Part shown: positions 1 to 1,026 of the stretch, piece by piece
Layout: each line of letters starts with the position of its first letter
How positions within the stretch are numbered: the first letter of the stretch is position 1
Origin: Escherichia coli
GTDB lineage: Bacteria; Pseudomonadota; Gammaproteobacteria; Enterobacterales; Enterobacteriaceae
Length of the DNA stretch: 1,026 nucleotides
Reading direction: 5' to 3' (one strand)
Assembly (NCBI RefSeq): GCF_003334405.1
Contig: NZ_QOWM01000050.1
Notes under the pieces: generated by a model
What the model was told of the DNA's origin: nothing
What the model saw: only the letters and a program-made list of their open reading frames with translations
Database searches by the model: none
Program-made: the position numbers and the translations under genes

Positions 1-48
1 GTTTAATACGGTATTCCTGTTCTACATGCACACCCATAACTCACCTTA

Positions 49-549
49 TCAAAATCTGTTCACTACAGCAGTCACCAGAGTTTCTAACTGTTTCGCTGTT
101 TGCTGACAAATATTAAGCGCATCATTAATTTCCTTTCTGAATTCAGGATCGTTAACAATACAAAATCTGTCACCACTAATGATATAATGAACATTGCGTC
201 CGAGTTTGTTAATTTCCGTTTTAAGTCTCCTGATTTCTTTAATCTCATCAGGATAAAGACAGACTTCATTTTTTAACAAAGACTGACGTACACGAATAGC
301 AATTTCTCTGCTCATGCTCATGCCGTGAAGGACAGCATTACGTTTAACAAGTTCTATTTCATGAGGGTAGAGATAAGTGAAAACTGGTTTTGCAGCCTCA
401 TTCTTAACAGGAATAGATACTGGCTTTGTTGGTACATCAAGAACTTTCATTTTTGCGAATACATTTACACTATCAACTCCATATGAAGCTGCATTTACTC
501 TCGCAAGTTCATATTCATCATCATTTAATCTAAAACATACATTTTTCAT
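49..549 (-). CDS. Hypothetical DNA-binding protein with tandem ribbon-helix-helix (RHH)-like repeats; 166 aa from the ATG at 547-549 (track ORF 49..624 uses an upstream TTG)
   Basis: Uninterrupted minus-strand reading frame ending in TGA at 49-51. In-frame ATG at 547-549 is preceded by GGTGA (554-558), a plausible Shine-Dalgarno. I spot-checked the track translation against the sequence (residues GMSMS at 310-324; C-terminal NRF at 52-60). The protein has repeated modules of a short hydrophobic strand followed by an acidic helix (VCFRLNDDEYELARVNAASYGVDSVNVFAKMKVL; VFTYLYPHEIELVKRNAVLHGMSMSREIAIRVRQSLL), each with a G-x-(D/S)-x-S turn typical of CopG/Arc/MetJ-type RHH domains. The gene could not be matched to a named family from memory. 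Confidence 0.6.
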   Translation of the reverse strand: MKNVCFRLNDDEYELARVNAASYGVDSVNVFAKMKVLDVPTKPVSIPVKNEAAKPVFTYLYPHEIELVKRNAVLHGMSMSREIAIRVRQSLLKNEVCLYPDEIKEIRRLKTEINKLGRNVHYIISGDRFCIVNDPEFRKEINDALNICQQTAKQLETLVTAVVNRF

Positions 550-553
550 TCTT

Positions 554-558
554 TCACC
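554..558 (-). promoter_or_regulatory. Candidate ribosome-binding site (GGTGA) for the ATG at 547-549
   Basis: Minus-strand sequence reads ...ctctatGGTGAaagaATGaaaaat...; GGTGA matches the 3' part of the AAGGAGGTGA consensus, 4 nt before the ATG. Confidence 0.35.
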
Positions 559-563
559 ATAGA

Positions 564-598
564 GCCTGCGGCAGGCACAGGCAAAAACATCGTTTTTG
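564..598. promoter_or_regulatory. Pair of inverted repeats just upstream of the RBS: GCCTGC-g-GCAGGC (564-576) and CAAAAAC-atc-GTTTTTG (582-598); candidate operator
   Basis: Both are perfect inverted repeats read directly from the sequence. The CAGGC motif occurs three times: once inverted (564-568) and twice direct (572-576, 578-582). They lie between the candidate promoter and the ATG, where RHH repressors typically bind. Confidence 0.3.
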
Positions 599-611
599 GA
601 CAATCTACTGA

Positions 612-627
612 AAATTGCATGCAATTT
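612..627. promoter_or_regulatory. 16-bp perfect palindrome AAATTGCATGCAATTT; candidate protein-binding site overlapping the candidate -10
   Basis: Positions 612-627 are exactly self-complementary across a GCATGC core. A perfect 16-mer palindrome is unlikely by chance in 1 kb (rough expectation on the order of 0.01-0.02). Confidence 0.35.
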
Positions 628-642
628 CTAGTGGATTGTCTA
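614..642 (-). promoter_or_regulatory. Candidate sigma70-like promoter for the RHH-repeat gene: -35 TAGACA (637-642), 17-bp spacer, -10 TGCAAT (614-619)
   Basis: Hexamers and spacing read on the minus strand. The -35 is a 5/6 match to TTGACA; the -10 is only a 4/6 match to TATAAT and lacks the conserved A at position 2. An alternative is -10 TATAGT (658-663) with a weak -35 TTTATA (682-687, 18-bp spacer). Neither is strong; this is a prediction only. Confidence 0.2.
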
Positions 643-777
643 TCCTGCATTGATTGTACTATATGTGGCGCTGTGCCTAGCTATAAAATCGTCGCTGCAT
701 ATGTCCAGATTTCGTTGCTGAAAGGTTCTTTCGTCTTCGACCATCTGGCAAACGTATAGCTGAAAGATTTGTGAAAG

Positions 778-801
778 AAAAAACAAGCCTGGCAGGGCTG
801 G
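778..801 (-). terminator. Possible weak terminator for the upstream minus-strand gene: short stem (AGCC/GGCT) followed by a T6 run on the minus strand
   Basis: Minus strand reads ...ccAGCCctgccaGGCTtgTTTTTTcTTTc (A-run 778-783 on the plus strand). The stem is only 4-5 bp, so this is marginal. Confidence 0.2.
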
Positions 802-806
802 GAATT

Positions 807-833
807 GTTACGGCTGAAGCCGTAACGCTTTTT
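807..833 (+). terminator. Intrinsic-terminator-like structure: 8-bp stem GTTACGGC/GCCGTAAC with TGAA loop, then GC + TTTTT
   Basis: Perfect inverted repeat 807-814/819-826 followed by a T5 run at 829-833 on the plus strand. No plus-strand gene is evident upstream, so its function is unclear. The same stem forms on the minus-strand transcript but is followed there by AAUU, not a U-run. Confidence 0.3.
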
Positions 834-860
834 AAGTCCTCGCTGCGCTGCGGGGCTTCC

Positions 861-894
861 GGCGCAAAGCGCCTCCCATGCCCTTACAGGGCAT
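861..894. repeat. Two adjacent short GC-rich stem-loops in the 3' region of the upstream gene: GGCGC-aaa-GCGCC (861-873) and ATGCCCT-tac-AGGGCAT (878-894)
   Basis: Both are perfect inverted repeats read from the sequence. They lie 16-49 nt downstream of the TAA at 910-912 on the minus strand. Neither is followed by a U-run, so they are more likely 3'-end stabilising structures or protein sites than canonical terminators. Confidence 0.3.
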
Positions 895-909
895 AAGAAA
901 CAAGGGCAA

Positions 910-1026
910 TTAAGCCCCTGCGCGATGATTGCTGACTTCTTTTTCCAGAGCCTTATTAACAAAGGCGTTCAGTGATAAATCTTCTTCCATCGCCATTTCT
1001 GCTACCCGACGATGCAGTTCTGGATC
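910..1026 (-). CDS. 3' end of a gene truncated at the window edge; C-terminal RHH-type DNA-binding domain resembling the C-terminus of HicB-family antitoxins
   Basis: Reverse complement of 913..1026 translates in frame with the window edge to DPELHRRVAEMAMEEDLSLNAFVNKALEKEVSNHRAGA, followed by TAA at 910-912. The pattern P-x-LH-x-x-(hydrophobic)-A-x-x-A-x-E-x-x-SLN-x-(F/Y/W)-(V/I) is the helix-turn-helix half of an RHH fold as I recall it from HicB-type and related antitoxins. The N-terminal part of the protein is outside the window, so the family call is tentative. It is absent from the ORF track because no start codon lies inside the window. Confidence 0.55.
   Translation of the reverse strand, partial: DPELHRRVAEMAMEEDLSLNAFVNKALEKEVSNHRAGA

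Follow-up and report, generated by a model that had tools for sequence, protein, structure and literature searches.

TaxA (Ddp1) of an IncX4 conjugative plasmid is probably built from two RHH modules and a stalk

We analyzed a stretch of Escherichia coli DNA of 1,026 nucleotides (hereafter the window). Our analysis indicates that its ORF at positions 49-549 encodes TaxA (Ddp1), an accessory protein of the relaxosome of a conjugative IncX4 plasmid, and we consider it likely that this protein has an RHH-RHH-stalk layout, that is, three structural units and not four. Both taxA and its function were known before, as was the fact that accessory proteins of relaxosomes are of the RHH kind, so the discovery is a modest one, and TaxA is ordinary apart from its domain arrangement, of which we found no description in the accessible literature.

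The ORF encodes the relaxosome accessory protein TaxA

The gene was delimited from the ORF translation, the NCBIfam match and the annotations of IncX4 plasmids:

49-549, minus strand: taxA (ddp1) coding sequence, 166 codons plus a stop codon at 49-51

The NCBIfam equivalog model NF041451 (DDP1) matched the product with 234.9 bits (E 5.6e-70; curated cutoff, 150 bits), residues 1-165 aligning with positions 1-164 of the 169 in the model. The window DNA is matched at 99.9% by IncX4 plasmids carrying ddp1 and taxC, and the plasmid has an IncX4 replicon, a MOBP relaxase and MPF_T. Both ddp1 and taxA occur as gene names in annotated IncX4 plasmids; ddp1 is the same gene as taxA, and ddp2 the same as taxC (PMC3332091). 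Transposon sequencing of the IncX4 plasmid pHNSHP23 found taxA to be essential for conjugation (bioRxiv 10.1101/2021.08.04.455183). An earlier note on this DNA, made from the letters alone, had rightly seen a single polypeptide of the RHH kind, and both the ORF and the four peptides that it quoted (residues 2-37, 55-92, 95-125, and 128-159) are present, but it had overlooked the TaxA/Ddp1 name as well as the adjoining oriT and relaxase gene.

We place the start of taxA at the ATG at 547-549 on the minus strand, giving a product of 166 aa, because members of the family are 165-169 aa long with an N-terminal MK, the DDP1 alignment starts at TaxA residue 1, and taxA of another IncX4 plasmid is annotated in RefSeq at 167 aa. 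The RefSeq gene call in the best-matching record is 184 aa long, from a TTG start at window position 603, within the oriT inverted repeat.

A Pfam scan of TaxA alone gave nothing at E 0.001 or better, the best matches being Arc (E 0.0025, over the second of the modules described below) and NikA-like (0.25 and 6.4), and phmmer of the single sequence against PDB sequences found only permuted Arc (E 1.2). At a threshold of E 0.1, MobC (PF05713) matched neither TaxA nor any of 29 relatives. A CFAP184 match from Pfam was discarded as meaningless, and so was a snoRNA match from Rfam at E 0.51. The matches to RHH and stalk proteins of the PDB reported below were all obtained with profiles of the family or of its segments, not with the single sequence.

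An RP4-like oriT and the relaxase gene taxC flank taxA

The DNA flanking taxA holds the following features:

1-37, minus strand: beginning of the MOBP relaxase gene taxC, 11 nt downstream of the taxA stop codon, from the annotation of NZ_OP378631
554-558, minus strand: Shine-Dalgarno-like sequence GGTGA, spaced 4 nt from the ATG, read from the sequence
561-666: oriT core block, with the small repeats GCCTGC-G-GCAGGC (564-576) and CAAAAAC-ATC-GTTTTTG (582-598)
599-640: oriT inverted repeat, 21-nt arms with no spacer, 86% complementary
641-648, plus strand: nic-region motif TATCCTG|C, with the nick predicted at 647/648 by analogy with RP4
658-687, minus strand: promoter-like site TTTATA-18-TATAGT, which would read taxA-taxC through oriT (consensus match only)

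Downstream of taxA, all related loci of which sufficient sequence is available continue directly with a PF03432 relaxase. Upstream, at about 50-100 bp, lies oriT, in which the inverted repeat is followed by TATCCTGC and ends 7 nt short of the nick. The nic motif has one match in the window and sits in the block TGTCTATCCTGCATTG (636-651), which is invariant in 7 aligned oriTs. Folded as single-stranded DNA, the inverted repeat reaches a z-score of -5.1; within IncX4 its outer arms GACAATC/GATTGTC are kept, and its inner part occurs as several alleles, each of them self-complementary. In an RK2/RP4 derivative, this layout precedes traJ in the same order and spacing, and it is kept with compensatory changes in the IncX4 alleles and in relatives only 28-35% identical, each with a PF03432 relaxase. 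Contigs L011-L013 end 41-69 nt upstream of taxA and contributed no oriT sequence to this comparison.

A blastn search of the whole plasmid located a second copy of the oriT core block, inverted, at 25222-25327 with a 94% match. R6K is reported to have two oriTs. Promoter-like sites in the window number three against 2.0 expected, which makes them weak evidence.

TaxA probably contains two RHH modules joined by a linker

The first 92 residues of TaxA divide into three segments, listed with their predicted strands and helices:

436-546, minus strand: RHH module 1, residues 2-38, with a strand at about 2-8, helix A at 10-22 and helix B at 28-38 (AF2, hhalign and PDB profile hits)
391-435, minus strand: linker, residues 39-53, the block of lowest pLDDT (61)
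274-390, minus strand: RHH module 2, residues 54-92, with a strand at 54-60, helix A at 62-74, the turn G76-M77-S78 and helix B at 79-91

The helices of module 2 are the most conserved stretch of TaxA. When the family profile was compared with PDB sequences, this module matched AmrZ (E 3.6e-5) and F TraY (E 2.9e-4), the latter in each of its two repeats; in addition, the Pfam TraY domain was matched by 5 of 29 family members, with a best E of 5e-8. Module 1 is the variable, allele-defining part of the protein. Its profile found 2k1o first (E 0.0015), then AvtR, HP0222, DUF1778/TacA-type, KacA and RelB, so that its six best natural PDB matches are all RHH proteins. Two further comparisons tie module 1 to module 2: hhalign of the sub-alignments gave a 94% probability (E 1e-7), and local alignment with 1000 shuffles gave a z-score of 4.25.

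The AF2 monomer model (mean pLDDT 81) has helices at 10-22, 28-38, 62-74 and 79-91, each pair coming after an extended segment, and their lengths fit those of RHH proteins (about 12-14 residues). Conserved core-facing and variable outward-facing positions alternate in both putative strands; in module 1, an alignment of IncX relatives (A1) shows positions 4, 6 and 8, which face the core, to be conserved, the outward positions 3 and 5 to vary, and R7 to be invariant. The earlier note had taken a G-x-(D/S)-x-S turn in these two modules as diagnostic of RHH domains. The established motif is not this one but G-x-S/T/N, which caps helix B; it is exact in module 2 and looser in module 1, where the loop G24-V25-D26-S27 is one residue longer, the helix begins at residue 28, and distant relatives vary. 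The profile searches that the note had proposed bore out its RHH assignment for module 2 (AmrZ, TraY and Arc) and marginally for module 1; MobC gave no match, and the C-terminal part of the protein none to RHH proteins.

How the two strands pair is less clear-cut. We regard it as a plausible reading, though one somewhat short of an even chance, that modules 1 and 2 fold together within one chain as a pseudo-dimer of the TraY/VirC2 kind, with one asymmetric ribbon per chain. Across the family the linker measures 15-31 residues, and it is never shorter than 15 in 26 relatives (alignment A2), which is about the length that single-chain Arc needs (about 15 residues). Furthermore, the outward residues of both strands switch jointly between alleles, as expected in one sheet, and TraY and AvtR, both among the profile matches, are precedents. 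Against this, the AF2 monomer leaves the two strands unpaired, and the intramolecular pairing that the earlier note had considered did not appear in that model. A second AF2 model, in which two copies of TaxA were fused through a 30-residue Gly-Ser linker with a matching 31-row alignment, is of low confidence (pLDDT 56.5) and has strands at 2-5 and 54-60 in pairs of equal length, 4+4 and 7+7, which suggests the alternative that each module pairs with its counterpart in a second chain (1 with 1', 2 with 2'). The same alternative fits the centre of the oriT repeat, which is palindromic in every allele and would suit a symmetric ribbon. It also fits the alignment of residues 48-166 with TraJ and PcfF; since these single-RHH proteins dimerize through their RHH and stalk, module 2-module 2' pairing would be the simpler ancestral state.

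A different question is whether module 1 is an RHH unit at all. If module 2 were the sole genuine RHH, an arrangement found in TraJ, NikA and PcfF, then residues 1-53 would be an unrelated helical extension that does not read DNA. This is what the thin database support of module 1 would favor (NikA-like at E 6.4 and a best PDB profile match at E 0.0015), along with its much lower conservation than that of module 2 and its degenerate appearance in a few relatives, e.g. P0039. We nevertheless judge it improbable, as the hhalign relationship to module 2 and the uniformly RHH identity of its six top PDB hits argue for an RHH unit, and as the helix lengths, the alternation of conserved and variable positions at 3-8 and the invariant R7 fit a DNA-reading ribbon. 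Module 1 also changes along with the allele of the oriT repeat.

The C-terminal part is probably a two-helix stalk rather than two further RHH modules

The remainder of TaxA, which the earlier note had divided into modules 3 and 4 and regarded as degenerate RHH units, corresponds to a third unit, again with predicted helices, and has a conserved motif:

52-267, minus strand: stalk domain, residues 95-166, with helices at 100-125 (window 175-252) and 135-163 (window 61-147)
178-201, minus strand: motif G117-R-N119-V-H-Y-I-I, aligned with G-I-N-I-N-Q-M-A of PcfF

In both AF2 models each of the two putative modules is one continuous helix. In two profile searches the pair matched the stalk of PcfF (6qeq, residues 56-114) with E 7.8e-5 and 5.3e-4, RHH proteins were absent among the matches of the C-terminal profile to PDB sequences, and the stalk prolongs the alignment with RP4 TraJ past the RHH of the latter. 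Within the motif, G117 and N119 are invariant in 29 of 29 family members, and I123 and I124 nearly so. The NINQ patch of PcfF, for which mutagenesis has been reported, binds its relaxase (PMC6514445), and residues 117-124 of TaxA are, by this alignment, the likely relaxase-binding patch.

The internal comparisons likewise did not raise the fourfold repetition claimed for TaxA above chance. Among the six pairs of modules, the shuffled local alignments singled out, apart from modules 1 and 2, only modules 2 and 3 (z 4.27), whose similarity is confined to an 11-residue LYPxEI stretch; the four remaining pairs stayed below z 0.7. With hhalign, modules 2 and 3 reached 21% over 14 columns, a likeness that does not go beyond a motif at the helix start, and every other pair except modules 1 and 2 was below 6%. 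The claim of several RHH modules in one chain therefore stands for modules 1 and 2, which have profile matches and a predicted strand-helix-helix order, and falls for modules 3 and 4, which have one long helix each and no RHH profile similarity.

A chain of four successive RHH-derived modules, in which modules 3 and 4 are degenerate and build a pseudo-tetramer by pairing mutually or with modules 1 and 2, thus appears very improbable to us. It could draw on the fact that every segment opens with a short hydrophobic stretch and then the acidic start of a helix, on the LYP(H/D)EI common to modules 2 and 3, on the superficial resemblance of G117-R-N119 to a G-x-S/T/N turn, and on residues 97 and 131, flagged as beta-bridges in the low-confidence fused model. 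However, residues 100-125 and 135-163 are uninterrupted single helices, pairs 1-3, 1-4, 2-4 and 3-4 have no appreciable hhalign similarity (each below the 6% given above), the LYPxEI likeness weakens in distant members of the family, and modules 3 and 4 together match the PcfF stalk, a two-helix bundle known from crystallography. Finally, a reading of TaxA as an antitoxin or a plain repressor was rejected, as the gene is fixed beside the relaxase gene and oriT across the whole family.

Comparison of TaxA with known relaxosome accessory proteins

The closest known counterparts are TaxA of R6K and of other IncX plasmids (NF041451), which belong to the same family and occupy the same place between oriT and taxC. 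Nothing substantial sets these proteins apart from the one encoded in the window, which represents the IncX4 allele; the transfer genes of IncX4 have less than 60% identity to those of R6K (bioRxiv 10.1101/2021.08.04.455183).

PcfF of the Enterococcus plasmid pCF10 resembles TaxA in having a two-helix stalk behind an RHH. This stalk corresponds to about residues 100-163 of TaxA and includes the GININQ patch, which binds the relaxase PcfG. PcfF differs in having one RHH where TaxA has two, in carrying GININQ where TaxA has GRN(V/I)H(Y/F)II, and in its relaxase, which is PcfG and not a PF03432 MOBP relaxase such as TaxC.

TraJ of RP4/RK2 is likewise the accessory protein of a MOBP relaxase, as are NikA of R64 and the RHH nicking accessory proteins of the MbeC type. 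TaxA residues 48-123 align with residues 7-80 of RP4 TraJ (hhalign, E 6e-5), and the NCBIfam TraJ model weakly matches residues 53-164, although TaxA scores far under the family thresholds of the TraJ and NikA models. Both proteins share the oriT layout, with the gene, the inverted repeat, about 7-8 nt to the nick in TATCCTG|C, and a nicked strand antisense to the gene. TraJ, in contrast, has 123 aa and a single RHH, and TaxA has an extra N-terminal RHH and linker. In 2009, Varsaki and coworkers reportedly treated nicking accessory proteins as an extended RHH family.

F TraY (9f0x) resembles TaxA in having two RHH repeats in one relaxosome accessory chain, both of which align with module 2, but it is without a stalk domain and its partner is a MOBF relaxase. 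VirC2 and AvtR are further single-chain double-RHH proteins, AvtR being the second-best match of the module 1 profile.

Allelic mosaics of TaxA, oriT and TaxC

Among 4-5 alleles, a change in TaxA residues 1-61 goes along with one in the inner part of the oriT repeat. The stalk, for its part, changes its allele when residues 1-150 of TaxC change. The helices of module 2 are identical at 31-32 of 33 positions among three other IncX4 alleles and at 26 of 33 in the more distant L014. These natural mosaics support a division of TaxA into three units, and the co-variation of its segments with the adjacent DNA could be plain genetic linkage.

A bolder interpretation, which we put forward as tentative and rather less likely than not, is that TaxA is a natural specificity cassette, in which a stalk-held dimer would display two separately evolving beta-ribbons. 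The block from module 1 through the linker to the strand of module 2 would be exchanged along with the inner part of the oriT repeat, itself still palindromic, and exchange of the stalk would accompany that of the first 150 residues at the N-terminus of TaxC. Which ribbon allele fits which repeat allele might then sort IncX4 plasmids into transfer-specificity groups, as well as those tiny plasmids that lack a relaxase and copy the IncX4 oriT, and the RHH-RHH-stalk layout would be an undescribed, tetramer-equivalent nucleator of the relaxosome made from two chains.

Proposed mechanism and implications

According to the model that we propose, the beta-ribbons of both RHH modules would recognize the inverted repeat, whose end lies 7 nt from the nic site. 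Binding of TaxA would bend or distort the oriT DNA and would in this way account for the designation "DNA distortion polypeptide". The stalk may use its invariant G-R-N-x-H-x-I-I patch to recruit TaxC, which would nick the plus strand of the window. A TaxA dimer mediated by the stalk, with two ribbon units, could then take the place of a tetramer formed by an accessory protein with a single RHH. As the likely promoter overlaps oriT, TaxA probably also represses its own operon.

The RHH-RHH-stalk layout would provide targets for mutagenesis or inhibition, namely the predicted DNA-reading positions 3, 5, 7 and 55, 57, 59, the predicted relaxase patch at 117-124 and the probable DNA site at 599-640. 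It also leads to a rule, open to testing, on which of the small oriT-only plasmids, such as those of 1.5-4.2 kb, can be mobilized by a particular IncX4 plasmid. IncX4 plasmids, which are major vehicles of mcr-1 and further resistance genes, depend on taxA for their transfer.

Identity of the ORF and contents of the window

The 1026-base window shares 99.9% DNA identity with IncX4 conjugative plasmids of E. coli, and in the best-matching record (NZ_OP378631) the minus strand carries every gene within it. The annotation of this record and our analysis of the DNA upstream of the ORF place the following features:

1-37, minus strand: start of taxC, encoding a MOBP relaxase (annotation)
49-549, minus strand: ORF annotated "ddp1, DNA distortion polypeptide 1" (annotation)
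Between the ddp1 ORF and hicB: non-coding stretch of 360 bp (annotation)
599-619 and 620-640: arms of the oriT inverted repeat, 21 nt each, no spacer, 86% complementary, upstream of taxA
641-648: nic motif TATCCTGC, directly after the inverted repeat
910-1026, minus strand: 3' end of the hicB antitoxin gene (annotation)

Against the curated NCBIfam equivalog NF041451 (cutoff = 150), the ORF product reaches 234.9 bits. The names ddp1 and ddp2 denote taxA and taxC, respectively, and taxA encodes an auxiliary protein for DNA transfer in R6K-type plasmids (PMC3332091); a second IncX4 record annotates the same gene as taxA (167 aa). A transposon-sequencing study scored taxA as essential for conjugation of an IncX4 mcr-1 plasmid (bioRxiv 10.1101/2021.08.04.455183). 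Taking into account the NF041451 score, the equivalence of ddp1 and taxA and this essentiality, the ORF encodes an already known protein with a known role, TaxA, for which a curated family of its own exists.

The RefSeq start in NZ_OP378631 is a TTG at window position 603, within the oriT inverted repeat, which yields 184 aa. Since relatives of TaxA are 165-169 aa long with an MK N-terminus, the NCBIfam model alignment begins at residue 1 of the 166-aa form, and a GGTGA is located 4 nt 5' of the taxA ATG, the ORF coordinates proposed in the earlier note (49-549) are correct. Some database entries, including P0011 and P0016, show a conserved "peptide" 5' of the ATG (window 550-603), which is probably conserved oriT DNA and not coding.

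Two terminator-like hairpins were detected in the intergenic DNA. The first, on the minus strand (900-921), lies immediately past the stop codon of hicB and probably terminates hicAB; the second, on the plus strand (806-827), consists of TGTTACGGCTGAAGCCGTAACG followed by a T-run, with no obvious gene to terminate. In addition, a GC-rich stretch with short imperfect repeats (CTCGCTGCGCTGCGGGGCTTCCGGCGCAAAGCGCCTCC; 835-880) is surrounded by AT-rich intergenic DNA.

TaxA harbors two RHH-like modules and a C-terminal stalk

The earlier note had read the protein as four successive ribbon-helix-helix (RHH)-like modules, and its four peptides are present in the 166-residue product (residues 2-37, 55-92, 95-125, and 128-159). 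Their similarity was analyzed by: (i) pairwise local alignment of these peptides, scored against 1000 shuffles, in which modules 1-2 reached z 4.25 and modules 2-3 z 4.27, the latter match being limited to an 11-residue LYP(H/D)EI stretch, and the other four pairs showed no similarity; and (ii) comparison of module profiles cut from a family alignment (29 sequences, identity down to 19%), which gave 94% probability for modules 1-2 (E 1e-7, 27 columns), 21% over 14 columns for modules 2-3, and <6% for the remaining pairs and for the N-terminal versus C-terminal half. The family is small: at E 0.001 or better, HMMER run over all 1.84 billion cluster representatives yielded 25 clusters, and a word-indexed search yielded 30 proteins. 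Both analyses argue against a four-fold repeat; the RHH interpretation holds for two modules and fails for four.

The RHH-like nature of modules 1 and 2 is supported by profile matches, predicted structure and a canonical turn in module 2. Pfam matches of TaxA itself are weak (Arc, E 0.0025 at residues 55-94; NikA-like, 0.25 and 6.4), and a TraY domain is detected in 5/29 family members (best E 5e-8), falling on module 2 in P0035; other members match FitA-like RHH, RHH_3, Arc, and NikA-like domains. Against PDB sequences, the family profile matches AmrZ (E 3.6e-5) and F-plasmid TraY (E 2.9e-4), both at module 2, while the best natural matches of the module 1 profile alone are all RHH proteins, headed by 2k1o (0.0015) and followed by AvtR, HP0222, DUF1778/TacA-type proteins, KacA, and RelB. 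AlphaFold2 with the family alignment (mean pLDDT 81) predicts helices at 10-22/28-38 and 62-74/79-91, with an extended segment ahead of each pair. Helix B of module 2 is capped by a canonical G-x-S turn (G76-M77-S78), and the module 1 loop is longer by one residue. Core-facing strand residues are expected to be conserved; among IncX relatives, positions 4, 6, 8 and 56, 58, 60 are conserved, positions 3, 5 and 55, 57, 59 are variable, and R7 is invariant, an alternation that would be expected for a DNA-reading ribbon.

Instead of RHH domains, modules 3 and 4 form a stalk. Both AlphaFold2 models show each as one unbroken helix (100-125 and 135-163), and residues 56-114 of PcfF are matched by the family profile (E 7.8e-5) and the C-terminal profile (5.3e-4). 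PcfF, the pCF10 accessory factor of solved structure, combines an RHH at its N-terminus with a two-helix "stalk" at its C-terminus, and its NINQ patch, semi-conserved among accessory factors, binds the relaxase PcfG (PMC6514445). The TaxA segment aligned to this patch is G117-R-N119-V-H-Y-I-I, with G117 and N119 invariant in 29/29 relatives. TaxA residues 48-123 also align with residues 7-80 of RP4 TraJ (E 6e-5, 65% probability; query 100% identical to annotated traJ genes). From module 2 onward, TaxA thus looks like a TraJ/PcfF-type protein that carries an extra RHH at its N-terminus.

The oriT adjacent to taxA

Within the window, the MOBP nic consensus YATCCTGY is matched by the nic motif alone. 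Upstream of traJ, an RK2/RP4 derivative has the same order: gene, inverted repeat, 8 nt, and TATCCTG|C, on the strand antisense to the gene. As single-stranded DNA, positions 558-655 form three hairpins (z -5.1). An alignment of the window oriT with the second copy of its own plasmid and with the copies of a further IncX4 plasmid and of four tiny plasmids revealed two invariant blocks, AGCCWGCGGCAGGC and TGTCTATCCTGCATTG, the latter including the nic motif. The inner part of the large repeat (the repeat at window 599-640, compared with the upstream regions of L008, L010, L014, L015, and L017) has at least four alleles in IncX4-like plasmids and further ones in distant relatives. All of them preserve the dyad symmetry as well as a palindromic, AAAT-rich centre; the changes are hence compensatory. 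The same layout recurs in loci of relatives with only 28-35% identity, each time ahead of a PF03432 relaxase and of type IV secretion genes; the repeats of these loci differ in sequence, share the AAAT-rich centre and lead directly into TATCCTGC.

The oriT core (small repeats, large inverted repeat and nic motif) is present twice on one 31.8-kb plasmid (window 561-666 and L002 25222-25327), in inverted orientation with 94% identity, the second copy being located beside replication genes. R6K has been reported to carry two functional oriTs, and the duplicated IncX4 core looks like their counterpart. Three independent short-read Logan assemblies (L011, L012, and L013) stop 41-69 nt upstream of taxA, as expected because a duplicated oriT breaks the assembly graph. 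Four tiny E. coli plasmids without a relaxase gene (NZ_CP008717, 4237 bp; NZ_CP028575, 1564 bp; NZ_CP128978, 1552 bp; NZ_CP147124, 1408 bp) carry the same repeat and TGTCTATCCTGCATTG block, with both inner-repeat alleles represented; their make-up suggests oriT-only hitchers of IncX4 plasmids. The RK2 helper pUZ8002 (NZ_MN602278), known as non-self-transmissible, carries TATTCTAGAC upstream of traJ, at the place where wild-type RK2/RP4 derivatives have TATCCTGCCC; TATTCTAGAC is a mutated nic site, which fits this phenotype.

Natural mosaics of TaxA, oriT and TaxC

Compared with the window plasmid, locus L009 (TaxA P0004) has identical TaxA residues 1-61 and the same oriT repeat allele, with 40/72 identical stalk residues and a diverged TaxC N-terminus (92, 88, and 76% per 50 residues over the first 150). 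Locus L008 (P0005) has 19/38 identical residues in module 1, 4/8 in strand 2 and a different inner oriT allele, with a 72/72 stalk and a 100% identical TaxC. In the module 2 helices (62-94), the three other IncX4 alleles compared keep 31-32/33 identical residues, and L014, which is more distant, keeps 26/33. The ~45 bp from the repeat to the ATG are also conserved, flanked by variable segments. Between L009 and L010 on one side and L001 and L008 on the other, TaxC differs only in its first ~150 residues, the remainder being about 100% identical, and this differing part directly adjoins the divergent stalk of TaxA. These mosaics support a division of TaxA into three units. They are also consistent with a reading of the inner repeat by the ribbons and a contact between the stalk and the N-terminal part of the relaxase, a co-variation that linkage alone could yield, because the members of each co-varying pair are DNA neighbours and the comparison covered only 4-5 alleles.

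Pairing of the ribbons

The monomer AlphaFold2 model lacks paired strands. In a fused-dimer prediction (two TaxA copies, Gly-Ser linker, matching 31-row alignment), strands formed at residues 2-5 and 54-60 of one copy and 5-8 and 54-60 of the other, with a mean pLDDT of only 56.5. The strands match in length (4+4 and 7+7), a hint, at this low confidence, of like-with-like interchain pairing. An intrachain, TraY-like fold of modules 1 and 2 is allowed, as the linker between them (15-31 residues across the family) would permit folding back. We lean slightly toward interchain pairing, since the proteins to which module 2 and the stalk align together have a single RHH and dimerise, the putative DNA target is palindromic, and the strands of the fused model are equal in length.

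Comparison with known accessory proteins

By its mechanism, TaxA is to be grouped with TraJ, NikA, MbeC, PcfF, TraY, and VirC2, which are RHH relaxosome accessory proteins. A published list of such proteins omits it (PMC5675868), and no description of its domains was found in the accessible literature. TraY is RHH-RHH without a stalk, whereas PcfF and TraJ have one RHH and a stalk, to which TaxA adds a second RHH. The RHH-RHH-stalk architecture combines the TraY and PcfF/TraJ types and appears to be new to the literature; it represents a detail of the known protein TaxA, not a new kind of system.

Follow-up and report, generated by a model that had tools for sequence, protein, structure and literature searches.

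The locus raises two linked questions: at which codon translation of taxA begins, and what the palindromic DNA directly upstream of that gene is. The window (the whole stretch of DNA analysed here, 1026 bases) matches part of several E. coli plasmids of about 30 kb at 99.9% identity, one example being positions 2042-3067 of NZ_CP070012.1. Close relatives of the window plasmid are typed as IncX4 with a MOBP relaxase and MPF_T, and the plasmid itself encodes taxB and a virB-type T4SS; it is an IncX4-type conjugative plasmid. All genes in the window are on the minus strand (Table 1), with 11 nt between the taxA stop and the taxC ATG. A list of open reading frames extends the taxA frame to 49..624, a minus-strand ORF of 191 aa that starts at a TTG (624-622) and has the N-terminus MHAIFSRLSKNDVFACACRRLYGER-MKNVCFRL. 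The initial annotation, made from the sequence by itself, held that this start is over-extended by 25 codons, that the CDS is 49..549, and that 550-624 is 5' UTR and operator.

The identity of the gene is clear, as the product of taxA/ddp1 is a member of the DDP1/TaxA family. The 166-aa protein scores 234.9 bits against NCBIfam DDP1 (NF041451, an equivalog with a cutoff of 150), residues 1-165 corresponding to profile positions 1-164 of 169. The gene lies directly upstream of the MOBP relaxase gene taxC on an IncX backbone, and a PF03432 Relaxase is also found directly downstream of taxA at homologous loci. The RefSeq product name for 49..549 is "ddp1: DNA distortion polypeptide 1"; sister plasmids use the name taxA. 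In a Tn-seq study, taxA was essential for IncX4 transfer (PMC8725589).

Table 1. Coordinates of genes, signals, and repeat elements in the 1026-base window.
Feature	Position	Strand	Basis and remarks
taxC 5' end (MOBP relaxase)	1..37	-	ATG 37-35; RefSeq CDS 849..2078 of NZ_CP070012.1 mapped on the window
taxA/ddp1 CDS, 166 aa, relaxosome accessory protein	49..549	-	Start ATG 549-547; RefSeq, NCBIfam DDP1, homologue alignment
Spurious non-coding 25-codon ORF extension from TTG 624-622	550..624	-	Periodicity, SD, pairing, conservation, pLDDT
Shine-Dalgarno-like GGTGA	558-554	-	Spaced 4 nt from the ATG; pairing with the 16S 3' end -7.4 kcal/mol
oriT repeat unit	561..666	.	Second, inverted copy at NZ_CP070012.1 9659-9764
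Palindrome GCCTGC-G-GCAGGC	564..576	.	Invariant alignment block, also in plasmids without taxA; present in 17 lineages
Palindrome CAAAAAC-ATC-GTTTTTG	582..598	.	Read from the sequence; conserved except in pEC881_8 (absent)
42-bp imperfect inverted repeat of oriT	599..640	.	21-nt arms, 86% complementary; hairpin fold on the nicked strand predicted
Nick motif TATCCTGC	641..648	+	MOBP consensus match; predicted nic between G647 and C648
Promoter-like site, candidate taxA-taxC promoter	658..687	-	-35 TTTATA 687-682, -10 TATAGT 663-658; consensus scan, 9/12
hicB antitoxin gene 3' end, leading region	910..1026	-	RefSeq CDS 2951..3298 of NZ_CP070012.1

Five independent lines of evidence agree on ATG 549-547 as the start of taxA. 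The RefSeq/PGAP CDS (WP_001694182.1) occupies exactly 49..549, and when the full ORF is compared with the DDP1 profile, it is residues 26-190 that correspond to positions 1-164 (234 bits against the cutoff of 150). Homologues were grouped into 20 clusters spanning 54-100% identity; 16 of these begin at the Met of this ATG, column conservation starts there, and M26, K27, F31, R32, and L33 (ORF numbering) are invariant or nearly so. The GGTGA that the initial annotation placed 4 nt before an in-frame ATG is present in the sequence as described. Among 20-mers on its strand it ranks within the top 8%, which makes it a moderate rather than a strong Shine-Dalgarno (SD) element, while the two upstream TTGs bind the anti-SD with -1.7 and -0.5 kcal/mol, i.e., they have no SD. 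A short anti-SD (ACCUCCUUA) underestimated GGTGA, and all SD energies were computed with a longer 16S 3' end. An SD-like element precedes the conserved ATG in each of 12 homologues tested (-4.0 to -15.9 kcal/mol). In the predicted leader RNA the probability of being unpaired is 0.71 for the SD and 0.79 for the ATG, but 0.03 for the TTG, which lies in a hairpin. The real CDS is therefore supported as 49..549, translated from ATG 549-547 behind GGTGA.

The 75 nt between the TTG and this ATG do not have the character of the gene. They lie in palindromic DNA (564-576, 582-598, and the left arm and centre of the 599-640 repeat), as had been claimed, and the TTG itself is located in the inner stem of that repeat, beside the apex. 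The claim that this DNA is GC-richer is also correct: GC is 0.44 over 550-624 against 0.349 over 49-549, and the higher value is reached by 0.7% of 75-nt windows within the gene. Codon-position GC (GC1/2/3) is 0.50/0.31/0.24 in the gene body and 0.40/0.48/0.44 in the extension, so that the periodicity is lost there. An open extension of 25 codons ending at a start-like codon is not unusual by chance; the probability of 25 codons without a stop is 0.28, and when the intergenic sequence is shuffled, 13.6% of the shuffles give an extension of at least 25 codons.

Comparison with related plasmids, the check that the initial annotation had proposed, gives the same answer: the extension is not conserved as protein, and the corresponding DNA is interrupted by stops or read in other frames. 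Counted upstream from the conserved ATG in 17 lineages, the frame stays open for 26, 1, 1, 18, 29, 39, 3, 27, 1, 19, 24, 23, 1, 6, 1, 3, and 13 codons, with six or fewer in eight of the lineages. In-frame stops occur 2-7 codons upstream of the ATG in related plasmids, and pSH696_34 and pGDZJ003 have an in-frame TGA two codons upstream. The conserved upstream DNA occurs in all three frames relative to the conserved ATG; the block GCCTG(T/A)GCCTGCCGC(A/T)GGC yields the peptide ACACRRL, PVPAAG, or CLSLPLA in different lineages, which means that the spacing between palindrome and ATG drifts by non-multiples of three.

A genuine start at TTG 624-622, perhaps as an alternative to the ATG, would give this lineage a 191-aa TaxA with a 25-residue extension. 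The frame is open, TTG is a permitted bacterial start, and some gene callers place the start further upstream in near-identical or related sequences (P0001, P0002, and P0006-P0008). Three homologue clusters are called with longer N-termini, and "FACACRRLYGE" is common to P0006/P0007 and the window; this sharing, however, follows from conservation of the underlying oriT DNA, which is equally strong at sites without a downstream gene. The same DNA is kept in plasmids that have no downstream gene at all, and also at a second oriT, where an indel shifts the frame. Added to the lack of an SD, the position of the codon within a stable hairpin, the beginning of the curated family profile at residue 26, and the frequency of such extensions in shuffles is the AlphaFold model, in which residues 1-30 of the ORF have a pLDDT of 24-37 and no secondary structure. 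Use of the TTG as a start is highly improbable on this evidence. The 191-aa ORF is a longest-ORF artefact and the 75 nt upstream of the ATG are non-coding, so the initial view that the start was over-extended is borne out by RefSeq, the DDP1 profile, and the homologues alike.

The palindromes could also be crossed by a different small protein, since a 34-aa ORF (546..650, minus strand) and a 46-aa ORF (619..759, plus strand) are both present and PGAP reports a 48-aa "hypothetical protein" over the equivalent region of pGDZJ003. That call rests on a 44-bp tandem duplication private to pGDZJ003, however, and indels that are not multiples of three separate both the lineages and the two copies of this DNA within one plasmid. 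RefSeq records are mostly blank over 561-800. A protein of this kind has next to no probability.

If the DNA upstream of the ATG is not coding, its conservation needs another explanation, and the arrangement of its elements points to an origin of transfer. The MOBP relaxase nick consensus is (C/T)ATCCTG(C/T), adjoining an inverted repeat (PMC3772185). Read along the plus strand, the window has the palindromes 564-576 and 582-598, then the 599-640 repeat, and directly 3' of it the motif TATCCTG/C (the slash marking the predicted nic), which is the inverted-repeat arrangement of a MOBP oriT. The motif TATCCTGC is invariant in all lineages examined and in the second copy of this DNA, and it does not vary in the oriTs that precede ddp1 in IncX1, X3, and X8 plasmids either. 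The block CAATGCAGGATAGACAAT (in gene orientation) is also invariant in every lineage examined. As YATCCTGY occurs eight times in the 32.6-kb plasmid, the motif is not specific without its context; by analogy with RP4, nic would lie where Table 1 places it.

The repeat that adjoins the motif has kept its symmetry while its sequence has changed. Folded as single-strand DNA, 599-640 has a predicted energy of -10.3 kcal/mol (z -4.9), and none of 200 shuffles is as stable; seven variants of the repeat (the window and six lineages) fold to a hairpin ending just before TATCCTGC, with z from -3.8 to -6.7 and again 0/200 shuffles. In ten variants the outer 7 bp (GACAATC/GATTGTC) are common and the interior differs, the apex being GCATGC, GTTAAC, GGTACC, GCTAGC, or GATATC. 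A MAFFT alignment of the variants put the stems out of register and was set aside; stem pairs were instead counted by script from the repeat ends and the palindrome centre. At least seven stem positions have two-sided compensatory changes among 10 sequence variants. The compensatory changes show selection for two-fold symmetry. A hairpin on the transferred strand would account for this symmetry, and so would a duplex site bound symmetrically by a dimeric protein; covariation does not distinguish the two.

The second copy of the oriT unit is inverted. It is flanked on one side by the rep region, with the replication initiator gene next to it, and on the other by a DDP3-like DUF2726 gene that begins 18 nt downstream. 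The two copies are 94% identical, and over 561-653 they are essentially identical apart from a 1-nt indel (a deletion in the second copy). In both cases a ddp-family gene follows within 12-18 nt. According to published descriptions, IncX plasmids have an oriT near taxC and another near repX/ddp3, both within long inverted repeats (PMC3402527; PMC5955891, both of which cite Avila et al. 1996 for R6K), and the duplicated, inverted 561-666 by the rep gene matches this published architecture. As a repeat would predict, several short-read contigs stop 41-69 nt upstream of taxA. Plasmids of 1.4-4.2 kb that have neither taxA nor taxC carry the repeat and nick core with up to 97% identity. With permissive E-values, Rfam gave a single, meaningless snoRNA match in the window (E 0.51), leaving the palindromes unexplained by known RNA elements. 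Taken together, 550-624 very probably constitutes most of the core of one of two origins of transfer of the plasmid, with nicking predicted from its sequence. The literature searched offered neither an experimentally mapped nick site nor a mobilisation assay or TaxA footprint for this IncX4-type sequence. For IncX4 pEC11b, oriTfinder output has been reported as an "oriT-like region" (PMC6287198); this candidate, an inverted repeat just after the taxC stop (NZ_CP070012.1 803-836), has no nick motif nearby and looks like a terminator hairpin, and it was rejected as oriT.

The initial annotation had labelled 550-624 as 5' UTR and operator. It correctly placed this DNA outside the CDS, but the label is at best incomplete for DNA that is duplicated and contains most of an oriT core beside a nick motif. 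In its strict form, in which 550-640 is only the 5' UTR and repressor operator of taxA-taxC and has no role as a transfer origin, the reading is very unlikely. The palindromes do have a promoter-like site (687-658) on one side and the gene on the other, and both oriT copies are 12-18 nt upstream of a ddp-family gene, as an operator might be. TaxA-type RHH accessory proteins of other plasmids, in the RP4 and F-like systems, autoregulate at their own oriT. Three things, however, are left unexplained by a pure operator: why an invariant MOBP nick motif adjoins the repeat, why a second copy without a promoter-like site is located at the replication region, and why tiny plasmids with no taxA to regulate carry just this core. 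The promoter prediction is also no better than chance, with three promoter-like sites found in the window against 2.0 expected. An operator role in addition to that of oriT is possible, and each copy may serve as a shared leader or putative operator for the ddp gene 12-18 nt downstream.

The same promoter evidence bears on a test suggested with the initial annotation, in which a transcription start site (TSS) between the two start codons would exclude the TTG. A scan of 550-624 found no promoter, and neither the text nor the supplements of the IncX4 Cappable-seq paper (PMC8725589) report a taxA TSS. The sole promoter-like site lies upstream of both 624 and the nick. The second oriT copy does not have it, and transcription most likely runs through oriT. 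The TSS is therefore likely to lie upstream of 624, and mapping it would probably not discriminate between the start codons.

Several known systems resemble this locus. In R6K and other IncX plasmids, oriT-alpha and oriT-beta are likewise two inverted copies, of which one accompanies taxA/taxC and the other adjoins the replication region and a ddp3-like gene; the gene pair is the same, taxA then taxC, and TaxA belongs to the same NCBIfam DDP1 family, although R6K TaxA is only about 25% identical to that of the window (supplement of PMC8725589). IncX1, X3, and X8 plasmids have the same layout of nick motif, inverted repeat, about 35-50 nt, and then SD and ATG, placed 82-102 nt upstream of ddp1. 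Their TaxA proteins are only 25-30% identical to that of the window, and the IncX1/X3-type inverted repeat is unrelated in sequence (GACAATC... in the window versus GGGCAAACG...). The oriT of RP4 (IncP), with TraJ and TraI, shares a MOBP relaxase, an ATCCTG/C core that directly follows an inverted repeat on its 3' side, and an accessory gene adjoining oriT (PMC3772185). RP4 differs in having one oriT, and the window repeat is longer (21-nt arms) and directly abuts the nick motif; the NCBIfam TraJ match to ORF residues 78-189 is weak (E 0.059, 13.7 bits against a cutoff of 134). R64 NikA and F TraY are likewise encoded by a small gene beside oriT, directly upstream of the relaxase gene. F TraY has two RHH repeats in one chain, and TaxA of the window may be built in the same way, with two in-register RHH-like repeats according to a low-confidence prediction.

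The initial annotation had also placed the first strand of an RHH-like fold at KNVCFRL, a placement that is tentative. Pfam matches are sub-threshold: Arc at E 0.003 (ORF residues 80-119), and NikA-like at E 0.35 and 2.9, the second at residues 25-50. They recur weakly across the family and none is significant, the Arc match reaching E <= 0.1 in 16 of 21 family members and E <= 0.001 in none. A PDB sequence search with the ORF gave no match at E <= 10. There is an internal repeat in TaxA (P = 7e-4), and an AlphaFold2 model from a 21-sequence alignment (pLDDT 54, pTM 0.28, i.e., low confidence) has helix pairs at 35-62 and 87-116 and no strands. This model, used only for the layout of secondary structure and the disorder of residues 1-30, also has two long C-terminal helices (125-149 and 160-188). 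From these weak indications TaxA appears to consist of two in-register RHH-like repeats (residues 1-40 and 53-93 of 166 aa) followed by two long helices.

A further observation concerns the repeat and the N-terminus of TaxA together. Across 11 lineages the central hexamer of the repeat tracks TaxA residues 3-5: GCATGC occurs with NVC, GTTAAC with MIA, GGTACC or GGGACC with Q/E-V/I-K, and GCTAGC or GATATC with QIL or QIM. In two closely related pairs, hexamer and strand residues switch together and the repeat arms stay alike. The repeat apex and the first putative RHH beta-strand could be a co-evolving specificity pair, a tentative proposal that is less likely than not. Close physical linkage (about 70 nt) and common ancestry confound the association. 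If it were true, the pair would be a recognition code setting which IncX4-type helper mobilises which oriT-only hitcher plasmid.

The explanation that best accounts for the locus as a whole, and is very probably right, is a joint one: the long ORF is a product of the longest-ORF rule, taxA is translated from ATG 549-547, and the 75 nt upstream are most of an oriT core. Under this explanation the TaxC relaxase, aided by TaxA bound at the repeat, would cleave the plus strand after G647. The plus strand would then be transferred 5'-first, with hicBA entering first and taxA-taxC last, and the repeat hairpin on the transferred strand may be used for recognition at termination. Both the exact nick site and the binding of TaxA are predictions in this scheme.

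The finding itself is already known, in that the correct taxA start is in RefSeq and the two-oriT architecture has been published. The result leaves current understanding unchallenged, and its practical value is correct annotation: under the longest-ORF rule a conjugation protein gains 25 spurious residues, and an oriT is concealed inside a "gene." IncX4 plasmids are the main vehicles of mcr-1, and correct placing of the IncX4-type oriT core (561-666, with the nick motif at 641-648) helps to predict small hitch-hiking plasmids.

TaxA residues 3-5 (window 535-543, minus strand), which lie in the first putative beta-strand, track the central hexamer of the oriT inverted repeat (window 599-640). 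Among the window and nine related loci compared (L004, L005, L013, L014, L017, L019, L020, L023, and L025), the apex GCATGC occurs with NVC, GTTAAC with MIA, GGTACC or GGGACC with (Q/E)(V/I)K, and GCTAGC or GATATC with QIL/QIM. In two closely related pairs the hexamer and these residues change jointly; linkage is a confounder of the association. TaxA is also mosaic between lineages in the homologue protein alignment (A3): the N-terminal half of P0004 is window-type and its C-terminal half mcr-1-IncX4-type, while P0005 has the opposite arrangement, a pattern that implies recombination within taxA.

In L009 (NZ_CP070012.1), 18 nt separate the end of the second oriT copy (9659-9800 region) from a downstream DUF2726/DDP3-like gene, and 12 nt separate the end of the first copy from taxA/ddp1 downstream of it; both copies are thus followed by a "DNA distortion polypeptide" gene, with the same orientation of gene to copy in each case. 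Short-read contigs break recurrently within the duplicated oriT, 40-69 nt before the ATG of taxA (contig ends of L015, L016, L018, L021, and L022), and these breaks are an assembly signature of a two-copy oriT repeat. In L002 (pGDZJ003-1-MCR-1), a 44-bp tandem duplication of the segment corresponding to window 561-604 spans the accessory palindromes and is the reason that PGAP calls a 48-aa "hypothetical protein" across oriT. The published IncX4 "oriT-like region," an inverted repeat identified by oriTfinder (PMC6287198), maps elsewhere in L009; it lies directly after the taxC stop, has no nick motif, and was rejected as oriT, looking more like a terminator hairpin.

The stretch between hicB and oriT at window 780-900, part of the transferred strand's leading region, is GC-rich (0.60) and contains several short palindromes; it has no Rfam match.

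Coordinates of oriT cores, repeats, and palindromes in the window and related loci
Feature	Locus	Position	Strand
Short palindrome GTTACGGCTGAAGCCGTAAC	Window	within 806-827	
Short palindrome GGCGCAAAGCGCC	Window	around 860-872	
Short palindrome GCCCTTACAGGGC	Window	881-893	
44-bp tandem duplication	L002	3558-3645	
48-aa PGAP call	L002	3516..3662	
IncX oriT core	L005 (NZ_CP062216.1, 2255 bp)	657-666	+
IncX oriT core	L005	2235-2226	-
IncX4-type oriT core	L006 (pEC881_8, 1459 bp)	110-164	
IncX4-type oriT core	L007 (pLH50-c-j, 1565 bp)	875-967	
IncX4-type oriT core	L008 (pEC648_3, 4237 bp)	2870-2970	
Published "oriT-like" inverted repeat	L009	803-836	

IncX oriT cores are also found on small plasmids. 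L005, a 2.2-kb RepL/Col(MG828) plasmid bearing a taxA homologue, has two distinct cores, one IncX4-type and the other IncX1/X3-type (GGGCAAACG...CGTTTGCCC TATCCTGCATCG). The IncX4-type repeat and nick core are present without taxA or taxC on the very small plasmids L006, L007, and L008, two of which are non-mobilizable by MOB-suite typing; all three probably transfer with IncX4 helpers as oriT-only hitchers.

Follow-up and report, generated by a model that had tools for sequence, protein, structure and literature searches.

A conserved GC-rich, hairpin-forming element beside the oriT of an IncX plasmid as a candidate primase-dependent initiation signal

Introduction

What does the abrupt change in base composition within this stretch of Escherichia coli DNA represent? 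In the 1,026-nt window, by which we mean the whole stretch analysed here, an AT-rich open reading frame (ORF) at positions 49–549 (34.9% GC) stands next to a markedly GC-richer region, and an earlier note had read this contrast as a sign that the ORF was acquired horizontally or lies at a junction between DNA of different origin. The figures it gave are reproduced by direct measurement: GC contents of 36.7, 43.3 and 30.0% for positions 1–60, 61–120 and 121–180, respectively, 57.5% for 781–900, 65.0% for 841–900 and 46.2% for the hicB fragment at 910–1026. Here we place the window within its replicon, locate the source of the step and consider which process the GC-rich sequence may serve.

Results

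The window is 99.9% identical to IncX plasmids in which taxC, ddp1 and hicB are all annotated, and the replicon used for comparison, NZ_CP070012.1, is a 32.6-kb plasmid with 41.0% GC. This match and its annotation identify the window as the region around the transfer origin of a conjugative plasmid of the IncX (R6K-like) type. It begins with the 5′ end of taxC, which encodes the MOBP relaxase/nickase (1–37, minus strand; corresponding to 849–2078 of L001, a 99.9% identical plasmid annotated in RefSeq). This is followed by ddp1/taxA (49–549, minus strand), annotated as DNA distortion polypeptide 1, an accessory protein of the relaxosome, by that copy of the long IncX inverted repeat carrying oriT which lies next to taxA (561–666), by the GC-rich block and finally by the 3′ end of hicB (910–1026, minus strand), the antitoxin gene of a HicAB module and the first gene of the leading region, whose protein accessions are identical across three IncX lineages. 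The ddp1/taxA product scores 234.9 bits against the NCBIfam DDP1 equivalog NF041451 (cut-off 150), and its only Pfam signals are weak ribbon-helix-helix ones (Arc, E = 0.0025; NikA-like, E = 0.25). A consensus scan also flags a weak sigma-70-like promoter candidate upstream of this gene (658–687, minus strand; TTTATA-18-TATAGT, 9/12 matches). Searching the window against Rfam 15 at E ≤ 1 returned a single chance snoRNA match within ddp1 (E = 0.51) and none in 781–925, and a near-mode search of phages with the window gave no matches.

When the composition of the window is set against that of the whole plasmid, it is the GC-rich side that stands out. A GC content of at least 57.5% is reached in only 2.6% of the plasmid's 120-bp windows, one of at least 65% in only 0.9% of its 60-bp windows, and a step of +22.6 points in the same geometry at 1.2% of positions. 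The ORF is matched in its low GC content by 6.9% of 501-bp windows; among the 40 plasmid genes, ddp1 is the 5th lowest in GC (z = −1.2), the 2nd lowest in GC3 (z = −1.7) and mid-range in codon-usage distance (21st). The suggestion that its GC level and codon usage are atypical of the host replicon is thus contradicted at the level of the whole replicon. Since the AT-rich side is unremarkable for this plasmid, the source of the discontinuity is a short GC-rich block at ~789–921, with a core at 789–894 of 61% GC, and not an anomalous ORF. The boundaries that an island might be expected to leave at the flanks were likewise not found: tRNA genes are absent from the plasmid, the annotation shows no integrase close to the region and no direct repeats of any significance bracket it. 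IncX cores are AT-rich, and IncX backbones in general have been documented to be silenced by nucleoid proteins (Sfx, an H-NS homolog; PMC11796372). The matching plasmid encodes homologs of both H-NS and Hha, and no feature singles out the ddp1 ORF for silencing.

A junction is nevertheless present, at a different place. Across IncX lineages, ddp1/taxA is only 70–86% identical at the nucleotide level (dS 0.30–1.05) and the oriT repeat 79–85%, whereas taxC on the left flank is 94–99.6% identical (dS 0.015–0.20) and the sequence to the right of ~650 is 97–100% identical (dS 0–0.05 for hicBA). Because the taxA and oriT cassette is far more diverged than both flanks (94–100%), this profile of divergence tells us that there is a mosaic junction near ~650, with the GC step following ~140 bp further to the right. 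Positive selection as the source of the ddp1 divergence is ruled out by a dN/dS of 0.25–0.40 and a dS 5- to 20-fold above that of taxC. Of the earlier proposal of horizontal acquisition or a junction, the argument from composition therefore fails, while a real mosaic junction does exist, near ~650.

Within the repeat, an imperfect 42-bp palindrome (599–640; arms 599–619 and 620–640, 86% complementary and without a spacer) leads into CTATCCTGCAT at 639–650 on the plus strand, beside the relaxase operon, which is the arrangement of a MOBP-type oriT. The nick-region-like motif, CTATCCTG followed by CAT, is comparable to what we take to be the MOBP nick consensus, YATCCTG/Y, with the slash marking the nick. 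It is conserved in five plasmids (both oriT copies of L001, and L066, L067, L009 and L011), and the similarity between the two L001 repeat copies stops ~5 nt past it. The second of these copies, 94% identical and inverted, lies at L001 9659–9764 and adjoins the replication genes; the repeat also carries the alpha/beta-type origin in R6K-like plasmids. IncX plasmids have been described with two oriTs inside long inverted repeats, one near taxC and the other near the rep gene (PMC3402527, PMC3332091). The repeat in the window, its inverted counterpart and the adjacent taxA and taxC genes agree with this duplicated oriT and its TaxA/TaxC proteins in R6K and IncX, but the likeness concerns the context only and not the GC-rich block, which is absent from the published descriptions examined. 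As the nick-like motif lies on the plus strand, the plus strand is predicted to be the transferred one, with G647 and C648 on either side of the nick. In the annotation of the matching plasmid, the minus strand encodes the leading-region genes, in keeping with the rule that such genes are templated by the T-strand (PMC11541004).

The core of the GC-rich block (789–894) is a conserved element of ~105 nt. More than 1,500 plasmid records contain it, and none of those listed annotates it. Its hosts are IncX, IncFII(K) and IncN plasmids together with plasmids of Erwinia, Pantoea and Hafnia, and the core is found at 82–89% identity in more than 1,000 non-IncX plasmids. The element has 59–65% GC regardless of its surroundings, in plasmids of 42–56% GC, so the GC-rich flank is a conserved structured element rather than DNA of different origin, as had been supposed. 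In five IncFII-type replicons it is found downstream of repA, on the same strand as that gene and 530–860 bp away from it. IncX-like plasmids that carry RelE/ParE in place of HicAB still keep it, which rules out that the block is part of a hicAB cassette. Related elements are present on the plus strand of L001 at ~5.0 and ~7.1 kb, within 428-bp repeats upstream of leading-region genes. A scan of the genome collection returned 52 loci, 45 of which are chance matches in high-GC genomes, leaving only 7 real copies, all in Enterobacterales; a first two-block pattern had been too strict for the loop length of R100 and matched L001 only. A distant-mode phage search with the GC-rich block gave chance matches only. 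The hairpin at 900–921 (minus strand; an 8-pair stem, then TTCTTATG) is terminator-like, overlies the hicB stop codon outside the conserved element and is not kept by family members from plasmids that lack hicB.

An alignment of 18 element copies (A1), controlled by sliding the pairing partners and by 500 shuffles, reveals a conserved secondary structure. Of the cells, 96.9% are paired against 29–45% with partners slid, and 14 cells show compensatory double changes against 4.6 ± 2.4 in the shuffles, none of which reaches 14. On the minus strand of the element there are 13 G.T cells and no A.C cells, and on account of this G.T-only wobble bias the minus strand is read as the folding strand. DNA fold z-scores of the block range from −2.3 to −3.0. 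Hairpin I (806–825; GTTACGGC-TTCA-GCCGTAAC) has 8 pairs with GC/AU/GU and UA/UG variation; its plus-strand counterpart, with a T run behind it, is flagged as terminator-like. The nearly invariant block CCCCGCAGCGCAGCGAGGAC (836–855) contains a short predicted helix whose 5 pairs never vary, so that covariation neither supports nor refutes it. Hairpin II (861–873; GGCGC-loop-GCGCC) retains its stem while its loop is free to vary, with one GC-to-AU compensatory change in 2 sequences, and hairpin III (878–894; ATGCCCT-GTA-AGGGCAT) shows a CG-to-GC compensatory change in 6 sequences as well as an ATGCCG...CGGCAT variant. One strand thus holds three hairpins with compensatory changes, as a signal built of several stable hairpins would. 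Closer to oriT, a minus-strand 5′-CTG-3′ (792–794; CAG on the plus strand) is invariant in all 18 copies and flanked by columns that vary. Located ~11 nt 3′ of the 8-bp hairpin I, it is placed as an initiation trinucleotide for primase would be and is our candidate for that role.

Comparison with characterised priming signals yields short, patterned similarity. The family consensus CTGCAAAGCC is identical over its 10 nt to phage G4 3996–4005, the annotated primer start. The similarity to G4 spans just 10–19 nt and is individually marginal: the best local G4 alignment falls at the primer start in 9 of the 18 members, with marginal scores, and the window copy is not one of them, reading CTGCCAGGC and differing from the G4 10-mer at 3 of 10 positions. 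The G4 oric also resembles the element in having a CTG start located 3′ of a hairpin and, on a single strand, three hairpins rich in GC, but the two have no overall sequence homology, and the distance from hairpin I to the CTG is 3 nt in G4 as opposed to ~11 nt here. A MAFFT alignment (A2) set the G4 start region against the middle of the element rather than its 3′ end, and this placement is not relied on. Neither R100 nor G4 gave a significant match to a family profile (nhmmer), and membership is therefore not claimed from overall sequence homology.

R6K itself has G4-type ssi signals. With R100 the element shares CTGGCAGGGCTGGG exactly (0.02 expected) as well as the hairpin and GGAAGG block, the shared blocks lying ~720 bp downstream of repA around a divergent middle. 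Their position and orientation relative to repA and oriR are those of the IncFII(K) members, and would correspond to what we take to be the position and block structure of the mapped R1/R100 G site, downstream of oriR. The divergent, presumably dispensable middle of R100 also agrees with the domain structure that we assume for G sites. Unlike the shared terminal blocks, the central ~70 nt are unrelated and the family profile fails to detect R100; the window copy, in addition, adjoins oriT rather than a RepA-type origin, and its G-site activity is a prediction from sequence. The minimal R1 replicon has been drawn with ssiA beside oriR1 (PMC10989972).

Discussion

The GC step in this window is best explained by the conserved element, which is probably a G4-type, DnaG primase-dependent single-strand initiation signal (ssi, or ‘G site’). 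The jump in GC content would then arise because a noncoding element of ~105 nt that acts as folded single-stranded DNA must be GC-rich. We propose the following mechanism of how such a signal might work. Once the minus strand becomes single-stranded, SSB would leave its hairpins uncovered, DnaG primase would begin a primer at the CTG, with A793 as the predicted first nucleotide, and DNA polymerase III would extend this primer rightward, away from oriT. The geometry of an opening site, an element ~140–400 bp further on and a primer that points away would match that of the element downstream of the IncFII oriR.

Since the plus strand is predicted to be transferred, the window copy would act either on the retained strand or on the strand of the second oriT. 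In the first case it could support replacement-strand synthesis in the donor or the leading-strand start of an alpha/beta-type origin; in the second, its target would be the strand that the other, inverted oriT sends into the recipient. A counter-point to a role in conjugation as usually conceived is that the strand bearing the copy is predicted to remain in the donor, which means that the copy cannot be a classical signal for priming the transferred strand from this oriT. The plus-strand elements at ~5.0 and ~7.1 kb of L001 may instead serve complementary-strand synthesis in the recipient. We offer, as a speculative extension of rather low probability, that the window copy, which sits ~145 nt downstream of the putative nick and points the way in which the strand is displaced, could be a dedicated primase entry site for the donor replacement strand or for the strand of the second oriT, and could form with the opposite copies a priming system for both strands, one on each side of the leading region. 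The arrangement is common to IncX (including mcr-1-type IncX4), IncX-like and IncN plasmids and, to our knowledge, there is no earlier description of so organised a priming architecture, paired between the strands, around oriT.

Among the alternatives, we consider it unlikely that the element is a single-stranded-DNA promoter, a regulatory part of CUP-type upstream repeats or a structured RNA. In IncN plasmids the element is found just upstream of a repeated unit of ~113 bp, taken as the CUP core, and leading-region ORFs follow it at a distance of 48 bp; the CUP core is a promoter plus an ArdK site (PMC5371602), and this adjacency to promoter-bearing repeats suggests a possible link to gene expression. 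The L001 repeats upstream of leading-region genes point in the same direction, as does the fact that new classes of ssDNA promoter are still emerging in leading regions (PMC12672017). Against this, the transcription context is inconsistent across plasmid types; in IncFII plasmids, where the element is downstream of oriR, there is no gene for it to drive; and the folding strand in the window is not the strand predicted to be transferred. The element resembles the Frpo/ssi class-1 sequences of F and ColIb-P9 in being hairpin-forming, strand-specific ssDNA of the leading region, and class-1 elements can also prime complementary-strand synthesis (PMC7690428, PMC11541004). Frpo, however, is ~330 nt long and rebuilds −35 and −10 boxes for RNA polymerase, whereas the ~105-nt element shares nothing with known Frpo/ssi class-1 sequences; there are no −35/−10-like hexamers on either strand of 781–900 and the diagnostic string is absent from the published Frpo/ssi list, which rules out a promoter of the Frpo type. 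Identity with the IncN CUP element is similarly rejected. Like the CUP, the element recurs within the leading region, ahead of operons and oriented as their genes are, but the ~113-bp unit begins just past the element and is also seen on its own, only 2 of the at least 4 CUP-like core copies in L004 carrying the element. As for a structured RNA, the lack of an Rfam match in the block weighs against it.

Less likely still is that the GC-rich block is a terminator pair or insulator, conserved as a module that stops hicAB transcripts on the minus strand and rightward transcription from the oriT region on the plus strand. The pattern of a GC-rich hairpin followed by a U run is indeed present twice, at 806–827 (plus strand, with its T run) and at 921–900 (minus strand, right after the hicB stop), where 0.6 sites are expected, and family members conserve the T run past hairpin I. 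This pattern leaves most of the conserved sequence unexplained, however, for ~60 nt are unpaired or weakly paired and yet nearly invariant (GGGAGG, CCGGAAG, CCCCGCAGCG..GCGAGGAC and CTG), which a terminator would not need. The G.T-only bias favours the minus strand while the T-run terminator is on the plus strand, the 900–921 hairpin falls outside the conserved core, and in IncN plasmids and the second IncX-like copies the element is upstream of genes rather than downstream. That the step marks an island-like boundary between horizontally acquired AT-rich DNA (ddp1) and resident GC-richer DNA is highly improbable and largely refuted by the whole-replicon analysis: the step is real (in the plasmid's top 1.2%) and the ddp1 and oriT cassette has a history distinct from its flanks (dS 0.30–1.05 against 0–0.20), but ddp1 fits its replicon in composition and codon usage, tRNA, integrase and direct repeats are lacking, the breakpoint lies ~140 bp from the step, the GC-rich DNA is a conserved functional element of equal GC in every host plasmid, and ddp1 and oriT are core transfer functions in every IncX plasmid.

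IncX plasmids include carriers of mcr-1 and blaNDM, and composition alone would mark a core transfer gene of this clinically important family as ‘foreign’. The mosaic structure of taxA and oriT also shows that transfer specificity modules are swapped among otherwise near-identical IncX backbones. The element itself would be an easy addition to plasmid annotation. If it is a primase entry site, as the single-strand initiation reading holds, it would bear on how plasmid single-stranded DNA is converted to duplex in replication and conjugation, a step that is currently studied alongside ssDNA promoters.

Gene content and composition of the window

E. coli plasmids of ~32 kb and IncX (R6K-like) type share 99.9% identity with the window. 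Matches extend to 586 plasmid records, mostly conjugative; a phage search with the window gave no match. The annotation of the best-matching plasmid, NZ_CP070012.1 (L001; subtracting 2041 from a plasmid coordinate gives the window coordinate), places the start of taxC at 1-37, ddp1/taxA at 49-549 and the end of hicB at 910-1026, with 360 bp of intergenic sequence between the latter two, and the minus strand carries every window gene. The AT-rich ORF, ddp1/taxA, matches the NCBIfam DDP1 equivalog over its full length (234.9 bits, cut-off 150); in Pfam its ribbon-helix-helix signals, Arc and NikA-like, are only weak. Within its coding sequence (366-445, minus strand), a weak Rfam match to a C/D-box snoRNA of eukaryotes (E=0.51; 22.3 bits, gathering score 49) is regarded as chance. 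The HicB and HicA accessions are identical in three IncX lineages (L001 2951-3543; L066, an IncX4 plasmid; L067, from another lineage), in which TaxA is only 63-84% identical.

The earlier note had taken the contrast between this ORF and its GC-rich flank as a sign of horizontal acquisition, or of a junction between DNA of different origin. Its GC counts are exact (36.7%, 43.3% and 30.0% for 60-bp blocks, 57.5% for 781-900 and 65.0% for 841-900) and the contrast is real, with 34.9% GC in the ORF and 46.2% in the right-hand gene fragment. When the whole replicon is considered, however, it is not the ORF that stands out. L001 has 41.0% GC overall (mean over 40 genes 40.2%, sd 4.3), and among these genes ddp1 is fifth lowest in GC (z = -1.2), second lowest in GC3 (z = -1.7) and 21st of 40 in codon-usage distance to the rest of the plasmid; 6.9% of 501-bp plasmid windows are as AT-rich or more so. 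The composition of the ORF is thus unremarkable within its replicon. With no tRNA anywhere in the plasmid, no integrase annotated near the region and no meaningful flanking direct repeats, an island defined by composition is refuted and acquisition read from composition is not supported. What does stand out is the GC-rich block, which is among the 2-2.6% most GC-rich plasmid windows; GC steps as large as this one rank among the top 1.2%. An independent study describes IncX core genes as AT-rich and inserted elements as GC-richer (PMC11796372). Genes for an H-NS-family protein, Hha and a type IA topoisomerase lie in a row at L001 13933-16771; they bear on the earlier remark about silencing by nucleoid proteins, but are a backbone-wide feature.

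The oriT repeat and a mosaic junction

Window 561-666 recurs inverted at L001 9659-9764, and the pair agrees with published accounts of IncX plasmids, in which two oriTs lie inside long inverted repeats (PMC3402527, PMC3332091). The repeat holds a 42-bp palindrome followed by CTATCCTGCAT at 639-650, which is kept in both oriT copies (the second on the minus strand, L001 9679 region) and in five IncX/IncX-like plasmids, and the likeness of the two copies stops ~5 nt past it. This motif resembles the MOBP nick consensus, and a nick is predicted at G647|C648 on the plus strand.

Segment identities of L001 with L066 and L067, respectively, are 93.7% and 99.6% for taxC, 70.1% and 86.4% for ddp1/taxA and 84.9% and 79.2% for the oriT repeat, and 97-100% for everything from ~650 rightward (spacer, GC block and hicBA), with no differences in the element core. 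The dS values are 0.30-1.05 for ddp1 (dN/dS 0.25-0.40), 0.015-0.20 for taxC and 0-0.05 for hicBA. A diverged ddp1/taxA and oriT cassette between near-identical flanks (window 40-650, L001 2090-2707) is a signature of recombinational exchange, and points to taxA+oriT as a putative transfer-specificity cassette exchanged among IncX plasmids. The right breakpoint lies just beyond the nick motif; a mosaic junction does exist, on grounds other than composition, but ~140 bp away from the GC step.

A conserved, folded element

Queried alone, the core of the GC-rich block (~792-901) matches 1,558 plasmid records, ~1,100 of them non-IncX plasmids (80-90% identity), mainly large Klebsiella plasmids, and no annotation lies under the element among the matches listed. 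In five IncFII-type replicons it follows repA on the same strand, at a distance of 530-860 bp, and IncN plasmids have two copies immediately upstream of leading-region genes; a scan of species-representative genomes gave seven further true copies, all in Enterobacterales (Erwinia, Pantoea, Hafnia). The core has 59-65% GC in surroundings of 42% or 56% GC alike, so its GC-richness is a property of the element. Membership of a hicAB module was rejected, as IncX-like plasmids in which RelE/ParE replaces HicAB retain the element in the same place. In the IncN plasmid L004 it lies within a 572-bp direct repeat (4669-5240 and 7472-8043). The gene for the DinQ-like type I toxin, dqlB, is annotated in L001 (13129-13224) and in both IncN plasmids (L004 4130-4225; L010 2130-2225), in the latter ~770 bp upstream of the element.

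An alignment of 18 copies retains three hairpins. In these 96.9% of cells are paired, a share that drops to 29-45% once partners are slid by 1-3 columns, and compensatory double changes occur in 14 cells against 4.6 +/- 2.4 in shuffles (0/500 reach the observed value). The 13 standard pairs that are not Watson-Crick are without exception G.T on the window minus strand, where the equivalent plus-strand pairs are A.C mismatches, and no A.C cell is seen on the minus strand; these 13 cells are not independent and represent perhaps 4-5 events, and the bias favours the minus strand as the folding strand in a supportive rather than decisive manner. Some 60 nt of unpaired sequence are nearly invariant, and a minus-strand CTG is kept in 18/18 copies amid variable columns. 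The element has no match in Rfam. Within it, CCCCGCAGCGAAGCGAGGAC resembles CCCCGCCCTGAAAAGCC..GGAC (alignment columns 54-76 and 117-140), and a MAFFT alignment including phage G4 placed G4 hairpin I and the start region on element hairpin II and the middle block; the internal likeness may reflect an ancient duplication, or chance.

Comparison to known priming signals

The initiation trinucleotide of E. coli DnaG is 5'-CTG-3'. Around its CTG the family consensus, CTGCAAAGCC, equals phage G4 3996-4005; the GenBank record has the RNA primer of the complementary strand at 3970-3997 and puts the origin at 3998. The G4 origin too folds into three hairpins, one of which has a CTG just 3' of it. In local alignment against the whole of G4, 9/18 members have their best placement at this primer-start spot, with marginal scores; that of the window's own copy (CTGCCAGGC) lies elsewhere. 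The gap that follows repA in R100 also contains both element ends, the first as an exact CTGGCAGGGCTGGG (0.02 expected at up to one mismatch) and the second as a hairpin followed by GGAAGG; the middle is unrelated. Masai & Arai in 1989 and Bernander et al. in 1992 reportedly mapped the primase-dependent 'G site' of R1/R100 to this gap. Tanaka et al. are said to have described, in 1994, conserved terminal domains and a dispensable middle, a structure that the shared ends and unrelated R100 middle would fit. The minimal R1 replicon has been drawn with ssiA beside oriR1 (PMC10989972), ssi sequences are reported for R6K (PMC7690428), and PMC5714925 cites Masai et al. 1990 for G4-type primase-dependent priming.

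A profile search with the element family gave no significant match in R100 or G4, so that the case for priming is built from the short blocks in common, the structure, the CTG that never varies and the location of the element. On balance, we lean towards the prediction that the GC-rich block is a G4-type primase priming signal. A terminator module would fit two pattern matches, but leaves the invariant unpaired blocks, the strand bias and the copies upstream of genes unexplained. The IncN context suggests a single-stranded DNA promoter or a CUP-related role. Promoter hexamers, however, are absent from the block, which also fails to match published Frpo/ssi sequences. The ~113-bp unit that is probably the CUP promoter-proximal core begins right after the IncN element and has at least four copies, some of them lacking the element (in L004, shorter copies lie near 6086, 8791 and 9155).

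Strand geometry around the leading region

In L001 the leading-region genes right of oriT are all on the minus strand, which agrees with the rule that leading-region genes have the transferred strand as their template (PMC11541004). Together with the plus-strand nick motif, this predicts the plus strand to be the one transferred; the window's element would then fold on the retained strand. A primer from A793 (predicted) would point rightward, away from oriT, and the same geometry is seen in IncFII replicons, in which oriR is followed by the element. We infer that the window's copy could serve donor replacement synthesis; alternatively, it could provide the leading-strand start of an alpha/beta-type origin, or act on the strand that the second oriT transfers.

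L001 also carries a 428-bp direct repeat, at 4882-5308 and again, with 99% identity, at 6958-7384. Each copy lies upstream of one leading-region gene and has an R100-like architecture on the plus strand (hairpin+GGAAGG ... CCCGCCCTGCTAAGCC), opposite in orientation to the window's element. The repeats are two of the plasmid's few other GC-rich spikes. IncX-like plasmids with RelE/ParE have the window-type element twice, with the additional copy inverted and in the equivalent place (L009, 3001-3116 and 4869-4987; L011, 3001-3142 and 4689-4803). One copy adjoins ddp1/oriT and the other lies upstream of leading-region genes. Elements resembling priming signals are thus found on both strands around the leading region. 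The G4-type priming signal is a known kind of element, and the one predicted here belongs to an unannotated and very widespread family.

Follow-up and report, generated by a model that had tools for sequence, protein, structure and literature searches.

The pair of short palindromes at positions 564-598 of the DNA analysed here, a 1,026-nucleotide stretch from Escherichia coli that we call the window, is in all likelihood the conserved nick-distal part of the oriT of an IncX4 plasmid, and not a private operator of the neighbouring gene. Over its 1026 bases the window is 99.9% identical to the IncX4, MOBP, MPF_T plasmid pEC00704_5 (NZ_OP378631.1 17601-18626). Its genes are on the minus strand throughout, in the order taxC, taxA/ddp1, intergenic region and hicB, and the record of the matched IncX4 plasmid annotates taxC-ddp1 and hicB and carries the MOBP typing. 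In IncX plasmids ddp1 is taxA (the auxiliary protein), ddp2 is taxC (the relaxase) and ddp3 is taxD, and two oriTs are reported within long inverted repeats, the first close to taxC, the second close to ddp3 and the replication gene (PMC3402527; PMC3332091). The features of the window are collected in Table 1.

Table 1. Features of the window around the oriT unit (a slash within the nick motif marks the putative nick)
Feature	Position	Strand	Basis
End of taxC	runs to ~37	-	annotation of the closest record
taxA/ddp1, accessory protein of the relaxosome (two RHH-like repeats, helical C-terminal domain)	49..549	-	NCBIfam DDP1
Intergenic region	550-909		
Shine-Dalgarno-like GGTGA, 4 nt upstream of the taxA ATG	554..558	-	read from sequence
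Complete oriT unit (IncX 'long inverted repeat')	561..652	+	inverted second copy, boundaries, IncX literature
Distal constant box A-GCCTGC-g-GCAGGC, left end of the oriT unit	563..576	.	in all nick-anchored copies
Optional 21-nt module: third CAGGC (578-582) and A5-N3-T5 palindrome	577..597	.	absent as a block from some units
Large 21+21-nt inverted repeat, putative TaxA binding site	599..640	.	86% complementary; covariation
Nick region TATCCTG/CATTG, putative nick G647/C648	641..652	+	near-invariant; motif common to other taxA loci
Candidate taxA promoter TTTATA-N18-TATAGT, or TACAAT hexamer 658-653 beside the unit	653..687	-	promoter scan
hicB, 3' part	from 910	-	

The coordinates given for these palindromes in the original prediction are exact, base for base. 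The first consists of GCCTGC (564-569), a central g (570) and GCAGGC (571-576); after an a at 577 comes CAGGC (578-582), and the second palindrome is made up of CAAAAAC (582-588), atc (589-591) and GTTTTTG (592-598). The triplicated CAGGC described there is real, with CAGGC/GCCTG copies at 564, 572 and 578, and 572-583 doubles as a tandem CAGGCA x2. The 16-bp palindrome that had been listed as the third was also confirmed (AAATTGCATGCAATTT, 612-627), and it is the centre of the larger inverted repeat of 21+21 nt at 599-640. Chance was assessed with 2000 dinucleotide-preserving shuffles: three CAGGC/GCCTG copies within 19 nt appeared in 0.05% of them, two adjacent perfect palindromes (arm >=6, loop <=4) in 1.7%, and the eight palindrome entries of the window, against 1.6 expected, were reached in 0.3%. 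The arrangement of palindromes and CAGGC copies is not due to chance, and its conservation is a stronger argument for this than the shuffles.

Both palindromes are contained in a 92-bp unit that occurs twice on the same plasmid. The second copy (NZ_OP378631.1 25327-25237) is inverted, 7 kb away and 91/92 identical, lacking C582, and it is located between the replication genes and a ddp3-like gene, directly upstream of the latter. Two inverted units, one beside taxA-taxC and one beside replication genes/ddp3, are likewise present in three further plasmids (L003, L009, L010). At both copies a relaxosome gene, taxA or the ddp3-like gene, begins 12-20 nt beyond the box, which is the part of the unit nearest the gene, and on two full plasmids the box was found only at the two oriT copies. 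Homology ends on the left within 2-3 nt of 561 (AGCC) in 27 distinct left-flank contexts, many of them on tiny plasmids without an adjacent gene start, and on the right just past 651/652, after CTGCATT(G), in 19 right-flank contexts. The sharp divergence at the left edge implies that the GC palindrome is itself the left edge of a mobile module of 63-92 bp. The element had been regarded as private to the taxA leader, and this did not hold: the 92-bp unit also precedes the ddp3-like gene and is found in at least 27 unrelated left-flank contexts.

A BLAST search with positions 545-700 against plasmids returned 771 records, 288 of which are typed as non-mobilisable. The examples fetched were RepL or Col(MG828) plasmids of 1.4-4.2 kb that have no relaxase and carry one or two units each. 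A pattern scan added 110 metagenome and 22 genome-contig stretches with 205 matches, of which 197 were judged to be true units, representing 48 distinct sequences; about eight distinct GC-rich pattern matches in chromosomes had no inverted repeat and were treated as chance. Since the metagenome and genome pattern required the box, box conservation in that set is circular, and unbiased support comes from the BLAST-derived categories and the second units of multi-unit loci only. The box was present in 16/16 oriT copies found with a nick-only anchor in the BLAST-derived loci, and every fetched representative had it. Among complete E. coli genomes the unit is held by 292/5,426, with 528/530 places on plasmids. 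Among the 12 E. coli RefSeq matches listed, none has an annotated feature under the unit, and a scan of viral contigs for the nick region gave no matches.

Seven of the relaxase-less plasmids of 1.4-4.2 kb and many of the metagenome loci contain one or two units, and where there are two their inverted-repeat specificity types often differ. The 4237-bp plasmids, for instance, combine one window-type unit with one mcr-1-plasmid-type unit, and in the 2.1-kb plasmids two units face each other. Small-plasmid units were also seen as short contigs, some of very low coverage, in assemblies of unrelated taxa such as Flagellimonas, Streptomyces, Rhizobium, Mycobacterium and Clostridium (L131-L148); these occurrences are most likely contamination by E. 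coli miniplasmids.

Natural variants differ in which parts of the unit they keep. The box form A-GCC(T/A)GCGGCAGGC is retained alike in units that have lost 21 nt and in units where this segment is replaced. Left-arm variants of the GC palindrome include GCCAGC, GCTAGC and GCCAGCAGCAAGC and the right arm GCGGCAGGC is mostly intact; the finding of GCTAGC and GCCAGCAGCAAGC in second units of multi-unit loci shows, at the level of sequence, that the left arm is less constrained than GCGGCAGGC. The commonest small-plasmid units (66 nt; range 63-68), for example those of pEC8-10 and pColZ, lack the whole stretch ACAGGC-AAAAAC-NNN-GTTTTT (577-597), and in 2.1-kb plasmids unrelated sequence stands in its place. 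The A5/T5 palindrome covers 582-598, with its final G outside the deletion; its arms are conserved, loop sequence (ATC/CCC/CCT and others) and loop length vary, and one variant is compensatory (CGAAAAC-ATA-GTTTTCG). Conservation of the CAGGC sub-sites and their spacing among homologous loci, which had been put forward as a check, is indeed seen, but the third CAGGC is missing from the commonest small-plasmid units.

Some finer regularities were noted among the variants. T567/A577 and A567/T577 tend to pair up (GCCTGC...GGCA versus GCCAGC...GGCT), with one A/A exception, and deletion forms have G at the second position (577) of the pair; this co-occurrence may be a single clade effect. An alternative dyad register (TGC-GGCAG-GCA), suggested by the 567/577 pairing and one IncX1-like variant, was rejected because it had too few independent events and one exception. 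Helical phasing between box and repeat, in which the 21-nt deletion would amount to about two turns, was dropped because the distance separating the two is 0, 18, 20 or 21 nt in other units.

At its right end the unit carries ATCCTG/C, which we take to match the nick-region consensus of IncP/IncI plasmids, YATCCTG/Y (RP4/R64). The + strand, which bears this motif, is presumably the transferred strand. The nick, placed by the consensus only, would fall between G647 and C648, 7 nt past the inverted repeat at 599-640, with the repeat 5' of the nick on the nicked strand. The nick region is near-invariant among the units examined, with TATCCTGCA at 641-649, and in IncX1, IncX3 and three other taxA-bearing plasmids TATCCTGCAT(C/T) follows a variable inverted repeat upstream of taxA. 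The locus has the features of a MOBP-type oriT, namely a nick core on one strand, an inverted repeat 5' of it, and, next to it and reading away from it, the genes of an RHH-like accessory protein and of a MOBP relaxase.

TaxA was examined as a candidate reader of the unit. The protein scores 234.9 bits against the NCBIfam DDP1 equivalog (cut-off 150), with profile positions 1-164 on residues 1-165. Pfam Arc matches residues 55-94 (E=0.0025), NikA-like and AmrZ profiles score E=0.25 and E=0.16, and the C-terminal part matches a PcfF stalk (E=0.0012). The AF2 model (mean pLDDT 70.8) has helix-helix segments at 10-35 and 62-91 and two long helices, with no strands in the monomer, and a Foldseek search of this model against the PDB returned nothing at E<=0.001. 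Across IncX4-backbone plasmids RHH1 of TaxA is 49-89% identical; TaxC, TaxB and the Ddp3-like protein are 94-100% identical.

To follow covariation between TaxA and DNA, each taxA-adjacent unit was paired with its own TaxA, which yielded eight distinct combinations. The co-varying segments of the protein are its beta-strands, residues 2-8 (528-546, minus strand) and 55-61 (367-387, minus strand), and on the DNA they are sub-sites within 599-640, where GACAATC/GATTGTC form constant outer arms around a variable inner core. For RHH1, the strand KMIAFRL goes with the dyad centre ATGTTAACAT, KN(I/V)CFRL with ATTGCATGCAAT and (K/R)QIKFR(L/V) with TGGTACC. For RHH2, VKTCLY goes with the nick-proximal segment TTT(T)GACCAT, VSVRLY with TTTGACATCG and VFTYLY with TTTCTAG(T/C)G. 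These three types of each strand match their sub-sites in all 8 combinations with zero exceptions, and the modules recombine freely. Furthermore, the sub-sites of four further loci were predicted from the protein before inspection, and all held. The 564-598 region is identical in all 8 combinations apart from its 3-nt loop. Its constancy, while 599-640 co-varies with TaxA, indicates that this RHH-like protein probably reads the big inverted repeat and not the CAGGC copies. The left arm of 599-640 is an imperfect copy precisely in the RHH2-linked segment, so that the nick-proximal arm looks like the real binding site.

The covariation bears directly on the idea that 564-598 is an operator for TaxA, bound cooperatively at the inverted and direct CAGGC sub-sites and autoregulating taxA-taxC. 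There are grounds for it: the protein carries two RHH-like repeats, a candidate promoter and the RBS flank the sub-sites, three copies would be unlikely by chance, and the relaxosome accessory proteins of RP4, R388 and F autoregulate via oriT. However, it is the big repeat with which both beta-strands of TaxA vary, and the CAGGC region stays the same in 8 TaxA types. Natural units can do without the third CAGGC, changes in the left sub-site go uncompensated, and the CAGGC sequence is kept where no taxA gene follows. We therefore consider a TaxA operator at this position unlikely. The part of the RHH-operator proposal that stands is that of a protein-binding control region beside the gene for an RHH protein, as the sequence suggests; the part that fails concerns TaxA itself, whose specificity determinants track 599-640 and not CAGGC.

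The placement of the palindromes between promoter and RBS, which belonged to the same proposal, is plausible. An RBS-like GGTGA (558-554) just outside the oriT unit and an ATG at 549 are present on the minus strand. TTTATA-N18-TATAGT (687-658) is the sole promoter-like match upstream and agrees at 9/12 positions; the scan found 3 promoter-like sites versus 2.0 expected from shuffles, and hence no enrichment. The candidate promoter (653-687) is conserved at the taxA-side copies of large plasmids and replaced in three small taxA-bearing contigs (L032, L099, L136). These contigs contain window-type taxA and oriT, and beyond the nick their sequence is unrelated to the large-plasmid context, so that the candidate promoter is not among what travels with taxA.

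We also asked whether the stems are conserved as structure or as sequence, counting pairs in an alignment of 19 distinct full-length units. The repeat at 599-640 has compensatory changes on both sides in 11/19 pairs. In the GC stem five of six pairs are invariant and T567-A573 is unpaired in 6/19 units, uncompensated; in the A/T stem five pairs do not vary, a single sequence shows a compensatory change and one cell is unpaired. Conservation of the small palindromes is thus at the level of sequence, with almost no covariation, and variation of this kind is compatible with a hairpin as well as with a dyad bound by protein. Folded as single-stranded DNA, the + strand from 556 to 652 gives three consecutive hairpins (-21.3 kcal/mol, z = -5.0). 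The small hairpins alone are weak, at -4.4 and -4.5 kcal/mol, and z for the GC one is only -1.7.

That the two small hairpins act in the 5' UTR of the taxA mRNA, setting its stability or translation, had been raised as well. The whole unit would be transcribed if the promoter lies at 653-687, and the predicted fold of the minus-strand RNA from 652 to 540 (-30.9 kcal/mol, z = -2.6) forms the same stems, including both small hairpins as anticipated. Yet the taxA RBS (GGTGA) and start codon are unpaired in this fold, the small stems are without covariation and the mismatch in the GC stem goes uncompensated in 6/19 units, and the unit is retained in either orientation and at many sites where no gene follows or starts nearby. 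Since it is conserved before another gene and in gene-less contexts, hairpin function in a 5' UTR is not what keeps it conserved, and we judge an RNA element very improbable.

A role purely as single-stranded structure deserves somewhat more credit, although we still think it rather unlikely. Here the small palindromes would serve termination by forming hairpins in the transferred strand, like the second repeat set of R64, for which this has been proposed; Furuya and Komano reportedly described in 2000 the roles of the two repeat sets in R64 termination. Such a role agrees with the three consecutive hairpins predicted on the + strand, with an A/T stem whose arms are kept while its loop varies and which has one compensatory change, and with the position of 564-598, which from the putative nick orientation would be among the last DNA transferred. 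The GC stem, however, is conserved as sequence including its loop, and tolerates an uncompensated A.A mismatch and changes in its left arm alone, and the A/T hairpin is absent from the commonest units, the isolated hairpins being weak. A role as hairpin alone is easier to reconcile with the A/T element than with the GC box.

Two resemblances to the nick core were also noted. The third CAGG (578-581) is complementary to CCTG of the nick core (644-647), and in the fold predicted for the single strand the two together close a multi-branch loop; this pairing was dropped as a candidate, since both segments are invariant. The palindrome arm GCCTGC resembles the nick hexamer TCCTGC.

The IncX long inverted repeats have also been described as the alpha and beta replication origins (PMC3332091), and 564-598 might accordingly be an initiator site at origins of the alpha/beta type that coincide with the R6K long inverted repeats. 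We find this highly improbable. The iterons (TAAACATGATAACTTCCTCGGT) bear no resemblance to 564-598, the Rep proteins diverge to 21-38% identity among plasmids with an identical box, and the unit also occurs on RepL and Col-type plasmids with unrelated replicons. In the four plasmids L002, L003, L009 and L010 the transfer proteins are 94-100% identical and the replication initiators only 21-38%, which means that a constant IncX4 transfer backbone has had its replicon swapped.

Annotation of the closest record raises one more alternative, namely that 564-598 is coding. PGAP starts ddp1 of NZ_OP378631.1 at a TTG at window position 603, so that the CDS covers window 49-603 and begins inside oriT, and the ORF is open from 624; the region would then encode an N-terminal extension of Ddp1. 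Relatives, however, annotate a protein of 166/167 aa from the ATG at 549, and the NCBIfam DDP1 profile begins at the MKNV methionine of this short form. In one locus whose 564-598 region is identical (L025) an in-frame stop lies between the box and the ATG, and the spacer from box to ATG differs by 2 nt between lineages. A coding role for 550-603 was rejected on the strength of the relatives, the profile and the L025 stop, which favour ATG 549, and we regard the extension as almost certainly an annotation error.

In the reading of 564-598 that we favour and hold to be likely, it is part of an oriT that consists, from its far end towards the nick, of the constant GC box with the second CAGGC, an optional A5-N3-T5 palindrome, the large repeat and ATCCTG/C. 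The two RHH-like repeats of TaxA would recognise the inner sequence of the large repeat, which would thereby act as an address specific to each lineage. The constant box would be a sequence-specific docking element for a relaxosome component conserved across the lineage; candidates are the TaxC relaxase, the Ddp3-like protein, a host factor and a part of TaxA that does not vary. The box would be needed for full oriT activity and the A/T palindrome would be a dispensable spacer or an enhancer. By eye, no match to the IHF consensus WATCAANNNNTTR was seen on either strand of 560-660.

If the + strand is nicked at G647/C648, as the model of RP4 and R64 would have it, transfer would run rightwards from 648 and 561-647 would enter the recipient last. 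The three hairpins may then help the relaxase to recognise where the transferred strand ends and to rejoin it. Because a relaxosome gene starts 12-20 nt past the box at both copies, assembly of the relaxosome on the unit probably also represses taxA and the ddp3-like gene; such autoregulation, with an oriT-bound relaxosome blocking transcription into these two genes, is a plausible side effect by analogy with other systems. More speculatively, the unit may be read through two keys, a possibility that we think less likely than not. The variable key would be the inner repeat, read by a modular code in which RHH1 of TaxA matches the dyad centre and RHH2 the nick-proximal segment; the constant key would be the GC box, read by a second, conserved protein of the relaxosome, for example the small TaxC relaxase or the DUF2726/Ddp3-like protein. 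If the proposal of two keys is right, tiny plasmids collect different variable keys and always keep the constant one, and the box would be a family-level transfer licence, a target common to IncX4 (mcr-1-type) plasmids and their hitchhikers.

The closest known counterparts are the alpha and beta oriTs of R6K-type (IncX, MOBP) plasmids, with which the unit shares the family, the gene order, two inverted copies, a repeat followed by TATCCTGCA, and a box between the repeat and taxA; they are processed by TaxA/Ddp1, TaxC/Ddp2 and Ddp3/TaxD. Other IncX subgroups have the same layout, with a constant box AACCGACTGTAGGTCA between taxA and a variable repeat and then TATCCTGCATC, and this is also found away from taxA. 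In six loci (L013-L018; IncX1, IncX3, pFOS18, a Proteus plasmid and pXH1507-4) the box AACCGACTGTAGGTCA occupies the position of the palindromes described here. The IncX4 box, AGCCTGCGGCAGGC with CAGGC and the A5/T5 palindrome, differs from the AACCGACTGTAGGTCA of the IncX1, IncX3 and related loci compared. Beyond the nick core both box and repeat differ from those of IncX1, IncX3, pFOS18, the Proteus plasmid and pXH1507-4, the plasmids compared, with which the unit has in common only its layout and TATCCTGCAT, and IncX4 TaxA is only ~25% identical to the TaxA of IncX1/X3.

In an ungapped alignment AACCGACTGTAGGTCA and AGCCTGCGGCAGGCAC share CC..C.G.AGG. Around TGTAG, one variant, AACCCCGTGTAGCGGC, has CCG..CGG in place of GAC..GTC, and there is an intermediate type, GGAACCGTGGCAGCTCAGAC. 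Judged from these sequences, the IncX4 and AACCGACTGTAGGTCA boxes may be homologous, at best distantly.

More distant systems share the nick end of the unit. The oriT of IncI1 R64 (NikA/NikB) likewise has its nick motif a few nt from an imperfect inverted repeat of ~17-20 bp, and in NikA-type plasmids an RHH accessory protein is expected at the repeat, as TaxA is here. R64 has a second, shorter inverted repeat further from the nick, and its full oriT is ~92 bp. In contrast to TaxA with its two repeats, NikA has one RHH, and outside the nick core there is no sequence similarity to R64. The oriT of IncP RP4 (TraJ, TraI, TraK) shares the ATCCTG/C core at a fixed short distance from an inverted repeat. 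There too the relaxase operon reads away from oriT, so that promoter and leader overlap it. No leading-side wrapping protein like TraK of RP4 is evident here, and we know of no RP4 counterpart of the distal box.

IncX4 plasmids are major vehicles of mcr-1 colistin resistance. A study of IncX4 transfer found taxA and taxC to be essential and never mentions oriT (PMC8725589), and for an mcr-1 IncX4 plasmid oriTfinder gave an oriT-like region at a 14-bp inverted repeat, GCAGGTGAGCAAAG...CTTTGTTCACCTGC (PMC6287198), which is a different place from the long-inverted-repeat units described here. In the literature consulted we found no experimental mapping of oriT for IncX4. Plasmids with only an oriT (pOriT), which borrow a helper relaxosome, and an 'R6K-like' oriT family have been described (PMC10123127). 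Units of our family likewise sit on small relaxase-less plasmids; the difference is that many carry two units of different inverted-repeat specificity, a description of which we did not find in the literature. The unit is best read as an R6K-like (IncX, MOBP) oriT, and the family, the two-copy arrangement and the oriT-only hitchhikers are already known; 564-598 is one of its conserved parts, and the class of element is an ordinary one, found here in a lineage without prior dissection. What we did not find described is the exact IncX4 unit with its boundaries, the constant distal box as a separate element, and the modular match between TaxA repeats and sub-sites. With its precise bounds and its division into a constant and a variable portion, the 92-bp unit can be taken straight into the design of mobilisation assays, allows prediction of the small plasmids that a given IncX4 helper can move, and corrects both gene-start and oriT annotation.

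Elsewhere in the window, an Rfam scan gave one sub-threshold snoRNA match only, which is irrelevant. The intergenic region holds further perfect palindromes at 806-827 (+), 878-894 and 900-921 (-). Two of them score as terminator-like: the first is on the + strand, and the second, on the minus strand, overlaps the hicB stop codon.

Follow-up and report, generated by a model that had tools for sequence, protein, structure and literature searches.

The general principle that a small RHH accessory protein reads a repeat at the origin of transfer (oriT) of a conjugative plasmid is already well known. TraJ and NikA, the accessory proteins of RP4 and R64, bind one arm of the oriT repeat. TraY and TraM of F-like plasmids and TrwA of R388 are likewise small proteins that bind oriT, help the relaxase and can repress their own operon, and variants of these proteins match variant binding sites. 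RHH proteins such as MetJ, Arc and CopG act as dimers, whose two-fold β-sheet reads a short palindromic box via alternate residues of the strand. Origins of the MOBP class possess the nick consensus (C/T)ATCCTG(C/T), which is usually found after an inverted repeat that binds the relaxase and auxiliary proteins, and the nick region of RP4 includes an octamer identical to TATCCTGC (PMC3772185). For IncX plasmids, two oriTs located in long inverted repeats have been described, one by taxC and one by rep/ddp3 (PMC3402527, PMC3332091); both papers cite Avila et al. 1996. In IncX4 plasmids, an oriT-like region has been assigned by oriTfinder to an inverted repeat other than the one discussed here (PMC6287198), and no experimental characterisation of the IncX4 oriT was found in the accessible literature.

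The window, that is, the whole stretch of 1,026 nucleotides that was analysed, is 99.9% identical to conjugative E. coli IncX4 plasmids of about 30 kb, which are typed as MOBP/MPF_T. Three genes are found in the order taxC-taxA(ddp1)-hicB, all of them on the minus strand. The 5' end of taxC (1-37, start codon 37-35) belongs to a MOBP (MOBP3-type) relaxase (PMC3394729), classified as MOBP by MOB-suite. The neighbouring gene taxA, also named ddp1 (49-549), encodes the relaxosome accessory protein and matches the NCBIfam equivalog DDP1 with 234.9 bits. The 3' part of hicB (910-1026), which codes for a HicB-family antitoxin with an annotated DNA-binding C-terminal domain, lies outside the oriT element described below.

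A perfect palindrome of 16 bp, AAATTGCATGCAATTT, is located at positions 612-627 upstream of taxA, with its dyad between 619 and 620. It had been pointed out in a first-pass annotation of this DNA, and it is the longest perfect palindrome of the window. The same annotation held such a 16-mer to be improbable by chance, which is true only to a modest degree: perfect palindromes of at least 16 bp arose in 1.8% (90 of 5000) of dinucleotide-preserving shuffles of this AT-rich window, so that the chance level of the 16-mer by itself is low but unremarkable. The palindrome is, however, the centre of a much larger structure, an imperfect inverted repeat of 42 bp at 599-640 (21 + 21 nt), in which 18 of the 21 positions are complementary. 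A repeat of this quality was not obtained in any of 1000 shuffles, the best of which reached 15 of 21. The outer arms of the repeat, GGACAATC at 598-605 and GATTGTC at 634-640, are invariant among the IncX4-type variants.

Two smaller repeats accompany it on the taxA side. The first, CAAAAAC-ATC-GTTTTTG at 582-598, forms a hairpin when the region is folded as single-stranded DNA; its arms are conserved, and the loop of 3-4 nt is variable (ATC, CCT, ATT, CCC, CTC or TAT). The second is a small palindrome at 564-576, GCCTGC-G-GCAGGC, which is part of the conserved stretch AGAGCCTGCGGCAGGCAC beside the ribosome-binding site of taxA; distant IncX relatives carry GAACCGACTGTAGGTCAC in this position. 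As single-stranded DNA, positions 560-660 are predicted to fold into three hairpins (-21.3 kcal/mol, z = -4.9), which leave the nick motif unpaired. A search of the window against Rfam gave no relevant match, the single hit being a sub-threshold snoRNA.

The MOBP-type nick motif TATCCTGC directly abuts the 42-bp repeat at 641-648 on the plus strand. The last base of the repeat is followed at once by the motif, and on the strand to be nicked the repeat is thus the direct 5' neighbour of the nick region. By comparison with the consensus, nic is predicted on the plus strand between G647 and C648 (TATCCTG/C, the slash marking the nick), 28 nt from the dyad of the palindrome. With a nick at this position, the DNA to the right, on the hicBA side, would enter the recipient first. 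In at least 53 copies of the element that were examined, TATCCTGC is invariant. Repeat and nick motif together show the textbook layout of a MOBP origin of transfer, and the genes for the accessory protein and the MOB-suite-typed MOBP relaxase adjoin the repeat, with taxA at 49-549 and taxC from position 37.

The plasmid carries the element in duplicate: about 92 bp (561-652) recur in inverted orientation 7 kb away, beside rep/bis/ddp3. In the complete plasmid NZ_CP070012.1, window positions 561-666 are repeated in inverted orientation at 9659-9764, and the two copies differ by one indel. The distal copy lies on the far side of rep, 18 bp upstream of a gene coding for a DUF2726 protein with a weak DDP3 match. 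The palindrome itself was found at exactly two places of the plasmid. An inverted pair of copies was also found in four more complete IncX4 plasmids and in three metagenome contigs. The proximal and the distal core are identical in all eight of these plasmids and contigs, even though the distal copy is 7 kb away from taxA, and in one of the loci (L021) the spacer differs between the two oriT copies and the core is common to both. This likeness of the cores could be due in part to gene conversion from one repeat to the other.

Alignment of copies from plasmids and metagenomes revealed that the arms GGACAATC and GATTGTC and the stretch GTCTATCCTGCATTG are invariant and that the core between the arms is not. 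Besides AAATTGCATGCAATTT, the core variants AAATTGGTACCAATTT, (G/A)AATGGTACCATTT, AAATGTTAACATTT, AAATGTATACATTT, AAAATGCTAGCATTTT, GAATGATATCATTC and AAAATGGTCCCATTTT were found, whose centres are GCATGC, GGTACC, GTTAAC, GTATAC, GCTAGC, GATATC or GGTCCC. The variant cores are almost always perfect palindromes, and the distance from the dyad to the nick is 28 nt in all IncX4-type variants. Some of the hexamer centres are SphI, KpnI or HpaI sites, which was judged irrelevant because any 6-bp palindrome is a potential restriction site. The metagenome copies come from a scan with the 16-mer nick region, which also gave many chance matches in soil and marine contigs, so that only matches accompanied by the outer arm were retained. 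Several contigs carrying taxA end 40-68 nt upstream of the gene, inside the repeat, and gave no readable core. The large repeats are different in three distant relatives, one of which is an IncX3 plasmid whose TaxA is 24-30% identical. These relatives possess the small palindromes AATGCTAGCATT, TGTGCACA and GACGTC, located 28-29 nt from the nick sequence CCTATCCTG/CAT. L022 and L023, two of the three, have the small palindrome away from the centre of the large repeat, in its loop. The spacing to the nick is thus fixed regardless of the geometry of the stem, which suggests that a protein site is held in position here and not that the stem is extended.

In addition to IncX4 plasmids, the element is found on replicons of a very different kind. 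In a sensitive search, 771 plasmid records proved to contain the repeat, and 288 of these records are typed as non-mobilizable. Many carriers are Col-type plasmids of 1.4-4.2 kb, on which the block of repeat and nick motif is 89-97% identical, and unrelated Col-type replicons, Col(MG828) and Col(BS512), are among them. Neither taxA nor taxC is encoded on the tiny Col-type carriers that were examined. Some of the tiny plasmids possess two or three oriT copies, and it is chiefly the core that distinguishes these copies from one another. Across 5,426 complete genomes of E. coli, the block of the window type was found in 76 places, all of them plasmid-borne, and these include 15 records of IncX4 size and 45 small ones. 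A generic repeat, a MITE or a chromosomal element was considered and rejected, as no chromosomal place was found in the 5,426 genomes. The first-pass annotation had named a widespread repeat unrelated to the gene as the outcome that would speak against a regulatory site; the palindrome is indeed part of a repeated element, but this element appears functionally tied to taxA. The idea that tiny plasmids hitch-hike on IncX4 helpers is not supported by co-residence, since in none of about 43 complete genomes was a GCATGC-type IncX4 plasmid found alongside a tiny GCATGC-type plasmid. Transient helpers, or helpers of other types, might still mobilise them.

Three proteins encoded by the window come into question as partners of the variable core, namely TaxA, TaxC and HicB. 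In locus L015, TaxC is 100% identical to the protein of the window, yet the core is of the GGTACC type and the N-terminus of TaxA is different. Locus L014 shows the reverse combination: it encodes the other type of TaxC (94.6% identical), yet has the TaxA N-terminus of the window and a GCATGC core. HicB (WP_000681613.1) is identical across plasmids with three different cores. It had been proposed that the palindrome is the site of a dimeric DNA-binding protein, either the adjacent RHH-repeat protein or the RHH protein encoded just upstream. Co-variation of the core argues for the former, TaxA/Ddp1, and the upstream protein has to be discarded, as one unchanged HicB is found with all three cores. 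TaxA itself is composed of modules: residues 1-59 are hypervariable, residues 60-100 are invariant, and residues 101-166 occur as two types, which follow the type of TaxC. Judged by these sequence comparisons, the core tracks the N-terminal strand of the putative RHH domain of TaxA, in particular residues 3 and 5, and not TaxC or HicB.

The pairs of residues and cores were taken from plasmids, metagenome contigs and gene-context look-ups. N-V-C at residues 3-5 of TaxA goes with a GCATGC centre in two independent backgrounds, Q-[IV]-K with GGTACC in four and M-I-A with GTTAAC in two. Three combinations were each found in one background, E-V-K with GGTCCC, Q-I-M with GCTAGC and Q-I-L with GATATC (P0021). 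In the distant relatives, Q-V-N, Y-V-N and K-V-Q are found with centres of the GCTAGC, GTGCAC and GACGTC type, respectively. When P0022 is left aside, positions 3 and 5 are the only ones among the 166 positions of TaxA that show no variation inside any core class and also tell the classes with several members apart. Two predictions were made beforehand. The first, that a TaxA with Q-V-K in a fourth background would be accompanied by GGTACC, held. The second, that Q-I-L in a second background would be accompanied by GATATC, failed: P0022, which has Q-I-L, carries GCTAGC. A complete code of residues 3 and 5 was therefore rejected: one and the same Q-I-L is accompanied by GATATC in one case and by GCTAGC in the other, and the two residues are thus not sufficient as determinants. 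With P0022 included, position 3 remains uniform in every class (zero within-class entropy), position 5 is mixed in the GCTAGC class, and both are still the cleanest predictors of the core, with position 5 carrying 1.93 of 2.35 bits. The sample comprises about 14 distinct TaxA sequences, which are phylogenetically related, and part of the co-variation could result from linkage within a recombination block, given that the core is only about 65 bp away from the 5' end of taxA. The distal oriT copies, which lie 7 kb from taxA and agree with the proximal core in all eight cases, serve as a control for such linkage.

The predicted structure of TaxA is compatible with a role of its first strand in DNA recognition. 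TaxA seems to consist of two RHH modules in tandem, at about residues 2-37 and 55-91, followed by a C-terminal helical hairpin; the first RHH module is hypervariable and the second is invariant. An AlphaFold model (pLDDT 74) shows the succession strand-helix-turn-helix twice and then the long helical hairpin. Pfam gives a weak Arc match for residues 55-94 (i-E 0.0025) and a weak NikA-like match below significance, and faint NikA-like matches were also obtained for TaxA homologs. The N-terminal and the second module can be aligned in register (hhalign probability 86%, E = 5e-6). In the first strand, hydrophobic residues at positions 4, 6 and 8 alternate with variable polar ones at 3 and 5 and with the invariant R7, as expected if residues 3, 5 and 7 face the DNA. 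A search of PDB sequences with a TaxA profile had a best E value of about 0.5 and thus no significant match, and Foldseek with the full-length model, which was dominated by the C-terminal coiled-coil, did not yield a significant fold match. Based on weak profile matches, the resemblance of the two modules and a model of medium confidence, the assignment of an RHH fold to the N-terminal module is reasonable, but not firm.

Taken together, the palindrome forms the variable centre of the oriT repeat of an IncX4 resistance plasmid, and we consider it probable that it is the recognition site of the N-terminal RHH module of TaxA, which would pair each TaxA with its own oriT. A dimer of this module would insert its two-stranded β-sheet into the major groove at the palindrome, and strand residues 3 and 5 would read the base pairs at its centre. 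The invariant flanks and the relaxase may be held by the second RHH module, which does not vary, and by the C-terminal helical module. The DNA would thereby be positioned or distorted in such a way that TaxC could cleave the plus strand at the predicted site, 28 nt from the dyad. After transfer, the 42-nt repeat could fold as a hairpin beside the nick sequence and serve in termination. The pair of core and TaxA would thus act as a lock and key, which chooses the oriT that an IncX4 relaxosome processes. A description of a variable palindromic core, or of its tie to the strand of TaxA, was not found in the accessible literature.

The same repeat can also be read in purely structural terms. The palindrome would then lengthen the stem of a hairpin or cruciform that is used by TaxC on single-stranded DNA, and its sequence would be free to drift, unread by TaxA. 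It is well established that MOBP, MOBQ and MOBF relaxases recognise the hairpin of an inverted repeat 5' of nic; the 42-nt repeat folds stably as single-stranded DNA, with the nick motif unpaired, and every change on one arm of the core is matched by a compensating change on the other. Drift, however, would not produce four independent pairings of Q-x-K with GGTACC and two of N-V-C with GCATGC, and the core does not depend on the type of TaxC. In L022 and L023, a palindrome in the loop cannot extend the stem, yet it keeps its distance of 28-29 nt to nic. In any case, the centre of a perfect palindrome cannot pair at the tip of a hairpin. Furthermore, it would be pointless for a tiny plasmid to carry several oriT copies distinguished chiefly by their cores if the sequence of the core were irrelevant. 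We thus regard it as unlikely that the palindrome serves as a stem only; a role of the hairpin in addition to recognition by TaxA would fit the proposed mechanism.

The first-pass annotation had favoured an operator, occupation of which would occlude the promoter of taxA. In its strict form, this means that an RHH repressor covers the -10 region of taxA-taxC and that the palindrome has no role in transfer. The distance from the palindrome to the ATG of taxA downstream is 63-78 nt, and its second copy, 18 bp upstream of ddp3, has the same geometry. A candidate sigma-70 promoter, P2 (642-614, minus strand), consists of a -35 element TAGACA (642-637), a spacer of 17 nt and a -10 element TGCAAT (619-614), so that the hexamer noticed earlier at 614-619 does exist, on the minus strand, and lies within the palindrome. 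P2 was read from the sequence and was missed by a consensus scan, as its second hexamer has no A at position 2. The scan instead yielded a candidate promoter P1 (687-658, minus strand; TTTATA-18-TATAGT), located just upstream on the nick-distal side outside the repeat, and a protein bound to the palindrome could act as a roadblock to its transcripts. P1 is present at the taxA-proximal copy only, and its transcripts would cross oriT before they enter taxA. In most core variants, a hexamer resembling TAnnAT is found at 16-17 nt from TAGACA, which is invariant, and a precedent exists in TrwA of R388, which both processes oriT and represses its own operon. The TTG at 622-624, which had been noted within the palindrome, is the start of the mechanically derived open reading frame 49..624 on the minus strand. 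As the start of taxA it is an artefact, as the RefSeq entry and all homologs begin at the ATG at 549.

Several observations are difficult to reconcile with an operator alone. Palindrome and nick motif are kept on tiny plasmids that encode neither taxA nor taxC nor ddp3; therefore, the element cannot be the taxA operator only. All IncX4-type variants have the constant distance of 28 nt to the nick motif, and the palindrome is embedded in an element that is named oriT in the literature. TAGACA belongs to the invariant nick region, and its conservation can thus be explained without invoking a promoter. An exclusive operator function is accordingly quite unlikely. The combination of both functions is a different matter: the palindrome is placed between or over the candidate promoters, and binding of TaxA would occlude P2 or block transcripts coming from P1 and thus probably feed back on the expression of taxA-taxC. 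Such autoregulation is plausible from the arrangement of the sites, and there is perhaps an even chance that the palindrome acts as an operator in addition to its proposed role in oriT.

The two copies of the unit flank rep, and they might be part of replication origins of the alpha/beta type, as in R6K, with the palindrome serving initiation or distortion of the DNA. We consider this very unlikely, as transfer is indicated by the nick motif, by the neighbouring relaxase operon and by the occurrence of the unit on the unrelated replicons Col(MG828) and Col(BS512); replication and transfer roles of the repeated unit are, however, not mutually exclusive. A chance palindrome or an operator of the neighbouring HicB antitoxin, for which the frequency of 16-mers in shuffled sequences and the annotated DNA-binding domain of HicB could be put forward, is effectively refuted by the extended repeat and its absence from all shuffles, the exact second copy of the palindrome, the conservation of the architecture across hundreds of plasmids and the identity of HicB where the cores differ.

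If recognition by TaxA is accepted, a more far-reaching idea suggests itself. It is possible, though somewhat less than probable, that the core and residues 3 and 5 of TaxA form a diversifying, nearly modular lock-and-key system, which splits IncX4 plasmids into oriT-specificity groups, the epidemic mcr-1 lineage being of the GTTAAC/M-I-A type. Tiny plasmids that lack a relaxase would then collect several locks and become mobilisable by more than one group. Pinning oriT to the repeat at 599-640 and the predicted nick would improve the annotation of IncX4 plasmids, and it would explain the presence of this block on hundreds of tiny plasmids that are typed as "non-mobilizable". The pairing of core and TaxA also provides a testable handle on the question which plasmids mobilise which. 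Should the idea hold true, two substitutions in the protein together with a swap of 4 bp could give an oriT a new specificity.

The closest described system is that of R6K and other IncX plasmids with oriT-alpha and oriT-beta. The published layout likens the two: both have two inverted oriTs, one by taxA-taxC and one by rep/ddp3, and a MOBP3-type TaxC relaxase is combined with the accessory protein TaxA/Ddp1. Identity between the transfer genes of R6K and those of IncX4 plasmids is limited (PMC8725589). RP4 (IncP, TraJ) and R64 (IncI1, NikA) share with the IncX4 locus an inverted repeat located 5' of (C/T)ATCCTG(C/T) (PMC3772185) and a small accessory protein that appears to be of the RHH type; the NikA-like Pfam matches of TaxA homologs are weak to faint. 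In contrast to both, the site predicted for TaxA is a symmetric palindrome of its own, at the constant distance of 28 nt from nic, the two RHH modules of TaxA appear to be followed by an additional helical domain, and the IncX4 origin is duplicated. TraY/TraM and TrwA differ in that they work with MOBF relaxases and that their sites are not a single central palindrome, whereas specificity in IncX4 plasmids appears to be concentrated in about 4-6 bp and two residues of a strand. The repressors MetJ, Arc and CopG show the same alternating pattern in the strand as TaxA, in which residues 3 and 5 are variable, R7 is fixed and residues 4, 6 and 8 are hydrophobic; however, these proteins control transcription, and the context of TaxA is the processing of DNA for conjugation.

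The duplicated unit that carries the oriT core contains two further small inverted repeats. One of them, CAAAAAC-NNN-GTTTTTG at 582-598, is conserved in its arms and varies freely in its loop; the other, GCCTGCGGCAGGC at 564-576, is embedded in a motif that is kept even by distant IncX relatives (GAACCGACTGTAGGTCAC). Both repeats are candidate binding sites for the invariant second RHH domain of the accessory protein TaxA, or for the relaxase TaxC. In TaxA, the C-terminal helical module (residues 101-166, encoded by window 49-249) occurs in two types, which are independent of the N-terminal module and track the type of TaxC (100/99.8% vs 94.6% identity classes). This pairing is compatible with a contact between TaxA and TaxC, or with mere linkage.

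At the distal copy of the repeat, a DUF2726 gene (NZ_CP070012.1, 9782-10309; L002) lies 18 bp past the repeat, and it matches the NCBIfam model DDP3 only weakly, with 28.9 bits and thus under the cut-off of 140. The geometry of this gene and the distal copy is the same as that of taxA and the proximal copy, and, judged from this arrangement, the oriT repeat could therefore provide common regulatory signals for both genes. Several database records give Ddp1/TaxA an N-terminal extension of 10 to 28 residues, which is the translated oriT repeat (window 550-624). Extended starts are found in the proteins P0001, P0002, P0011 and P0016 and in the annotation of L016; examples are the 191-amino acid ORF of the window, which begins with TTG, and the 194-amino acid proteins P0011 and P0016. 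Such starts probably arose as artefacts of annotation. In the mcr-1-carrying IncX4 plasmid pGDZJ003-1-MCR-1 (L017/L019), a partial tandem duplication of around 42 bp lies between taxA and oriT (AAACATCGTTTTTGGACAAT, then AGCCTGCGGCAGGC... again), by which the distance from the taxA ATG to the nick motif is increased from 91 to 133 nt; a hypothetical CDS of 48 amino acids has been annotated over this duplication.

Two or three oriT copies with differing cores are present on tiny plasmids that lack a relaxase, represented by L004 (2101 bp), L005 (4237 bp) and the metagenome contigs L050, L053, L061, L101 and L131. The tiny plasmids combine, for instance, GCATGC with GTTAAC, or GGTACC with a core of the ACGTGTTAACGTT type, and look as if they gather a set of keys, each fitting another TaxA type of IncX4. 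The most frequent core on Col(MG828)-like plasmids of around 1.5 kb from metagenomes is AGGGGCTACGTGTTAACGTTCTGACCAT, a core that was never seen with an adjoining taxA.

The stretch from the predicted nick to the stop codon of hicB contains a non-coding, GC-rich block of around 110 bp (788-895, plus strand), which spans roughly the first 150 to 250 nt of the predicted leading strand. Relatives whose TaxA identity is only 25-30% have a near-identical block (equivalents in L022 and L023), and IncX3 conserves it in part. As single-stranded DNA, the block folds into four to five hairpins (-36.5 kcal/mol, z = -3.5), and it had no match in Rfam. One possible role is that of a single-strand initiation or single-strand promoter element.

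Many short-read contigs break off 40 to 68 nt upstream of taxA, within the duplicated repeat (L147, L148, L151, L153 and L154), which is what would be expected of assemblers breaking at the inverted copy; draft assemblies will therefore often lack IncX oriT cores. Studies based on oriTfinder placed the IncX4 'oriT-like region' at another inverted repeat of 14 bp and found no IncX3 oriT at all (PMC6287198, PMC8636099). The assignment made here, the taxA-proximal inverted repeat together with TATCCTGC, differs from these annotations.

Follow-up and report, generated by a model that had tools for sequence, protein, structure and literature searches.

Between the antitoxin gene hicB and the transfer origin of an IncX4 plasmid lies a compact cluster of hairpins, and the question raised by this locus is what the cluster does. 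We analyzed it within a 1,026-nt stretch of Escherichia coli DNA (hereafter, the window), for which a preliminary description had proposed that the hairpins terminate transcription in both directions and insulate a neighboring gene, with some resemblance to dispersed intergenic repeats. Our comparative analysis points to a different function: positions 792-901 probably constitute an unannotated G site, a signal of the G4 type for single-strand initiation (ssi) that needs only the host primase DnaG. The novelty of this assignment is limited, as G sites have been known as a class since the late 1980s; what is new here is one more member, in a new context.

Results

The hairpin cluster lies beside oriT in the IncX4 backbone

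The window is 99.9% identical to E. coli IncX4 plasmids, and we took its gene calls from the RefSeq annotation of one plasmid at this level of identity, pEC00704_5. It is IncX4 plasmid backbone, with the 3' end of hicB, oriT, ddp1/taxA, and the start of taxC (Table 1). The minus strand carries every gene of the window, and from plasmid position 500 to 22,518 the annotated genes are on the minus strand only. No plasmid primase is annotated on the IncX4 plasmid. For IncX plasmids, in which ddp1 corresponds to taxA and ddp2 to taxC, the alpha and beta replication origins have been described as having long inverted repeats that enclose the two transfer origins (PMC3332091). In agreement with this layout, window positions 561-666 are duplicated in inverted orientation, at 94% identity, at plasmid positions 25222-25327, which is 6.9 kb off and beyond the replication initiator gene. 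Only 561-666 is duplicated in the plasmid, which rules out the hairpin element as a part of the duplicated oriT repeat.

Table 1. Features of the window discussed in the text. A slash in the nick motif marks the predicted cut.
Feature	Coordinates	Strand	Sequence or basis
taxC relaxase gene, 5' end (first codons)	1..37	-	RefSeq annotation
ddp1/taxA, relaxosome accessory protein	49..603	-	RefSeq annotation of 99.9% identical plasmid
oriT inverted repeat	599..640	+	21-nt arms, 86% complementary
Predicted relaxase nick site, cut after G647	641..648	+	TATCCTG/C (TATCCTGC); motif directly 3' of inverted repeat
Sigma-70-like promoter upstream of ddp1/taxA	658..687	-	TTTATA-18-TATAGT, 9/12 positions, consensus match only
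Unpaired 3' tail with proposed start block	785..806	-	AATTCCCAGCCCTGCCAGGCTT; single-stranded in minus-strand fold
Proposed DnaG initiation triplet	793..795	-	CTG (5'-3'); 11 nt past hairpin I, unpaired in fold
Hairpin I	807..826	-	GTTACGGC-ttca-GCCGTAAC on minus; adjoins proposed primer start
Hairpin IV	838..855 (arms 838-843/850-855)	-	CCCCGC-agcgca-GCGAGG; C.A mismatch on minus, T.G on plus
Hairpin II	861..873	-	GGCGC-ttt-GCGCC on minus (GGCGC-aaa-GCGCC on plus)
Hairpin III	878..894	-	ATGCCCT-gta-AGGGCAT on minus (ATGCCCT-tac-AGGGCAT on plus)
Hairpin spanning hicB stop codon, candidate hicAB terminator	900..921	-	tail TTCTTAT; terminator scan
hicB antitoxin gene, 3' end	910..1026	-	RefSeq annotation of 99.9% identical plasmid

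RP4-type transfer origins have the nick consensus YATCCTG/Y, located 3' of the inverted repeat on the nicked strand. By this consensus, the relaxase would cut the plus strand of the window after G647. An R6K-type (IncX2) plasmid that carries an R6K gamma origin has the same order of repeat and TATCCTGC at each of its two oriT copies. A plus-strand nick would make plus the transferred strand and would place the leading region toward higher coordinates. This polarity agrees with the rule that leading-region genes take the transferred strand as their template (PMC11541004), because hicAB and the genes beyond it are on the minus strand. The hairpin element of the IncX4 plasmid lies 146 nt beyond the predicted nick (647/648), on what would be the non-transferred strand. 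The association is a recurrent one: TATCCTGC occurs 84-224 nt from the hairpin element, in fixed relative orientation, at five loci in four plasmid groups, namely, the window locus and four others, in a second IncX4 lineage, a Providencia plasmid, Erwinia dacicola, and Pantoea. The expected chance of finding one 8-mer within 500 nt is <1%.

A single element of about 110 nt recurs in several plasmid families

We searched 72,556 plasmids with positions 770-910 by sensitive BLAST and found related copies in 1,550 plasmid records, with approximately 1,100 of these outside IncX4 at 80-90% identity. The non-IncX4 matches always span approximately 792-901, defining a single conserved element of about 110 nt, and homology stops at the element borders, just past the tail of the minus strand. 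The earlier suggestion that the segment 861-894 might recur elsewhere was thus right in spirit. Among the records listed, from plasmids and from E. coli, none has an annotated feature for the element, a comparison of the window with all Rfam families gave only chance matches far below threshold, and BLAST against phages gave no match to the element. Repeats in Bacteroidetes metagenome bins and one Betaproteobacteria contig, which a scan of a genome collection also returned, have only a 23-27-nt core in common with the element, and we left them out of the family.

The resemblance to REP or ERIC repeats noted previously did not hold up, and we rejected these and other dispersed chromosomal repeats as candidates. 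The element is present in one copy in the IncX4 plasmid, and in 5,426 complete E. coli genomes we found it at 330 places, of which 314 are on plasmids, with a median of one place per genome having any.

Outside IncX4, the element occurs in distinct genetic settings. In three different IncFII-type replicons it lies 774-807 bp downstream of repA, in the orientation of repA sense, and starts 180-187 nt past the second of two ter sites. In IncX-like plasmids it lies beside oriT. In IncN it is found, as copies 89% identical, within the long repeats that head leading-region operons, in operon sense and directly upstream of a 113-bp promoter-proximal block that is itself repeated four times. These long repeats are the CUP (conserved upstream) repeats of IncN leading regions (Delver & Belogurov 1997; PMC5371602, PMC6289460) and have been described as ArdK-regulated double-stranded promoters (PMC5371602, PMC6289460); the element corresponds to the distal part of the CUP only. 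Overall, it is found in both orientations relative to neighboring genes, and one plasmid carries an inverted pair. An insulator between convergent genes does not fit an element that sits in three unrelated gene contexts with varied orientation to its neighbors.

The hairpins are conserved by compensatory change, with wobble pairs on the minus strand

Three of the stems in the preliminary description (807-826, 861-873, and 878-894) are as described there, and each folds better than shuffled sequence. Folded as single-stranded DNA, they reach -8.0, -6.0, and -6.6 kcal/mol, respectively, with z-scores against dinucleotide shuffles of -4.9, -2.7, and -3.8. The plus-strand arms of 807-826, GTTACGGCT and AGCCGTAAC, have nine complementary bases each, which realistically form an 8-bp stem with a tetraloop. 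Read 5' to 3', the minus strand presents hairpins III, II, IV, and I, followed by unpaired AATTCCCAGCC-CTG-CCAGG. Hairpin IV was absent from the earlier list, and 792-901 had not been recognized as a single conserved unit. For the whole of 792-901, the z-score against dinucleotide shuffles is -2.7 for minus and -3.4 for plus; the fold energy of the window copy is likewise slightly better on plus (-28.8 versus -25.0 kcal/mol).

In plain MAFFT alignments, the right half of the R100 element and the 5' arm of hairpin III were out of place, and we therefore used an alignment to a covariance model, built on the minus strand, together with an anchor-based hairpin census. Twenty-four copies score 90-139 bits with this model. 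Among 23 distinct copies, 92.2% of cells pair, a percentage inflated by the fitting of the alignment to the model. Both sides change in 8 of the 20 pairs, and these double changes are not inflated in this way. The covariation score is 0.238, versus 0.114 in shuffled alignments, and none of 500 shuffles reaches 0.238. Controls in which the partner was slid pair at 25-41% only.

Compensatory change is most extensive in hairpin III, where five of the seven pairs change on both sides (ATGCGC/GCGCAT, ATGCCGT/ACGGCAT, and ATGCCC/GGGCAT, with ATGCCGC/GCGGCAT in R100). Hairpin II pairs in 99.1% of cells around a loop that varies freely, and has the compensatory forms GGCGT/ACGCC and GTCGC/GCGAC. In hairpin I, the outer G-C pair is replaced by A-T in seven copies. 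Both arms of hairpin IV are invariant in 23 of 23 copies while its loop varies; its pairing, without covariation, is a prediction, and it lies where R100-type elements have a hairpin after their GAAGC block. The CTG triplet is kept at its column in 20 of the 23 distinct copies, two of the exceptions being truncated beside an IS110 element.

The two strands differ in their mismatches. In the anchor-based census of stems I-III, 415 cells are Watson-Crick, 16 are G.T when read on minus, no cell would be G.T on plus, and three are other mismatches. The G.T cells, 13 of which are in hairpin I, trace to about six or seven separate changes. These wobble pairs provide moderate evidence that selection for folding has acted on the minus strand. 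In favor of a plus-strand fold are the T.G pair in hairpin IV and a long-range helix between 785-795 and 848-858, in which 83% of cells pair on plus with G.T counted, versus 56% on minus; both are almost without covariation. We considered this helix as evidence for a plus-sense RNA and set it aside, as it is nearly invariant and its pyrimidine pattern, the complement of a start block also carried by phage origins, is accounted for equally well by conservation of that block for primase.

The minus-strand tail resembles phage primer starts and the R100 tail

E. coli DnaG initiates at d(CTG). In the record of phage G4, the RNA primer of the complementary-strand origin is annotated at 3970-3997, which places its start on the T of a CTG (3996-3998) that immediately follows a hairpin on the 3' side. 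The template strand of the G4 origin and the minus strand of the window element have the same order of parts, i.e., hairpins and then a single-stranded CTG, although hairpin I and CTG are 11 nt apart in the element and the corresponding distance in G4 is 3 nt. The likeness extends to the start block. The 10-mer CTGCAAAGCC, which stands at the primer start of G4, is present unchanged in the IncN, Providencia, and Cedecea copies, and CTGCTAAGCCC, present in the IncFII(K) copies, is the exact block at the alpha3 origin. In a regular-expression search, the start-block motif had a single match in each of the two phage genomes (G4 and alpha3), at the origin. The start block of the window itself, CTGCCAGGCT, agrees with that of G4 in 7 of its 10 positions and with that of R100 in 8. 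The hairpin domains of G4 and alpha3 have no detectable similarity to those of the element, and the likeness is confined to the start block. For plasmid G sites as a group, Tanaka et al., in 1994, reportedly found only limited homology to phage origins, near the primer start. We note that the IncX4 plasmid also has CTGCAAAGCC, in a weaker match of the R100 type.

Among plasmid systems, the closest comparison is with the IncFII replication origin. In 1989, Masai and Arai reportedly identified the leading-strand start of R1 and R100 as a G site approximately 400 bp downstream of oriR that is used by primase alone. Two ter sites lie between oriR and the leading-strand start site of R1 (PMC10331603). 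Past the two ter sites of R100, the minus strand reads ATGCCGC-atca-GCGGCAT-GGAAGGCGG...CCCCAGCCCTGCCAGACC. The covariance model finds this R100 element weakly (16 bits, E about 0.008, the E-values of the model being rough), and by its position it may be the published G site. It has in common with the window family CCCCAGCCCTGCCAG, the start block CCCAGCCCTGCCAG, and the distal hairpin ATGC...GCAT-GGAAGGCG, and its tail CCCCAGCCCTGCCAGACC resembles the window tail AATTCCCAGCCCTGCCAGGCTT. Tanaka et al. also reportedly found, in 1994, blocks A-C common to plasmid G sites in outer domains I and III of the R100 G site. The middle portions differ: R100 has a long second hairpin and CCGGC-gtaa-GCCGG, whereas in the window subfamily the middle is occupied by GGCGC-nnn-GCGCC, an invariant hairpin with arms CCCCGC/GCGAGG, and the 8-bp hairpin of GTTACGGC.

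The surroundings of the IncFII homologues can be compared in the same way. In position and orientation they coincide with the R100 element, just past the ter sites, where leading-strand synthesis of R1 is expected to begin. Synthesis from their minus-strand CTG would run away from oriR, which fits the unidirectional replication of R1, and they lie on the template of the continuously made strand. The IncFII G site adjoins oriR and the window element adjoins oriT, yet the geometry of the two is alike, with a start of unwinding followed shortly downstream by a primase entry site; for the window this holds if the nick and the direction of unwinding are as predicted.

A second plasmid comparison is R6K, an IncX2 plasmid of the same family, in which the locus is also the same one: it is flanked by oriT and the leading region and lies upstream of ddp1/taxA. 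According to other papers that cite Nomura 1991, ssi signals have been reported in R6K, R100, F, and ColE2. In the IncX2 plasmid, we found CTGGCAGGGGG / CCCCCTGCCAGACC on the same strand as in the window element, 161 nt from the nick and preceded by hairpins and a GAAGCCC block. This locus is otherwise unalignable with the window element.

A working model for priming at the element

From these likenesses we infer dependence on primase, the exact primer start, and a role in replication or transfer, as follows. On a minus strand that has become single-stranded and is coated with SSB, hairpins 894-878, 873-861, 855-838, and 826-807 would persist and present the 3' tail ...CCCAGCC-CTG-CCAGG to the host primase DnaG. 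DnaG would start an RNA primer opposite T794 (pppAG...), and DNA polymerase III would extend it toward higher coordinates. Located on the retained strand and pointing along the direction of duplex opening, such a site would support continuous synthesis behind the unwinding machinery. Two uses are possible, separately or together: (i) leading-strand synthesis from an alpha origin of the R6K type, which coincides with oriT, and (ii) synthesis of the replacement strand in a conjugating donor. The best-known role of an ssi, priming on the incoming strand, counts against this reading, as the IncX4 site is on the predicted non-transferred strand; it may have this use too if transfer begins instead at the other oriT copy, which is inverted. 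IncN differs in this respect, since the folding strand of the element is there the transferred strand and in IncX4 the retained one.

Alternatives to a primase site

We considered three other classes of function. The first, which we regard as unlikely, is that of a transcription terminator or insulator: 807-826 with its T5 would stop plus-strand transcripts, the structured region with T6 (783-778) would stop read-through from hicAB into oriT/taxA, and in IncN the hairpin would end one leading-region operon before the promoter of the next CUP. Both T runs on which the bidirectional proposal was based are there: past the 8-bp stem the plus strand has T5 at 829-833, and past the weak stem the minus strand has T6, which reads as A6 at 778-783 on plus. 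A terminator scan of the window listed two sites (806-827 on plus and 921-900 on minus), compared with 0.6 +/- 0.8 in shuffled sequence. The plus-strand site, 806-827 with CTTTTTAAGT (CTTTTT after a GC-rich hairpin), is terminator-like, and this portion of the proposal stands. Its T run, 3' of hairpin I, is kept in most homologues, and counts against the G-site assignment in that a G site does not obviously require it. In addition, the IncN element is immediately upstream of the 113-bp block in operon sense, and several IncX-like copies have a T-rich run after the element on the minus strand.

The rest of the proposal fared less well. No plus-strand gene is annotated upstream in IncX4 (plasmid 500-22,518), leaving none to read into the plus-strand "terminator," and 13 stem-I cells would be A.C mismatches in a plus-sense RNA, Erwinia and Pantoea with GUCACGGC/GCCGUAAC being one example. 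The weak stem of the minus strand, AGCC/GGCT, is present with 4 bp, at 786-789/796-799, approximately 2 nt to the left of the 788-801 originally assigned to it; it is unconserved in homologues and fails the terminator scan. The hairpin at 921-900, which is outside the cluster and belongs to the minimum-free-energy fold of the minus-strand RNA, is a more plausible terminator for hicB. Termination also leaves unexplained the other conserved hairpins, the spacer blocks that do not vary, the tail with its CTG, the start blocks identical to those of phage origins, and the fixed placement after the ter sites in IncFII. The T run, the T.G pair in hairpin IV, the long-range helix, and the slightly better plus-strand fold of the window copy leave room for a secondary terminator function of the element, notably in IncN. 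The plus sense of the element is operon sense there.

The second class, a structured RNA, is very unlikely, whether as a small RNA or hicAB 3' untranslated region (minus sense) or as a leader or antisense RNA (plus sense). A conserved RNA would be expected to have compensatory changes and wobbles of the G.U type, the minus-sense RNA folds at -66.5 kcal/mol (z = -3.3), and the long-range helix in the plus sense is rich in G.U pairs. Against this, no Rfam family matches; homology ends at the element borders, so that no promoter or terminator is conserved along with the element; the orientation to neighboring genes varies, including the inverted pair in one plasmid; and the conserved block has no U run after the minus-sense structure.

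The third class, a different ssi, either a phiX174-type site at which the primosome assembles with PriA or a single-stranded promoter for RNA polymerase resembling Frpo, is highly improbable: both kinds are hairpin-rich and found near plasmid origins and in leading regions (PMC7690428, PMC11541004), but the identity with DnaG-dependent phage start blocks and the CTG point to direct recognition by primase, and Frpo is about 300-330 nt long with -35 and -10 boxes rebuilt inside a long hairpin, whereas the element is 110 nt and without such boxes. We specifically rejected an Frpo-type promoter on this size and anatomy, together with the lack of similarity to ColIb Frpo1 and of any promoter-like site scored in the element.

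Discussion

If 792-901 is a G site, as we think probable, it would suggest a link between the opening of oriT, the R6K-type alpha and beta origins, and priming in both donor and recipient. As a primase entry site, the element would also mark the probable start of synthesis at the IncFII origins of Klebsiella plasmids, and the covariance model can be used to annotate it. The plasmids concerned are of medical interest. IncX4 plasmids are major carriers of mcr-1, and one of the matching plasmids is named for this gene; IncFII(K) and IncN plasmids that have the element are major carriers of carbapenemase genes. If the element proved essential for establishment or copy number, it would represent a conserved cis-acting target common to several families of resistance plasmids.

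We also put forward, tentatively and as a less than even prospect, a broader arrangement in which G sites are placed systematically on both strands of conjugative plasmids that have no primase of their own: (i) a retained-strand site 85-225 nt from the MOBP3 nick, for priming of the replacement strand in the donor or firing of the alpha origin from an oriT opened by the relaxosome; and (ii) transferred-strand sites directly upstream of leading-region promoters. Were this true, host DnaG would make the promoter and the early genes duplex within seconds of entry, the transferred-strand sites would be a primase-based counterpart of Frpo in early establishment, and there would be a concrete answer to how conjugative DNA synthesis is primed in the donor. 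Candidates for transferred-strand sites are two 420-bp repeats of the IncX4 plasmid, at 20.6 and 22.7 kb, with plus-strand elements at 20570-20712 and 22648-22790, and the CUP repeats of IncN.

Further G-site-like elements and a duplicated oriT core on an IncX4 plasmid

Using the covariance model built on the element, we identified two further R100-type G-site-like elements on the IncX4 plasmid L008 (E ~4e-4); in the orientation of the window, they lie on its right-hand side at distances of ~2.2 and 4.3 kb (see table). They read ATCCGC-gtaa-GCGGAT-GGAAGGGGC...CACCCTGCAAAGCCC and ...CGCCCTGCTAAGCCC, and we infer that both lie on the transferred strand. Each is enclosed in one of two 420-bp direct repeats located upstream of minus-strand leading-region genes; one of these repeats overlaps a CDS annotated 'DnaJ'. 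The same plasmid also has a separate hairpin (28195-28250, plus strand; GTCACTT-gaaagca-AAGTGAC), after which comes CCTCCCTTGCTGCAAAGCC, again identical to the 10-mer at the phage G4 primer start. This site adjoins a palindrome of 45 bp close to the partition genes.

The oriT core, consisting of an inverted repeat with 21-nt arms and TATCCTGC, occupies window positions 561-666 and recurs in inverted orientation at L008 25222-25327. The two oppositely oriented copies flank the replication region, an arrangement like that of R6K oriT alpha/beta, and transfer from either would lead into the same 6.9-kb segment.

Coordinates of G-site-like elements and associated features
Feature	Record	Position	Strand	Model score
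R100-type G-site-like element	L008 (NZ_OP378631.1)	20570-20712	+	~17 bits
R100-type G-site-like element	L008 (NZ_OP378631.1)	22648-22790	+	~17 bits
R100-type G-site-like element	L004	2730-2873	-	19 bits
R100-type G-site-like element	L015	230-373	-	19 bits
Element copy	L010	3010-3133	-	
Element copy	L010	4914-5037	+	
Repeats with element, IncN plasmid	L003	4669-5235; 7473-8039		
CUP repeats, 113-bp promoter-proximal block	L003	2283-2384; 5123-5235; 6087-6198; 7927-8039		
Hairpin across hicB stop codon (910-912), GCAGGGGC-ttaatt-GCCCTTGT	Window	900-921	-	

Related elements on other replicons

In the IncN plasmid L003, the transferred strand carries the folding strand of the element, and the promoter-proximal block of the CUP repeats, which head leading-region operons, lies directly downstream. 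Priming here would render the promoter and downstream operon double-stranded first. The Providencia plasmid L010 has two element copies, separated by 1.8 kb and located next to a ddp1/MobP1 oriT; because they are inverted relative to each other, each strand has one putative priming site. In L004 and L015, the main element has a truncated CTG end, adjoining an IS110-family transposase, and the R100-type match in L004 lies ~1.3 kb downstream of an IncFIA repE gene.

Contigs binned as Bacteroidetes MAGs (L018-L021, L026, and L027) contain a multi-copy repeat (...GATCTGCGTAAGTGGCGCAGCCGGAAACCCCGCAGCGCAGCGAGGAGTTGCAGGCGAAG...) that shares with the element a 27-nt core, corresponding to the spacer plus hairpin IV (window 838-855). 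None of the element's other stems is present in this repeat, which has no match in Rfam.

A hairpin at the hicB stop codon

The hairpin across the hicB stop codon contains G.U pairs that form in the minus sense only and has a poor U tail (UUCUUAU). It is the likelier candidate for the hicAB terminator.

Follow-up and report, generated by a model that had tools for sequence, protein, structure and literature searches.

The hicAB locus best described for this plasmid group is the 'hicA^O^B' system of the IncX4 plasmids pJIE143 and p14EC007a (Lin et al., NAR 2025, PMC11878559). On p14EC007a, HicA acts as a toxin that HicB neutralises; this 'overlapping' subfamily predominates on IncX4 plasmids, can be deleted and brings only a slight competitive advantage, and in IncI2 the hicAB loci affect plasmid transmission (PMC11878559). 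The hicAB operon that reaches into the DNA analysed here is alike in having the toxin gene first, overlapping open reading frames and no internal terminator (PMC11878559); nothing substantive differs between the two, and the operon is presumably identical to that of p14EC007a. Regarding the proteins, HicB and HicA of H. influenzae and the solved HicAB complexes (6g26, 4p78) present the same combination of an N-terminal HicB fold and a C-terminal RHH as found here, although the solved HicBs have only about 10% sequence identity with the present one. The HicB of E. coli K-12 has a helix-turn-helix, not an RHH.

The transfer genes have their described counterpart in the TaxA/Ddp1–TaxC pair of R6K (IncX2), which shows the same oriT-taxA-taxC order and belongs to the same NCBIfam families, DDP1 and MobP1, with less than 60% identity between the transfer genes of R6K and those of IncX4 (PMC8725589). 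The R6K relaxosome is the subject of Nunez, Avila and de la Cruz (1997, as cited in PMC8725589), and in the IncX4 plasmid pHNSHP23 both taxA and taxC are essential for conjugation according to transposon sequencing (PMC8725589). The Ddp1 proteins of the IncX3 type are 27–30% identical to the TaxA considered here. TraY of the F plasmid is likewise an accessory protein of the relaxosome whose single chain contains two RHH repeats in tandem, but it is devoid of the C-terminal PcfF/MobC-like domain of TaxA and its partner is a MOBF relaxase. PcfF of the Enterococcus plasmid pCF10 (6qeq) and MobC share with TaxA an N-terminal RHH followed by a C-terminal helical domain with the motif (I/V)G(R/I)N(I/L)N, whereas PcfF has a single RHH, not two, and works in Gram-positive bacteria with a relaxase of the MOBQ type. 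Finally, the oriT of RP4 (MOBP11) resembles the present one in placing an inverted repeat immediately 5' of an identical nick sequence, TATCCTG/C (the slash marks the nick), with the accessory and relaxase genes on the inverted-repeat side; the sequence of the inverted repeat and the accessory protein (TraJ) are different, and RP4 has a single oriT.

The window, by which we mean the whole stretch of 1,026 nt that was analysed, is 99.9% identical over its full length to conjugative IncX4 plasmids of E. coli of 30–33 kb. It is matched by 586 PLSDB records, including 509 typed as conjugative, and was found in 314 of 5,426 complete E. coli genomes, nearly always plasmid-borne. As reference we used the 32.6-kb plasmid NZ_CP070012.1 (locus L001), in which the window corresponds to L001 8001–9026. 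The gene order there is hicA (82 aa), hicB (115 aa), 360 nt, ddp1 (166 aa) and taxC (409 aa), with a 4-nt overlap (ATGA) between hicA and hicB and 11 nt between the ddp1 stop codon and the taxC start. All the long open reading frames of interest in the window lie on the minus strand, and the 360 nt from 909 to 550 between hicB and taxA/ddp1 are non-coding. A search of the window against Rfam gave a single chance snoRNA match, below threshold, and thus revealed no known RNA element. The features are collected in the table.

We think, with a probability of about 87%, that the window is a piece of IncX4 backbone holding two independent modules, which are neighbours by plasmid architecture and not by shared regulation. 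The first module is a type II toxin-antitoxin operon, hicA-hicB, with only the last 38 codons of hicB inside the window; the N-terminal domain of HicB would neutralise HicA, and the RHH dimer at the C-terminus of HicB is presumed to repress the hicA promoter, in a putative autoregulation. The second module consists of a probable origin of transfer and the taxA(ddp1)-taxC operon. TaxA is predicted to bind the oriT palindrome through its two tandem RHH repeats, while its PcfF/MobC-like C-terminal domain would present the adjacent TATCCTG/C site to the relaxase TaxC, which would nick the plus strand and pilot it into the recipient. The IncX4 hicAB has been characterised experimentally and the functions of TaxA, TaxC and oriT in R6K are already known, so the finding is correct but ordinary. 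Its value is mostly for annotation: the palindrome is to be labelled a probable origin of transfer rather than an operator of the antitoxin, and the second RHH gene as coding for a relaxosome protein. The locus matters in practice because IncX4 plasmids are a main vehicle of mcr-1 colistin resistance.

Features of the window, with coordinates on its 1,026 nt (L001 coordinates refer to NZ_CP070012.1)
Feature	Position	Strand	Evidence or remarks
taxC (MOBP relaxase), first 12 codons	1..37	-	NZ_CP070012.1 annotation; full protein NCBIfam MobP1 393 bits
taxA/ddp1, 166 aa	49..549	-	ATG at 549, stop codon 49-51
TaxA C-terminal helical domain, residues 97-166, with VGRN motif and stop codon; PcfF/MobC-like	49..261	-	PcfF 6qeq; AlphaFold helices 100-124, 135-160
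TaxA RHH repeat 2, residues 54-93; β-strand KPVFTYLY	271..390	-	Pfam Arc 0.0025; profile vs PDB
TaxA RHH repeat 1, residues 1-40; β-strand residues 2-9 KNVCFRLN	430..549	-	Family profile vs PDB
Small hairpin CAAAAAC-atc-GTTTTTG between inverted repeat and taxA	582..598		DNA fold; 3-lineage alignment
70-nt oriT core, two copies in the plasmid	583..652		100% complementary, NZ_CP070012.1 2624-2693 and 9674-9743
42-nt imperfect palindrome (putative oriT inverted repeat)	599..640		21-nt arms, 86% complementary; DNA fold z -4.71
MOBP nick motif TATCCTGC	641..648	+	Sole YATCCTGY match in the window
Weak sigma-70-like promoter candidate for taxA-taxC, TTTATA-18-TATAGT	658..687	-	Consensus match only, 9/12, L001 8340-8369
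Three G+C-rich hairpins between hicB and oriT	792..901		DNA fold z -3.84 (+), -2.26 (-)
Terminator-like hairpin over the hicB stop codon	900..921	-	Consensus scan, L001 8106-8127; function inferred
hicB 3' end, residues 78-115 (RHH helices A and B); stop TAA 910-912	910..1026	-	Translation, Pfam, PHROG, AlphaFold

The minus strand from 1026 to 913 translates to DPELHRRVAEMAMEEDLSLNAFVNKALEKEVSNHRAGA, followed by a stop codon at 912-910, and these residues are the last 38 of the 115-aa HicB. The full-length protein matches Pfam HicB (PF05534, E 1.1e-19, residues 54–104) and the PHROG family 'HicB-like antitoxin' (1.2e-49, residues 1–112), and it is 62% identical to the founding HicB of H. influenzae (Q9LA69). 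Residues 72–112 match Arc-like repressor profiles in PHROG (9e-5 and 8e-4), and residues 73–112 the solved CopG-family RHH protein 9kkd (E 0.053). The AlphaFold model (pLDDT 85.9, 30 homologues used) has a β-sheet at 3–37, a long helix at 40–60 and helices at 79–91 and 96–114; therefore, the window contains the RHH helix pair without the β-strand. The top Foldseek matches of this model, all with modest E-values, are HicB of B. pseudomallei (6g26, probability 1.00, E 7.5e-3), TTHA0281 (2dsy) and HicB3 of Y. pestis (4p78), and the N-terminal HicB-type fold (β-sheet plus helix), which is the HicA-binding part, is present in the model. The fragment had been taken in the preliminary description for the C-terminus of a HicB-like RHH antitoxin, and the full protein, with its HicB N-terminal domain and HicB-type folds, bears this out. 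The same description placed a HicA-like gene of roughly 60 aa past position 1026. The gene lies outside the window, directly past 1026 in the 99.9%-identical NZ_CP070012.1, where it adjoins hicB in the same orientation; the position was thus rightly foreseen and the size was not, since the toxin has 82 aa (Pfam HicA_toxin 1e-11; PHROG toxin family 3.3e-34, full length). Hence both the N-terminal domain and the adjacent toxin, which were looked for as a check on the identification, are there in NZ_CP070012.1. We infer the presence of hicA in the source molecule from these identical relatives, because there are deletion variants that keep a hicB remnant covering the part in the window.

A consensus scan found a perfect TTGACA-17-TATAAT promoter 29 nt upstream of hicA, beyond position 1026, preceded by a bidirectional terminator. 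An 8+8 palindrome, TGCAACTA-ATTA-TAGTTACA, overlaps its -10 box. This palindrome, TGCAACTAATTATAGTTACA, was found nowhere else in the 32.6-kb plasmid at up to two mismatches, including window positions 550–909, and it is the obvious candidate operator of HicB. On the other side of the operon, the hairpin over the hicB stop codon has an 8-bp stem with five G-C pairs and a T-rich tail. The neighbouring cluster of three hairpins is conserved non-coding sequence, which is matched by 1,550 PLSDB records, with more than 1,000 plasmids of other groups among them, and on other plasmids it turns up in varied surroundings: on the 3' side of a zinc-finger gene, close to IS elements and within an IncN region. 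It could work as an insulator or terminator, or as a single-strand initiation site, a kind of element reported for R6K (Nomura et al. 1991, as cited in PMC6854812). Read-through transcription from hicB into oriT and taxA may also take place. The promoter candidate for taxA-taxC sits just upstream of the nick site and the inverted repeat.

The non-coding stretch also holds the palindromic region that, to judge from its sequence, is the origin of transfer. The inverted repeat abuts the nick motif, which follows the MOBP nick consensus (C/T)ATCCTG(C/T) (PMC3772185); taken by itself, the motif arose by chance in 24 of 200 shuffled sequences. The outer arms of the palindrome, GACAATC and GATTGTC, are conserved, and its inner 29 nt are lineage-specific. 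The small hairpin next to it keeps its arms in all three aligned lineages, and L001 differs at one base of the loop. The two copies of the oriT core are perfect and inverted and flank the hicAB-replication region, the second copy lying beyond the replication genes; pCSZ4 has the same duplicated arrangement, with 94-nt copies that are 99% identical. This inverted pair recalls R6K, for which two oriTs have been described. The same unit of inverted repeat and nick is carried by mini-plasmids that have only oriT. By analogy with RP4, the nick is predicted between G647 and C648, and the plus strand would be the one transferred; in that case, hicB and hicA would be on the side that enters the recipient first, with hicAB about 260 nt from the predicted nick.

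The second gene of the window encodes an accessory protein of the MOBP relaxase TaxC. It is immediately upstream of taxC, with oriT 50–110 nt upstream of taxA, and its product scores 234.9 bits against the NCBIfam equivalog NF041451, DDP1 (cut-off 150). The protein that PGAP names 'TaxA' in mcr-1 plasmids (pCSZ4) matches the same DDP1 model with 230 bits, so that the names Ddp1 and TaxA designate a single family (compare PMC4207749). Single-sequence searches of Pfam and the PDB with TaxA were too weak to define its domains (Pfam Arc 0.0025, NikA-like 0.25) and a family profile was needed. The family is small: an exhaustive search of 1.84 billion proteins gave 42 representatives. With this profile, repeat 1 matches HP0222 (0.0021), 2k1o (0.0033) and AvtR (0.0064) in the PDB, as well as ParG and CopG; repeat 2 matches AmrZ (1.3e-6) and both repeats of F TraY (3e-4, 9f0x); and the C-terminal domain matches PcfF of pCF10 (6qeq, E 3.5e-7, positions 107–164). 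Moreover, members of the family match Pfam TraY (four members), NikA-like, FitA-like RHH, RHH_1 and CopG, and one matches MobC. Repeats 1 and 2 can be aligned to each other in register (hhalign E 0.002), a likeness visible only by profile-profile comparison, as BLASTP of repeat 1 against repeat 2 gave nothing. From these matches it follows that TaxA is a tandem, TraY-like RHH fused to a PcfF/MobC-like domain, which is presumed to be the part that recruits the relaxase. The AlphaFold model of the monomer is of low confidence (pLDDT 66); it shows a pattern of helix-helix, helix-helix, long helix and long helix, with helix pairs at 10–22/28–37 and 62–74/79–91 that suit an RHH fold and no strands assigned, and its Foldseek matches are not significant (E >1, with Arc, CopG and CdbA among the noise).

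The profiles thus confirm what had been proposed from the letters alone, that two consecutive genes on the same strand encode RHH proteins, the second starting 360 nt downstream. A profile comparison of the HicB RHH with the TaxA repeats gave no meaningful match, so the two RHH domains are not close relatives. Whether the two genes are functionally coupled was studied in eight plasmids of the IncX4 clade, six of the eight typed IncX4. The six with intact hicAB all have the same HicA and HicB protein accessions, although they carry four sequences of the inner palindrome (types A–D) and TaxA proteins down to 63% identity; TaxA has at least six variants in this comparison. As HicB is invariant while the palindrome varies, HicB cannot read the variable part of the palindrome. 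Plasmid pCSZ4 is 95–100% identical to the window plasmid from hicA to the nick motif, about 70% identical over the stretch that comprises the inner palindrome, taxA and the initial ~120 codons of taxC, and about 100% identical again beyond it; this drop in identity places a recombination boundary at the nick, between the two modules. In two plasmids hicA is missing together with the 5' half of hicB, yet both retain ddp1-taxC and are classed as conjugative. In the other direction, the same hicAB is found at 90% nucleotide identity on IncI2 plasmids without ddp1 nearby, and it is the last gene pair of a block running from a J-domain gene to an HTH gene that is syntenic between IncX4 and IncI2. 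Ddp1 homologues are encoded by approximately 1,534 plasmids in PLSDB, some 1,077 of which fall below 60% identity to the protein of the window. In more distant plasmids with ddp1 and relaxase, the toxin-antitoxin slot holds a RelE/ParE toxin with its antidote (one plasmid), RelB-RelE (two) or, in one IncX3 plasmid, no annotated module; two small overlapping open reading frames in that IncX3 slot match no NCBIfam or PHROG family. The modules are therefore evolutionarily independent. The co-occurrence of hicAB and ddp1 that the preliminary description proposed to check does exist on the IncX4 backbone, but it is confined to it, and of the two relations offered there, that of unrelated neighbours is the one favoured, with the second gene coding for the relaxosome accessory protein TaxA/Ddp1 and the palindrome being the probable oriT inverted repeat.

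Independence in regulation would still leave room for a link through position. It is conceivable, if somewhat doubtful in our opinion, that hicAB is kept beside oriT as an early-entering gene, for early addiction or for competition with resident plasmids, in which case the modules would be coupled by position and not by regulation. With the predicted orientation of the nick, hicB would come ~260 nt after the start of the leading side, and the DNA transferred would be the template strand for hicAB. Besides, three different toxin-antitoxin families use the same slot in ddp1 plasmids, and a small competitive advantage from hicAB has been reported in IncX4 (PMC11878559). The position of hicAB at the close of the J-domain-to-HTH block common to IncX4 and IncI2 is a further point in favour. 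However, the slot of the IncX3 plasmid has no annotated module, the nick strand and the polarity of transfer are taken from RP4 by analogy, the second, inverted oriT allows the segment to enter with either end first, and the measured benefit of hicAB in IncX4 is slight.

A quite improbable alternative is that hicB in the source molecule is a truncated relic without a toxin gene. Such relics do exist: in pEc-042-T5-MAC_3 and in an NDM3 plasmid a deletion of ~430 nt removes hicA and the 5' half of hicB, the remaining piece of hicB includes the whole part seen in the window, and H74, H75 and H189 show the same deletion pattern. Nevertheless, both deletion variants examined have a type C palindrome and a different TaxA, whereas the window's haplotype, defined by a type A palindrome and TaxA WP_001694182, carries a HicB annotation in the three listed records that are 99.9% identical to it, NZ_CP070012.1, NZ_OP378631.1 and NZ_CP074772.1. 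In NZ_CP070012.1, the one record examined, hicA and full-length hicB are intact, and 554 of the 799 PLSDB records that match hicAB hold at least 80% of the operon.

Least credible of all is a regulatory cascade in which HicB and TaxA share the palindromic region, so that the level of antitoxin would govern expression of the relaxosome genes, or vice versa: the genes adjoin each other in the same orientation, with 360 nt between them, both products are RHH DNA binders and hicAB loci influence the transmission of IncI2 plasmids (PMC11878559), but HicB is identical across palindrome types A–D whereas the β-strand residues of TaxA change with the palindrome, the palindrome at the hicA -10 box has no copy in 550–909 even at two mismatches, a terminator-like hairpin and the hairpin cluster stand between hicB and taxA, IncX4 plasmids with hicAB deleted retain ddp1-taxC, and other toxin-antitoxin families occupy the slot in related plasmids. 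The shared control region suggested in the preliminary description is accordingly unsupported, with HicB unchanged where the palindromes differ and a candidate operator only at the hicA promoter.

Coming back to the reading of two independent modules, the variation of TaxA and its palindrome deserves attention in its own right. A scan of metagenome contigs for the conserved nick region, together with the plasmid loci, yielded 137 oriT sites, among which 24 variants of the palindrome occur; at 24 loci (25 of these sites) a TaxA is adjacent. The first β-strand (residues 2–9) goes with the centre of the palindrome: KN[VI]CFRL is found with GCATGC, [KR]QIKFR[LV] with GGTACC and KMIAFRL with GTTAAC. 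The second goes with the outer boxes: [PA]VFTY with C[AG]CTAG, [PA]VKTC with ATGGTC and LVSVR with CGATGTC. The variable residues are at alternate positions, 3 and 5 in the first strand and 57 and 59 in the second. In terms of these residues, the central hexamer pairs as N-C with GCATGC, Q-K with GGTACC, M-A with GTTAAC and Q-L with GATATC, and the outer boxes as F-Y with CRCTAG, K-C with ATGGTC and S-R with CGATGTC. In Arc, MetJ and CopG, alternate positions of the RHH β-strand face the DNA. Seven of the nine combinations of the first three types of strand 1 with the three types of strand 2 were seen, with no exceptions to the pairing. One locus (P0021) combines a new first strand, KQILFRL, with a known second one, KAVKTC, and it has ATGGTC boxes around the new centre GATATC, as predicted beforehand; another (P0007), with KQVKFRL and KAVFTY, has GGTACC and CGCTAG as predicted, its haplotype being already represented.

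Since the sub-sites alternate (outer, central, outer) over only 29 nt, the pattern cannot be a product of simple linkage, and selection for matching pairs of TaxA and palindrome is the likely cause. On balance, we lean to the view that the IncX4 family and its satellite plasmids have several oriT specificity types set by a modular β-strand code of TaxA, a view that comes from comparing sequences of nine haplotypes only, related to each other. Several further TaxA contigs end 40–70 nt upstream of taxA, with unreadable palindromes, presumably because the duplicated oriT breaks the assemblies. A co-variation between the C-terminus of TaxA and the N-terminus of TaxC (types x/X and y/Y) was also considered as evidence of interaction and was discounted, as these segments adjoin each other and their linkage accounts for it. 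No description of a TaxA-oriT recognition code was found in the literature searched, and this code may be the only potentially new element of the locus. If the recognition is direct, it would provide a readable and re-programmable determinant of mobilisation specificity among epidemic mcr-1 plasmids and would predict which oriT-only or taxA-only mini-plasmids each helper plasmid moves. Likewise, if discrete matched TaxA and oriT types reassort and satellites copy them, this would help to predict which plasmids mobilise which, and RHH-DNA recognition could be studied in a simple natural system.

As to the small replicons themselves, most of the metagenome oriT sites are on contigs of 1.5–8 kb without taxA. 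A Col(MG828) plasmid of 1,459 bp has the oriT unit only, and another, of 2,255 bp, has RepL, a TaxA type of its own, a matching palindrome and the nick motif, without a relaxase.

Within the oriT palindrome, the hexamer at the centre (GCATGC, GGTACC, GTTAAC or GATATC) varies in step with the DNA-facing residues in β-strand 1 of TaxA, the tandem ribbon-helix-helix accessory protein of the TaxC relaxase, and the outer boxes (CRCTAG, ATGGTC or CGATGTC) vary in step with those in β-strand 2. Seven of the nine combinations of the first three β1 types with the three β2 types were observed, with no exceptions to the pairing, and one prediction of the pairing that was made in advance was borne out. 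Homologues of this protein are labelled by PGAP either as DNA distortion polypeptide 1 or as relaxosome-coupling protein TaxA; since proteins under both names match the same NCBIfam DDP1 model, they form a single family. The term coupling protein is a misnomer for an accessory factor that is predicted to bind oriT.

Features of the window and of the compared loci (L numbers); L001 is a locus of plasmid NZ_CP070012.1, which is 99.9% identical to the window
Feature	Position	Loci or plasmids	Remark
TaxA-palindrome co-variation	window 599-640 and 271-549 (-)	L001, L006-L013, L020, L034, L054, L141, L144	
Mosaic segment	window ~636 to L001 9348 (~320 nt past window position 1)		comparison with pCSZ4
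70-nt oriT core	window 583-652	NZ_CP070012.1 2624-2693 and 9674-9743	perfect inverted copies
Relaxase-less oriT carriers		L019 (NZ_CP033852.1, 1,459 bp); L020 (NZ_CP069665.1, 2,255 bp); many of L021-L100	
Slot upstream of oriT-ddp1 in other ddp1 plasmids		L003, L004, L005, L014	
hicA promoter	L001 7468-7504, outside window		perfect sigma-70 consensus
hicAB deletion, about 430 nt	equivalent to L001 about 7491-7922	L007 (NZ_CP086541.1), L012 (NZ_CP083882.1)	
Hairpin-rich non-coding element, about 110 nt	window 792-901		

The region around the nick is mosaic when compared with the mcr-1 plasmid pCSZ4. From hicAB to the nick motif, identity is 95-100%; it falls to about 70% across a stretch that comprises the inner palindrome, taxA and ~120 codons at the start of taxC, and beyond that returns to ~100%. 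The left breakpoint falls at the nick site. The oriT core is duplicated, and the segment between its two copies contains hicAB along with the genes of the leading side and the replication region. In pCSZ4 the copies extend over 94 nt with 99% identity. Whichever the lineage, its own palindrome type is found in both copies. Assemblies presumably break at this repeat in several cases (L142, L143 and L146).

The IncX4-style oriT unit, formed by the palindrome and TATCCTGC, is also found without a relaxase on tiny Col(MG828)-type plasmids and on many metagenome contigs of 1.5-8 kb. A taxA gene is adjacent at only 25 of 137 oriT sites, and one small relaxase-less plasmid has its own taxA together with a matching palindrome. 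These small plasmids and contigs are likely to be satellites that IncX4-family helpers mobilise.

The position of hicAB, on the predicted leading side of oriT, is an interchangeable toxin-antitoxin slot, which in other ddp1 plasmids holds RelE/ParE with an antidote or RelB-RelE. In IncX3 it is filled by two small overlapping ORFs for which no NCBIfam or PHROG family was matched. When the IncI2 plasmid pP111 (L147) is compared with L001 4113-8117, the hicAB pair has 90% nucleotide identity, and these are the last genes of a syntenic block common to IncX4 and IncI2 plasmids that runs from a J-domain protein through several small proteins and an HTH protein; hicAB therefore moves with this block and not with the relaxosome genes. 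The -10 box of the hicA promoter is covered by an 8-4-8 palindrome (TGCAACTAATTATAGTTACA), a candidate operator for HicB that has no second copy in the plasmid. In some IncX4 plasmids a deletion has taken away this -10 box together with hicA and half of hicB at its 5' end; a 57-codon hicB remnant persists, still labelled HicB antitoxin by PGAP.

The hairpin-rich element between oriT and hicB could act as a terminator or insulator, or as a single-strand initiation site. It has matches in 1,550 PLSDB plasmids. For about 1,100 of these, which are large Klebsiella IncF/IncN/IncR plasmids, the identity is 80-90%; there the element carries no annotation and is often located some 150 nt beyond the 3' end of a C2H2 zinc-finger gene.
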